64,000 nt of DNA, taken from Malacoraja senta. Its lineage: Eukaryota. The translations under genes and the position numbers were made by a program. Positions within the stretch are counted from its first letter, which is position 1; every line of letters begins with the position of its first letter. Below, piece after piece: positions 1 through 64,000 of this stretch. Where the stretch lies: assembly GCA_038087875.1 (NCBI GenBank), contig CM075978.1:176328001-176392000 (forward strand), in the 5' to 3' direction. The notes beneath the pieces were generated by a model. It did not search any database and was not told where the DNA came from. It was given only the letters and a program-made list of their open reading frames with translations.

Positions 1-1033
1 ATGCTTTGCATTCAATGACTGCTTGAAGTCTGCTTTTCATGGACATCATCAGTTGCTGGGTGTCTTCTCTGGTGATGCTCTGCCAGGCCTGTATTGCAGC
101 CATCTTTAGCTTATGCTTGTTAAGGGGGCTATTCCCCTTCAGTTTTATCTTCAGCATATAAAAGGCATGCTCAATTGGGTTCAGATCGGGTGATTGACTT
201 GGCCACTCAAGAATTGACAATTTTTTAGCTTTGAAAAACTTCTTTGTTGCTTTAGCATTAGGTTTGGAATCATTGTCTTGGCAAACTGTAACCTGGCCAT
301 CCTATTTTTGCGGCTAACTAGTGGTGTGCATCTTGCAGTATAGCCTCTGTATTTCTGTTCATGAAGTCTTCTGCGGACAGTGGTTATTGACAAATACACA
401 CCGGACTCCTAAAGAGAGTTTCTTATCTGTCGGACAGGTGTTTGGGGTTTTCCTTTATTATAGAGAGTATTCTGTCATCAGCTGTGGAGGTCTTCCTTGG
501 CTTACCAGTCCCTTTGCGATTAGTAAGCTCACCAGTGCTCTGTTTCTTCTTAATGATGTTCCAAACAGTTGATTTTGGTAAGCCTAAGGTTTGGCTGATG
601 TCTCTAATAGTTTTATTCTTGTTTCTCAGTCTCATAATTGCTTCTTTGACTTTCATTGGCACAACTTTGGTCCTCGTGTTGATAAACAACTATAAAAGTT
701 TCCAAAGGTGATGGAAAGACTAGGTGCTGCGAGCTCTCTTATACCTGCATTAAGGAGGCAATTAAGCACACCTGAGCAATAACATATGAAGTCATATTTC
801 CCAAACATTATGGTGCCCTGAAATGGGGGGGGGGGGGGGGGAGACTATGTATAAACACAGCTGTAATTTCTACATGGTGAAACCAAAATGTATGAAAATA
901 CCCTTTAATAAAATCTGATAATGTACACTTTAACCACATGTGATTTTTTTTTTTTTAATGACAAATCTCAAAATGTGGAGTACAGAGGCAAATAAATGAT
1001 GGGTCTTTGTTCCAAACATTATGGAGGGCACTG
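1..1033 (-). mobile_element. Tc1-like (IR/DR) DNA transposon, internally deleted, truncated by window start
   Basis: Minus-strand paired-domain fragment MKVKEAIMRL...STVWNIIKK...GKPRKT; terminus ...CATTATGGAGGGCACTG followed by TA at 1034-1035; same family as 27575-29117. Confidence 0.92.
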
Positions 1034-1640
1034 TAGCCTGTCCAATCCCTTAAGAATTTGATATGTTTCTCTAAGATCCCCTCTCATCCTAAATTCCTGT
1101 GAATATAAACTTAGTTGATCCATTCTTTCATCATATGTTAGTCCCGCCATCCCGGGAATTAACCTGGTGAACCTACGCTGCACTCCCTCAAGAGCAAGAA
1201 TGTCCGTCCTCAAATTAGGAGACCAAAACTGCACACAATACTCCAGGTGTGGTCTCACCAGGGCCCTGTACAACTGCAATAGGACTTCCTTGCTCCTATA
1301 CAGCTGCTCCTCGACCTACGATGGGGTTACGTTCCAATAAACCCATCGAAAATATCGCATACAATGAGACCACGTGATTGGAAGTGACGTGCGGCTCGCT
1401 GCCGTTAACAAGCGTTTGCATCTTAAAGTCAAAATATCGTAAGTCAAAGCATCTGTACTCAAATTCTCTCGCTATGAAGGCCAATATGCCATTTGCTTTC
1501 TTCACTGCCTGCTGTACCTGCATGCTTATTTTCAGTGACCGATATACAAGGACACCCAAGACTCGTTTCACCTCCTCATTTCCTAATCTGACACCATTCG
1601 GATAATAATCTGCCGCCTTGTTTTTGCCACCAAAGTAGAT
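1034..1640 (-). mobile_element. CR1 LINE RT C-terminal fragment, interrupted by a MITE
   Basis: LYRALVRPHLEYCVQFWSP...LEGVQRRFTRLIPGM; similar to 54790-55230. Confidence 0.9.
1301..1455. mobile_element. Tigger/MER47-like MITE
   Basis: Ends CAGCTGCTCCTCGACCTACGAT...ATCGTAAGTCAAAGCATCTG with TA on both sides; removal restores the CR1 sequence. Confidence 0.85.
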
Positions 1641-2388
1641 CCAGTAAACCATTTTATATGCCCTCCATGAATTCATCCTCATTATCACTGCCAATTTGGT
1701 TTATCTAGTCAACATATTAGTCTCCCAAAATTATTGTACATGCACCCTCTAATTTCCTGACTTTGCTTTGGATTGCCATTACAGTTGCACAACTCTCCTG
1801 GCAAGGTATTTAGTTCTTGCTGGTTTGTAGCTCCATAAAACTAATTTTATTTAGTTGGAAAATCAAAGTTCTTTCTCTGTCTTTTTTTCTCCCATTCTTT
1901 AGAAATGCTCTGTCTTCTATTGACCCCCAATTTAAGTTTATTTCTAATTCCTAGCCTATAACTCCTGTGTGACTCTAAATCATATCTACACATTGGTCAA
2001 GGCTATTAAATTGTACCCATTTATTTCAATTTGGCATTAATTTATCTTGTATATTATTCATTTTGTATTGGCTAATATTTGACACTTGTTTCTCATTCCT
2101 ACTGCCCCACCTTAAATAATTAGGCAGATTATAATTATCTAGCTATGGTAACTAGCTCCTTCATCTTACTGACATCGAGGGAGAATTTGCAGACACCATG
2201 TTGGTAAATTCTCCATCTCCTTCCTGTACCCTGTCTCATCATTATTCAAAATCCGGCCCACCAAAGTGGTGTCCTCTGCAAACTTAGAGGGAACGGGAGC
2301 CAAATTTGGCTCCTCAATTGTGAGTATTTAAGAAGTTTAGTAGGAGCTTGGTTAGTAAATTTGCAGATGACACAAAAAAAACCCTATA

Positions 2389-2526
2389 ATTCGGCCCTTC
2401 AAGCCAGCACCGTTCAATATGATCATGGCTGATCATCCAAAATCAGTACTTCGTTCCTGCTTTCTCCCCATATCCCTTGATTCCATTAGCCTGAAGAGCT
2501 ATATCTAACTCTCTCTTGAATACATC
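2389..2526 (-). mobile_element. CR1 3' end fragment
   Basis: Reverse complement of the ...GATGATCAGCCATGATCATATTGAA... CR1 3' UTR seen at 55400-55540 and 62640-62780. Confidence 0.8.
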
Positions 2527-3039
2527 AAGAATACATTAAATACATGTCGTATTGCACTGTGACTCTAATGTGCCTTGGAACTGCCAAAAAAGTTTGCTTT
2601 TCTTATGGTGGCTGCTGGAAGTACTGTTAAAACTATAAGCAGTCCTTAAAGCTGCTCGGATAATCAATAAAATCTTGGATGGTCTTCTAAAATGGTCTTG
2701 GTTACCCACTTATTCAGATAATCTTTTGTTGCTTTAATGTCCTTGAATATTTTGCATTCAGTCCAAGCAGTCCTCTGGGTTAGGGAATTCAAACCATTCA
2801 GTCTTTTAAGAAATGCAAATTTACCCCATCCTGGTCCTAAATGCAATTCTGAGATGGATCTCTTAGTATTTTGCCCGCAGAAAGGAATAATGGGCCCTGA
2901 TCATTATTCCCTCTGAATTTTATGGTTTGCTTCATAAACTCCAGGTAAGTCATCTGATATGATAGCCAATTTATCCCAGCAATCAATCTAGTAAACCTTT
3001 GTTGCATTTTCTCCATCTTGTCTAATGAGACCAAAAGAA

Positions 3040-3848
3040 TGGCACAAGGATGCAGCTAGTAGAGCTGCTGCCATTTAGCTCCAACAACCCAGGTCTGATC
3101 CCGACCTGGTGGTGTTTGTGTGGAATTTCCACGCTCTTTGTATGACTACGTGGGGTTCCTCTGGGTGCTCCAGTTTCTGCTCACACCGCAAAGGTCCATC
3201 TTAACCTATACCTATACATTGGCGAGACCAAGCGCAGGCTAGGCGATCGTTTCGCTGACCACCTCTGCTCAGTCTGCCTTAACCTACCTGATCTCCCAGT
3301 TACTCAGCACTTTAACTTCCCCTCCCATTCCCAATCTGACCTTTCAGTCCTGGGCCACCTCCATTGTCGGAGTGAGGCCCAGCACAAATTGGAGAAACAG
3401 CACCTCATATTTGCTTGGGTAGTTTACAATTCAGCGGTATGAACATTGACCTCTAACTTCAAATAGCCCTGGCTTTCCCTCTCTCTCCACCCCCTCCCCC
3501 TTCCCAGTTCTCCCACCAGTCTTACTACATTCTATCTCTGTACCACCCACTCCCCTCACATCAGTTTGAAGAAGGGTCTTGACCTGAAGCGTCACCCATT
3601 CTCTCCAGAGGTGCTGCCTGTCCCACTAAGCTACTCCAGCATTTTGTGTCCACCTTCCAAAGGTATGTGGATTGATAGGTTAAATTGGGCACTGTAAATT
3701 GTCTCCAATGTAGTTGTAGAATCTGTGGGGAGTTGATGGGTATGTGAGGAGAATAAAACAGGTTATGGTGGGATTAATGTAAATGCAGATCCTTAATGTT
3801 GCTATGGACTCTAGTCCGAATGGTTTGTTTCCATGCTGTCTCGCCCTA
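3040..3848 (+). mobile_element. HE1/V-SINE-like tRNA-derived SINE split by a Penelope-like insertion
   Basis: tRNA-like head and V-domain-like GGGTGCTCCAGTTTC...CAAAGGT, resuming at 3665 with a CR1-like tail. Confidence 0.7.
3196..3657 (+). mobile_element. Penelope-like element 3' fragment (GIY-YIG end plus pLTR)
   Basis: YIGETKRRLGDRFADHL motif; CAAAGGT duplication at 3189-3195 and 3658-3664. Confidence 0.85.
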
Positions 3849-4130
3849 TGAGAACTCCACATGTAGTCTCGCCAAGTTTCTAAATAATTAAAGCAAGATA
3901 TTCTGCGTCCGTTGTAATAAAGACTAGCATAAATATTATTTCTTATTTCTTGCAATAACTTCAAGTTAATTGTTTTATATATGTACTAAATTTCCAACCA
4001 CTGCATTTCAGTGTTTATTGGTGTGGCCATTCAAATCAAATATCCTACTTTGCATTCTTTGGAATAGATACATTTCACTTCTGCATCCAATTCTCATCTT
4101 GCCCAATGGCTTATCCAGGCTGTAGCTTTT

Positions 4131-4223
4131 GTAGACAAAAGTGCTGGAGAAACTCAGCGGGTGCAGCAGCATCTATGGAGCGAAGGAAATGGACAACGCT
4201 TCGGGCCGAAACCCTTCTTCAGA
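4131..4223 (-). mobile_element. Penelope-like terminal fragment
   Basis: GTAGACAAAAGTGCTGGAGAAACTCAGCGGG...CCCTTCTTCAG, reverse complement of the tail at 38910-39004. Confidence 0.75.
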
Positions 4224-5327
4224 GTTTCTTTGTAGTTTCTTTGTATCCTCTTCCAAGTTTACCTTGGATCATCAACAAATCTTGATACATTATGCTCTAT
4301 TCCTTTGTCTATGTTATTGATGCATCTTGGAAGGAGTTGAGACCCAGGCAAGTTCTACCAAAGTACTCCAAAGATTGTGCCCTGCTTTTTTAAAAACGAT
4401 TTGCTTATTCTGGTACTTTACCCAGTCTGCCAACCAATGCTAATAGATCAGAAATGGTTGACCACGTTTGATTGTATCATTTTGGGTGTCCTAAAAATGT
4501 GAAAGCAGCTCAAGTAATTTGGCAGGGTTCAAGGAACATTTTCCATACGGTTTCAACAGATTCCTGGATCTCAGTTTTAAAACGGCAAATTTAATTTACG
4601 CTGACATCTGTTACTTTCAAAAGCGAATGAATGTTGTCATTCATTGCACAGAACCACTGAAACTAGCATTTAAGGGTGTTATGAGCAAATATTTCCAACA
4701 GCTTAACTGCTTGGATCTCATGGCAGGGAAAATGCAGAAACAGTTTTCAAACTTACTGTACTATCCCATCGTATGGTGATTGATAGGGTAACACATTGTG
4801 TAGCAGTTTTTTACCTTCAAAGAAATTCTATTTGCTTCTAGGGGACATATATTTTTATTTGACGGTACATTGCATCCCAACCCACTTTTTAATTGAATAT
4901 CTTTCTTTGCACATATGTTCCTATGAGAAAGATCTAATAAAATCAGACAAATTTAATCATGTGAATTTTTATTTTTACTGTGAGGTATAGTAGTCAGAAT
5001 ATGGATGTAACCGCGAGATATATTCGCAAATTTTTGTATGCTCAAATTTTTCATAATGGATTTGATGTTAGCTGTTATACATAACTTAGACAACTTGATG
5101 TACAGTTCTCCTCAGAGTAATTGACTTTGTAGTTCAAACATCACGTTAGTTTTCTAAGCTAACCTGGTTAGAGAGAGAGAGCCAGAGAGGTTTCAGGCCA
5201 GAGAGAGAAAATAATCATTAATTCCTTTTTTGATTTCTGCTCCAAGGAGTCAGGACAAAATGGTGCTGCTTTTGCTGTGAAATGTGCTGTACTGTTCTGT
5301 GCTCCGAACTGTCCTCACCAATTTAAT

Positions 5328-5550
5328 ATGTGTAGGAAGGGACTGCGGATGCTAGTTTACACCGAAGATACGGACACAATGCTGGAGTAACTCAGCGGGT
5401 TGGCAGCATCTTTGGAGAAAACGAAAAGATGACATTTCGGGTTGAGACCCTTCTTCAGACCGAAGAAGCGTCTCAACCCGAAACATCACCCATTCCCTTT
5501 CTCCAGAGATGCTGCCAGATCCGCTGAGTTATTCAACATTTCGTTTCTGT
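5328..5550. mobile_element. Fold-back Penelope-derived insertion
   Basis: Inverted arms centred near 5459; 14-bp TSD CTCA(C/T)CAATTTAAT at 5314-5327 and 5551-5564. Confidence 0.8.
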
Positions 5551-6109
5551 CTCATCAATTTAATCTTCATCTATCTTCAATGAATTCTGCAGCATTCCCT
5601 GAAAAGTATTCTCGTTAAGATGCAGTGCTTTTTTTCTTCCTTTCATCCCAAATATAAATCTGACGGATTGTGTGAGAACCACATACAAGCAAACCTACCT
5701 TCAAGTGAATCTGAATTATTTTTGTTGCCAGTTTCCACAATGATGTTTATTGCATATACAATTTTCAGAGTTGGATTATAATTTACTGTTTTATAATGGT
5801 GTTAGTCAGAGTTGACTGTACAAGAATAAGAATGCAAAACAAAAGATGATAAAGGAATTCCTTTTCCCCCAAACGCTGGCTGTAGAGCTCATAACTCGCT
5901 TTGCCTTTTATCAAGAGAAACTAGATAATTCTGCAATATTCAGTAAATATATTGGGAGTTTTGCTGGGCTCGGTGGTAAGTTAACAGTGCAAAGCTGAGG
6001 TTTGAAGTTATTTTGTGCAGTGAGGTTCATCCAGACTTATCCAAATAAGTTGACCATAAGTACTATGGTGTATAAAATTTTCAAAAACATTGAATTCTCC
6101 AATTTTAGG

Positions 6110-6455
6110 TAACTGCATAAAACCCTACCAGCCCCCCATTTCCTCCTGTGCACAACTGGGAATTGCACCTTCCACCTACATTCCTTTCTCTAGCCTCATA
6201 ATTTGCAACTCTTCATACTTTTTGTGTCTCACCTGTTTTTTTCCCATCTCTACCCTTTGTCCTGAATCTGCCTATCAATCCCCCCCCCCTCACCTGTATT
6301 GACCTATTACCTGCCAAGCCTTGTCCCGCACCTCCTCTCCCAGCTTTCTATCCCCCCCCCCCTCCCCTAAAGTCCAGGCCCTAATCACTACCCATCCATG
6401 TTCTCCAGGGATGCTGCCAGACCCGCTGAGTTACTCCAGCACTTTGTCTTTTTTT
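6110..6455 (+). mobile_element. Penelope-tail-bearing non-autonomous repeat fragment
   Basis: Ends ...GATGCTGCCAGACCCGCTGAGTTACTCCAGCACTTTGTC; boundaries approximate. Confidence 0.6.
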
Positions 6456-6552
6456 AAAACTATTGTGTATGAGCTGTTTGAATGTTTATTACTTGGGTAC
6501 ATTTAGGCTGTCTTGAATTATTCTAACCGTTTTCCAAAAACTATTATTGCAG

Positions 6553-6651
6553 ACGCAGTTTCTGATTCAGGAGTGCGTGTCGCTGATTACCAAGCCAAAC
6601 TTTATCTCGACGCTGTGTTACGCCATTGACAATCCATTGCACTATCAGAAG
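6553..6651 (+). CDS. CNOT1: CNOT1 exon (human exon 4 equivalent), [33 protein letters not shown]
   Basis: ttgcag|ACG...AAG|gtaggc; 99 nt, phase 0/0. Confidence 0.96.
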
Positions 6652-7329
6652 GTAGGCACTGGTTACAACTGAGTACTATACTTTGGGATGTGTTGATTTG
6701 AATCTCTCATGCCTGTAAATGAAAAATGTCTTATCAATGTACTTTGAAAGTTGTAGAATGGAGTGTTTATTAGGAGTTAAAATGTCATTGAATTTTACTT
6801 GCTGCATTGAATTCAACACTGTTCATTAGTAGAATGAAAATGGATTTTCATTAAACTTGCTAGTTTAAGTTTGATTTTCTTGAGGTATTTTTTGCAAATT
6901 ATGGATTTATTGTTTTATCCAAGAATTGTCTTTAATATTCATGCCTCATTACAGTGGATTCCATTGTGGTTGTCACCAGATATCACATGTCTGTGCTTGT
7001 TGGTCCTTTTCTATATTCCAGGAAAGGTGTTGTAATAGCTGCACACTGCCTGTCTTGTAGTTTCTCATTGTCTCTAAAACTTCACTTTTCTGCATCCTTA
7101 TGCATTCTGTCACCTTGTGTGGCTTTGCCTCATTCTTGCTGAGTTGGAGTTGTCTTTATTTGAGTTATAGCTTCACATCCTGATTTCACTTGTTATGGTT
7201 ATTACCAATGCATTATTCAAAATTATTGGTGAGTAGAGCGATTCTGTCTGATATCTCTGATATTGGTAACTCTTGTAAGATTTATTCTGATGGGTGTATA
7301 AATCTGTAACTGAAGCGGTAACTTGAAAC

Positions 7330-9030
7330 AAATCATTGGTATTCATTTATGTCCAGTATGGCACCCTTGCAAGTCATGCTTTCAGAATGAGAGAATGCCG
7401 GTGTTTGAAATTATTTGCAGGAGTTCAGGAATTCCGTTTGAACTATCTTTATGGTATGTTGGCATTCATAGTAAATGGATTTGAATACACGTACAGTTAT
7501 GCAAAGCCTTGTCGAGATCACACTTGGAATATTGAATGTAGTTTTGATCTTGCCTAAAAATGAACATTTACCAAGTGCTAGAAGAATTGATGGCGATCTA
7601 ATTGAAGGTAAGAAAACTATGACAGGCATAGGCAGTCTGTCTGAGGAAAAAATTTCCTCTGGCAGAGATGAATAGAACATGGTGCCAGAATCTCTGGTTA
7701 TATTGCAAGAGATTTGGATTGATGTGATCCTGTGGAATTTGCAACTGCACGGGGTTGTAGAAAGAGGTTGACATTTCAACACATCATCAAATGGTATAGG
7801 GAAAGAGGGGACATTGGGGAAAGTCACAATCATATTGAATGGCGAAATAGCTCAAAGGGAAGAATGATCTCCTTTTTACTGTTTCTGAAATGATGCCTAA
7901 GTCACATTCTTGTGCCAGGTGTGAATATGAAAAAAATAACTCCTGTTGCAGATGTTGGGTCAGTCAAAGCTTTGGTTGAATTCGAAGAGATGGATTTATG
8001 AAATGGAAGCCATGTTTGACATGTTTTAGAGTTCTTTAAATTTTATCTGGGAGAATTGATGTGGGGAGGGTGGGGGACTAGGTGTTGTGGTATACGTATG
8101 TTTTTGGAAGGTTTTTCGATAAAATGCCATATGTTGAATTAGATTTAGAGCTCATATACAAAAGTTAAAAGGTTTAAAGTTGTTACTGATTTTTTTTAAG
8201 TAAGATTAATTGTATCTTGGGTTGGCAGACAGAGACTGGTAGGATGTCACAGAGATTGTTGCATTGACCCTGACTATTTAGAGTCAACATTAATTTGGTT
8301 GGGGAACCAAATGTTACATTTCCACGTGCTGACGAGTAGCGATATGGCAGTTTGAACACGGTATGGATGAATGCGCAGCAAGGTGATTCAGTGGAAGAAA
8401 CATATCTGAGTATTTTTTAAGGTTGGGAAATGTTGATTATTCAAATGGGGCTGGTTGTCTTTGTTAGCTTTCAGTGACTTACGCACATGCGTGAATGGCT
8501 GGTGATTTGGAAATGGTATGGTAATAGTACAAATGGTATGTTATCGTTCATTGCTATAGGATCTGGGTAGAATAATAAGTTGTCTATGCTGGTTACATAT
8601 GGCCTTGATCAGTTAACATCTGACATTTTCTGATGGATATATTTGGTTTAGAGGGGAAAAAAAAAAATCACCAGACTAATTCTTTGGATTATTTGTAAGG
8701 CTCGGATCTTCTGGAATTTAAAATGAGAGGAGTCCTCATTGCGATGTACTGCGTACTTAGATGGACTGGACAGTGTAGATGCAAGGAGAATGTTTCCCTT
8801 CGCAAAGGAATCCAAAAGTAGCAAATGGGGGAAGACATAGAAATCACAGTTCAAAGTAAGGAGTAGACTGAAATTGGATTGAAATAGAGATTTCTTGTTT
8901 TAGAGGGAGATGAATCATTGTTCTCTAGCGTTGAGGCCTATAGACACCCTGTCATTGATATTATTTAAAGCTGAGATTGATAGACATCTAGATATCTGAA
9001 GAATCAAGGGAAAGGGTTTTGTCCTACATC
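7330..9030 (+). mobile_element. Old, degenerate CR1 LINE fragments
   Basis: Decayed RT-end and 3' UTR motifs (GGTATGTTGGCATTCAT, CACACTTGGAATATTG, ATCATATTGAATGGCG); boundaries approximate. Confidence 0.55.
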
Positions 9031-9155
9031 TTGAAGCTTTCCATTTTCCATTTGCTGATTCAGATGTAATTTCCATTGGATTTTGTTTTGAAATTTCTAA
9101 TTTATGTTTAAATGTCTTATCCTATACAACCCAAGTTTCTATTTCTACTTTACAG

Positions 9156-9224
9156 AGTCTGAAACCTTCACCCCACCTGTTTACTCAACTTAGTAAAGTG
9201 CTCAAGTTAAGCAAAGTCCAAGAG
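9156..9224 (+). CDS. CNOT1: CNOT1 exon (ex5 eq.), [23 protein letters not shown]
   Basis: tttacag|AGT...GAG|gtaaga; 69 nt. Confidence 0.96.
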
Positions 9225-9341
9225 GTAAGATAATATGGTAATATATTGGTGTTCTGCAGGCTTGAACCTTGCTTCTCTCCGATTAAAATTTATTCCCACC
9301 ACAGAGAGTTCTGGTTTGATTTATGGACTACTGTGTTTCAG

Positions 9342-9396
9342 GTTATCTTAGGCCTCGCCTTGCTGAATTCTTCTAGCTCAGATCTGCGAGCGTTTG
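9342..9396 (+). CDS. CNOT1: CNOT1 exon (ex6 eq.), VILGLALLNSSSSDLRAF(A)
   Basis: tttcag|GTT...TTTG|gtgagt; 55 nt, phase 0/1. Confidence 0.96.
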
Positions 9397-10011
9397 GTGA
9401 GTGTTTTGTTTATGTAACATATTTTCAACCTGTGATTGAAAGCTTAAAAAAGAATAATTATATTTGTTGTACAGATAGTTTTCTCCTGAACTTCAATGGT
9501 TTAATGGTTCTGGATTATTGGGTTAATAACATTTATCTTTCCCACTTTCTCCTTCAGCTAAACTTAATAGTTTGATATAAAATATCAATCGCATAATGTT
9601 CATAGTGTGGAGCACATAGAACACGAATTGTCAGAATTGCTCAAATGCTTGAAGTATATTGGAAATATTTGTTTAAAAACTACAACAGCAGTGCCATTTA
9701 GAAACTTAAAAGCAATGAAGTTGTATGGCAAGAACCAGTAGTTGAATAAACTTAATATAAGGCTCCCAGACAAAAAATGAACTTTCCTAAAGTGTTTGGT
9801 GCTTAGGATTGTTTGCTTACCTGCTTTTGAGTTAAACTTGACTGCTTTTGAGTTAACTCCAGTTTGGTCTGGTGAAATAACTTGGATATGCTCAGTTGTA
9901 GGATGGCAATATGACGAGTTGTCTGTTACGCTTACAGTAGATAAAGTGGAAAGAATCACTTGAAGCTGGTGATTTTGGTCGGTCTAATTTAGTGCTATTG
10001 TCAATGATTGG

Positions 10012-10255
10012 TGTAAGGAGTCCAGACTCACACAGGTTGAAGCACAAGCATCTTTATTGTTCAGGTCATTAACAACTAAGCAGGTCATCACACATTCACA
10101 CTGCTACTCTGACTGGTAGACAGTGGGTTGGATCGTACACTATGAATGTTATAATTAGGCGGGGTTATAATTACTAAGCATTTTAATTGGCTAACATGCT
10201 ATAGCCAATCTACATCTCTTCTATAAATGAAATGTGGTTAAAGCTAACTTTAACA
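10012..10255 (-). mobile_element. Possible short solo LTR
   Basis: TG...CA ends; on the minus strand CCAAT, GC box, TATA-like and AATAAA in LTR order; no TSD found. Confidence 0.4.
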
Positions 10256-11000
10256 GTATTTTCAGTACTCTTCATTGCATATTCCAGTTATAAAAAAATC
10301 TCTTCCCAGTTCCTTAGTGCTGTTTATATTTGGACCAATTTTAGAAACATTTCTCGTTGATGGTTGCAAGTTTAAAATTATCTGTGGATGATCATTCAGT
10401 TTGCCACTAATACCAGATTCTGTATTAAATGACTTTAATTGATATAAGTTTTTATTAGATTATTATAAATAAATTTCAAAATTAAATGCTGAGTCAGCTT
10501 TCTATTTAATGTTTAAGAAATTAATGTTAATAAGTCATAGCAAGATCTTTATGTGTATTTGATTCAGCAAGAGAGCAGCAGTACTTTGTAAAAAACCCAT
10601 CTAAAACAAAATGTTTTCATTGGTGTTTATATGATATATGAAATATATGATATCTATATGCATATGATATCTGTTTCCTTGAGTTACAAATGGGTTTAAT
10701 TGCCCTCCCTGCTACCCCTACTAAGTGTTTTATTCTTTACCAGCTCAGAATTTGCAGGCTGGATGTAATATGCCCTGTTCTGGAATGTTGCATTAATTTG
10801 GAGCTTCCAAATAAGTACCATTGTATATGCATTATCTTTCCTTTTGTTTTGTCCATTCTTCTCCTACTGGAAGATTCAACAAAGTCAGTAGTGATCTGAG
10901 AATTTGCAGGGCTGAAGTTCTCTGTACCTGCTGGTCTAACTATTGAGGCAAAATGTAGGTTACTTTTGCTGCTGTGTTAAACCCCTCTCTCCAATTTCAG

Positions 11001-11204
11001 CTCTCCAATTTGTGAAACAGAAGCTTCCTGATCTTCTGCGATCCTACATTGACGCAGACGTGAGTGGGAACCAAGAAGGTGGCTTTCAGGATATTGCAAT
11101 AGAAGTCCTGCACCTGCTCCTGTCCCATCTTCTTTTTGGGCAAAAAGGAGCATTTGGTGTTGGACAGGAACAGATTGACGCTTTCCTTAAGACATTGTGC
11201 AGAG
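11001..11204 (+). CDS. CNOT1: CNOT1 exon (ex7 eq.), (A)[17 protein letters not shown]...FLKTLCR(D)
   Basis: tttcag|CT...AGAG|gtaagt; 204 nt, phase 1/1; within ORF 10943..11212. Confidence 0.97.
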
Positions 11205-12175
11205 GTAAGTAAAGCACAGTTGAATGACCCTCTGCACCCGTAGGGGTGAGACTGTGCTATGCCAGAATGGGAAATTGTGGGTAGTTAGAATCAGTTATAT
11301 GCCCTTGTTTTCGCAGCTGATGTGAGGACTAATTTGTTTTTGTTGTTGTAGGGTTTATAGAAGCTTGAGTGAATCTGAAAAAGAGTGATTGTTGAATAAT
11401 TCTTGATGTTATATCAAATCTTATCAAATATTTAGGTTTGGGGGATTACTGCTAAGGTTGGCATTTGTTGTCCATTCACATTTTCCCAGGAAACCTTTTC
11501 TTTAAACCATGGTATTCTATGGAGCGAAGGTGCTTGCATTAATATTCTGAACTCTAATATTATAGTAGAAAAGCACAAAACTTGCACAAAAAAAAGGGTC
11601 ATGAAATCATTTGGAACTTATTGAATCCTGTAAACCTATTTCCGAAAATGGTTTAAAGCCATTTCAAGGGGAGTTTGGGAATGGGGGGGGGGGGGGGGAA
11701 GGAGGTCCTTGGTTATTAGTTGAATCATGTATAATGATTAGTAACATCTGAGGCATTTTCATGTGCTTTGGTCACCAACTGATACCTTGTTCAAATGGGG
11801 TTTCCTATGTGTACAGAATAGGGAAGAATATAAGTTTGGGTTTAATTTACTTGATCCCTGTTACAAAACTATAATGTACTTATGCACCCTCACACTTTGG
11901 ATCAGTATCGAATGGCAAGGGCACTCTATGCTGGGGAAGAGGTAATTGAGAGTGATACCTGGAGCTTCTCTGACAATAACTTGATTGTGGTTGTCCAAAT
12001 GCGGGTAGGCAGACAAAAAGTGCTTAGATGTTCAATGTTTGTTGGGAATTGTTTTTAAGATACTTTTCAGATGAATACTAATTATTTAGTGGGATCTCAA
12101 TAGTCCAATTGATTTCTTTCAGTCAATACTTCTAAGTTACTACTTTCTTGATACATTATACTTTTTTTGTACCAG

Positions 12176-12344
12176 ATTTTCCGCAAGAGCGTTGTCCTGT
12201 GGTGCTTGCACCACTGCTATATCCTGAAAAACGGGACATTCTGATGGATAGGATTCTGTCTGATTCGGGAGGGATAGTGAAAACGACGATGGACAGCTCG
12301 CTAGCAGATTTTATGCAAGAAGTAGGCTACGGCTTTTGTACAAG
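12176..12344 (+). CDS. CNOT1: CNOT1 exon (ex8 eq.), (D)[18 protein letters not shown]...EVGYGFCT(S)
   Basis: taccag|AT...ACAAG|gtatgt; 169 nt, phase 1/2. Confidence 0.97.
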
Positions 12345-14249
12345 GTATGTAAAAAATGTACTTGTAGCTGACTTTTGGGTTAATTCTAAATACTACAAAC
12401 ATCATTGAGCAAGACTAACGAGTTCTATTGGAAGCTGCTGAAATATTTCCCAAGCAGTTTGTTCATTGAACTCCTTCTGCCCGAAGAACAAGTTACTTTG
12501 CTGGAGTTCCTTGAATGGTTTTGTCTTCTGTTAGAAAACCATTTTCTCTGATAAACCTCAAGCCAGAGTTATGAAGATAGGTGCTGTATTAATACAGATA
12601 AAATGATGACAAACATTGAAAGGCAATTGGTTTTTCATTATAAAGTATGGCTTGAGTTACTAGGAGCTATTTTCAAAGTGTAGGATGGAAAGATTAAGTA
12701 CTTGGGAATTTTATTTATGAAACAAATAGTTAATGCAATTTTAAAGAATTTTAACTGAGTCACTTGTTGTATAATGCCAGGGTAGAATGTGTGTGCCTGT
12801 CATCGGAATGCAGATGGCATATACCGCACCAAGAAGTAATGGGTATTAGGGTCTTCGAGAGAGAATTAGTGAACCTATTTTCACCAGAGTAAAGAAGGCA
12901 CCAATTTGCAGGTGTTTAAAAATGATGACAGTTTTAAGTATTAGTGACTGGAGGGTAAAAATGTTAAGATAATTGGAGAACAATTAAAGAAGTGAGATAA
13001 TAACTTGAGCGGGTCAGGCAATATAATGGTCTGCCAGAAGCAACAATGGAAGGATAATCCTGTAATAGTTCTTGAAGGGGAAATGGGTAAATATTTGAAA
13101 GGGATTTTGAAATGTGCAGGCTAATGAAACTAAATGAAGAGCTTTGGGGGCCATTCCAGTGGCTGAATAGCTGATTGTGTTATAAAATTTCAATTCCATA
13201 TTTTTGTCCTTGAATAAATCACCATTTTATAAGGATTTGGCACCCGTATCAAGCATTTGAACCTCTTGAAATGACCAGGTGTCCAATTTAAACATTTTTT
13301 TAACGTTTTCCTCTGCAAAAAAAAAAATCCTTGCTACTAATGTGAACTGAATACATGCACCCAAATTTTTACCATGCCACAAGCAGCCTCTTGTACTCTT
13401 TCTTTACTTTATTTCATTCTTGCTATGAATAAGGACACAAGCACTGCTTGGTAAGCCCTGAGTGGCACAGTTGCATAACAAAACATACATAATTGGAAAT
13501 CATGGCCATAAATTTGTCTGGATGTAGAGTATCATGATGTAGTTTATAAATTGTATGTCACCTTTGTTAAAAAGGGAGCATTAATACCATTTTTCCTCAA
13601 CATGCTCTGATAATAAATTCACTGCATTAATAGCCTAACTATGAAAGTCCATTATAAAAGTGGACGTATCTGTTTGCTTCCTCAATTGTAATGTACTAAG
13701 CTTATAATTGAGAATGCGTGTCTTACGTGTGCTTGGGATGAATCTATGCATCTATCTTTCATTTGTCCTTTACATGACAAATGTTTCACAACACGGTCAA
13801 TGTTATGCACTGAAAGTAAATCTGCATTGACATCTTGATTGTCAATTCTAGCCCTTGCAAAGTCTATTGCTGAAGATCGTGGGGATTTAGTTTGTGTTGC
13901 ATATGGATGTTTTGTAACCTGCTATCAATATTGGGGTGCTACTACATAAATTACTTAAATTTGTGTTTTGCTTTAGTTAAATTTAGTTAAATGGCTTTTA
14001 CTTGATTGTGTGCAGTTGGAGAATGCCAAAGTCACCTTCTTTCATAACATTGTGAATTTAAAGTTTTTCCTCCAGTGATGCATATTCTATAAAAATGGCA
14101 TTGACTATCAAAGGTATCCTCTTGATGAGCATTGTGACTTTGCATGGAAATTCATGTTCAAAGTAATCCATTGGTTTGTGCAAAACTGAGAAAAAATTAT
14201 CACATTTGTTTAGATTATTTCACTACCAGAAATTGTACTTTTTTTGCAG

Positions 14250-14376
14250 CGCTGAAGAATGCCGTCAGATCATTTTGCAATTCGGAGTTCGGGAAGTGAC
14301 AGCTTCTCAGGTTGCCAGGGTATTGGGAATGATGGCTCGGACGCATTCGGGCTTGACTGATGGCATTTCCTTACAA
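14250..14376 (+). CDS. CNOT1: CNOT1 exon (ex9 eq.), (S)[16 protein letters not shown]...DGISLQ
   Basis: tttgcag|C...CAA|gtaaac; 127 nt, phase 2/0. Confidence 0.96.
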
Positions 14377-15558
14377 GTAAACATAATTTCAGAAAATAAG
14401 AATATATGAAAAACTTGCAGTAGAGTTATTAAATTAATGTTTGATTATAGTGTGGCTTTCTTACTGTACTCTGAATTTGTTGACTCTCCATTTTTGTATG
14501 GTCCACTATCTGTTTGTAATTCTGGTTAATTTCTCAGCTGTGAGCCATTTCACCACAATAATGTGCCGTAGGACCAAGGTTCGAATCAGAACAAGTAAAT
14601 TGTTGCATGTTTCATGTCCTCTCCAGAGCACCTACATGTATAGCATCTTTTTGCTGTTGGATTTGTAATAGCATTTACCCAAGTTTGTGACTAAATGTAT
14701 TGTATCGATATTTTGAAAATATCCCTCCAGCTCTCCCAGAAACCACGAGGCAGATCTTCCCGTTGTCCCCAAAATTGTTGATTTTGCTCGCTAAACTGGG
14801 CAGAAGTTCTGAACGGCGGGAAGTCTGTCAATCTTTATGGCGTTTTACACCACTTAGTTGGGAAAATTGGCACTCTGAATTAAGTTCAACGGGCTATTAA
14901 TTTAAATGGGAAGAAAATAGCCGGAAGTTGAGTAGTTGCAAAAATGGTGCACTGAGGAGGGCAGAATGGAAAATCTTGGATTAATTCAATTGTACAGAAT
15001 TGCACAAATTCAAATGTGCAATCTAGCTTTTTATTCCAAGTGTATTCACTTCCCTGGAGTATTTTTTCTGCAACTTCAGGCCCTCTCAGTTCACACTCGC
15101 CCATGCTTTTAGATTTGTCCATGCTTTTAGATTTTTGCCAATTTTACTCAGACATGTCAATATAAATAGGGCCTTGCATTACATTATATTGTGAGGCAGC
15201 ACTCCCTTAATGAACATTTAACTGTAAGGATGTGCACTAGTTAAGCACTTAATGTGCATTGTCTTAAAAGTTAGGTGAGGCACAAACTGATATTGGACGT
15301 GTCGAAATACCAGTGCTGACATGATATTTGTTAACGGGCTAAAGCTGCTGCGATAGAAAAGAAGTGGTGTTGTAGAAAGTTGAGTGAGGAGTTGTAGAAA
15401 GCACTAAGGCTTTTTCTTATACTGACAAGTTTTTAATGCCCAACCTGGAGTGGGCATGGGCAATTTTGGTAAAGTTATTGATTGACAAGATTAAGTATAT
15501 GCTTGAGTTCTGAATTCATTCAATGTTAACAAATAGACTAATAGGTATAACATTCAAT

Positions 15559-15809
15559 GGGTGGCACAGTGGCACAGCAGTAATGCTGCTGCCTCACAGT
15601 GCCTGAGACCCGGGTTCGATACTGACTACGGGTGCTGTGGGCTTTCTCTGGTTGCTCGGTTTTCCTCCCTCATTCCAAAGATGTGCAGATTTGTAGGTTA
15701 ATTGGTTTCCATAAATTGTCCCCAGTGAGAAAGTGAGATAACATAGAACTAGTGTACAGGTGGGCCGAAATGCTTGTTTCCACCCTCTACCTCTAAAACT
15801 ATAACTAAA
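15559..15809 (+). mobile_element. HE1/V-SINE-like SINE
   Basis: GGTGGCACAGTGG A-box-like head, GTTCGATAC B box, V-domain, ACTAAA tail. Confidence 0.75.
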
Positions 15810-16279
15810 GCAAGATTATGTAATCTCCCTGTTCATTTTATGAGAGATAATTAAATTGGTGATTTGTTTAGCCATAATCAGAGTTATACAGCATGGAATC
15901 AGGCCTTCAGCCCAACCTGTCCATACTGACCAAGTTGCTAGAGCTAATCCCATTTGCCTGCATTTGGTCCAAATCCCTGTAAACCTTTCTTATCTACGTA
16001 TACGTCCAAATGTTTTTTAACTTTGTAATTGTATTTGCCTCTACTGCCTCTTATGGCAGCTCGTTCCGTCTACCATCAATGTCCGTGTGGAGAAACTTGC
16101 ACCTCGGATCTCTTTTTAATTCTCTCCCTCTCAGCTTAAACCTCTGTCCTCTATTTGAAAATTCCTACTCTGGGAAAAGACTGACCATCCACCATATCAA
16201 TTCCCTCATTTTACAGCATGCAGACTTATCACTAATTTATTTTTTTACTTATCGATGAAAGTTTTACTTATGTTCACAG

Positions 16280-16390
16280 TCTATCTCAGCCCCTGGAAGT
16301 GGAATCTGGAGTGATGGGAAGGATAAAAATGATTCTGCACAGGCCCATACTTGGAATGTAGAAATATTTATTGATGTTGTGAAAGATGTG
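16280..16390 (+). CDS. CNOT1: CNOT1 exon (ex10 eq.), [18 protein letters not shown]...IDVVKDV
   Basis: ttcacag|TCT...GTG|gtaagt; 111 nt. Confidence 0.96.
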
Positions 16391-17481
16391 GTAAGTTAGC
16401 AATTGATATATTAGAGCAAATGCTTTTTATATTTATTGATGCTGTCAATTATTTTATTTTTTTAATGCCATTTACTTAAATTGTATAGAGTGGTCCTGTT
16501 GATGTGGGGGGCAATTTGATTTTGTCTAGTTTATCGAAACCATGCTTGAAATATTAGATTTTCTGTGTTGGTCAGAATGACAGATGCTGAAATCTCATTA
16601 TGTGCAATAACAGGCGGTATTTTTGCACTGAAAAGGTTGCTGCTTAGTAGCACTCCAATTCCAAATGTCAAAAATGCTTTCTTTTTTTCTCTCAATGGCT
16701 GTCCATTAAAAGAATATTGATAAAATGTTGTTCATTTTGTTACATCATAGCACAGTTCAATGATTCCACTTTTCTATAATCTGTGCTGTAGTTCCATTTA
16801 TTTTGGTTGCTTAACCAGAAATGAGATCATTACTTCGTCACCCTAACTGACACAACTAATTGAATAAGCAGAGCCGCCTTGGGAAACTGGTTGCATTTAA
16901 GAAAGATCTGTCACCATCGTTAGGAATGGTGATAAATGCTGGCCTTGGCAGCACTGTTCACATCTCATTAATAGGTTGCAAAGGATATGTTTTTTTGATC
17001 TTTCAATATCATAATGCAATGAAAATGGCTTGAACAGGAGATTATCTCGCCTATTGGCAATGAAACTTGAACAGAAATGTCCTATTTTTCATTTACTGCA
17101 AAGGTGCACAGAGGTAATTAACTCAATTCAACTAGATTGGCATTGGAGAAAGGGTATTGAGTAGTTTTGCAGGTTCTCATTTGTGGAAGTGATTATATAT
17201 CAGTGGTACATGTTAATTCCAGGGTTCTGACTGGGAGTTTTTGGAAATTGTCCTCCTTTGAGGTGACATTAAGGGAACAAGGCCAGCATCGGAAAAATGA
17301 TAATATACAAAATGCATAGGGCTTGGATGGGTACATGCAGGCTTCTGATGGTTTCTTCTGTCTAAGAAGCCTTAAACTAGGCCGAAAATAAGAAATTCGG
17401 AAAAGTTGTTACCTCTGAGACAGTGAATTATTGGAATTCTCTATTTGTTAAGTCTCTTAGTTCAGTCTATTGAACATCATG

Positions 17482-17620
17482 TGTAGGAAAGAACTACAGA
17501 TGCTGGGTTAAATTGAAGGTAGACAAAAAATGCTGGAGTAACTCAGCGGGTCAGGCAGCATCTCTGATGATCCAGAGATGCCGCTTGTCCTGCTGAGTTA
17601 CTCAAGCATTTTGTGTCTAC
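17482..17620. mobile_element. Fold-back Penelope-derived insertion
   Basis: Inverted arms centred near 17569; 15-bp TSD CTATT(G/A)AACATCATG at 17467-17481 and 17621-17635. Confidence 0.8.
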
Positions 17621-18704
17621 CTATTAAACATCATGATATATTTTAAAGGAATCATGGGATGTGTCATGGAGGTTAAAGATCAGCCATGATTTCAGTGTGA
17701 TTAGACCAATGGGCTAAATGGGCAACTCATCTATTTTTCCAAGTTCTTATATATGTTAAATGGTGGTTGTTTTATAATTAGTGCAATTTATACAGCCCTC
17801 AAGTTGTTAACGGAATTATAGATATTGTAAGCAGGTATGTGCAAATAGATTAGGGACGGAGGAGCTGTGCTCACACCAGTGGCTTCAGTGCCAGACATTC
17901 CAACGTAAAGGGAGTAAACTGTAAAGGGGGTGTTTTCATTTAGGGATCGATTGATACATTATGACGAGACCTTGGATAGTTTGCTGCTTACTGAGACACT
18001 CCAACAAACGTCTCTCAGCTTTAGCTCCTCACTGCATTGGTAATACTTTAGTTGAATTTTGGAACCAGATGGTCCGATGCGCTATTTTTCGAGTTCTTAA
18101 CCGGCAGTAATAGTCACAGTCCCTCTTCAGTCTGAATTTCTTATTTTAATGTTGGCAAAAATAAATTTTATGAAAGCAGGAAAATATTTTGGAATGTGCT
18201 TTATTAATCCTAATGTATAAAATGCTGTTCTATAGTGCTATGCACAACTTTGGATCGTAAGCAGATGTCTCAAATATTATTACATCTAAGGTTTACATAC
18301 AATTTTGTTTCAAAGTTTGATAGGTGTTCTGGACCCTTCCAGACCTCTGCAATTCTATGATTTCCCTTTCCACCCACCCTGTCCATCCCACACTTAAGCC
18401 CTTATATGCAGCTACTCTGTTAAAACCTATGCAACGAGCACTCAACATGTTTCATAATTCCTACATTAAATGTTGTGGATGGACACATTTAATCGTCACA
18501 CCCGATTTTATCCCCAGAATTTTATCAACAGAAATTGGCAAGCCACCTTGATGGTATATCCCTTCTGATTTTAGCTGTTTGTTGTATCTGGTGAGACAGC
18601 CATGCAGCCTGTACTAAAGTACAGTTTTGTTTGAAATACCAAGCCCAATAAGTGGACCAGAGTCAAGATTCTTTTGAGCTCGAAGATAGAGTAACTTAAT
18701 TAAT

Positions 18705-18836
18705 CTGAAAATGGGTCTTGACCCGAAACGTCACCCATTCCTTCTCTCCAGAGATGCTGCGTGTCCCGCTGAGTTACTTCAGCATTTTGTGTCTATCTTC
18801 GGTTTAAACCAGCATCTGCAGTTCCTTCCTACACAT
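18705..18836 (+). mobile_element. Penelope-like terminal fragment with degenerate hammerhead core and full tail
   Basis: CTGAAAATGGGTCTTGACCCGAAACGTC...CAGCATCTGCAGTTCCTTCCTACACA. Confidence 0.75.
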
Positions 18837-20859
18837 TCTTTTGTGCATCCTGTCTTCTCGGAGTGGAGAGGGGCTCCATAAATCCAGATGTTGATTTGGT
18901 GAAAAATGGTTAAGAAAATGTTATTTCCAAATTGGAGCCAGCATGAAACTGATCTTTTCTTTGCCTTGAAGTATTGTATTATGAAAGTCGGAAGAAAGTG
19001 AAGAAAACCATTGTTTCTGTTTCCAAGGTGTGACCATTTTGTCAGGTTTAATGCAATTTAATGCTAACGCTGGTAGCATACCTCACCATGCCCTACCTTC
19101 CTATCTCAGCCTGTACAGAGATCTTGCTTAGCCAGGTAGCTCAAATCATTCAGCAGTTCAGGTATTCTGAAAACTTTTGCTAGAACTGGGGAAAACCCAA
19201 CAACGTCTAGACTAGGAAATTCCTTGCATGTGACGAGGGACTAGCAAATGGATGATTGGAAGATTGCCAGCTTGGGGAGCATTGATTTATTCTGCCTGTG
19301 CAGCCAGCTCTTGATAGAATATAAATACCAACAGTAGTGTTCAGTCAGTGGTTTTGACAATCTGGTGGAAGGTGTAGAAATCAAGTTTCAGGGAAAGGGG
19401 GAAAAGGTTGAAAGTCAGATTTCCAGTGATGATAGAGACCAACATTACATTTCAGAGTTCCCGCTTGCTGGAGGAAATACAACCTGTTGTATTTCCGCAA
19501 AATTTGAGGAATATAATTTGGACAGCACACTTTCATGTTCTGTCCATTGCACTGAAAACTTCTCAGCTGTAATTAATCATTTTTTGAATCAGTACTTGTC
19601 TTGGTGTGTAATCTATTTTGTTTATTTATGCTAAACTCTATAGCCAAGCAGCGGAGATATTATTGTAGTAATCAGATGAGGAAAAGGTATATTTTGATTG
19701 GCTATGGACCCTTCCCAACAATATATTTGAGAATGACCACTAGACATATAAACACTCAATGGGGCAAAACGCGGAATACTTTTTACAGATGGCAAGTTAC
19801 GAAGCAAGTACAAGATTATTAAATACAAATTTAGCACTTGTAGATTTGTTGGCAGAGTGTGAATATGGTCGCCAAAGAATACATTTGAAGCAAATACTGG
19901 GTTCATTTAAAAATTAGCTACATTTTATCCTTGGAAGGAGCTGGTGAGATAAGTATTTATCACAAAAAAGGGATCAACATCTGCTCCCGAGGTATTTGCT
20001 TTTGGATTAAATATGGCAGCTGTGATGTACGAACTGCCTTTTTTTATTGATGCTTGCTCATGTCAGGTAATTGGTTTAATGGTAAGATTGAAGAAAAATA
20101 TGAAAAAATAGCTTTTTTCCTGGCCAGAGTGGTTTCCTAGTTTTGTTTATTGTCCAGTGGAACTCATTGCCAAAAGTATGAAGGTTTTGAAGAGTCCAAG
20201 TGGCCTATTTGAAGGCTGATGTTGGGAGCTTTATTATCTGTAGATGTGTAGAATAAGGAATGTAAATAGATAGGGTATATTTTATAAAACGTGTGTTTAG
20301 TATAACTCTGATTTATCATGTCTTTAATTGAAGAGATGTCAAACGGTAACTTACAGCTGTTCTAATTACATTTTGTGTTGTGTCTTATACTTATGGAATG
20401 TGACAAGTTAGCAATTATCTCAAATAACAGAATTATTACATCATTTCACAGAAGCCAGTCATTTGACCCATCAATCTATGGCTGGCTATATGTAAAATAT
20501 CCAGCTATTCTCTCTCCCAAACTCCTGCAAATATTTGCCTTTGAAAATCGTACCAACTCCTTTAAATAAAAAAATCTGCCACCTATGACTTTTCCACCAG
20601 CCTGCCTACTTCCTTGAAATCTATCACAACCTTCCTCAGTTTTATGTTTTCCGCAGATTTGAAAATTGCGCCCTGTGCACTCAAGTTCAAGGTATAAAGA
20701 AAAGCAGTGGTCTTAATACTGATCCCTGATGGACATGCTGTACACTTGCCTTCAGTTGAAGGGCATCCTGTAACTACTATCGGTTTCTTATTAGATAGCC
20801 AATTTTCTGTCAGTCGACGCATCTTTTGAAGCCACTGGCCCATTATATTGGCACTTTAT

Positions 20860-22019
20860 GCACCTCACAGGGCACGTATGTGAGGATGCTCTTCATTGAC
20901 TATAGCTCTGCATTCAATACGGTCATCCCCACCAAGCTCACCACCAAACCCCACCAGCTAGGCCTCAGCTCGCCGATATGCGATTGGATCCTGAACTTTC
21001 TGACGGAGCGACCGCAGGCAGTGAGACTGGGCCCGCACCTGTCCTCCACTATCACCCTGAGCACCGGCACACCACAGGCTGTGTACTAAGCCCCATGCTC
21101 TACTCCCTCTTCACTCACGACTGTATCCCTGCATTCGACACCAACACCATCGTGAAGTTTGCAGACGACACAACAGTGATTGGGCTGATCACCAACGGTG
21201 ATGAAACAAAATACAGAGCGCAGGTGCAGAACTTGGCGGACTGGTGCGCTCATAACAACTTGTCACTAAACACCTCCAAGACCAAGGAGCTGATTATTGA
21301 CTTCAGGAGGTCCCATAATGGAGAATACGCCCCAATCTCCATTTACGGGGAAAGTGTGGAGAGAGTGTCCAGCTAAGTTTCTGGGCACTCACATTTCAGA
21401 GGACCTCACATGGTCCACCAACACCGCTGCGCTGGTCAAGAAGGCACAGCAATGACTGTTCTTCCTGAGGACATTAAAAAAGACTGGTCTGCCCCAACAG
21501 CTGCTGACAACGTTCTACCGCTGCACCACAGAGCATATTAACGTATGGCATCTCTGTGTGGTATCTCAGCTGCACGGAGGCGGAGAGGAGAGCTCTTCAG
21601 CGCGTCGTCCACAGAGCGCAGAGGATCATTGGGACAGAGCTACCAGCCTTGGAGGGCATCTACCACACACGGTGCCTCAGGAAGGCCGTCAGCATCCATA
21701 AGGACTCATCACACCCTTGTAACGGACTGTTTGAACTACTTCCCTCCAGCAGATGTTACAAGGCCTTCTACGCCCGAACCTCCAGACTCAGAAACAGCTG
21801 TATTACAAGAGCTATAGCGGCTCTGAACCGGCCCTGCTGAGTGCCCCCCCCCCCCCCCCACCCACCGCCCCTGGACAGTCTCCCTCGGATGGTCACGTCA
21901 CTCAGCTTGCTTATTTATTTATTTTACTTTTCTTGTACATCAGTGGAGCTGCATACTAAATCTCGTTGCACTGACGTGCAATGACAATAAAAGATAATAT
22001 TATTGTTATTATTATTATC
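20860..22019 (+). mobile_element. Rex1/Babar LINE, 5'-truncated RT pseudogene with (ATT)n tail
   Basis: [14 protein letters not shown]...[16 protein letters not shown]...KFADDTTVIGLI; frameshifts and stops; TGACAATAAA then ATT repeats. Confidence 0.9.
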
Positions 22020-22789
22020 AAGTGGCCTTTGGAAGCCCATAAGTATCTCATCAATCACATTGTCTTCACCACTCCTCTTGTTTCATAGGAACGCACTATC
22101 AATATATCTAGCCACAATTTGTTTTAGCAAATCTATGCTGGCTTTTTCTAATCAATCTGCACTTGTCTAAGTTACTGCTGATTCTGTCCTGGTTTATTTT
22201 TCTCACCACCGAGATCAAACTGACTTGCAACTTTGTTCAAAAAAGGTGTAACAGTTGCAATTTCTGGCCCTAGGTATTCTAATAGAAAGATGTTTGGAAG
22301 ATTATGGCCAGGACCACAGAAATGTTCTCTTTCTTGAGCAAATGGAATGTGGGGGATGGAGGGATGGTGGGGAAAAAACGGGAGCACACCGGGACAAGTT
22401 GAATCAGTTGTGATCTTATTGATTGACAATATTAGTTCAAGGGACCAATTGAGGTTACTCGCGCTGACACAGGAGTAAGCTCCACCACCCACTGTCCTTT
22501 TATCCATCGTCCGCTGACCTGCTCTGCTCTATGATCTTCGCTCTTGAGCTGTTCTGCTTCTGGTGGTAGTCGGAATTTAAGGATTTGCGGGAAGCGGCTG
22601 ACACGAGCGAGGCCGGCGAGCGGCAGTAGAGAGGTGTTCAGACGGAGAGCACTGCCAGAGGTGAGCGGGCCGGCAGAAGGCACTGAGGTTGCGGCCAGTT
22701 CTGCTGTCTGGTCCCGGCGGCCACCCAAGCTACTTCTCTCCCCAGCCACAATACGGTGGCTCCGTGCCCAGAGCGCCGCGGCAGCGTTG

Positions 22790-23108
22790 AGTGAGTGAGT
22801 GAGTTGCTGGCATGATCCCCGACCCTTTTCTTCTTAATGCTCCTGACCGTGCTGACCCGGGCCATTCTCCCCACACGCTGTGAAAGGAACTCTTTCTCCC
22901 CTCCCCCCAGCGGCGCTGTCCTTTTCCAGCCGCTTCCCATCAGCTGCCAACAATGGGGGATAGACTTGGCTATCCCTCAGTACAGCAACATCGTTCTTGA
23001 TGTTGCCGTACTGAGGGATAGCCAAGTCTATCTTTCTTGGCGAACAACCTAACCGTCGGCCTCCAAGACGCAGGTAAAAAATAGCGTGTTCATTGCCGGG
23101 AAATAGGG
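22790..23108 (-). mobile_element. Tc2/Kanga-like non-autonomous DNA transposon fragment (one end), same family as 49147-50685
   Basis: TIR GCGTGTTCATTGCCGGGAAATAGGG plus TA; reverse complement aligns with 49147-49550. Confidence 0.75.
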
Positions 23109-23109
23109 T

Positions 23110-23680
23110 AAATCTTTTCTCCTTCACCTTGAACCTATGTTCTCTGGTCCTCAATTCCCCTCCTCTGAGCAAGAGACTCTGTGCATCCACCCGATCTGTT
23201 CCTCTCATGATTTTGTACACCTCTATAAGCATCTCCAATATTGGAGCACACCTTAGAATATCAGTCTGCAGTTTTGTGCAGATGTGGATTGTTTTCCATG
23301 AAATACCAGAGATTGAGGCCTGATCGAAGTGTATAAAATTATGAGGCGTAGATAGGATAGACAGTTGGAATCTTTTTCCCAGAGTGTAAATATCAAAAGA
23401 CGAGAGGCTGTAGGTTTAAGGTGAAAGGGGTAAAGTTTAAAGGAGACGTGTGAGGATTTTACACGGAAGATGGTAGGTGCCTGAAACATGCTGCCAGCAT
23501 TGCTGGAGGAGGCAGATAGGGTAGTGGTGTTTGAGAAGCTTTTGGGCAGATAGGCACATGTTATGTTGGGAGTTGAGGAATACGGATCATGTGCAGGTAG
23601 ATGAGTTTCTTGGCATTATGTATGGCACAGACATTATGTGCTGAAAGGCCTATTCCTGTGCTGTACTTTTCTGTTCCAAC
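23110..23680. mobile_element. CR1 3' fragments (minus ~23110-23230, plus ~23318-23680)
   Basis: LIEVYKIMRGTDRV motif in both orientations. Confidence 0.65.
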
Positions 23681-25733
23681 AAATAGCTAGAACCTTGTCG
23701 CCATCAATCTGTTCTCCAGAGAAACTGCCTGACCGCTGAGTTACTCCAACACTTTGTCTCTTTATGCGTTCAGCATCTGCAGTTCCTTGTTTCTACTCTG
23801 AATCATAAATTCCGTGGTATTTAATTCCCCTTGCTGATGTTGATTTTCTCAATTACTTGCTTTACTTGCGTTTCCCTTTTGTAAATCATGAACCCAGATC
23901 CTTCTGCATCTCAGATTTGGCAATCTCAACAATTAGAAGTCTAACCTCTCATTTAGAACATTTCAATATGTGTTAAGATCTTGTGAGGGCATGGCGATCC
24001 CATAATGTAACCAATGCTGTTAAATTATGGTCCTCCCCCCCCCCTCCCCCATCTAAACGTCAGCTATATTTGGAGTAAGTGTTTTGAGTCCCGCAAGACC
24101 ATTCTTAAAAACTGCTGTTTTATTGATCAACATTTTGGGATGGGAACTTGTATTGCAGATATGTTCTTTGAAGAATTTAAGCTATTTTAGCTGAAGCACT
24201 TTTTCTCCCCTGCCCCTTATTGTTCAATCCCACGCTAATAAAAATGGTGTGCGCACATTCCTTAAGATTTTCAAGTGATGACAATAAAAACAAGCTAACA
24301 GCATTGCTATGGACTAAAGATCCTCCTTTATTTATTTTTTTAGGTAATGGAAATTTGCTATTTCTATTTGCTTTTGCTATTTTGGATTCCAAATGACACA
24401 TGCAGTGTATAGGATCAGGAATTATCAGTATACCGTATTATAATAACACTTGTAGATTTTATTTCCTGGGTAGAGTTGTAAAGTCTATATAATTTTTTTT
24501 TTAAAAGACAATAGAGAAATGCTGTTTCTGACCTTTATTCAAACATTACAGCGTCTAAGTCATGGAATAGGGAAAAGTAATTAATACTACTTGAACATGT
24601 GTGGTTTAGTAAAAAGAGAGCCAGCATCAGTGTATGCCTTTACTTTGACTTTTACGATGGAAGAAATATCATTGAAGCAGCTGAAAATAGTTACACCTAG
24701 GCCACTGCTGTGTCGAATGGCTGTAGAGATCAAATGGTGCTGGGATAATTGACCTGTCACAAGAAAAGCCGATTTCCATTTGTTGAAGTGTTATTTTTCC
24801 CTTGATGTCCATTCATTTCAGTGCTCCTAATGCCACACTTAGTCATATGTTTTCTTGATATCAGGGGCAGTCATTATCTCTACAAATTCATGTATTTGAA
24901 TTTGGACCAAGGCTTTAATAAAGTGGTTCTGGTGAATTCCACACAGAGCATCAGTGAGTATTGATGACTAAGTGGTGCTTGATGTCACTTGCTGATAACT
25001 GAAAGTATCCTGGGCAATGATTGGTCAGAGATGAAAAGCATGGAATAATCTGAAATAAATCTGAAAATGCTAGAAATGCTGAGCTGGTCAGGCATAACTT
25101 TGGAAAGGGGAACAAAGTTAATGTTTGAAGTTGAAGGAGGGTTTTAACAAATTATCCTTAATATCAAATGTTAAAGCTGCTTCCCTGTTCACTGATGCTG
25201 CCAAACTTCCTTGGTGTTTCCAACATTTTTAGTAATTAACTGGATTGGATTTGCGATCATTGTTCAGCAGTGTTTCCCAAGGGTTGGTCTAATGCACATA
25301 ACCTAATGGATATAAATTACTTTGAAGTTTGGAAATTGTATCATTACAAAATTTGTTTTACATAGCACAAAAGTAAAAGTGAGATGATACTGATAGACCA
25401 TCAAGAGTACATAAAGAAACTACTGAAATGAGCAGATACGTGCAAGGTGGAATTCACTGCCAGAAAGGGTAATGGAAGCATATTGAGTTATTTGAAATTG
25501 GAAACCTGAGGGATAAAGATTATTGCATGGAAATGGGACTTGTTAGATTCATGTTGCGGAAGAATCTATTAAGCTCTATTCCTAACCCACAGTGTTGAAG
25601 AACTGGTGGCTTCCATTTAAAATGATTATTCTTCTATTTCTCCCACTTCCATAGAGCCAAATGTACGATCCATTATATTAGTGATGTATTTAATTAAATT
25701 ATTTTGGAAATAATGTTATTTTTTAATTTTTAG

Positions 25734-25904
25734 AATCCAAACCTAAATTTTAAGGAGGTGACATACGAGCTGGATCATCTAGGATTCATCCTTCGTGACA
25801 GCAAAGGTCTGCAAATTGTAGTATATGGAATCCAGAAAGGGATGGGGATCGAAGTCTTTCCTGTTGATCTCATTTACCGGCCTTGGAAACATGCAGAAGG
25901 ACAG
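25734..25904 (+). CDS. CNOT1: CNOT1 exon (ex11 eq.), [15 protein letters not shown]...[10 protein letters not shown]
   Basis: tttttag|AAT...CAG|gtatag; 171 nt. Confidence 0.96.
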
Positions 25905-26269
25905 GTATAGTGACAAGATTAGAAATTGTTGGTTGCTATTTAAAATAATTTATTGAACAAGAGCATTTGGTTGATTTCTCAGCTAGATGACTTTCTACCC
26001 ACGGCTCTTTTCTGAAGTCCTAGCTTGTTGAGGCTTTACAGGCAACTGTATCCCCCCCCCCCCCCCCCATTTCATTGTCACCCTTGTTGATATGTGTGCC
26101 CTTTCCCTTTTGCATCAATCCTTTGTGCAAAGAGACTGTAATTGTATACTGTAATGTCTATAGATGTAAATTTAACTCTGCCTTTTCACTTTCCTATGAG
26201 AAATAGCAATATGCCTGCATTTCTTCACATTGTCTGAATTACTACTGTTAGTTAGAATGTTGTTAAAAA

Positions 26270-26625
26270 CTCTATCCAGAGATGTGTACAAAAATCTATG
26301 TTGAGACTTTTGATACAGTATTGAGGAAGTGTTTCATTGACAGTTACCATCTTTCAGAGGTGACGTCCAGCCAGGTCCTATGTGCCCCTTAGACGTATCA
26401 AAAAAAATTCTAAAGGTGCTGTTCTGCAGAAGAACGCAGGGTTTTCCCGGTGATCTGGCTGAAATTTGTCCCACAGTCCACATCACTTGCAAGTAAATTA
26501 TCTAGTCTTCATCACATGGAGCTTGTGAGTGCTACATTACAAGTGCTTTTTGCATTTTCAACAATGCTAAATTATAAAGTGATTTGCAAAGATTTGTGTG
26601 CATGGAAGGCAAAACATAAACCCTT
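26270..26625 (+). mobile_element. Deu-domain SINE (SacSINE1/AmnSINE1-like), degenerate
   Basis: CAGTATTGAGGAAGTG...CCATCTTTCAGAGGTGACGT...GAAGAACGCAGGGTTTTCCCGGTG...CATCAC...ATTATCTAGTC resembles the recalled Deu-SINE core. Confidence 0.6.
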
Positions 26626-27574
26626 GTTGACTAACTATTTCCTCATATGATGGTGATTTCTAGTTAAATAATTCCATGGCAGCCATACATTCATGGGTGT
26701 GTATTTCATTTCTTCATCCTTCGTTTAAGGCTTGACACTAAAGACTAGGCTCGCCTCTTTTCATGTTTTAAATGGATGTATTTTTCCACTCGGTAAAATT
26801 GAATAGATGTGAAATTAGCAAGTGCAGAAGCAAAAAACTGAAGTATCAAATGTAAAGGTCAGTAAAGCTGAAGACAATTTCCCCCAAAGGAAATAGTTGT
26901 TGAACAGTAAATTAAACTGAATCCATGGCTTGCCCTCTGTTTATGGCCAATCTGGGTCTCCTGATAACTTGGTCTCTTTCTTTACTGAGCAAAGGCGATT
27001 GGAAAGCGATTGGAGATGTTGTTTGACTAATTATTGATTTAAAGAATTGTGCCTTGCAATCTTTTGAATGCTTGGAACATTAACCATTTAATGTTTTTTA
27101 GAACTGAGGCTAAATTTTTCAATGTTGCATATTCCATTGTAAAATCAAATTTTTGAACAGATGTATAAGGCAAAAATGATGCAGTTGGATAGAACTTAAG
27201 TTTCTATTTCTTCCAAAGGATTTAAGTTTATAATAATGAGTTCAAACTTGTATATCTTTTTCTTAAGCGTTTGCATGGGCAAACTTGCTCAGTTGACTTG
27301 AATTGCAATATCTTGAATTGCAATTATTGGCACCATACAATTCAATTAGCATTAGTCAGTATTTGCAGGATTAAGTATTGATATTATTATAGACAGTGAA
27401 AAGCTGTTGTGCCTAAATGTTAATTTGAAAACACTCTTACAAATATTCCCTTTGATCTTAATTCTTGGTTTTAAATTGTTTTAGGGTTTCTGACCTAAGG
27501 TCATAAGGAATAGGAGTAGAATTAGGCCATTCAGCCCATCAAGTCTACTCTGCCACTCAATCATTGCTGATCTA

Positions 27575-29117
27575 CAGTGCTCTCCATAATGTTTGGGACA
27601 AAGACCCATCATTTATTTGCCTCTGTACTTCACAATTTGAGATTTGTAATAGCAAAAAAATCGCATGTGGTTAAAGTGCACATCGTCAAATGTTAATAAA
27701 TGCTAGTTTTATACATTTTGGTTTCACCATGTAAGAATTACAACAGTGTTTATGCATAGTCCCCCCCCCCCCTCCCCATTTCAAGGCACCATAATGTTTG
27801 GGACACAGCAATGTCATGTGAATGAAAGTAGTCATGTTTAGTATTTTGTTCGATATCCTTTGCATGCAATGACTGCTAGAAGTCTGCGATTCTTGGACAT
27901 CACCAGTTGCTGGGTGTCTTATCTGGTGATGCTCTGCCAGGCCTGTATTGCAGCCATCTTTAGCTTATGCTTGTTTTGGGGGCTATTCCCCATCAGTTTT
28001 ATCTTCAGCATATAAAAGGCAGGCTCAATTGGGTTCAGATCGGGTGATTGACTTGGCCACTCAAGAATTGACAATTTTTTAGCTTTGGAAAAACTTCTTT
28101 GTTGCTTTAGCAGTATGTTTGGGATCATTGTCTTGCTGTAGAATGAACCGCCGGCCAATGAGTTTTGAGGCATTTGTTTGAACTTGAGCAGATAGGACGC
28201 GTCTATACACTTCAGAATTCATTATACATCTACCATCAGCAGTTGTATCATCAATGAAGATAAGTGAGCCAGTACCATCAGCAACCATACATGCCCAGGC
28301 CATAACACCCCCACCACTGTGTTTCACAGATGAGGTGGAATTCTTTGGATCTTGGGCAGTTCCTTCTCTCCTCCACACTTTGCTTTTGCCATCATTCTGA
28401 TATAAGTTAATCTACATCTGTCCACAAGACCTTTTTCCAGAACTATGGTTGCTTTTTTAAGTACTTCTTGGCAAACTGTAACCTGGCCATCTATTTTTGC
28501 GGCTAACCAGTGGTTTGCATCTTGCAGTGTAGCCTCTGTATTTGTGTTCATGAAGTCTTCTGCAGACAGTGGTCATTGACAAATCCACACCTGACTCCTG
28601 AAGATTGTTTCTGATCTGTCGGATAGGTGTTTGGGGATTTTTCTTTATTATAGAGAGAATTCTTCTGTCATCAACTGTGGAGGTCTTCCTTCGCCTGCCA
28701 GTCCCTTTGCGGTTTATAAGCTCACCAGTGTTCTCTTTCTTCTTAATGATGTTCCAAACAGTTGATTTTGGTAAGCCTAAGGTTTGGCTGATGTCTCTAG
28801 CAGTTTTGTTCTTGTTTCTCAGTCTCATAATGGCTTCTTTGACTTTCATTGGTACACCTTTGGTCCTCATGTTGATAAACAGCAATAAAAGTTTCCAACG
28901 GTGATGGAAAAACTGGAGGAAAGACTAGGTGCTGAGAGCTCTCTTATACTTGCATGAAGGAGGCAATTAAACACACCTGAGCAATTACAAAAACCATGTG
29001 TCCCAAACATTATGGTGCCCTGAAATGGGGAGAACTATGTGTAAACACAGCTGTAATTTGTACAGAGGCAAATAAATAAATGATGGGTCTTTGTCCCAAA
29101 CATTATGGAGGGCACTG
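27575..29117 (-). mobile_element. Near full-length Tc1 (DD34E, IR/DR) transposon with frameshifted transposase
   Basis: TIR CAGTGC(T/C)CTCCATAATGTTTGGGACA at both ends, TA TSD, inner direct repeats; paired domain, QQDNDPKH and WPSQSPDLNPIE with 34 residues between D and E after frameshift correction. Confidence 0.95.
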
Positions 29118-30163
29118 TATCTCTTCCTCCTAATCCCATTCTCCTGCCTTCTCCCACAATCCTCTGACACCTCAATTTTTTATTTGAAAGTCGCTTAAAT
29201 GCCAAGCAATTTTTTTGGGATGATCAGTGAAGTATTAATGGTGCTAATAGTCAACCATTTGCTAATTCCAAATAGTCCTATACTGCTGCATGTTAAATTG
29301 TTTCTTTTACATTTTCATTCATTGGAAGACTAATTAGTAATTATTGATCTTTGTACTGATAGATGTATGAGACCTGGAGGAGGGAACATTCATAAAATGT
29401 AGTTGATGTAGCATCACAGATTGGGAAAGAAAAGAGTAATTTTTTTTAGACTGATTTTATTTAACTTTTATAAATGAACTTTTTAAGATAAGAATATTAT
29501 TGGAAAATTGTGTGGGAAATTTGGTTTCCATTTATGCAGTTTTTACTTTAGAAATAGATACCTGAAAAGAAAAATGCATTGATGGCACTGCTTTATTTTC
29601 TGGCCTCGATAAAGCAGCTTTGTACTTTTTCTTCTTTCTCCTCTTTGGCTCGGAATTATATATGGCAGAGGGCAGAGTATTCTGAAATGATTCCTTAAAG
29701 TGCTTGTCGTAAGGTAACATTGATTTCTCACTATTGCAGGTCTGAATTTAGAAACAATGGTAATGCAAACAAATAGTAATGCAAACAAAATTATAATGCC
29801 ATGATTCTTTATCTTTGAAATAATATTTCTGGAGAAGTAAGGAGGGAATGTTTTTCTTTAAAAGTACTGGAAAGGGATAAGGTTCACTTGAAACTTGCAA
29901 TGCTTTGAGAGGGTAGGTAACTGGTTCGTGAAAGGTTAATAAATTCATAAGTTATGCGAGCAGAATTGGACCATTCGGCCCATCAAATCTACTCCACCAT
30001 TCAATCATGGCTAATCACCTTCAAAAGGTGCACGATGTAAGATGTCAATGTCAGATTCTGGGGTTTATATATTGGGAAATCTTTGTTTTTAAAAGAAAGA
30101 GATGAGGTTGGGTTTGCCGTGGGTATCCTAAAATAACTAAGTTGCACCTTTTTGTTATTTTAG

Positions 30164-30291
30164 CTCTCCTTTATTCACCACTCATTAATGAACCCAGATG
30201 TCTTCTGTTTTGCTGACTACCCATGTCATTCTGTTGTGACGGACATTTTGAAAGCCCCTCCAGAGGATGACAACCGGGAAATTGCTACATG
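30164..30291 (+). CDS. CNOT1: CNOT1 exon (ex12 eq.), [21 protein letters not shown]...NREIAT(W)
   Basis: ttttag|CTC...ACATG|gtatgt; 128 nt, phase 0/2. Confidence 0.96.
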
Positions 30292-30463
30292 GTATGTACC
30301 TCTCCTGAAAGTAGTGTTACCATGTAGAGATGCTGTGCAGAGCAGAAGAACAGCAAGCCTAACACCATTGATTGCATGTCTTTAATGTTTGGATCTACTC
30401 TCGACTCAGTAGTTATGTTTTGAATGTTTTGTCTTTGCTGACGCAGTGTTATCCTTCATGCAG

Positions 30464-30704
30464 GAAAAGCTTGGACCTCATTGAGACGTTACTGCGCCTT
30501 TCAGAGCTTGGACAATATGAGCAGGTCAAACAGCTCTTCAACTTCCCCATCAAACACTGTCCAGATATGTTGGTGCTGTCCTTACTCCAGATCAATCCAA
30601 CCTGGCACACTCTGCGACATGAGCTGATTTCCACACTGATGCCAATTTTCCTGGGCAATCATCCGAATTCTGCCATTATCTTGCACTATGCATGGCACGG
30701 ACAG
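30464..30704 (+). CDS. CNOT1: CNOT1 exon (ex13 eq.), (W)[12 protein letters not shown]...HYAWHGQ
   Basis: atgcag|G AAA...CAG|gtaggc; 241 nt, phase 2/0. Confidence 0.97.
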
Positions 30705-31555
30705 GTAGGCTTTAATTTTTGTGGAGAAATTGAGGCTTTTTGCTTGGTTACTGTGCGATAAGGGTTCATTGAAATTTTTGTGCAATGTTAGCCATTTAAT
30801 TAGCACATGATAACTTTTCGTAGTTCATTAACAGGAACAGTTTCAGAAGATCCTTGACTAGAATTTTTATAATGGCTTTCAGTGCAAAATATTAAGTTGG
30901 GCAAATACCTAAAATTAGAATTCATACCATTCTGTATTACTACTTGTGGCACAATCTGACGTCAAGTGTCAGGGTAGCCAACATGTCACTTGCATGCTCT
31001 GGATTAGCCATCTACGCATAATGGAAATTGTGTGCATCTTGTATAGCCAAATTGCATTTGGGTAGAAAACAATAGTGAGAAATGTTTCCTCAAAGTATAA
31101 TAGAAGTGTACATGGAGAAAACAACTTGTCAGTACATTGGCCACAAATCCAGTGTACAGGTGTGAGGACTGCTTGATGATGTGCAAACGTAATATTCATC
31201 TCTACCATGATGAAATGGACAGTCAGTCTGGAGAACAGAATGGGCATTGCCTGTCCATTCCCTCCACAGGTGCTGCATGACTTGCTGAATTCCTCTAGCA
31301 CTTTGTGTTTAGCTCAATGTTTCAGTACCTGCCGTTACTTGTGTCTCTAATATAAAATGTTGCTCACTGATGATTGGATACCAACAAAAACTCTTGTTTA
31401 ATAGTTGAGAAGTTAGGTCTGATGTCTCAGATTTAATCTGTCCAGTGAAGTAAGCAGAGTGTCTTTTGTAATCCAGAATAAAATTTTATCTTTTAAAGTT
31501 ATCATTTAACTGCATGTGTCATATCCCCTAGTGAAGTTTCTTTTCCATTTTACAG

Positions 31556-31675
31556 GGTCAATCTCCCTCAATCCGACAACTGATCATGCACGCAATGGCA
31601 GAGTGGTACATGCGTGGTGAGCAGTATGATCAGGCCAAGCTCTCTCGCATTCTAGATGTAGCTCAAGACTTGAAG
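31556..31675 (+). CDS. CNOT1: CNOT1 exon (ex14 eq.), [18 protein letters not shown]...DVAQDLK
   Basis: tttacag|GGT...AAG|gtaaaa; 120 nt. Confidence 0.97.
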
Positions 31676-32319
31676 GTAAAAACATGCACAAGCCAACGCA
31701 ATATTCTTTAGTGGGTGTATTTAGTGCATTGGTGGTATTTCCAAACTAGAGCCTGTGGTTCATATTAATTAAGCTAAGACAATTAAAATTCATCAGATTG
31801 GTCTGTTTGCATTTTATGTGGATAAAGGTTTTTTTTCTCCGTGTTGTTGGCGTACGTGGGCTGGCCATAAATCAGCATACTGAGATCTGTCCGGAGAAGA
31901 TGTAAATAGAAGGAAATGAATGAAGAGAGAGCGAAGAAACAATGTTGGCAATGTAGGATACACAACACTGCAGTATTTGGATAGCAAAAAAAAAGCAGCT
32001 GGAAATTAAATAAAAACACAGCTGTCTTTTGTCATACCCTTAAAATGATTTTTCTCTGCTCTGTTCTCATTCATCTTCTGTTTATTTCTCCTATAAATAG
32101 ATCAGCTTATATGAATTAGCCTTCATGACCATGTCACGTGTGACATCCCCACCTGTGTCATTCAATCTCTTTTGGTCTTCACCCTCTCATGGGCATTCAG
32201 GGTGAATAGGGTAGGGGGAGGGGGTTCACAGTTCACATTTACCCAAAAAGCTTAATTGGACCAAGCATGTAAATATCAGCACTACAAGAACTGGTTTGTT
32301 ACCAGGTGATCTGCTTTGA

Positions 32320-34560
32320 GTGACTTGCTCAGCTCTTGCCTCATTTTTTCACCGTTACAAGGCAGTCGTCGGGAGTGAGATGGACTTCTCTTCGCTTGGC
32401 TGGATGAGTATGGTACCAACCACACGCAAGAAAATTGACAGCATCCAGGGCAAGGTAGCCTGCTTGATTGGCATCCCACCCACCACCCTTAAAATCTCTC
32501 CATCACAGCAGTGGGTAATATCTACAAGATGCACTGCAGCAATCTACAAGACTTTTCCCAACGTCTCCAAAATCAGTGAACTCTACTAACCATAAGAGAA
32601 TAGGTGAACGGGAAAGCCACGAAATGCAAGTTCTCCACCTAATTGGATATGGCCAGGACTCGGATATAATTTCACTGTTCCAACATTGTTGGATCTAAAT
32701 GCTGGAGCACCTACCTAGATAAACTGGGAGTAATCTTTTTGTGATGAACTGCAGCTGTTCAAGAAAGTGGTTCAACATTACTTTCTCAAGTAGTTGGGAT
32801 AATCATTAAATGTGGGCCGTGTATAGGTACTTGGATCTTCTCTGGAGATTGAAAATACTACGATGAGTTGTGAAACAAAGCCTCAAGAGTAGGCAGAATC
32901 AAAAACAAGAGCATGTAAAATGGCAAAAGCTAATGGTAGACCAGAGGATTGAAATTGTTATGAATCAGCAGTGGAGGATGAATAAGGAGGGTAAAAATTA
33001 ATTCTGAGAATGAAATGGCAAGTAACTAAACTAGTTTCTATGGACATGGGAAATGTGGGACAGCTGAAGTGTGATTGTGAAATTAATGGTGGGAGAAAAG
33101 GAAACGGCTGATAATTTAAGCCAACACTTTGCACCAGTCGTCACAGTGAAGAGTGTGGTGAGCAGTCCATGGATAACAGATGGACTAGTTTCAGATAAGA
33201 GAGAAGAACTTGTAATATTCCCACGGGGTCATTTATTCCAAAAATCTATTGGTGCTAAAGACACAAGTTGTTGGAATCTGATGGTGTGGGTCCAAAGGTT
33301 TTAAAGGAAGTGGCTGCATTGGCAGCAGAGCCATTAGTTGAAGATCTTCAGATTTTGCTAAATTCTGATGGGTGCCAGCAGATTGGAAAGCTGAGATTGT
33401 GATGCCATTGTTCAAGAAGGAAAGGAGATAAATAACAGGAAACCAGAAGCTGGTTATAGTTAGCTTAACATCTGTTGCTGGAGTCTGTAACCAAACAAGA
33501 AATAGCTAGTAATTGAGAAAAGATTAATGTAATCAAATCAAGTTAATGTGGTTTTATGAAAGGGAAGTCATGTTCAATAACTTTGCTAAGCATTTAACAA
33601 GCAGCATCAATGGAAAGGAACAAAGGCATATAGTGCATTTGGGTTTCCAGAAAGTATTTGAAGAAGTGTGAGTGCCAATAGTTTTTGCGGAAGTGTCTGA
33701 CTGGATGAAGAACATTATCGGAGAAGACACACAATTGGGTCTTTTTGGATTGGAAAATTGTAACTAGTAGATCAATCCTAGCTCTCAATTATTTTACTAT
33801 TTACATTATTCTAATACATTTATCTACAGCAAGGTTTGCTGACAGCACACAGTTATAAAGGTGCTGCAATGAGACTGCAACAGAATGTAGGCAGGTTGAT
33901 TTGGCAGGCAGGTGCTAACTAAGTTAGTTCATAACTAAGAAGGCAAATCACAAAGGCCTTTATTTTGGGGAGATGGGTGGGTTGGAGTCGGAAAACAAAT
34001 AGAAAATATTATTGCACTTGTACAGAGTATTGTTGAGGCTGTACTTGGAGCTCTTTGTACAATTGTGGTCCCCTTAATGCAGTTTTGCCAGCAAAGGAGG
34101 TAGTCTGGATGTCTCCTGGGATAAGATGGTTTTCCATTCATTTATTGCCAAGAGTTTAAACCCCCATTCTTTGGAGAAGAATGAGGAGCATTCTTATTAA
34201 AACATAAGATCTTAAGAAGGCTTGATAAGATTGATGTTGAGATGTTTCCACCGGTGGGGGAATCTTACATGGACACATTTATAGGAATATAAGGAACAGC
34301 CTTGTAAAACGGAGGTTTGTAGGGATTTCTTACTGAGTTGTGAATCTAGGAAATTCTCTATCCAGAGAGGAGAGGATAGTACACTGGAGCTATTTTTAAG
34401 TGGTAGATTTTTATTGATCAATAGGTGAATAGAGAGCTATGTAGACCAGACAGAAGACAAGTTAAGTCATATGGCAGATCTACCATGATCATGTTGAATA
34501 GTGTGGTAAGCTTGAGGGGCCAGGCAGTCTTCTCCTACACTTTTCATCTGCCATTTGAAA
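32320..34560 (+). mobile_element. Old LINE (CR1-clade) fragments
   Basis: YKAVVGSEMDFSSLGWM...IDSIQGKVACLIG and decayed CR1 RT and 3' UTR motifs; boundaries approximate. Confidence 0.55.
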
Positions 34561-36754
34561 CATGATGTTAAATCTTCTGCCTCAAAAAGAGACCATATCA
34601 GGAGATCTGAGACATGTTAATGATCATTTTCAAGGAATTAGATGACTGCTGCAGTAGTTGTCGTCATAATGATCTTGTGAAGTGTCTCCCAAGTGGCCAA
34701 AGTATTCCTAAAGTAGGAACATAGATAACATCCTCCAGACATTTCTGCTCAATCCACAGTAGTTGAGTGGCAATGTACAGATAATGCAAAAGTTTGATAT
34801 GCCTGGAAGCTGAGCGCTGAAGTATAATTGACTTGTTCAGCAAAGCATATGGGAGGATGGATTTTGTACTCAACCTGATCCCTCTGAACCATGTTGCCCT
34901 CAACATTAGAGATCCTCGTCATGATCCTGGAAAGTGTAGATTACTTTCCTTGGTTGGTGCATTCTTCCAAGTTTGTATCCGAACATTGAGACTGTTTATA
35001 TTCTATCAGCTCTGGGTGGATGAACAACATAGTTCTTGCGTCTCACAGAGTAGAATTATGATACAACCGTGACACAACTGATCAGGAGATAAACTTGCTG
35101 GTTGGAGCATCTCAGTAATGATAGTTGAATAAATGTTACCACTTGAGTGCAGCTTGACCGTTAGAACTTCAACACTGCGGCAGCAATGGCAACAGAAACA
35201 GAAAATATCGGAAGCACTCAGTAGTCAAGAAGCATCCTTGGGGATTGAGAGAGGTCATTGGTGCACGTCGTGGACCTTTCTTCAAAGCAAGTCTGAAACT
35301 TTAACTTTTTCTCAACCCATGGATACATTCTGACATGCTGGGGTGCTTCCAGCAATTTAATTTTTTTCTCACAATTCCAACATTTGCAGTTTTGCTCCAA
35401 CACCAGTGGCTATCTTTTTGCACAAATTCATTGATTTTTGAGTTACTAATATCCAGGAAAATTTGATGACAAAATAAAAAATACCAGGAGTGGTCCATTT
35501 GGATCCATGAACTTTCTGGATCCATTTAATAAATTATCTGATCCGATGTTGGCCTCTGCTCCACTTTCTAGCCTTCTACTCATAATCCTTAACTTCCATA
35601 TGACTGAAAATCTGTTTAGCTAAGCTAAACCTTGAAAATATCAAGTGACTTACCCCATGTAATGTTCTGGCATAGAGAATTTCAAAGATTCTTGATTCTG
35701 AGAAAAGTGTTTCCTATTCCCTGTTTTAAAGAAGTAACCCCCCCAATCCCCCATTCTGACACCTTTGTTCTAGATTTCTCCATGAACAAATAGCCTCTCA
35801 CATCTATCTCATTCATTGTGCCCTATCAAACTCATGGGCTCAATAGTAGCAGCAAATTTTGTCATACATCTGGAGTTTTTCAGTACTGATTTTTTGGATG
35901 TGTTGGGGGAGGTAGTGTTGGGAGAGAGAAAAAGTATTTTGCATTGAGGAGTATTAAAGTCATTCTGATGGCAAAACTAAATTCACAAAGTAATGAAATA
36001 TCGCTTACGTGGTTCTATCTGTTAGCTCCACTTATCACTCCGGTTGTCAGTTGAGTAGGGAAATGATAAGCACTTCCGTAGAATATAAACTTTGAATGTG
36101 CTGATCTGTCTGTCTCTTGAAGGCCTTTCACCTGTAAGAATAGAGGTATGAAAAATGTAATTATTATGCTGGGGTCAGTTGAGCTTGATTTTTATGGGCG
36201 CATTCAGGATGAAGCTTACGTAGTTTCAACTCAAGGAAATTGAATGCAAGGAAATTGGGATTAATTTACAGAGGTTTGTGCAACTGAAGCTACAAATTTG
36301 TTTTAAATATTATTTCCTTATGGACCTTGTCCAATTTGTAATTTTTGAATGGGACATATTGCACCATGCAGTCAAACCATAAATGGATTCGACACTTCCA
36401 GTGGGATGTAGGGCATAGAGACAAGAGAATTATAATCTAGCTTTAGTGCCTTCAGTGCCTTTACCTTATTGCTGCTGAGGTATTGTACACGTAGGCATCT
36501 TATTGAAAATAGGTCCACATTGGGCTACTTAGATTAGTATCTTCTGATGAACTCGAGAACCTTTTGACATTTGTAGAAATGAGCAGCCATTTATGGCGTG
36601 TTTCATGAACACCTGGGATATAATTCTATCAGATTCGGGAGCTAGACATTTTACACTGCCATCTTTATAAATTGTTTTAAAGCCGGAGAACTTTGAAGAT
36701 TCAAGAATTTGCAGCTAAATTCGAATGTGAATATGTCATGGTTTTCCTATACAG

Positions 36755-36877
36755 GCCTTGTCTATGCTGCTAAATGGTACTCCGTTTGCCTTTGTTATTG
36801 ACCTTGCTGCACTTGCATCTCGCCGAGAATACCTCAAACTTGATAAATGGTTGACTGATAAAATCCGCGAACATGGG
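36755..36877 (+). CDS. CNOT1: CNOT1 exon (ex15 eq.), [41 protein letters not shown]
   Basis: atacag|GCC...GGG|gtaagg; 123 nt. Confidence 0.97.
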
Positions 36878-37079
36878 GTAAGGTATCAGTGCTAATGTTT
36901 TTATTTAAATTGTTGTATTCATTCTGAGGTTATGCTGTTAATTGAGCAATCTTTATTAAATTACAAAATTTGTGATGTTAAATTTGTGCACTTGGAATTT
37001 ACTATAAACGTAACGATATAGGGAAATGCCTCAATCACTTTCAATTTGCTGATAATTTTGGACTGTATAATTTGTGCAG

Positions 37080-38240
37080 AATAGCATGTTGCTGAACAAA
37101 AATGAAATTGCATCAGAGCTGAGGAACAAGAAAGGGATGGTCACCTTGCTACAGGCGTACTACAGGCCCCCAAATAGTCAACGGGAATCAGAAGAGCAAA
37201 TGTGTCAGGAGATTGCATGCAGCTGCAGGTCTAATAAGGTTGTTGTAGTAGGATATTTTAACTTTCACAGCATTGTCTAGGAATGTCATATTGCGACAGG
37301 TTTAGACGAGGTGGAATTTGTCAAATATGTTCAGGAGAATTTCCTCCGGCAATATGTAAAGGACCCACGTGGGAGAGGGCAACACTTGATCTAGTCTTGG
37401 GAAATTGGGATAGGCAAGTGGATGAAGTGTTCATGGATGAGCCTTTTGGGACCAACGGCCACTGTTCTATTAGGTTTAAAATAGTTATGGATACTGATGG
37501 ACCACGAGTTAAAATGCTAAATTGGAGCAAGGCCAACTTTGAGAGCATGAGAGGAACCCTCTCAAGTTGTTTGGAGTTGGTTGTTTGATGAAAAAGGAAC
37601 GTCAGGAAAGTGGGACGTTTTTAAGTGCGCTGACAAGAATTCAGGACATGCACGTCCCTGTAGAGTAACGGGCAAGGCAGGTAAGCGCAAGGAAGCCTGG
37701 ATGACGAGAGAAATTGAGGCTTTGGTCAAGAGTAAAAAGGAAGCATGGGTCGGGTATAGGCAGCTGGGATTAAGTGTGTCCCTGGAGAAGTTTGGGGAAC
37801 TAAGCTTAAAAAAAGGAAATCGGAAAGGCAAAAGGGGCAGGAGATAGCTCTGGCAGATAGTATTGAGGATAATCCCAAGAGATTGTATAAGCACATAAAT
37901 GGGAAAAAAAGGTAACCAGAGAGAGAGTGCGACCCCACAGGAGTCAAAGCGGTCAACTCTGTGTGAAGGCAAAGTCCTCAGAGAGTATTTCTCCTCTGTT
38001 TTTACTGTGGAGAAAGACAGGAGGATGGAGGAACTTGGGGTAGTCACTGGAAATGTCTTGAGAGCATTTGGTATTGCGGTTGTAGAGGTGCTGAAGGTCC
38101 TGACGCGTATGAAGGTAGATCCCGTGCTGGGTCAGATATATTCAAGGACACCATGGGAAGCTAGAGAAGAAATTGCAGGAGCTCTCACTTTTAGACAGGT
38201 ACATGGAGAGGACAGGTTTAGAGGGATACGGGCCAAACAC
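37080..38240 (+). mobile_element. CR1 LINE ORF2 fragment (AP endonuclease/linker)
   Basis: YYRPPNS...VVVGYFNF, PTWERATLDLVLGN, LNWSKANF, EYFSSVFT. Confidence 0.85.
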
Positions 38241-38544
38241 AGGCAGGTGAGCTGTTTAGAAATATTTGTATTTGAAAGGTTTGTTGCAAATAGAACGGCA
38301 CAGAACAGCTACCTGAACAAACCAAATGCAAGGTTCTGCTTGCTGTTCCTCTGGATGTTGATTTCCAGTCATTTTACTGGAACTTTGCCGGTGCCTACAC
38401 CTGGCGACACTTGTGTACTGCCTAGATTGTATGCACAACAAAACATTTCACTGTACCTAGGTACATGTGACAAATGTATTTTTATTTTTTCATTCATTTA
38501 ATGCGTGGGCCGGATGACTCTCAGCAGAACATATGCCTGAATCT

Positions 38545-39004
38545 CGGTGAGACCAAGCGGAGGCTTGGCGATCGTTTCGCCGAACACCTCCGGTCGGTCC
38601 GCAATAACCAACCTGAACTCCCGGTGGCTCAGCACTTCAACTCCCCCTCCCATTCCGTATCTGACCTCTCTGTCCTGGGTCTCCTCCATGGCCACAGCGA
38701 GCAACACCGTAAATTGGAGGAAATGCACCTCATATTCCGCTTGGGCAGTCTACACCCTGGTGGCCTGAACGTTGAATTCTCCCAATTCTGCTAGCCCTGG
38801 CTGTCCCCTCCCCTTCATCAGCCATCTGGTTGTCTCCTCCCCTCCCCCAACCCTCGGGCTCCTCCTCCTCCTTTTCCTTTTTTCCTTTCTTCTCCCCACC
38901 CCCTATCAGTCTGAAGAAGGGTTTCGGCCCGAAACGTTACCTATTTCCTTCGCTCCATAAGATGCTGCTGCACCCGCTGAGTTTCTCCAGCATTTTTGTG
39001 TACC
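38545..39004 (+). mobile_element. Penelope-like element 3' fragment (GIY-YIG end plus pLTR)
   Basis: GETKRRLGDRFAEHLRSV...VAQHFNSPSHS; 11-bp TSD TGCCTGAATCT at 38534-38544 and 39005-39015. Confidence 0.9.
38911..38938 (+). ncRNA. Minimal type-I hammerhead ribozyme motif (Penelope-associated)
   Basis: CUGAAGA-A-GGGU(UUCG)GCCC-GAAA-CGUU; stem I pairing weak. Confidence 0.6.
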
Positions 39005-39168
39005 TGCCTGAATCTTAACCTTTGGCCGTTTGTCTTGTCATTCTTAGCTGAAATAAAAATGTTTGTGATTAGTTGTGGTGGTTATTTTCCTTCCTTTGTT
39101 TTCCTCCTTCTCCCATTATTGAAGCTTGGAATAAGATGTCCGTCTCAGCTGAATTTTTATTTTGTTAG

Positions 39169-39320
39169 GAACCATTTATCCAGGCATGTGTTACGTTCCT
39201 GAAGAGACGGTGTCCTTCTATAATGGGTGGGCTGGCTCCTGAAAAGGAACAACCCAAGAGTGCTCAACTTCCTCCTGAAACACTGGCTACCATGCTGGCT
39301 TGCCTACAGGCTTGTGCAGG
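39169..39320 (+). CDS. CNOT1: CNOT1 exon (ex16 eq.), [16 protein letters not shown]...LACLQACA(G)
   Basis: tgttag|GAA...GCAGG|gtaagg; 152 nt, phase 0/2. Confidence 0.97.
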
Positions 39321-39813
39321 GTAAGGAAACACTGTATAATTTTACTTTGGAAAGAAAAAATATCTTTTTCCCAATTGCCACAAGTTACTAGTTCTTAATT
39401 ATTTGTGTTCTGATGCATTATAAAATGGGAAGTCTATATCTAAGCTGGTTAGCTGCAATCACAGAAAACTCAATGTAGGCATGTAGGTTTTGTGCTGTGC
39501 CGTCTGAAAGTTGCTTTGGCGACAAGAATGCTGAAATTATATGGCAGTTAGTTTAGGCTCCCTACACCAGCCCTGGTTGTTGCTGTAGGTTGCAAAAACA
39601 TCTACGTGCTTCATAATACCTTCTGATGGAAACAAAGCAAGCTGTAGGTTTGTATCTGTTGACGTTAGACCTGTGCTTGGTCTGGTCAACTAGTTTTCAC
39701 TTTTACAGATATTTAGTTTAATCAGATTCTGTTGCCATTGACTTTATTTTGCATGATAAAAATATTGCAAATGATAAGGCTTTTTTAAACATTCCTATTC
39801 CTTTTTCTCTCAG

Positions 39814-39964
39814 GAGTGTGTCTCAGGAGCTATCGGAGACTATTCTTACAATGGTGGCTAACTGTGGCAATGTCATGAACAAAGCCCGCCAGCCACCTCC
39901 AGGAGTAATGCCCAAGGTCCGCGCACCTAGTACCAGCAGTATAGAAACCATGTCGCCTGTACAG
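39814..39964 (+). CDS. CNOT1: CNOT1 exon (ex17 eq.), (G)[17 protein letters not shown]...TMSPVQ
   Basis: ctctcag|G AGT...CAG|gtaaaa; 151 nt, phase 2/0. Confidence 0.97.
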
Positions 39965-40646
39965 GTAAAAATAGTTACATGGTACAAGATTGTCCTGTTT
40001 CTTTAATATGCTTATGCAGGACCTGATAAGTCCTTATTCAATTTTGATCAATAAAAACACGAAGATTTAACATTTGAAAAATTGATTAAATTACATTCAA
40101 ATGTTGAAAAGAGAATATCTGTTTTTAAAAATAATCAGGTTCAATGCTTATTTGGATGTTATAGTACATTAGCTTACCATGCAAGACCATGATTTGAACT
40201 GCAGATTGGTGCTGTAATTGATAATTATTTAAAATAATTTAACAAATATTCCCATTACATTTTTTAAATGGAGAAATATTCCTATGTTCTGCATTGACGC
40301 CATTTCCATGTATGACTTTGAAACTGAAATGAAAATTTTAGAAAACTCAGCAAACCAAGTAACAAAAGAAATAGGGAGGAATGCTTGATCATCTATCCTA
40401 AAATGTTTACTCTGCTTTCCCTTTTCTGTAGACAATGTGTTTGCGTGTACAATAAATTAGAGGTTTATCAGAATACTGCCTGGATTAGAGGGTATTGGGT
40501 ATAAGGAGAGGTTGGGCAGACTTGGATTGTTTCCTCTAGAACACTGGAGGAAAAGGAAGACCCGATAGAAGTATATGAAATGATGCAAGGCATAGATAGG
40601 CTAGACAGTCAGAGCCTTTTCCCCAGTGTGGAAATGTCAAAGACTT

Positions 40647-40800
40647 AGGCGGCACCGTGGATCAGCTGGTAGAGCTGCTGCCGCAATGCGCCAGAAACCT
40701 TGGTTCGATCCTGACCTCTTGTGCTGTCTGTGTGGAGTTTGTACGTTTTCCCTGTGACCTCGTGTGTAGCCTCTGATTGCTCTAGTTTCCTCCACAATCT
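40647..40800 (+). mobile_element. HE1/V-SINE-like SINE 5' part, inserted in a CR1 remnant
   Basis: GGCGGCACCGTGG...GGTTCGATCC...GTCTGTGTGGAGTTTGTACG. Confidence 0.7.
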
Positions 40801-41403
40801 CAATCCCAAACGGTGTACATCTTTGTGCAAATGAATTGAATCAAACATACACTTGGATCTCACAAATCATTATACATGTCACAGGGCTACCTTTTATTCA
40901 TTATCATTGCACCATTATGTCTTTAGTACAATATATGCCCACCATGGTTGTTTATTGTTTTTGGCATGGAATCACTCAGATTCTGACAGTTGGAGGATTT
41001 TTTCATCTTGATACCACAACTGAATTATGGTCTCGGTGATCTGCTATCTAGTGGTACAGTCCTTTCTTTTCACTCTCTCCTTGATAATTGACCACAAATT
41101 CTGAATAAGACTTGGGTCAGGCATGTTACCAGGCCAGTCCAGTGGTTGGTGTGAATTCAGTGGACCAAAGGGCTTGTTTCCATGCTATATTTTTACATTA
41201 GACTAGAGGTCAAAGCTTTGAGGTGAAGGGGGTTAAATTTACAGGAGATGTGCAGAAGGTGGTGTGTGCCTAGAATGTGCTGCATTTTGTGGTGGTAGGT
41301 ATGATAGTGGTGTATAAGAGGCTTTTAGATAGGCACATGGATACACAGGGAAATAGAGGGGTATGGATCACATACAGACTGATGAGATTAGTTTATATTG
41401 TCC

Positions 41404-41820
41404 GTAGACAAAAATGCTGGAGAAACTCAGTGGGTGAGGCAGATTCTATGGAGCGAAGGAATAGGTGACGTTTCGGGTCGAGACCCTTCTTCAGACTGAT
41501 GTGGGGGTGGGGGGGAGGGGCGAAAAGAAGAAAGGAAGAGGCGGAGACAGTGGGCTGTGGGAGAGCTGGGAAGGGGACGGAGGGAGAAAGCAAGGACTAC
41601 CTGAAATTGGTGAAATCAATGTTCATACCGCTGCGATGTAAACTACCCAAGCGAATTATGAGGTGCTGCTCCTCCAATTTGCAGTGGGACTCACTGGCCA
41701 TGGAGGAGGCCCAGGACAGAAAGGTCGGATTCGGAATGTGGGGGGGGGGAGTTGAAGTGCTGAGCCACCGGGAGATCAGGTTGGTTAATGCGAACTGAGC
41801 GGAGATTTTGGACGAAGTGA
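41404..41820 (-). mobile_element. Penelope-like element 3' fragment (antisense)
   Basis: Reverse complement aligns with 38585-39004 and 59390-59810; intact hammerhead core at 41467-41494. Confidence 0.88.
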
Positions 41821-42834
41821 TTGCCAAGCCTAACACTACCCAAAAGATGATTGCATGATTAAAGCTAAATCGGGTGATTCAGATCTTTATTAATTGATGC
41901 AGTAACACACAGTACATCTCCACCTTCCTGGATTCCTCTTGGGTACTTCATCCCAAAGAGAGAAGGAAGTCCTGATAACTGTTTTGTGCATCCATTTTCC
42001 CCAAATAAAGTGCAAAAATCACATATTTCTATCTTGTCCAATGTAGATGTACAACTTCTTTCTGTAAAGTACTAGTTGTAGCTTTTTACCCAATTTTCAT
42101 ACTCCCCTACCCTGCTAATTTCATTTGGGCATATGGCTTTTCATGACCGATTATTTTTCAGCCTGATATAGAGGAAAAACTTGCACTGGTCCAAATTCTT
42201 TCTCATTGTTGTGGACGGGTTTATTGTGTATGGCTAGCTCAAGCTTCACATCCAAATCTGGGTTTGTGGGAAAGGAATTTTAGCTGAAATATGAGGGAAG
42301 GAGGAGGTTCTTTCAGTGGAGAAAGTAAAGGAAGAAAAAACTTCGAACAAGGAAGCAAAAACAGGTCGAGGCAAACTTGTGTAATCTCCTGCCAAGAGAG
42401 TTAAAAAGTATTTTGCTGCTTTCCATTTTATGGCTGAAGTAAGGGAAGGATGAAATTATTTCAACTGAAAATAGCACAATGTTTGCGGAAAAGAGGCATT
42501 TAAATTTTGGATTGCATCGTTAATCAGAACTGATTTTCATGTTATATTTGCTAATAAAATAATGTTATAAGTTGGTTCAAATATATAGCCTGTTGGTCAA
42601 CTATTTTTAGCTATTTTAAGAAAGTATACTGACATAGGGGAAGAGTTGTAAGATTGTAGAATAGTTCTAGGGACTTCCACCCATAGGGAAAATTCACATC
42701 AAGCTTACAATTTATCAATCGGTTATTTTGCTTTAGATTTTTAGTAGTTAAAAGGTAATACAAAAATATGTTTTAAATTTTAATAATATTCTCTGGTTTT
42801 GATTTTATCTCCCACCTTGGTGCTCTCTTTATAG

Positions 42835-43036
42835 ATTGATCCTTTGTCTGGCATGGCTTCATTGACAATTGGTGGACCAGCTGCATCCCTCACTCCGAGT
42901 ATACAGGGTTTTACAGCTAACCTGAGTTCTGCATTCAACACCCCACAATCACCAGCGAAAGCCTTTCCTCCACTTACAACACCAAACCAGACAACTCCCT
43001 TCAGTGGTATCGGCGCTCTTCCGTCCCAACTTCCAG
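42835..43036 (+). CDS. CNOT1: CNOT1 exon (ex18 eq.), [14 protein letters not shown]...[10 protein letters not shown]...SQLP(G)
   Basis: ttatag|ATT...CCAG|gttaga; 202 nt, phase 0/1. Confidence 0.95.
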
Positions 43037-43604
43037 GTTAGAAATGGCAATGCTGTGGTGATCATGGTTAAATGTAGTTTGATTTATATTGCTACCTAAG
43101 TGACGATAACTTGCCTGTCTCCACATTATTAAGTAATCTACTTTAGTTTACTAAAGGCTAAATTATGATACAATTAGTGACATTTCAGTTGCATTTTTTA
43201 TTGAAGCACATTTTGACCTAACCTGTAGCTCCCAACAATTGTAGAAATGGCACATTCTGTTAATGGTGGAATTCAGGTTCTTTTCTAGCCTGTATTCTTA
43301 AAGCATCATTCTTGAGCTTTGAAGTATTTCACTGGTTCCTGTCATGCAATGAATAAATCTCTCATTACTAATTTCCAGTTTGTAATCTAGGTATTTTTTG
43401 CATTACTAATTGCTTTTCCATGTTGTAACTACTTGACTTTATTTTACCTTTTTAAACCACTACTATGTGGGTCACTTTCCCTCTTTTCAAATTAACTTTT
43501 ATTGTTTGTAGAGTATTAACTTGACTCATGCATCAATAATTTTTATTTAGCTTGTTTGACATTTTATAGCTAACAAGGATAAGAGGGCAGTACTGGGAGT
43601 AGGG

Positions 43605-43875
43605 CTTTTAGTTTAGAAATTTAGAAATGCAGACCCTTCGGCCCACCGAGTCGGCCCACCCAGCACTATCCTACACTGCAGGGACTATTTACAATTTTTA
43701 CCAAAGCCTACAAACTGGTGCATATTTGGAGTGTGGGAGGAAACCAGAGCACCCGGTGAAAACCCACAGTCATGGGGAAAACGTACTAACTCCGTACAGA
43801 CAGCACCGGTAGTCAGGATCGAACCCATATCTCTGGGGTTGTAAGGCAACAACTCTACCGCTGCACCACAATGCC
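43605..43875 (-). mobile_element. HE1/V-SINE-like SINE
   Basis: Reverse complement of the SINEs at 15559 and 63587 (GGATCGAACCC, CTCCGTACAGACAGCACC). Confidence 0.75.
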
Positions 43876-45889
43876 GACTTGTTTTTTTTGGGGGGGGGTT
43901 TTGGGAATCCATTTGAGGAAACTGGTTGGTTGTGAATCGTGTAGTTCTGCAGTTCCTGCTCTTAAACTGCTTCCAATACCATCTTTTACCAAACTAGCTG
44001 CTGTATCTCTGGATGAGTTGTGCTGAATATCAGACTTAATAGTATTTGTATTCAGATCTCAAGTTTCATGTATGGCTCTTCAATTGCCTTTCACAGTCTG
44101 GCCTGTATTTATTTCCAAGCTCTACAGAATGGTGTGCTAATTCCACATCCTTCAACTTACTCATGCTGGAATTACATAATTTTATTTTGCATCTGGGATG
44201 TAGAATGCAAAGCTGTGTTCTGAATGTGGTAATTTAAAAACTGGAGGGGGAATTTTTGGGAGGGTTTGGGAAGAAATAATTTAAAGCGCCCTATAGAGTG
44301 TGCACTTTTTTCATATGGAAAATAAATGCATTACTACTCATACTGTTCAATTACTGTAGCAGATGGGCAGATTTTTTATACAGAGAGAATCTTTGGAACG
44401 ATGCTTCCATTGTCCTTTGAGAAAAAAATATATATATATATATTGTCGAAGAATAGGTAGAAAGATTCTTGATAAATAAGGAAGTGCAAGGTTAATGTTA
44501 GTAGATGGGAATGTGAAGTTAAGCTTGCATTCAAATCAGCCATGGACTATTGAATTGCAGAGCAGGCTGGAGATGCCAAATCTGTTTGTGATCTAGTAAT
44601 AACATTGCATGTTGTAATTTGTATTTTGTTTTTTTCTTTTGGGCAATTCTTTATAAATCTGGGGCTCCAAGAAATTTGAGGGTGTTTTGAAGCCACTGAT
44701 GCAATCCTGGGGTCCCCACTAACCAAAAAGAAGCCAGTGCCTTTATTGGGGCAGAAACGTGTGTTAACAAATACAGAGAAATATTGAAATGCGATGAGAC
44801 CTTAAGGGTATTTTTGTAAACCTATAATTGACCTTGCCTTCGCAAATAAATACGCACTGCAGTTCTCTGAGTGATGTTCAGTGCATCCTCATGCATCAAA
44901 ATAGAGCCTTTAGAGCATGTTTGTTCTCATGCCCATAACTTAACAACAATCATTTACCCTTGCACTTTCACTATTATACTACATCTAGGACAGTTATCTG
45001 AACAACGGAACCATCCCAAACTAAGTTTTCTGTCATTGTTTGGAATAGATAAAGTAGCAAAACATTAAAAAGTGACAATTGAATTAGGTTTTCTTTTCAC
45101 ATTTCATTATAAAGGTATAGTGCCTTCAGTAAACCCGAGCCCTTATCTGTATACTCAAGTGCTTGATGGCCTCAACATTTCTCAGCATGTTGCCTGGGAA
45201 TGGTTAGTTGGTTCACATCAGCAATCATTCGCCTCTCCCTCATTGACCCGTGTGCTGCCAAAAATGCATTCAAAATGTGCAATTTAGTAACATGGGAACT
45301 TTGTTTTTACATTTTGATTTTATTGAAGTATTTGATGTATAGGGTTGAGCATTAATTTTTGTTCTCTGAATATCAGAAGGTCTGGATCAGAATCTCGTGG
45401 GGGGGGGGGGGTGGGAGAAGGAAATATATCAACATTGATCAATGTGCAGACTTCCTAGAGAACAAACCCAGGTTTTAAAATTTGCTTCTAGCGTGGCACA
45501 ACAATATGTTAACTGGCTAATATTTCCTGGTCTCAAGCTTCTAAGATGAATGTGAAAATGGTACATAATTCACAATCCTTGTGGAAATATGTCCCGCTGA
45601 GGCAAGAAGATCTCTGAAGAGCTTGGCTTATTCTGAGTTTGTCAGCTGATTGCACAATATCTTGCAATCTAAACATCCAGGTGGCCAATTTTGAAGGATA
45701 TTGTTTTATAGGGATTGTGCTGAAAAGGGAGTAGATGAGGAGAATGCTACATTATAAAATTCCTTCTGACGGTTTTGAAAATAAATAAATAATACATGTT
45801 GTGCTCATGGCCTTGTTTAACTTCCTTAGGCATAAGGATAAAAGCACCAAAGATTTGATGGGAAACATTACTTGATTTTATACCTACAG

Positions 45890-46033
45890 GAAGTTTGGGC
45901 ACAGGGAGTTTGACTGGCATGGGAACTGGTGGACTTGCACTACCAACTGTGAACACTGACCCTTTTGGGCAGCGAAAGATGAGCACATCTGGACTGAACC
46001 CACAAACATTCCAGCAGAGTAAGATGAAACCTT
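45890..46033 (+). CDS. CNOT1: CNOT1 exon (ex19 eq.), (G)[14 protein letters not shown]...TFQQSKMKP(S); alternative upstream donor after 46018
   Basis: ctacag|GA...CCTT|gtaagt; 144 nt, phase 1/1; internal donor CAGA|gtaaga. Confidence 0.94.
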
Positions 46034-46659
46034 GTAAGTGGTTGTGTTGTCTGTGACTGTTGTGAGTGTGGCCTAGCTTATTCTATTAGTTTGGTTCAGA
46101 GAGGATCAGTTCACTCAATTATGTATCCAATGAAGACTCAAAATAGGTTTCCTTAAATAATAATTCAGTCATTTGGGGTATTAAGTTCGTGTACTGGTTT
46201 TGTTAAAAATTCTGCCACAGAGGAGAGAATTTATATCTCTGCAAGCACATCAGCTGTGCAACTTGGATAATACTCTGGCCATGATTGTATTTTAGGGAAG
46301 GCAAGTCTGATGCTGCAGAGTGCAGATCTTCCCCTGCTTATGAACATCCGACCAGTACATACGATTGAACATTTGGTAGTTTGGTGGAATGGATTTACCA
46401 GCTGCTAGGGGGTTCCAGCATCTTCCGTCACTTGCGAATTCAGATTCCTATTTCTGACTTGCGAACTGCTTGGGTTACGAACAGATCTCAGGTCTGGAAT
46501 TCTGCCATGACTAAGGGATGACGATAAAATGGTTTAAGTGTTGCGGAATGTTCTAACTTGAACCTCGTCATACGAATAATTTAAAAACACATAGAAGTGC
46601 ACAAAACTCCAGTCTAAAACAAGCATATGGAAGAAATTAGAACAGAAATAGTTGATAAG

Positions 46660-47770
46660 GCCAAAACAAAAAGTGCTGGAGGTCAGGCAACATCTGTGGC
46701 AGGAATGGACAGACAACATTTAGGTTGGGGCCCTTCAGTTTGATTGTAGTAGTGGGAAGAAAGCTTGAAAAGAAGTGACAAAGCCTGTCACATGATGGGT
46801 TATGAATACCGGTGAGGGAATTTTATGTTTAACCTGCATCCTGAATTTGGTGTTCATGTGGGTCCTAGTTGCCTTTTTAATCACAGCTCAGATAGGAATA
46901 GGCGCACAATAAAACAACTCAGAACTCTGGTGGAGATTTTCTCAAACGAGTTGGTTTATTCAAGGTCTTAACAGTACGAACCGAGAAACCCTCCAGGAAC
47001 CCAAAGTTTCAAAGATTCGCAGCACCAATAGCATTTTTATATTCTCACGACACAATGGTTACATTTGCATTCTACATTTTTGAAATAATTCATCATTGAT
47101 CAATGTCTCTGTTGCCTTTCATTTTTATCTTTCCCCAGACATCTTTAACCTTATATTCCCTGTTATTTAGAAACCCACTCCCACTTATTTAACAAATGGG
47201 CACAATCAAAATCCTTACTCCCTGATCAGTTTTATTGCTCTCTGCTTTGTTTACAACCCCAAATGTTTATTTTAACTTAGCTATGTTGTGGATTCTAAAT
47301 ACCATATAAACCTATTTATTACCTCTTCATTTTGTTGGCCTCATTTCCACATCATTCTTCCCCAGTATGTAAGCTCTTGGGTTAAACATATTACAAACTA
47401 CTCATCTTCCACAAAATTTTCAGAATTTCCTCCATCAACCGGTGAGGGGGTTTGATTCGCAGCCAGGTGCAGTAAGTGACGAAGGCTAGAGGTGAAATAG
47501 AGCAAGGGTGTCAGATGAGAGAAGGGGAGTGAAATGTAAAGCCGGAGGGATATACGTGGAAGGGGGGAGGGGATGAAATGGAAATCAGGATCTTGGAGTT
47601 GGGAGATAAGTGAAGAAAGAGTGATTGGGTTGGGTGGGGAGAGATATGGGTGTGCACAGGAAAGAGAGAGGGTGGTGGGGAGGCGGGTTTACTTTAAATT
47701 GGAGAATTCACTGTTCATATTGTTGGGTTGTAAGCAACCCAAGCGGAATGCGAGGTACTGATCCTCCAGA
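46660..47770 (-). mobile_element. Penelope-derived repeat interrupted by a solo LTR
   Basis: AAAGTGCTGGAGG... tail at 46670; YFKLENSLFILLGCKQPKRN (antisense GIY-YIG end) at 47690-47760. Confidence 0.6.
46813..47437 (-). mobile_element. Probable solo LTR (ERV-like), antisense
   Basis: TG...CA ends, ACCGG 5-bp TSD (46808-46812, 47438-47442); minus-strand TATAAAA (47035-47041) ~80 nt upstream of AATAAA (46955-46960). Confidence 0.65.
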
Positions 47771-49559
47771 ATTCCCTACCCAGAGCTTTGTGTAGCCTGG
47801 ACCACTAAAGTTATGGAAGGAGGAGGAAGATACACTTTTGAAATGTTATGAGGGCCATGGGAATCTGGCACAGAAGAATCGAGACCTGGTACAGATCAGC
47901 TATGATCATGTTGAAATGGTGGGGCAGATTTGAGGAGCTAGGTGGCCAACAAATGCTTCTTGTTTTCTTGCATATGGTCAGTACCTCTAGATTTTGACTG
48001 TTTCAGTGGGATTGGCACTAAATAGTTAGGATAAGCTCACCCATAATTCTTTCTGGTAGGCAATCAGTCTAGGGAACCTGTAGGCAGGCATTTCCTCCTG
48101 TAAATACAGGGAACAAAAATGCACAAGCTACTCTGATGTGATCTCACTGGTATTTTATATCATTGCAGCAAGAATTTCCTACCCTTATACCTTTGCAGCA
48201 AACCCCGACATACGAATTGCATGTTAATTTTATTTGTGTACGAGGACGTTCATTTTGTTTTGAGCAGTTTTTCAACAATTTACTTCTTAGGATGATTCTT
48301 GCTCTGCAATCTTCCACAAATTAACAACCATTGCTATACTACATTTGTTTACCCAAACCATTAATGCCAATGTTTGGCTGATGATGCTTTGGTGTAGATC
48401 GTGTACCATTAATACGATCATTACTTTGTAATGGAGCAATGTATTCCTATGTTTTTACACCCATTAACCAATCTTTCTATCTGCTATCTATCTTCAACCA
48501 CATGAGTCTGTTCTGTAACTTTTTTGCACATTATTAGTAGCTAAGGTTTTGAGAATCAAAATCTAGCAGCAGACTTGTGGATGGGGTTTGGGTTCAGTGA
48601 TAAAATTATGGAAATCATTACTCGTTGGACCAGATACTTCTTTTGAATTTCCAGTTCATCTAGTCAGGAGCAATAGGGAGTCCAAAGATGATCCGATGGA
48701 GATTATCACCAAGATTTTCTGTAGGGAGGGAATAGGATGATGGGAAATGATGTGTAAAGGTTGATGTCTGGTGTAAAAGGTTTGTCCTGCAGTTTAAATT
48801 AGTGGACAGTATTGCTAACTATTGACAATGGTGAGGAATAAACTTCCCTATTTTGAGCACGGTTCTAGGGTTAAATAATGGATGCATGACTGTTATGAAT
48901 GCTTGTCTGCATGTTTGTGAAATGTATGTCCGTGTTGGACTTTATCAACGCCAGAGTTTTCATTTTCAAATAATGGCACACACTTAACAAAAAAAAACGT
49001 ATTTAGATAAAAAATTATGCAAATCTAAATGCAGATGTTGTATCTATTCCATTAGTGTAGAATTAGCTGATTTCTGTTTGGGTATCCTCTCAAAATTCAA
49101 CAAATCGCAACAATTTCCATCTTTGTATTGAAGTATAAAATGGTTACCGTATTTACCGGCAATAAAGACGCTATTTTTTACCCCAAAATAAGGCCCGAAA
49201 ATTTACCTGCGTCTTGGAGGCGGAAGGTTAGGTTATTAGCCAAGAAAGATAGACTTGGCTATTCCTCAGTCTATCCATCATTGCTGGCAGCTGATGGGAA
49301 GTGGCTGTAAAGTGGGAAGCGGCTGTAAAAGGACAGCGCCGCTGTTGGGGGGGGGGGGGTGGAAGGGGGGAGGGGGAAGGGGGGAAGAGAAAGAGTTCCT
49401 TTCACAGCATGTGGGGAGTTTGGCCCGGGTCAGCCTGACCAGAACTGCACAAATTCACTGGGCCGCCAGGGGTAAAATTACGGGGATGGCAGGAGTGTTG
49501 AGAAGGAGGGGGTCGTGGATCATGCCAGCAACTCACTCACCGCTCTGTCCCGGTCTCAC

Positions 49560-49983
49560 TTTCTCTCGCGCTCTCTCTCTCGCTCTCTCACCCCCACCCT
49601 CTCTCTCCCCCCCCTCCCCCTCTCCCTCCCCCTCTCCCTCCCCCTGCCCCTCTCTTTCTCTGCCCCTCTCTCTCCCTCTCCCTCTCTCTCTGCCCTCTCT
49701 CTCTCTGCCCCTCTTTCCCTCTGCCTCTCTCTCTCTCTCTCTGCCTCTCTCTCTTTCTGCCTCTCTCTCTGCCTCTCTCTCTGCATCTATCTCTCTCTCT
49801 GCATCTATCTCTCTCTCTGCATCTATCTCTCTCTGCCTCTCTCTCCCTCTCTGCCTCTCTCTCTCTCTCTGCCTCTCTCTCTCTGCCTCTCTTTCTCTCT
49901 CTGCCTCTCTTTCTCTCTCTCTACCTCTCTTTCTCACTCTCTACCTCTCTTTCTCACTCTCTGCCTCTCTTTCTCTATCTCTG
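49560..49983. repeat. CT-rich microsatellite ((CT)n, CTCTGC units)
   Basis: Direct reading; runs into the assembly gap. Confidence 0.95.
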
Positions 49984-50141
49984 NNNNNNNNNNNNNNNNN
50001 NNNNNNNNNNNNNNNNNNNNNNNNNNNNNNNNNNNNNNNNNNNNNNNNNNNNNNNNNNNNNNNNNNNNNNNNNNNNNNNNNNNNNNNNNNNNNNNNNNNN
50101 NNNNNNNNNNNNNNNNNNNNNNNNNNNNNNNNNNNNNNNNN
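49984..50141. other. Assembly gap (158 N)
   Basis: Run of n. Confidence 1.
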
Positions 50142-50187
50142 TCTCCCTCCCGCCCCCCTCTCTCCCTCACCCCCCCCCCCCCCCCCC

Positions 50188-50555
50188 GAGCCGACCTGGG
50201 AACTGCAGCCATTCGGCACGGAGCTGACATGGGCACAACAGCCAGACGGGGGGGAAGTGAGCCGCGTGGGCGCTACAGCCAGTCCCATGGCAGGCAGGCG
50301 ACCTGGGAACTGCAGCCAATCCCGGGACAGGCAGCCGACTTGGGAACTGCAGCCAGACCTGGGGCAAGCGAGCCGATCGGGGAACTGCAGCCATTCACGG
50401 GGCACGCAGCCGACTTGGGTGTCACAACCAGACCTGGGGCAAGCGAGCCGACCTGGGAACTGGAGCTAGTCCCGGGGACGTGAGGGATCTGGGAACTGAA
50501 GCCAGTCCCGGGGACGTGAGGAATCTGGGAACTGCAGCCAGTCCCGGGGCACGCA
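50188..50555. repeat. GC-rich minisatellite, ~10 units of ~37 bp (GAGCCGACCTGGGAACTGCAGCCAGTCCCGGGG-like)
   Basis: Recurrent TGGGAACTGCAGCC core at ~33-40 bp spacing. Confidence 0.85.
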
Positions 50556-52584
50556 GGCGATGTTGCCGACCCATGGACTAAACCAAGCCCTTGAATCTGT
50601 CCCACCATCCTTTTTTCAACATTTAGCGACTTAAATTGGGGGTGCGTCTTCGACGCAGGTGTGTCTTCATTGCCGGGAAATATGGTATTTATTTGAGCAT
50701 CAACCGAAGGTGAAATCTGTGCGGTATTAAATTGAAGTTCCCAGAGCTTGCAAATTAAAATGTAATTCTGTTATAATCCATTATTTTCTTAAACAAGTGG
50801 AAATGTTTGGAATTGGTTTCATTTGAACATTGATTTTATACCCCTCATGTTTTTCAAGAGCTAAGCTAACCTTTAACAATCGGAAAAACAGTTTTCTATT
50901 TCACTGTATAAAGGTGTTTATTCCTTTACTGCCTCTCCTTATGAAGATAGTTTCCAGTATAGGTGGTTCTGATATAATGCAGGTTTCCATTATGCTAATT
51001 GGAAGTAACATAATTGATGAACACTATTTGTAATACACGGACCGAATTGCTTATGTCATTTTGATCAAGAACTAGAAAACCACAAGCTATTTTGGAAATT
51101 TAAAGCAGGAAAAAAAAACTGCCCAGGGGGGGAAAAAATACTGTTTCCATGTCTTCTCCCTGCAGTAATCAGATACTATTGTGTCTTAAGAACACATGCT
51201 GCTAATTTCATCAGAGGAAGCCATTGGTATTCACAAACAATTGCTTCTATTGATACGTGCAATGATGTTCTTATTTAACAATGTAATGCAGCCTTTTGTA
51301 CCTTTAGCTTGCATTAGCAAAAATAAACTTACAGGTATTAAAAATCCCTTTTAAAAAAAAAATCCTGCAGGGTAAAAAAACATTTTTTATGAGTATGAAA
51401 TTCACTAGTCCCTTTCACCCTTTACTCCATTGTTTTTGTAACTCAATTCTCTGCAGCACCGTTTCTTCGAAACAAAGTTATCGCATTATAGAAGAACTGC
51501 CTGTACGTTGTATAAATGAAGATTTTCGTTAACAAGCATCAGCAGAAATTTAACATTTGAAATTCGCCACATTTGATTAAGGCCCACGAGCCTCTTCCAC
51601 ACTTCAGACTGCTGACCTGTATCTTAATTCCATTCATCCCCTTTTGTTACTGAGATTAATGGCCTGATTAATAATAAGCTGTTGTACTCTGAAAATTTCA
51701 ATTTATTTAAGATAATAGCTTTCAGGGGTGGAGATTGTAAGTGTGGGGGTGTGTTGGGAAGTTGTTTGGGGAGTTCCAAATTTTCCACACTTAGTTGTAT
51801 GAATAAATGCCTCCAGCCAAACTCTAATTTGAAGGTGTTGCTCTCTTTTTCTGGACTCCTGTTAAGCTTGTGCTCACTGAATTTATCGCAACTCCATCAC
51901 ATCCTTTCTCAGTTAACTGACAAACATACACTTCCATTTAGTTTAAATGGATTATAGTTACAAGATGTGTGTCTTGGGAATTTTCATTTTGATGCTGCTT
52001 TACTCCTGTCAATTGTAGTGTTTTGTTTGATCTCGTTGGGAAGTTAACTCTTGGGAATTGTAAACCAGTATCACGGCCTCCTTGTTCGATTATGGATCAG
52101 AGACTTGACTAAGGACACTGAATGAGCTTTTGTCTATTTAAAGACCACAGTAAAATTGATCAGTGATATTCTTAAATCATTTTAGCAGTTAAAGCAGCAT
52201 ATTTAGATATTTTTGCCTAGAATTAATTCATTATTCATGGTTTCCCTGTAGCTTTTCTCATAGGATTACTTGGAGAAGGGAGTATCCAAATGTACTCCTA
52301 AAACTAGCTAGTAATCGAGTGTGTTTTAACTCAAATGTTCAGCAATAATTATAATTCAAGTGGAACCAAATCTGAAATACTTCTAGCAAACATGCTGAAA
52401 ATTTTTCACTGCCCTGTCCCGTTAATTAATTAATTAATTACTTGACATTGAATTGGGATGAAAGTCCAGTGCTGGCAAGTGTACTGTCTATTGCTCATTT
52501 GTAAGTTTGTGGCTTTGCATGTATGGTGCAATGGCATTTAGCAAATGGGTTTTGATGAGATTCTTTTCATTCTGCTCTGCACAG

Positions 52585-52709
52585 CTGACCTTTCTCAGGT
52601 ATGGCCGGAGGCAAATCAGCACTTTAGCAAGGAGATTGATGATGAAGCAAACAGTTACTTCCAGCGAATTTACAACCATCCACCCCATCCTACCATGTCT
52701 GTTGATGAG
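52585..52709 (+). CDS. CNOT1: CNOT1 exon (ex20 eq.), (S/T)[41 protein letters not shown]
   Basis: gcacag|CT...GAG|gttagt; 125 nt, phase 1/0. Confidence 0.97.
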
Positions 52710-53598
52710 GTTAGTATCGTGGCAACTGAATGTTAAAAATCCATATGCCGTCATTTTAGATGCACCTGATGAGTAACTGATAGCAAAGTGCACTTGCTGA
52801 AGCCGCACTGAGTTAGGTTCTAATTTACCTGCTCGGGTGCAAGATACTTAGAAAATTAGAACGTGAAAAAGTACTGATTGCAAATCACTGTGTACATGGA
52901 TGTATATTTTGATCGTGAGAGATGTTCGAGAGCTAATTTAAGCATTGTGCTCTTACAAATAAACACAATTTGTGTACATGGACTTCACGTAATGCAGTTA
53001 CGAAAGCTTATCGAAATTAGTTTTTAAAAATCCAGTATGTGTAACTTAAGTATATGATGATAGGATCATGCAGTTGCTAATAATGGCCTCTTGCATATCC
53101 CAGAATTGGAAGGGCCCAGGACCCTGCAGTTTATTGGATTTGAAATTACATGGGAAAGGTCTTTTGAAGATAATTTCAGACTACATCGTTATACCTTTAT
53201 AAAGGCAAACCATTTTCCATTAGACCGTTTAAGAATATTGATATTCTTCTTGCTTAACAATGTGATTACAACTTATAGTAGTCATTTTTGTAATTGCATG
53301 AGCACCCCACCCCTCCTACACCTATATTGAACACTTAAAACATGTTCACATGATATTGGAAATGAGGTTATCTGTCAAAAAAACTGATCAGCTCATTTTA
53401 GTCATCCTGAGATTCTGGAACTCAAACCACACTGTAGAGTTTTTGTTAGGTGAGAGATGAAGCAGAAACACAAATCAGCTGGGGATTAATTGAATGGTGA
53501 ATAAAGCCAATATGGCTGAAGGAGCTGTTTTTTGACCATTAATTGTCGTGACAACCCAGAAAAATGTTGCTGATTTAAATTTGCTCTTCTTTCATCAG

Positions 53599-53885
53599 GT
53601 ACTGGAGATGCTGCAGAGGTTTAAGGATTCCACTATTAAGCGTGAAAGGGAAGTTTTTAACTGCATGCTTCGTAATCTGTTTGAAGAGTACCGGTTCTTC
53701 CCCCAGTATCCAGATAAAGAGCTGCACATCACAGCCTGCCTATTTGGTGGAATTATTGAGAAGGGCCTGGTCACATATATGGCATTGGGACTTGCACTGC
53801 GCTATGTTCTTGAGGCTTTGCGTAAACCGTTCGACTCCAAGATGTACTACTTTGGTATTGCTGCACTAGACAGATTTAAAAACAG
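53599..53885 (+). CDS. CNOT1: CNOT1 exon (ex21 eq.), [16 protein letters not shown]...ALDRFKN(R); part of the TTP-binding HEAT domain
   Basis: catcag|GTA...AACAG|gtatgt; 287 nt, phase 0/2. Confidence 0.97.
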
Positions 53886-54189
53886 GTATGTTTTGTTCAA
53901 ATTGTTTTAATAGGTTTCACATAGGTACAGCTTCACTTCACTTCATTAAAAAAAAATGTGGGAAGGGCAATAAACACCTATTAACATTAGAGTCGGGAGT
54001 ATAATTGATTGTACTATTTTATTTTTTGTAGGGATTGATCTATTTAATATAACATCATTGATATCTTGCATTAGGTCACTTCAGACAAAGTTAAATTATC
54101 CTTGAACATCTAGGCTGTAATCGAATGTCTCCATAGAACGATTAGTTCCATTGAGCATCCATGCCTCAAAGTGCAGATATGTGCAATGG

Positions 54190-55565
54190 ATAGCCTGACA
54201 TCGGTGGTGGGGAAGATGCTGGACTCAATTAAAAAAGATGAAACAGCGGCACATTTGGATAGCAGTAACAGGATCGGACCGAGTCAGCATGGATTTACGA
54301 AGGGGAAATCATGCTTGACTAATCTGGCATTTTTTGAAGATGTAACTAAGAAAATGGACAAGGGAGAGCCAGTGGATGTAGTGTACCTGGACTTTCAGAA
54401 AGCATTTGATAAGGTACCAACCACATAGGAGATTAGTGGGCAAAATTAGGGGACATGGTATTGGGGTTAGAAAATTGATAGAAAATGGGTTGGCAGACAG
54501 GAAACAAAGAGTAGGGATTAACAGGTCCCTTTCAGAATGGCAAGCAGTGACTAGTGGGGTACCGCAATGCTCGGTGCTGGAACTGCAGCTATTTACAATA
54601 TACATCAATGATTTGGATGAAGGGATTCAAAGTAACATTAGCAAATTTGCAGATGACACAAAGCTGGGTGGCAGTGTGAACTGTGAGGAGGATGCTATGA
54701 GAATGCAGGGTGACTTGGACAGGTTGGGGGAGTGGGCAGATGTATGGCAGATGGAGTTTAAACTGGATAAATGTGATGTTATCCACTTTGGTATCAAAAA
54801 CAGGAAGGCAGATTACTATCTAAATGGCGTCAAGTTAGGAAAAGGTGAAGTACAATGGGATCTGGTGGTCCTTGTTCATCAGTCTGAAAGTAAGCATGCA
54901 GGTACAGCAGGCAGTGAAGAAAGCGAATGGCATGTTCGCCTTTATAACAAGAGGAGTCGGGTATAGGAGCAAATAGGTCCTTCTGCAGTTATACAGGGCC
55001 CTAGTGAGACCACACCTGGAGTATTGTGTGCAGTTTTGGTCCCCTAATTTGAGGAAGGTCATTCTTGCTATTGAGGGAGTGCAGCGTATGTTTACAGGGT
55101 TAATTCCCGGGATGGCGGGACTGTCATGTGCTGAGAGAATGGAATGGCTGGGCTTGTACACTCTGGAGTTTAGAAGGATGAGAGGGTATCTTATTGAAAC
55201 ATAAGATTGTTAAGGGTTTGGACACGCTAGAGGCAGGAAACATGTTACCGATGTTGGGGGAGTCCAGAACCAGGGGCCACAGTTTAAGAATAAGGGCTAA
55301 GCCATTTAGAACGAAGATGAGAAAACACTTTTTCTCACAGAGAGTTGTGAGTGTGGAATTCTCTGCCTCAGAAGGCGGTGGAGGCCGGTTCTCTGGATAC
55401 TTTCAAGAGGGAGCTAGATAGGGCTCTTAAAGATAGCGGAGTCAAGGGATATGGGGAGAAGGCAGGAACGGGGTACTGATTGTGGATGATCAGCCATGAT
55501 CATATTGAATGGCGGTCCTGGCCCTAAGGGCCGAATGGCCTACTCCTGCACCTATTGTCTATTGA
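54190..55565 (+). mobile_element. CR1 LINE, 5'-truncated, relatively young (RT pseudogene plus 3' UTR)
   Basis: SQHGFTKGKSCLTNL, VVYLDFQKAFDKVP, SGVPQ, KFADDTKL, RPHLEYCVQFWSP; ends CCTACTCCTGCACCTATTGTCTATTG. Confidence 0.95.
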
Positions 55566-55869
55566 TACTTGTCCTTTTTTAGGTGGGCAAAGTGAAATTG
55601 TCACTATTTTGGGCAATGATTATTGGCCAAATTGTTATGAAAATGATTATAATGTACGCATCTTTACTCGGTGGGCGTGCTGTGCAAAGTAATTGCAAAA
55701 TGTTGAAGTTCCCCATACCCCTTAATTCAAAATCTTCCAAAAATGTATCTACTTCCTTTTATATATCCCCAAAGATTGAGATTTCACAATCATTTAGAGT
55801 AGAGGGTTCCAGTTCCCCCTTTTCCACTAATTTCTATGCAACTCGGTTTTAAATGACCTCTGTCTAATC

Positions 55870-56520
55870 TTGCAACAGGGCCCTCTCACTTAAGATCTTC
55901 TGCGTGGAAGTATCTGGACACATCATCACTCATTCTTCTAAGCTCCAAAGAATATAGATCTGATTGGTAATGGAGGCAATCTAAAAGTATTCACAAGGCG
56001 AGTTCCTGAGATTACCTCTTTTGGATTGCCTCCATTGCCAATATATTCCTTTTGTGCATGGTACTCCAGGTGTGGCCTCACTGTGTTCAATTGTATAATT
56101 GCCTTCCCATTTTTCCAATCCTCGTGCAAAAAAGCTAATGCGCTATTTTCCCTCCGAACCACTTGCCACACCTGCCCGCTATCTTTATGATTCATGCTCA
56201 AGAATACCTAGTCCTTCAGTATTTAACTCAAATTTTTCTCCATTTAGATAATTCATCATTAGATTTCCTTAATAATGTGCATGACCTCGCTCTTCTCTCA
56301 TTAAACTCCATGTGATAGCTTCCTACCCACTCACTCAACCTATCTATATCCTGGTGGAGTCGAGATGTCATTGCATCATGCCCTTCCACCTATTTATGAC
56401 AAACTTGCATATCCTACTGCCCTGCCTCCAGGTCGTTAATATGTATTGTAAATAGTTGAGCGACAAGAGCTAGGCTTTGATGCATTCCACTAGTTACATC
56501 CCTCCAGCTTGGAAAAAAGG
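55870..56520 (-). mobile_element. Old CR1 fragment
   Basis: VRPHLEY motif on the minus strand; boundaries approximate. Confidence 0.55.
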
Positions 56521-57208
56521 GGAGGACTGTTTTAACTTATTATTCAAGGTACAAAAATAACTGTCAAACTTAAAAAAACAGTGATCATCTGAACTCCAGT
56601 TCCAATAATTTCATAAGCAGTTGTCTTTCACCTGTATCACTTTTTATCCTCTAGTTGAATACTGCCTAGTCCAGATATGTTAAAATTTCAATTAGAGTTG
56701 TACTTTTTGTACCATAATGATAAACCATTGATGGAATTTGTTTCCTCTCACTTTGCCACAGTCCTCAAACTCTCATGGATGTTGTCAGGACAGGAAAAAT
56801 TTCGCAATAAGAAAACATTGGATAGGCTGTGAGGGGAGACCTAATTGAGGTATATAGAATTGAGGTGCCTGATAGAGTAAATAGGAAGGACCTATTGATA
56901 ATTGATTTTAAAGAAGTTGATAGATGGATTGAAAGAGAAATGAAGACTTTTAAACCCAGAACATGGTGGGTAGCTGTATCTTGTTGCCTGAATGGATGCT
57001 CTTTGCAGAAATGCTGATTTCTTTTAAAAATTACGGACGCTTGTATGAAGAACTGTGATATGGACAGAGTATGAATCTAGTAGCTGTCTTCAGCTGGTAC
57101 AGACTCAATGGGCTGAATATCTTTCACTGGTTGTAGTCTTTTAAGTGCTGTAAGTTTTTATAACTTTTATGATTCTCCAACCACAAAGAGAAAATAGGTT
57201 ACAGGGAA

Positions 57209-57550
57209 TGTTTAAGAAAGAACTGCAGATGCTGGAAAAATTGAAGGTAGACAAATAATGCTGGAGAAACTCAGCGGGTGAGCACCTCACATTTCGCTTA
57301 GGTAGTTTACACCCCAGCGGTATGAACATTGACCTCTAATTTTAGATATCCCTTGCTTTCTCCCTCCTTCTCCTCCCCCTTCCCAGCTCTCCCACAAAAC
57401 CTACTGTCTCCTCCTCTTCCTTTCTTCTCCCCCCCGCCCCACCGACATCGGTCTGAAGAAGGGTCTCAACTCGAAACGTCACCCATTCCTTCTCTCAGAA
57501 ACTCAGCTGCTGCCTCACCCGCTGAGTTTCTCCAGCATTTTTTGTCTACC
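57209..57550. mobile_element. Penelope-derived insertion with inverted terminal segment
   Basis: Inverted tail 57209-57282, then sense GIY-YIG end/pLTR; perfect 15-bp TSD ATAGGTTACAGGGAA at 57194-57208 and 57551-57565. Confidence 0.88.
57453..57480 (+). ncRNA. Minimal type-I hammerhead ribozyme motif (Penelope-associated)
   Basis: GGU-CUGAAGA-A-GGGU(CUCA)ACUC-GAAA-CGUC-ACC; GUC triplet, 3-bp stem I. Confidence 0.6.
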
Positions 57551-58459
57551 ATAGGTTACAGGGAAATAATTGGGGGACTAATCAGCATGTTCTGAGTTAG
57601 CATATGCTTGAAGAATCCCTTCATAAATTGTAAGGAAACATGAAAAACCTCTCCCTCTCCCTCTCCCTCACACATTTCTCACTGTCTGTCGTATGTATTG
57701 TACATAACTGCAAATAGACCACTTTTGCTGTTAACCCTGGATTCTTTCAGGTATCTGCCAATGGCTCTTTCCTTATTCTTAACTAAAAACAAAATCATTG
57801 TTTGTCCTCGTCCACAAATTCTATTCCAATTCACCTTCATGAAATTGAACCTAATGATTTGCAACATTAGTTCTGATCCCAAACTGAGGATTTTTTTTTG
57901 CCTTTTCAACGGCATGACCTGAAATTTTTTTGTTTTTTGTTTGTTTCCCATCCCTCTCCCTATTCCTGTATCTGTCTTTCTTTCAAATACTCTCCTTAAA
58001 ATATCTCTGAACAATGTAATCTCTAATTTGATCTGTTTTTGTCTGTGAAGAGCTTTGGGATATTTGACTACTGTTTTTATTTTATTGGTTATGCAATTTT
58101 GCGAGTTGATTGGGGAACTTGGGCAAGTAGGAAAATTACAACATGTTAATCTTCGGATTTCACTCTGGTGAGGTACAGTACAAATGTGAGAATTTATAGC
58201 AAGGTCAAGGATTTGTATTACAATCACCCTGTCCATAGACTTGTTGATAAATGTGTTCTTCTGCTTCCATGTTTGAAGTGGTTATTTGTTCTGCTGTCGT
58301 GATAGCGATTCATAGAATTAATGAGCATAAAAGAAAGCAATTTGGCCCATCAATCCTCTTAGTTCTTTTATTCACCTGTCAAATTTTTACATGTGTCCAC
58401 TCCCCAAGCTATTCTTATTTATTTATATGATTTGTTCTCAATGTTACAATTGAATCTCC

Positions 58460-59845
58460 TCCAAATCCAAAGCGTGGCTGTGGGCACGCGCATGGGCCCC
58501 AGCTAGGCCTGTCTCTTTGTAGGGTACGTCGAACAATCCTTGTTCGAGGCGTACCGTGGCCCTATCCCTGAACTCTACCTCCACTACATTGACGACTGCA
58601 TTGGTGCTACCTCCTGCACCCATGCAGAACTCACTGACTTCATCCATTTCACCACTAACTTCCATCCGGCACTCAAATTCACCTGGACCATATCCCAACC
58701 GTTTCTAGACCTCACCATCTCCATCGCAGGTAACAGACTCTGATCGACATCTACTACAAACCCACTGACTCCCCTGGCTATCTGGACAACACTTCTTCCC
58801 ACCCTGCTTCCTGTAAAGACTCTATCCCCTACTCCCAATTCCTCCGTCTTCGCCGCATCTGCACCCAGGGTGAGGTGTTCCAGACCAGGGCATCGGAGAT
58901 GTCCTCATTCTTTAGGAAACAGGGGTTCCCCCTTCTATTATAGATGAGGCTCTCACCAGGGTCTCCTCTATATCCCGCAGCTCTGCTCTCACTCCCCATC
59001 CCCCTACTCGGAACAAAGACAGAGTCCCCCTTGTCCTCACCTTCCACCCTACCAGCCGTCGCATACAACATCTAATCCTCCGACATTTTCTCCACCTCCA
59101 ACGGGATCCCACCACTAGCCACATCTTTCTTTCTCCTCCCCTGTCTGCTATCTGCAGATACCTTTCCCTCCATAACTCCCTGGTCAATTCGTCCCTTCCC
59201 ACCCAAACCACCCCACCCCGGTACTTTCCCTTGCAACCGCAGGAAATGCTGCACTTGTTGCTTTACCTCCCTCCTCGACTCCATCCAATGACCCCAGCAG
59301 TCTTTCCAGGTGAGGCAGAGGTTCACCTGCACCTCCTCTACTGCATCTGCTGTTCCAGGTGTCAACTGCTCTACATCGGTGAGACCAACACCTCCGCTCA
59401 GTTCGCATAACCAACCTGATCTCCCGGTGGCTCAGCACTTCAACTCCCCCTCCCATTCTGAATCCGACCTTTCTGTCCTGGGCCTCCTCCATTGCCAGAG
59501 TGAGGCCCGGCGCAAATTGGAGGAACAGCACCTCATATTTCGCTTGGGTAGTGTACACCCCAGGAGTATGAACATTGACTTCTCTAATTTCAGGGAGTCC
59601 TTGCTTTCTCCCTCCTTCCCCTCCCCTTCCCAGCTCTCCCACAAGCCTACTGTCTCTGCTCCTTCCTTTCTAGCCCCCCCACCTCTTCAGACATCAGACC
59701 CTTCTTCAGACATCAGTCTGAAGAAGGGTCTCAACCCAAAACGTCGCCTATTCCTTTGCTCCATAGATGCTGCCTCACCCGCTGAGTTTCTCCAGCATTT
59801 TTGTCTACCTTCGATTTTTCCAGCATCTGCAGATCTTTCTTACAC
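58460..59845 (+). mobile_element. Penelope-like retroelement, 5'-truncated (RT plus GIY-YIG pseudogene)
   Basis: VAVGTRMGPS, LYLHYIDDCIGAT, FHPALKFT, PFLDL, YYKPTDS, IPYSQFLRLRRIC, VAQHFNSPSHS; 11-bp TSD ATTGAATCTCC at 58449-58459 and 59846-59856. Confidence 0.93.
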
Positions 59846-61818
59846 ATTGAATCTCCCCTATCCTTTCAGGTAGCAAAAGCTAGATCGGAAATGTGCAAGT
59901 GAAAATAAGCAAAAAAACAGATGCTAAAATGTAAAATACAAACAGAAATGCTGCAAACACTCATGGGTTCCGGCCATATCGGTGGGAAGAGAAACAGTTA
60001 ACATTTCTTGTCAAAGACTCTTCATCACAACTTGAGGACAATTTAAGCCTTTTCTGGTTCTTTGCCAATCACTTTAAACATTTGTGTTCCTTGTACTGGT
60101 CCTTTGGCACTGAAAATCTTTTGGCTGAAAGTATTTGTTTTCATTGCCCCAGCTAAGTATCCTCATGTCCTTCAATTTACAGGAGGCCAACCTCAACATC
60201 TGAACATATACTTAGTCCCTAAGCATTGATGCAATTCTCATAAATCTGTTTCTATACTACTTTTTGACATCTGTCTTAGCATTTCTAGAATTAAATGTTC
60301 TTGAAGTCTAATTGGTGTTTTATAAAACGTTACCATTATTTTCTAATTTTGCTCTGAGGTACTAAATACAAATGTTAGAATTTATTTTGAAGTCAAAGAT
60401 TTGTATGACAAACAACCAGTCCATGGACTTGTATATAAATCTGTTCTTTTACTTCCATGTTTGGCAATCTGATTAACCAAAGGATGTTCAAATAACCAAG
60501 GACTTTCCTTCTTACCGTTTTTAACACTGGACCATTCTAACCACAGTTTAACTGTTCCTGCCTAAATGTATTAATGTATGCAGCACTACAACATGCAGCA
60601 GATTAAAAAAAATTGATGGCAATATAGTAGGCAGTCAAGATTAGGTTGGCTTTCTGCAGAGAAGCCCATTAATCCTGCTAGCTGGAAGATGCAAGAATCT
60701 GGAGCAAAAAATGAACTGCTGGAAGAACTCTATGGGTCGGGCATCATCTGTTGTGGCAAAGGGATGGTCAGCATTTAGTGTTGAGAAGCTGTAGGGTGGA
60801 AGCAAGGTCTTGAATCGTCAAGCCATGTTTTAATTCTCATCAAGGGATTATCCCTTTTCCTTTTGAGGATGTTGATCAACTCTGCCTCCACCACAAGTGT
60901 AAGCTTTAATTTTGAGGTCTTTGTTTAAACAAAAAAGTTATTTTTCACAAGTCTCTATCTCTTGGGACAACCTTAAAACTGTGTTCCCTTGCCTTTGTCC
61001 CATCAGCCAATGAGAACGTTTTTTCATTTACTTTTTCTGAACCGATCATAATTTTAAGTCGCCAAAAAATGTTCCCTCTACAACCTTTGCTCCAAGGACA
61101 AACTCACCGTCTCAACCTAAACGTAGTTATGATTCCTCTATCCTCGGATCCCTTCTGATAAATGTCTTTGACAGCTTTTCAAGGGCCTTGTAAAGTTTCT
61201 AAAGTTTGATCAGAGCTCTATTTAGGCCTCAGATTGTGATTAGTTCAATAGTATAGCTCAAACGTCTCTTACGTAATATCTCTGCTTTTGAAATTCAAAG
61301 TTCTATTTTGTTTGCTAACTACTTATTCAGTATGAATCACAAAGATCTATGCACATAAAGAGTGTAAGTTTCACCCATACTGCACACTTTGAGTATGGGT
61401 GAAACTTATTGCCTATAATCCCCACAGTGAAAACATGTAATTTTATGCTTCTCTTGTATCTCATCGATCAAACGTGGCCCAAATCTGAAATTTCTGTTCT
61501 TCAAATTGATCTCTTTGGTGAAATATTCAAGCACTAAGATTTTAGCCAGGTAATAGGTATTGTGGAATTGGGCACAATTTATTTGAAATGCTTGATATCA
61601 ATGAATTAAGGGAATACTTGCATTGATTTCTGAAGATTGGGAGGGCAAGTGATGCTGTGCTTTTCTATTAAAACCTCAAAGTTAATTGAATTCATAATGG
61701 TCGACATTTTTTGAAAATACATATTTAATTATATTCCTGTATATATTGATGGTCTTCTTGTGAATGCCTATCTAAACAGTTTACCAAATTACTCTAACAA
61801 AGAATTTTGTGATTGTAG

Positions 61819-61897
61819 ATTGAAGGACTATCCTCAGTATTGTCAACATTTAGCTTCTATTGGCCACTTTTTACAGTTTCCTCATCATTTACAGGAG
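61819..61897 (+). CDS. CNOT1: CNOT1 exon (ex22 eq.), (R)[26 protein letters not shown]
   Basis: ttgtag|A TTG...GAG|gtaagc; 79 nt, phase 2/0. Confidence 0.96.
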
Positions 61898-62512
61898 GTA
61901 AGCAGTACTTCAATAATGGTCTGAGTGTTTGTGTAACTCATTGCTTACTCTTAATTGCTGACAGCTGAACCAGTTGTCTTCATGGCTGAGGTACCATTTG
62001 TGAGCCTCTGATGTATCACCTTTTATGTGTTGTTTCTGTACCACTGGAATGTGATTTTGATGAATTTATGTTATACACCACAGATACAGATAGCTCAAAC
62101 CATTTAGCGATAATGATTATAATTCAGTTGGATTTAGTGTAGTTGTGGAATGTGTCAAATTTGGAGGGGTTAAAAGTTCTCTATTGAAGTAGAGTTTTAT
62201 CAGGCTGTGATGCTATTTAGCAAAAGTGAGTTGAAAATTATTACTTTAGTGTTGATGGTATTCATAACAGAGATGGAGAAAGCTTAAGACAGTTGTATTA
62301 CCAATAAGCAAAAATGCAAGGTATCCAAAACTCCAATCCCTGAGCTTTTGCCATCCCAGGGTGCTCAATACTACCAAGTTCTTTCAAGCATTGAAAATAC
62401 TATTTAAGAATGAAAAGAAAAATGTGTGCAATAAGAACTTGAATATTTATATTGGAAAGTAAAATCAAGGAATGCCCAATGCAGATGGAATTAACTATGT
62501 GGAATTACAAAT

Positions 62513-62810
62513 TCTTAAGGATAAGGGGGAAATCCTTTAAGACCGAGATGAGGAAAAACTTTTTCACACAGAGAGTGGTGAATCTCTGGAACTCTCTGCC
62601 ACAGAGGGTAGTTGAGGCCAGTTCATTGGCTATATTTAAGAGGGAGTTAGATGTGGCCCTTGTGGCTAAAGGGATCAGGGGGTATGGAGAGAAGGCAGGT
62701 ACGGGATACTGAGTTGGATGATCAGCCATGATCATATTGAATGGCGGTGCAGGCTCGAAGGGCCGAATGGCCTACTCCTGCACCTATTTTCTATGTATCT
62801 ATGTATCTAT
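62513..62810 (+). mobile_element. CR1 3' end
   Basis: LRIRGKSFKTEMRKNFFTQRVVNLWNSLP...; TATGTATC tail repeats. Confidence 0.9.
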
Positions 62811-62935
62811 GATGATAACAATCAAAATGAGGGCATTAATATGTGCTTGTGTTCATCGGGTGATTCTATCAAAAATCCTTTATTGAATTGTGTGCCTTTT
62901 TCTACATTTTAATCCAACCCTCCAGCCAAACTAAT

Positions 62936-63565
62936 TTCAAGATTCAAGAGAGTTTATTGTCATGTGTCCCAGATAGGACAATGAAATTCTTGCTTTGCTT
63001 CAGCACAACAGAATATAATAGGCATGAATAATACAGAACAGATCAGTGTGTCCATATACCATTATATAAATATATACACACATATAATAAATAAACAGAT
63101 AAAGTGAAAATAAACAGATAATGGGCTATGAATGTTCAGAGTTTTGTATGAGTTGAGTTTAATAGCCTGATGGCTGTGGGGAAGTAGCTATTCCTGAACC
63201 TGGACGTTGCAGTCTTCAGGCTCCTGTACCTTCTACCTGAAGGTAGGGGGGAGATGAGTGCGTGGCCAGAATGGTGTGGGTCCTTGATGATGCTGCCAGC
63301 CTTTTTGAGGCAGCGACTGCGATAGATCCCCTCGATGGTAGGGAGGTCAGAGCCGATGATGGACTGGGCAGTGTTTATTACTTTTTGTAGTCTTTTCCGC
63401 TCCTGGGCACTCAAGTTGCCGAACCAAGCCACGATGCAACCGGTCAGCATGCTCTCTACTGTGCACCTGTAGAAGTTAGAGAGAGTCCTCCTTGACATAC
63501 CGACTCTCTGTAATCTTCTCAGGAAGTAGAGGCGTTGATGTGCTTACTTTATAATTGCATCAGTG
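62936..63565 (-). mobile_element. Rex1/Babar LINE 3' end
   Basis: FYRCTVESMLTGCIVAWFGN...SRFRNSYFPTAIRLLN; TGACAATAAA and TCTTGAA tail on the minus strand. Confidence 0.88.
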
Positions 63566-63586
63566 TTCTTCACCCCAACATCACCA

Positions 63587-63891
63587 GGTGGCACAGTGGC
63601 GCAGCTGGTAGAGCCAGAGACCTGGGCTCAATACTGATCTCGGGTGCTGTCTGTGTGGAGTTTGCTCGTTCTCCCTGTGACCATGTAGCTTTCCTCTTTA
63701 TGCTCATTTTCTCCCACATCCCAAAGCCGTGCAAGTTTGTAGGTTAATTGGCCTCTTTAAAATTGCCGCTTGCGTATAGGGAGTGGATGCGAAAGTGGGA
63801 AAGCATAGAACTAGTATGAACAGGTGATCGATTGTCTGTGTGTACTTGGTAGGTTGAAGGGCCTATTTCCATGCTGTATCTCGAAACTAAA
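63587..63891 (+). mobile_element. HE1/V-SINE-like SINE
   Basis: GGTGGCACAGTGGCGCAGCTGGTAGAGC head, V-domain, AACTAAA tail. Confidence 0.8.
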
Positions 63892-64000
63892 CAGAGAACC
63901 TTCAAACAATGTTTTTGGTTCCGGCTGTGGTGAGCGAGAACCGTGCAGCCAGTGCAGATCCTACATACCTCTGTACTGGCTGCAGTACTGCGCCCTGGTC

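What the first reader, a model, noticed from the sequence alone, without database searches (positions are those of the whole stretch)
38911..38938. Sense-oriented hammerhead ribozyme core ~230 nt upstream of a CNOT1 exon
Seen: CUGAAGA, a 4-bp stem II capped by UUCG, then GAAA-CGUU, inside a Penelope pLTR on the CNOT1 transcribed strand. Known: Penelope-like elements carry minimal type-I hammerheads with a palindromic (ACGU) stem III that cleave mainly as dimers. Inference: the gene for the deadenylase scaffold carries several potential self-cleaving motifs in its nascent RNA, which could pair with each other and affect co-transcriptional processing. Stem I pairing here is weak, so activity is uncertain.
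Basis: partly seen in the sequence, partly recalled or inferred. Interest (0 to 1): 0.7.

Follow-up and report, generated by a model that had tools for sequence, protein, structure and literature searches.

The report
Relic Penelope hammerhead in CNOT1 intron
The motif is a real minimal hammerhead-ribozyme core, but it is the ordinary tail signature of a broken Penelope-like jumping gene that landed in a CNOT1 intron of a cartilaginous fish, and nothing suggests that it cuts the CNOT1 transcript.

Summary
Window 38911-38938 (+) reads CUGAAGA, a bulged A, a 4-bp stem II with a UUCG loop, GAAA and CGUU. The predicted cut is after 38938, 231 nt upstream of the CNOT1 exon at 39169-39321, on the same strand.

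A strict minimal-hammerhead descriptor finds 4 sites in the window and none in 300 shuffles. All four belong to one repeat family.

The motif lies 117 nt after the stop codon of a 5'-truncated GIY-YIG endonuclease ORF and about 67 nt before the element's 3' end. It is therefore the known Penelope-like element (PLE) minimal hammerhead (Cervera & De la Peña 2014), not a host device.

It is unlikely to act in this intron:
- It has no helix III in cis.
- Helix I has only 2 bp.
- The hammerhead fold has 0.3% or less probability in the predicted ensemble.
- A copy-specific hairpin sequesters the GAAA box.
- Only one other intact sense core lies in the 64 kb, 18.5 kb away.
- An inverted copy 2.5 kb downstream can bury the motif in double-stranded RNA.

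Published PLE hammerheads cleave poorly even as dimers.

The scan has already flagged this family on other DNA of this genome: 466 notes hold both search words. Interest is low.

The parts
38528..38794 (+). 5'-truncated ORF remnant of a Penelope-like element. [quoted passage not shown]
   Evidence: ORF listed. Copies in the window align from 38528-38583 onwards. There are 27 homologous fragments at E 1e-28 to 7e-9. 7 of the 23 sequences scanned (this fragment plus 22 homologues) hit Pfam GIY-YIG PF01541, best E 3e-6; this window fragment itself had no hit. Atlas neighbours are GIY-YIG and RT+GIY-YIG clusters.
38795..38908 (+). 3' non-coding region of the element. It is C/T-rich and ends in a roughly 50-nt pyrimidine tract plus CAG (38907-38909).
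   Evidence: Sequence. It is homologous between copies. In predicted folds it pairs with the purine-rich GAAGAAGG of the core.
38909..38910 (+). 5' strand of helix I (G2.2, U2.1). It makes only 2 contiguous pairs, with A38939 and C38940.
   Evidence: Position 2.3 (A38908) faces C38941 unpaired here and in 7 of 9 copies; it is G-C in 2 copies.
38911..38917 (+). Hammerhead box CUGAAGA (C3 U4 G5 A6 N7 G8 A9), intact.
38918..38918 (+). Unpaired A between A9 and G10.1, a hallmark of PLE minimal hammerheads.
   Evidence: It is A in 8 of the 9 aligned copies (T in 18693-18799+). The feature is named in PMC4209133.
38919..38930 (+). Helix II hairpin GGGU[UUCG]GCCC, with three G-C pairs and one U-G pair. 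It opens with G10.1-C11.1.
   Evidence: 97% of cells are paired across 9 copies, with only one-sided changes.
38931..38938 (+). GAA (G12-A14), the palindromic A15.1 C15.2 G16.2 U16.1, and U17. The predicted cleavage is after 38938.
   Evidence: There is no helix III in cis, so a second copy would be needed.
38939..39005 (+). Element tail after the cut site. It contains a conserved 8-bp hairpin (38960-38967 with 38988-38995). The element's 3' end is at about 39003-39006.
   Evidence: Copies end together in alignments A1 and A4. The hairpin is 91.5% paired in 9 copies.
39169..39321 (+). CNOT1 exon (human residues 610-660). It gives the context but is not part of the element.
57453..57480 (+). 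The only other sense-oriented copy with an intact core (GUC triplet, stem II with one G-U pair). It lies 18.5 kb downstream.
41401..41831 (-). Inverted copy of the same element family. It carries an intact core at 41467-41494 on the minus strand. In the pre-mRNA it is the complement of 38561-39003.
   Evidence: 77% identity over 447 nt. Duplex energy of the 108-nt tails is -182 kcal/mol, and of the 41 nt around the motif -74.9 kcal/mol.

Best explanation
The motif is the minimal type-I hammerhead that Penelope-like retrotransposons (PLEs) carry in their terminal non-coding region.

Shown here: it belongs to one 5'-truncated, sense-oriented PLE insertion (about 38528-39005) in the 2.3-kb CNOT1 intron between exons 36749-36877 and 39169-39321.

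From the literature: in the element's own RNA the motif is thought to act only when two copies lie together in tandem elements. Their ACGU tetrads then pair to build helix III. It may also need help from the element's protein, to process the transposon transcript.

Inferred for this solitary intronic copy: it is a passenger relic. It has no helix III partner, a 2-bp helix I and strongly competing folds, so it most likely does not cleave CNOT1 pre-mRNA and has no host function.
For: [quoted passage not shown]
- It is contiguous with a GIY-YIG ORF end. It lies a fixed distance from a shared 3' end in at least 9 copies on both strands.
- A longer copy (58540-59810) adds a YIDD reverse-transcriptase piece and a cysteine linker upstream of the GIY-YIG domain.
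- Head-to-head inverted tail pairs at 5365-5553 and 17516-17623 match the PLE insertion signature described in PMC8557442.
- Other copies show mostly transition-type decay that breaks the core, several at CpG sites: G12A and 15.2 C>U at CpG, plus G8A, C3U and U4C. That is neutral behaviour.
- Inactivity is suggested by folding. The MFE is -9.4 kcal/mol against -4.2 for the hammerhead fold. Stem II probability is 0.3% or less and the GAAGA of the core is paired. The alternative hairpin GUUUCG/CGAAAC reaches 0.6-0.7 probability in the 149-nt context.
- Literature: single PLE motifs show no detectable cleavage and dimers show low cleavage (PMC4209133). The Anolis PLE hammerhead needs the element's protein, and no RNA-seq ends map to its cut site (PMC11167929).
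Against: - The core of this copy is fully intact and keeps all three CpGs, so it is not visibly decayed.
- The three substitutions that separate its subfamily (shared with 4195-4222) from the other copies all fall at positions a hammerhead tolerates: loop 2, U-A to U-G, and H17 C to U. This hints that source elements keep the motif functional.
- Thermodynamic predictions do not capture tertiary contacts, protein help or co-transcriptional folding.
- No RNA data were available.
Confidence: 0.88

Rival explanations
1. The copy is catalytically active in CNOT1 pre-mRNA. It would dimerise through ACGU with another sense copy or another nascent transcript, or be assisted by PLE protein. Cleavage upstream of the exon would then modulate splicing or transcript yield, as proposed for domesticated intronic hammerheads of amniotes.
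For: - The core is intact and H17 = U is allowed.
- A second intact sense core lies in the same transcript at 57453.
- There is precedent for intronic hammerheads derived from retroelements (PMC6155905) and for protein-assisted PLE hammerhead cleavage (PMC11167929).
Against: - Helix I has 2 bp.
- The trans helix III is worth only -4.3 kcal/mol, and the partner is 18.5 kb away.
- The hammerhead fold has 0.3% or less of the ensemble.
- The amniote intronic ribozymes are full hammerheads with helix III and loop-loop contacts, which this motif lacks.
- The same repeat lies on both strands of this gene's introns with no sign of avoiding the sense strand: of the 9 high-scoring copies, 6 are on + and 3 on -.
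- Conservation is untestable here. Distant vertebrates have a 180-nt intron without the element.
Confidence: 0.04
2. The insertion matters to CNOT1 through ordinary transposon effects on splicing and not through catalysis. One route is the sense-oriented pyrimidine tract plus CAG at 38860-38909 acting as a decoy 3' splice site. The other is the inverted pair 38561-39003 / 41831-41404 forming double-stranded RNA around two exons, which could promote back-splicing or exon skipping.
For: - The tract and CAG are visible.
- The inverted pair is 77% identical over 447 nt, with a very stable predicted duplex.
- The pair flanks exons 39169-39321 and 39815-39979.
Against: No expression data are available. 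Such configurations are very common in repeat-rich introns and are usually silent. Splice-site strength was not scored.
Confidence: 0.07
3. The resemblance to a hammerhead is fortuitous. On this view the hairpin and flanking purines are just part of the structure that the element's reverse transcriptase recognises.
For: - No Rfam hammerhead hit.
- No compensatory covariation among the 9 window copies.
- Short tail-only copies begin just upstream of the core and not at the cut site.
Against: - All 11 invariant core nucleotides are present, together with four extra PLE-specific features not needed for a mere hairpin (PMC4209133).
- There were 0 descriptor hits in 300 shuffles.
- Hammerheads are reported in all canonical PLE clades (PMC8557442).
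Confidence: 0.02

Closest known systems
Minimal hammerheads (min-HHR) of metazoan Penelope-like elements (Cervera & De la Peña 2014, PMC4209133; Lünse, Weinberg & Breaker 2016, cited in PMC6765202)
   Same: - CUGANGA and GAAA boxes.
[quoted passage not shown]
- The G10.1-C11.1 pair.
- No helix III in cis, with a palindromic ACGU.
- A short helix I.
- Location in the terminal non-coding region next to an RT/GIY-YIG ORF.
- Mostly solitary copies from truncated elements.
   Different: - Helix II is 4 bp, whereas 6-8 bp is described as typical.
- Helix I is only 2 bp in this copy. That matches the D. virilis variant, but 4-5 bp is the usual figure.
- The host is a cartilaginous fish. No paper I read names this family; the one Chondrichthyes genome in the 2026 preprint was surveyed for retrozymes.
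Poseidon PLE of Anolis carolinensis (PAc) hammerhead (PMC11167929)
   Same: A vertebrate EN+ PLE with a hammerhead lacking helix III. The element has a tail downstream, set by internal initiation of reverse transcription. Self-cleavage alone is poor or absent.
   Different: In PAc the ORF start overlaps stem II, and cleavage was shown to be protein-assisted. Here no full-length element is in the window, so the relation to the ORF start is unknown and nothing was assayed.
Conserved intronic hammerheads of amniotes (HH9/HH10 in RECK, CTCL, DTNB; De la Peña & García-Robles 2010, summarised in PMC6155905)
   Same: A sense-oriented type-I hammerhead inside an intron of a protein-coding gene, with probable retroelement ancestry.
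   Different: The amniote ribozymes are complete, with helix III and loop 1-loop 2 contacts. They are active as monomers, match Rfam models and are conserved at orthologous loci. This motif is a bare core in a repeat copy, with no Rfam match and no evidence of conservation.
Non-LTR retrozymes of animals (PMC7229834; bioRxiv 10.64898/2026.07.22.740005)
   Same: Hammerhead-bearing, PLE-related repeats.
   Different: Retrozymes are tandem non-coding units with canonical type-I hammerheads that give circular RNAs. This copy is a solitary coding-element fragment.

Membership tests
PLE minimal hammerhead (min-HHR) | Conserved core boxes C3U4G5A6N7G8A9 and G12A13A14, with A15.1, U16.1 and H17 | tested here: met
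   38911-38917 is CUGAAGA and 38931-38938 is GAAACGUU.
PLE minimal hammerhead (min-HHR) | An unpaired nucleotide between A9 and G10.1 | tested here: met
   A38918; A in 8 of the 9 aligned copies (T in 18693-18799+). The feature is listed in PMC4209133.
PLE minimal hammerhead (min-HHR) | Helix II opening with G10.1-C11.1 | tested here: met
   G38919-C38930 opens a 4-bp stem. It is shorter than the 6-8 bp called typical.
PLE minimal hammerhead (min-HHR) | No helix III in cis, with palindromic 15.2/16.2 so that two copies can pair | tested here: met
   ACGU at 38934-38937. The trans duplex is -4.3 kcal/mol.
PLE minimal hammerhead (min-HHR) | Helix I of about 4-5 bp (2 bp in the D. virilis variant) | tested here: inconclusive
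   There are only 2 contiguous pairs, then a 2x2 mismatch, then 2 more pairs.
PLE minimal hammerhead (min-HHR) | Location in the terminal repeat or non-coding end of a PLE | tested here: met
   The motif starts 117 nt after the GIY-YIG ORF stop, and its cut site lies about 67 nt before the shared 3' end.
PLE minimal hammerhead (min-HHR) | Site-specific self-cleavage (as a dimer) | not testable with these tools
   This needs an in vitro assay or RNA end mapping.
Canonical type-I hammerhead (Rfam Hammerhead_1, HH9, HH10) | Three helices around the core, scoring at or above the Rfam gathering threshold | tested here: not met
   No hammerhead family matched at gathering score or at E<=10 in 38700-39100.
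Penelope-like element, EN+ (C-terminal GIY-YIG) | GIY-YIG endonuclease domain at the C-terminus of the ORF | tested here: met
   The fragment 38528-38794 has homologues at E 1e-28. 7 of the 23 sequences scanned (the fragment plus 22 homologues) hit PF01541, best E 3e-6; the window fragment alone is below threshold.
Penelope-like element, EN+ (C-terminal GIY-YIG) | Telomerase-like reverse transcriptase upstream of the endonuclease | tested here: inconclusive
   It is absent from this truncated copy. The related copy at 58540-59810 shows a YIDD-containing piece upstream of the endonuclease, but it gave no Pfam hit. Atlas structural neighbours include RVT_1+GIY-YIG clusters.
Penelope-like element, EN+ (C-terminal GIY-YIG) | pLTRs, or inverted 5'-truncated partner copies | tested here: inconclusive
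   There is no second repeat at this copy. Inverted head-to-head tail pairs occur elsewhere in the window, at 5365-5553 and 17516-17623.
Domesticated intronic hammerhead | Conservation at the orthologous intron across species | not testable with these tools
   Only distant vertebrate contigs were retrievable. Their intron is about 180 nt and lacks the element.

The most novel reading that the evidence does not exclude
This intact, sense-oriented PLE hammerhead, possibly with the second intact core at 57453 or with help from PLE-encoded protein, does cleave nascent CNOT1 RNA 231 nt upstream of an exon. Transposon activity would then be coupled to the output of the main deadenylase scaffold.
Probability: 0.04. 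Interest if true: 0.6.

Novelty: new member of a known kind. Interest (0 to 1): 0.12.

Why it matters
As it stands it matters little. It is one more relic copy of a hammerhead-bearing Penelope-like element, a class described in 2014, in a genome where the same tail repeat is extremely abundant.

It is still useful as a documented example. A perfectly intact catalytic core can sit in the sense strand of an essential gene's intron without any sign of counter-selection. That fits the very low intrinsic activity reported for these minimal ribozymes.

If locus-specific RNA ends were ever found at the predicted bond, it would be a rare case of a transposon ribozyme acting on a host pre-mRNA.

Tried and rejected
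- Rfam at gathering score over the whole window and at E<=10 over 38700-39100 gave no hammerhead hit. The weak hits (ctRNA, sR35 and others) are chance.
- Pfam on the window's own ORF fragments gave nothing for 38474-38794 and only a sub-threshold GIY-YIG hit (E 0.081) for the 59231-59407 piece. This was resolved through homologues.
- A profile of the endonuclease fragments against PDB sequences gave no hit.
- Orthologous introns were sought through exact-protein look-ups of four exon-bearing fragments. All are distant species or spliced transcripts, and only exons align. Conservation of the insertion stays untested.
- Lünse et al. 2016 (PMC5785218) is not held. It is cited only through the review PMC6765202.
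- Covariation was counted on the 9 window copies. There was no change on both sides of any pair, and the counts did not differ from shuffles. This is uninformative, because the copies are neutral relics of one family.
- I considered whether 57282-57551 and 59387-59810 are the two pLTRs of one element. I rejected this. The first copy ends at 57551 and is followed by unrelated DNA. The second copy starts at about 58540 within the reverse transcriptase.

Full report
**Observation**

The + strand at 38911-38938 reads CUGAAGA, A, GGGU-UUCG-GCCC, GAAA, CGU, U. In standard hammerhead numbering:
- C3-A9 is 38911-38917.
- An unpaired A is at 38918.
- Helix II is G38919-C38930, G38920-C38929, G38921-C38928 and U38922-G38927, closed by UUCG.
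- G12 A13 A14 is 38931-38933.
- A15.1 C15.2 G16.2 U16.1 is 38934-37, the self-complementary tetrad ACGU.
- H17 is U38938, so the predicted scissile bond is 38938/38939.

I wrote a descriptor requiring the core, an optional bulge, a helix II of at least 4 bp opening with G-C, GAAA, a pairable 15.2/16.2, U16.1 and H17. It finds four sites in the window (38911+, 57453+, 41467-, 5431-) and none in 300 dinucleotide-preserving shuffles. The loose pattern CTGANGA-N(4-30)-GAAAC alone is not significant, with 3 matches against 1.25 expected. All three of those matches are nonetheless the same repeat. No Rfam hammerhead model matches at gathering score or at E<=10 locally. No Rfam model reported this motif, which has no helix III in cis.

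**Genomic context**

Translating 39169-39321 (+) gives a 51-residue peptide that matches human CNOT1 residues 610-660 at E 4.9e-28. A full-length CNOT1 representative (P0032) maps by tblastn to 18 + strand segments from 6550 (aa 70) to 61897 (aa 987). The motif therefore lies in the sense strand of the 2,291-nt intron between exons 36749-36877 and 39169-39321. It is 231 nt upstream of the acceptor.

**What the motif belongs to**

An ORF remnant ends at 38794, 117 nt upstream of the motif. From about 38528 it is homologous to other copies in the window and to 27 protein fragments at E 1e-28 to 7e-9. I scanned this fragment together with 22 of those homologues against Pfam. 7 of the 23 sequences hit GIY-YIG, best E 3e-6; they are homologues, since the window fragment itself had no hit. 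The window fragment starts inside the YIG..R..EH segment, so it is a 5'-truncated endonuclease domain.

Protein-atlas neighbours are GIY-YIG clusters and eukaryotic RT+GIY-YIG clusters. A longer copy at 58540-59810 adds a YIDD reverse-transcriptase piece and a cysteine linker upstream of the GIY-YIG domain.

Downstream of the motif the copies share about 67 nt and then end together at about 39003-39006. A covariance model of motif plus tail finds 9 strong copies (96-124 bits) and about 10 decayed ones on both strands. Head-to-head inverted tail pairs at 5365-5553 and 17516-17623 are the arrangement described for Penelope-like elements (PMC8557442). The element is therefore a Penelope-like retrotransposon. 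This copy is a solitary 5'-truncated insertion, so 'pLTR' is only loosely right.

**Comparison with the known PLE hammerhead**

Cervera & De la Peña (PMC4209133) list four features of PLE minimal hammerheads that were not built into their search:
- families with covariation;
- the G10.1-C11.1 pair;
- palindromic 15.2-16.2.

The last three are met here. Covariation cannot be judged from nine relic copies (no change on both sides of any pair). Helix II is shorter than their typical 6-8 bp. Helix I has only 2 contiguous pairs (U38910-A38939 and G38909-C38940), like their D. virilis variant.

This copy and the copy at 4195-4222 differ from the other copies at three positions inside the motif: loop 2 C to U, helix II U-A to U-G, and H17 C to U. 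All three are tolerated by a hammerhead. By my rough count, about 29% of single substitutions in the 28-mer are tolerated, so three in a row has a chance of about 2%. This is a weak hint that source elements maintain the motif.

**Likelihood of activity in this intron**

Among the nine aligned copies, only 38911+, 57453+ and 41467- keep an unaltered core. 5431- also passes the descriptor, with a 15.2 C>U change. The other sense copies carry:
- G8A (18704);
- G12A (59712);
- C3U plus A15.1G (3546);
- U4C plus 16.2 G>A (5455).

Most are transitions, several at CpG sites, which is neutral decay. The two intact sense cores are 18.5 kb apart, and a trans contact limited to the ACGU tetrads is worth -4.3 kcal/mol.

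For this copy the minimum-energy fold of 38895-38960 is -9.4 kcal/mol, against -4.2 kcal/mol for the hammerhead-constrained fold. In three contexts of 66-469 nt:
- Helix II has 0.3% or less probability.
- Helix I has about 0 probability.
- The GAAGA of the core is paired with the flanking C/U-rich tracts.
- In the 149-nt context, the copy-specific hairpin GUUUCG/CGAAAC, which sequesters the GAAA box, has 0.6-0.7 probability.

The inverted copy at 41401-41831 is 77% identical over 447 nt. It can pair with the whole region in the same pre-mRNA. The predicted duplex is -74.9 kcal/mol for the 41 nt around the motif and -182 kcal/mol for the 108-nt tails.

The literature agrees on weak activity. 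Single PLE motifs did not cleave, and dimers cleaved poorly (PMC4209133). The review PMC6765202 reaches the same conclusion. The Anolis PLE hammerhead needed the element's protein, was dispensable for insertion in vitro, and left no RNA-seq ends at its cut site (PMC11167929).

**What could not be done**

Orthologous introns of close relatives were not retrievable. Four exon-bearing contigs from other species align only in exons, and one has a 180-nt intron without the element.

**Earlier notes of the scan**

A word search returned 466 notes in this genome holding 'hammerhead' and 'Penelope'. They include follow-ups that call the repeat the tail of a Penelope-like element in a ray or skate. One reports that many tail-only copies begin at the first base of the hammerhead. 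In this window, two of nine copies (4128-4223 on the minus strand and 18704-18799 on the plus strand) lose homology one base upstream of C3. It also shows that these 5' ends are not at the ribozyme's cut site.

**Verdict**

The functional inference for CNOT1 is unsupported and, on the available evidence, unlikely. This is a new copy of a known kind of element. The N run at 49984-50141 was left untouched.

Noticed in passing
window 5365-5553 and 17516-17623: These are head-to-head inverted pairs of PLE tail pieces. At 5365-5553 the two arms meet just upstream of their hammerhead cores, forming a palindrome of about 190 bp. At 17516-17623 only the last ~46 nt of the tail are present in each arm.
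   Followed up: partly
window 4128-4223 (-) and 18704-18799 (+): These tail-only copies lose homology to the family one base upstream of C3 of the hammerhead (they start at T-CTGAAG). The 5' end is at the start of the motif and not at its cut site. The preceding family sequence TCAGTC resembles an initiator element, and the CAG resembles a splice acceptor.
   Followed up: partly
window 38860-38909: A roughly 50-nt pyrimidine tract ending in CAG lies in the sense of CNOT1, 260 nt upstream of the authentic acceptor at 39168. It is a possible decoy 3' splice site brought in by the element.
   Followed up: no
window 38561-39003 (+) with 41404-41831 (-): An inverted pair of the same PLE family, 77% identical over 447 nt, flanks CNOT1 exons 39169-39321 and 39815-39979 (153 + 165 nt, in frame).
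   Followed up: partly
window 37074-37600 (+): A LINE-like apurinic-endonuclease ORF fragment (Exo_endo_phos_2, E 0.021) sits directly upstream of the PLE fragment, in the same orientation. The order of the two insertions was not resolved.
   Followed up: no
window 58540-59810 (+): A longer 5'-truncated PLE copy runs from the YIDD reverse-transcriptase motif to the tail, with several frameshifts. Its hammerhead carries G12A.
   Followed up: partly
window 38960-38995: An 8-bp hairpin in the element's tail (AGAUGCUG with CAGCAUUU) is kept in 9 copies, with 91.5% of cells paired. It may be a recognition structure for the element's reverse transcriptase.
   Followed up: partly
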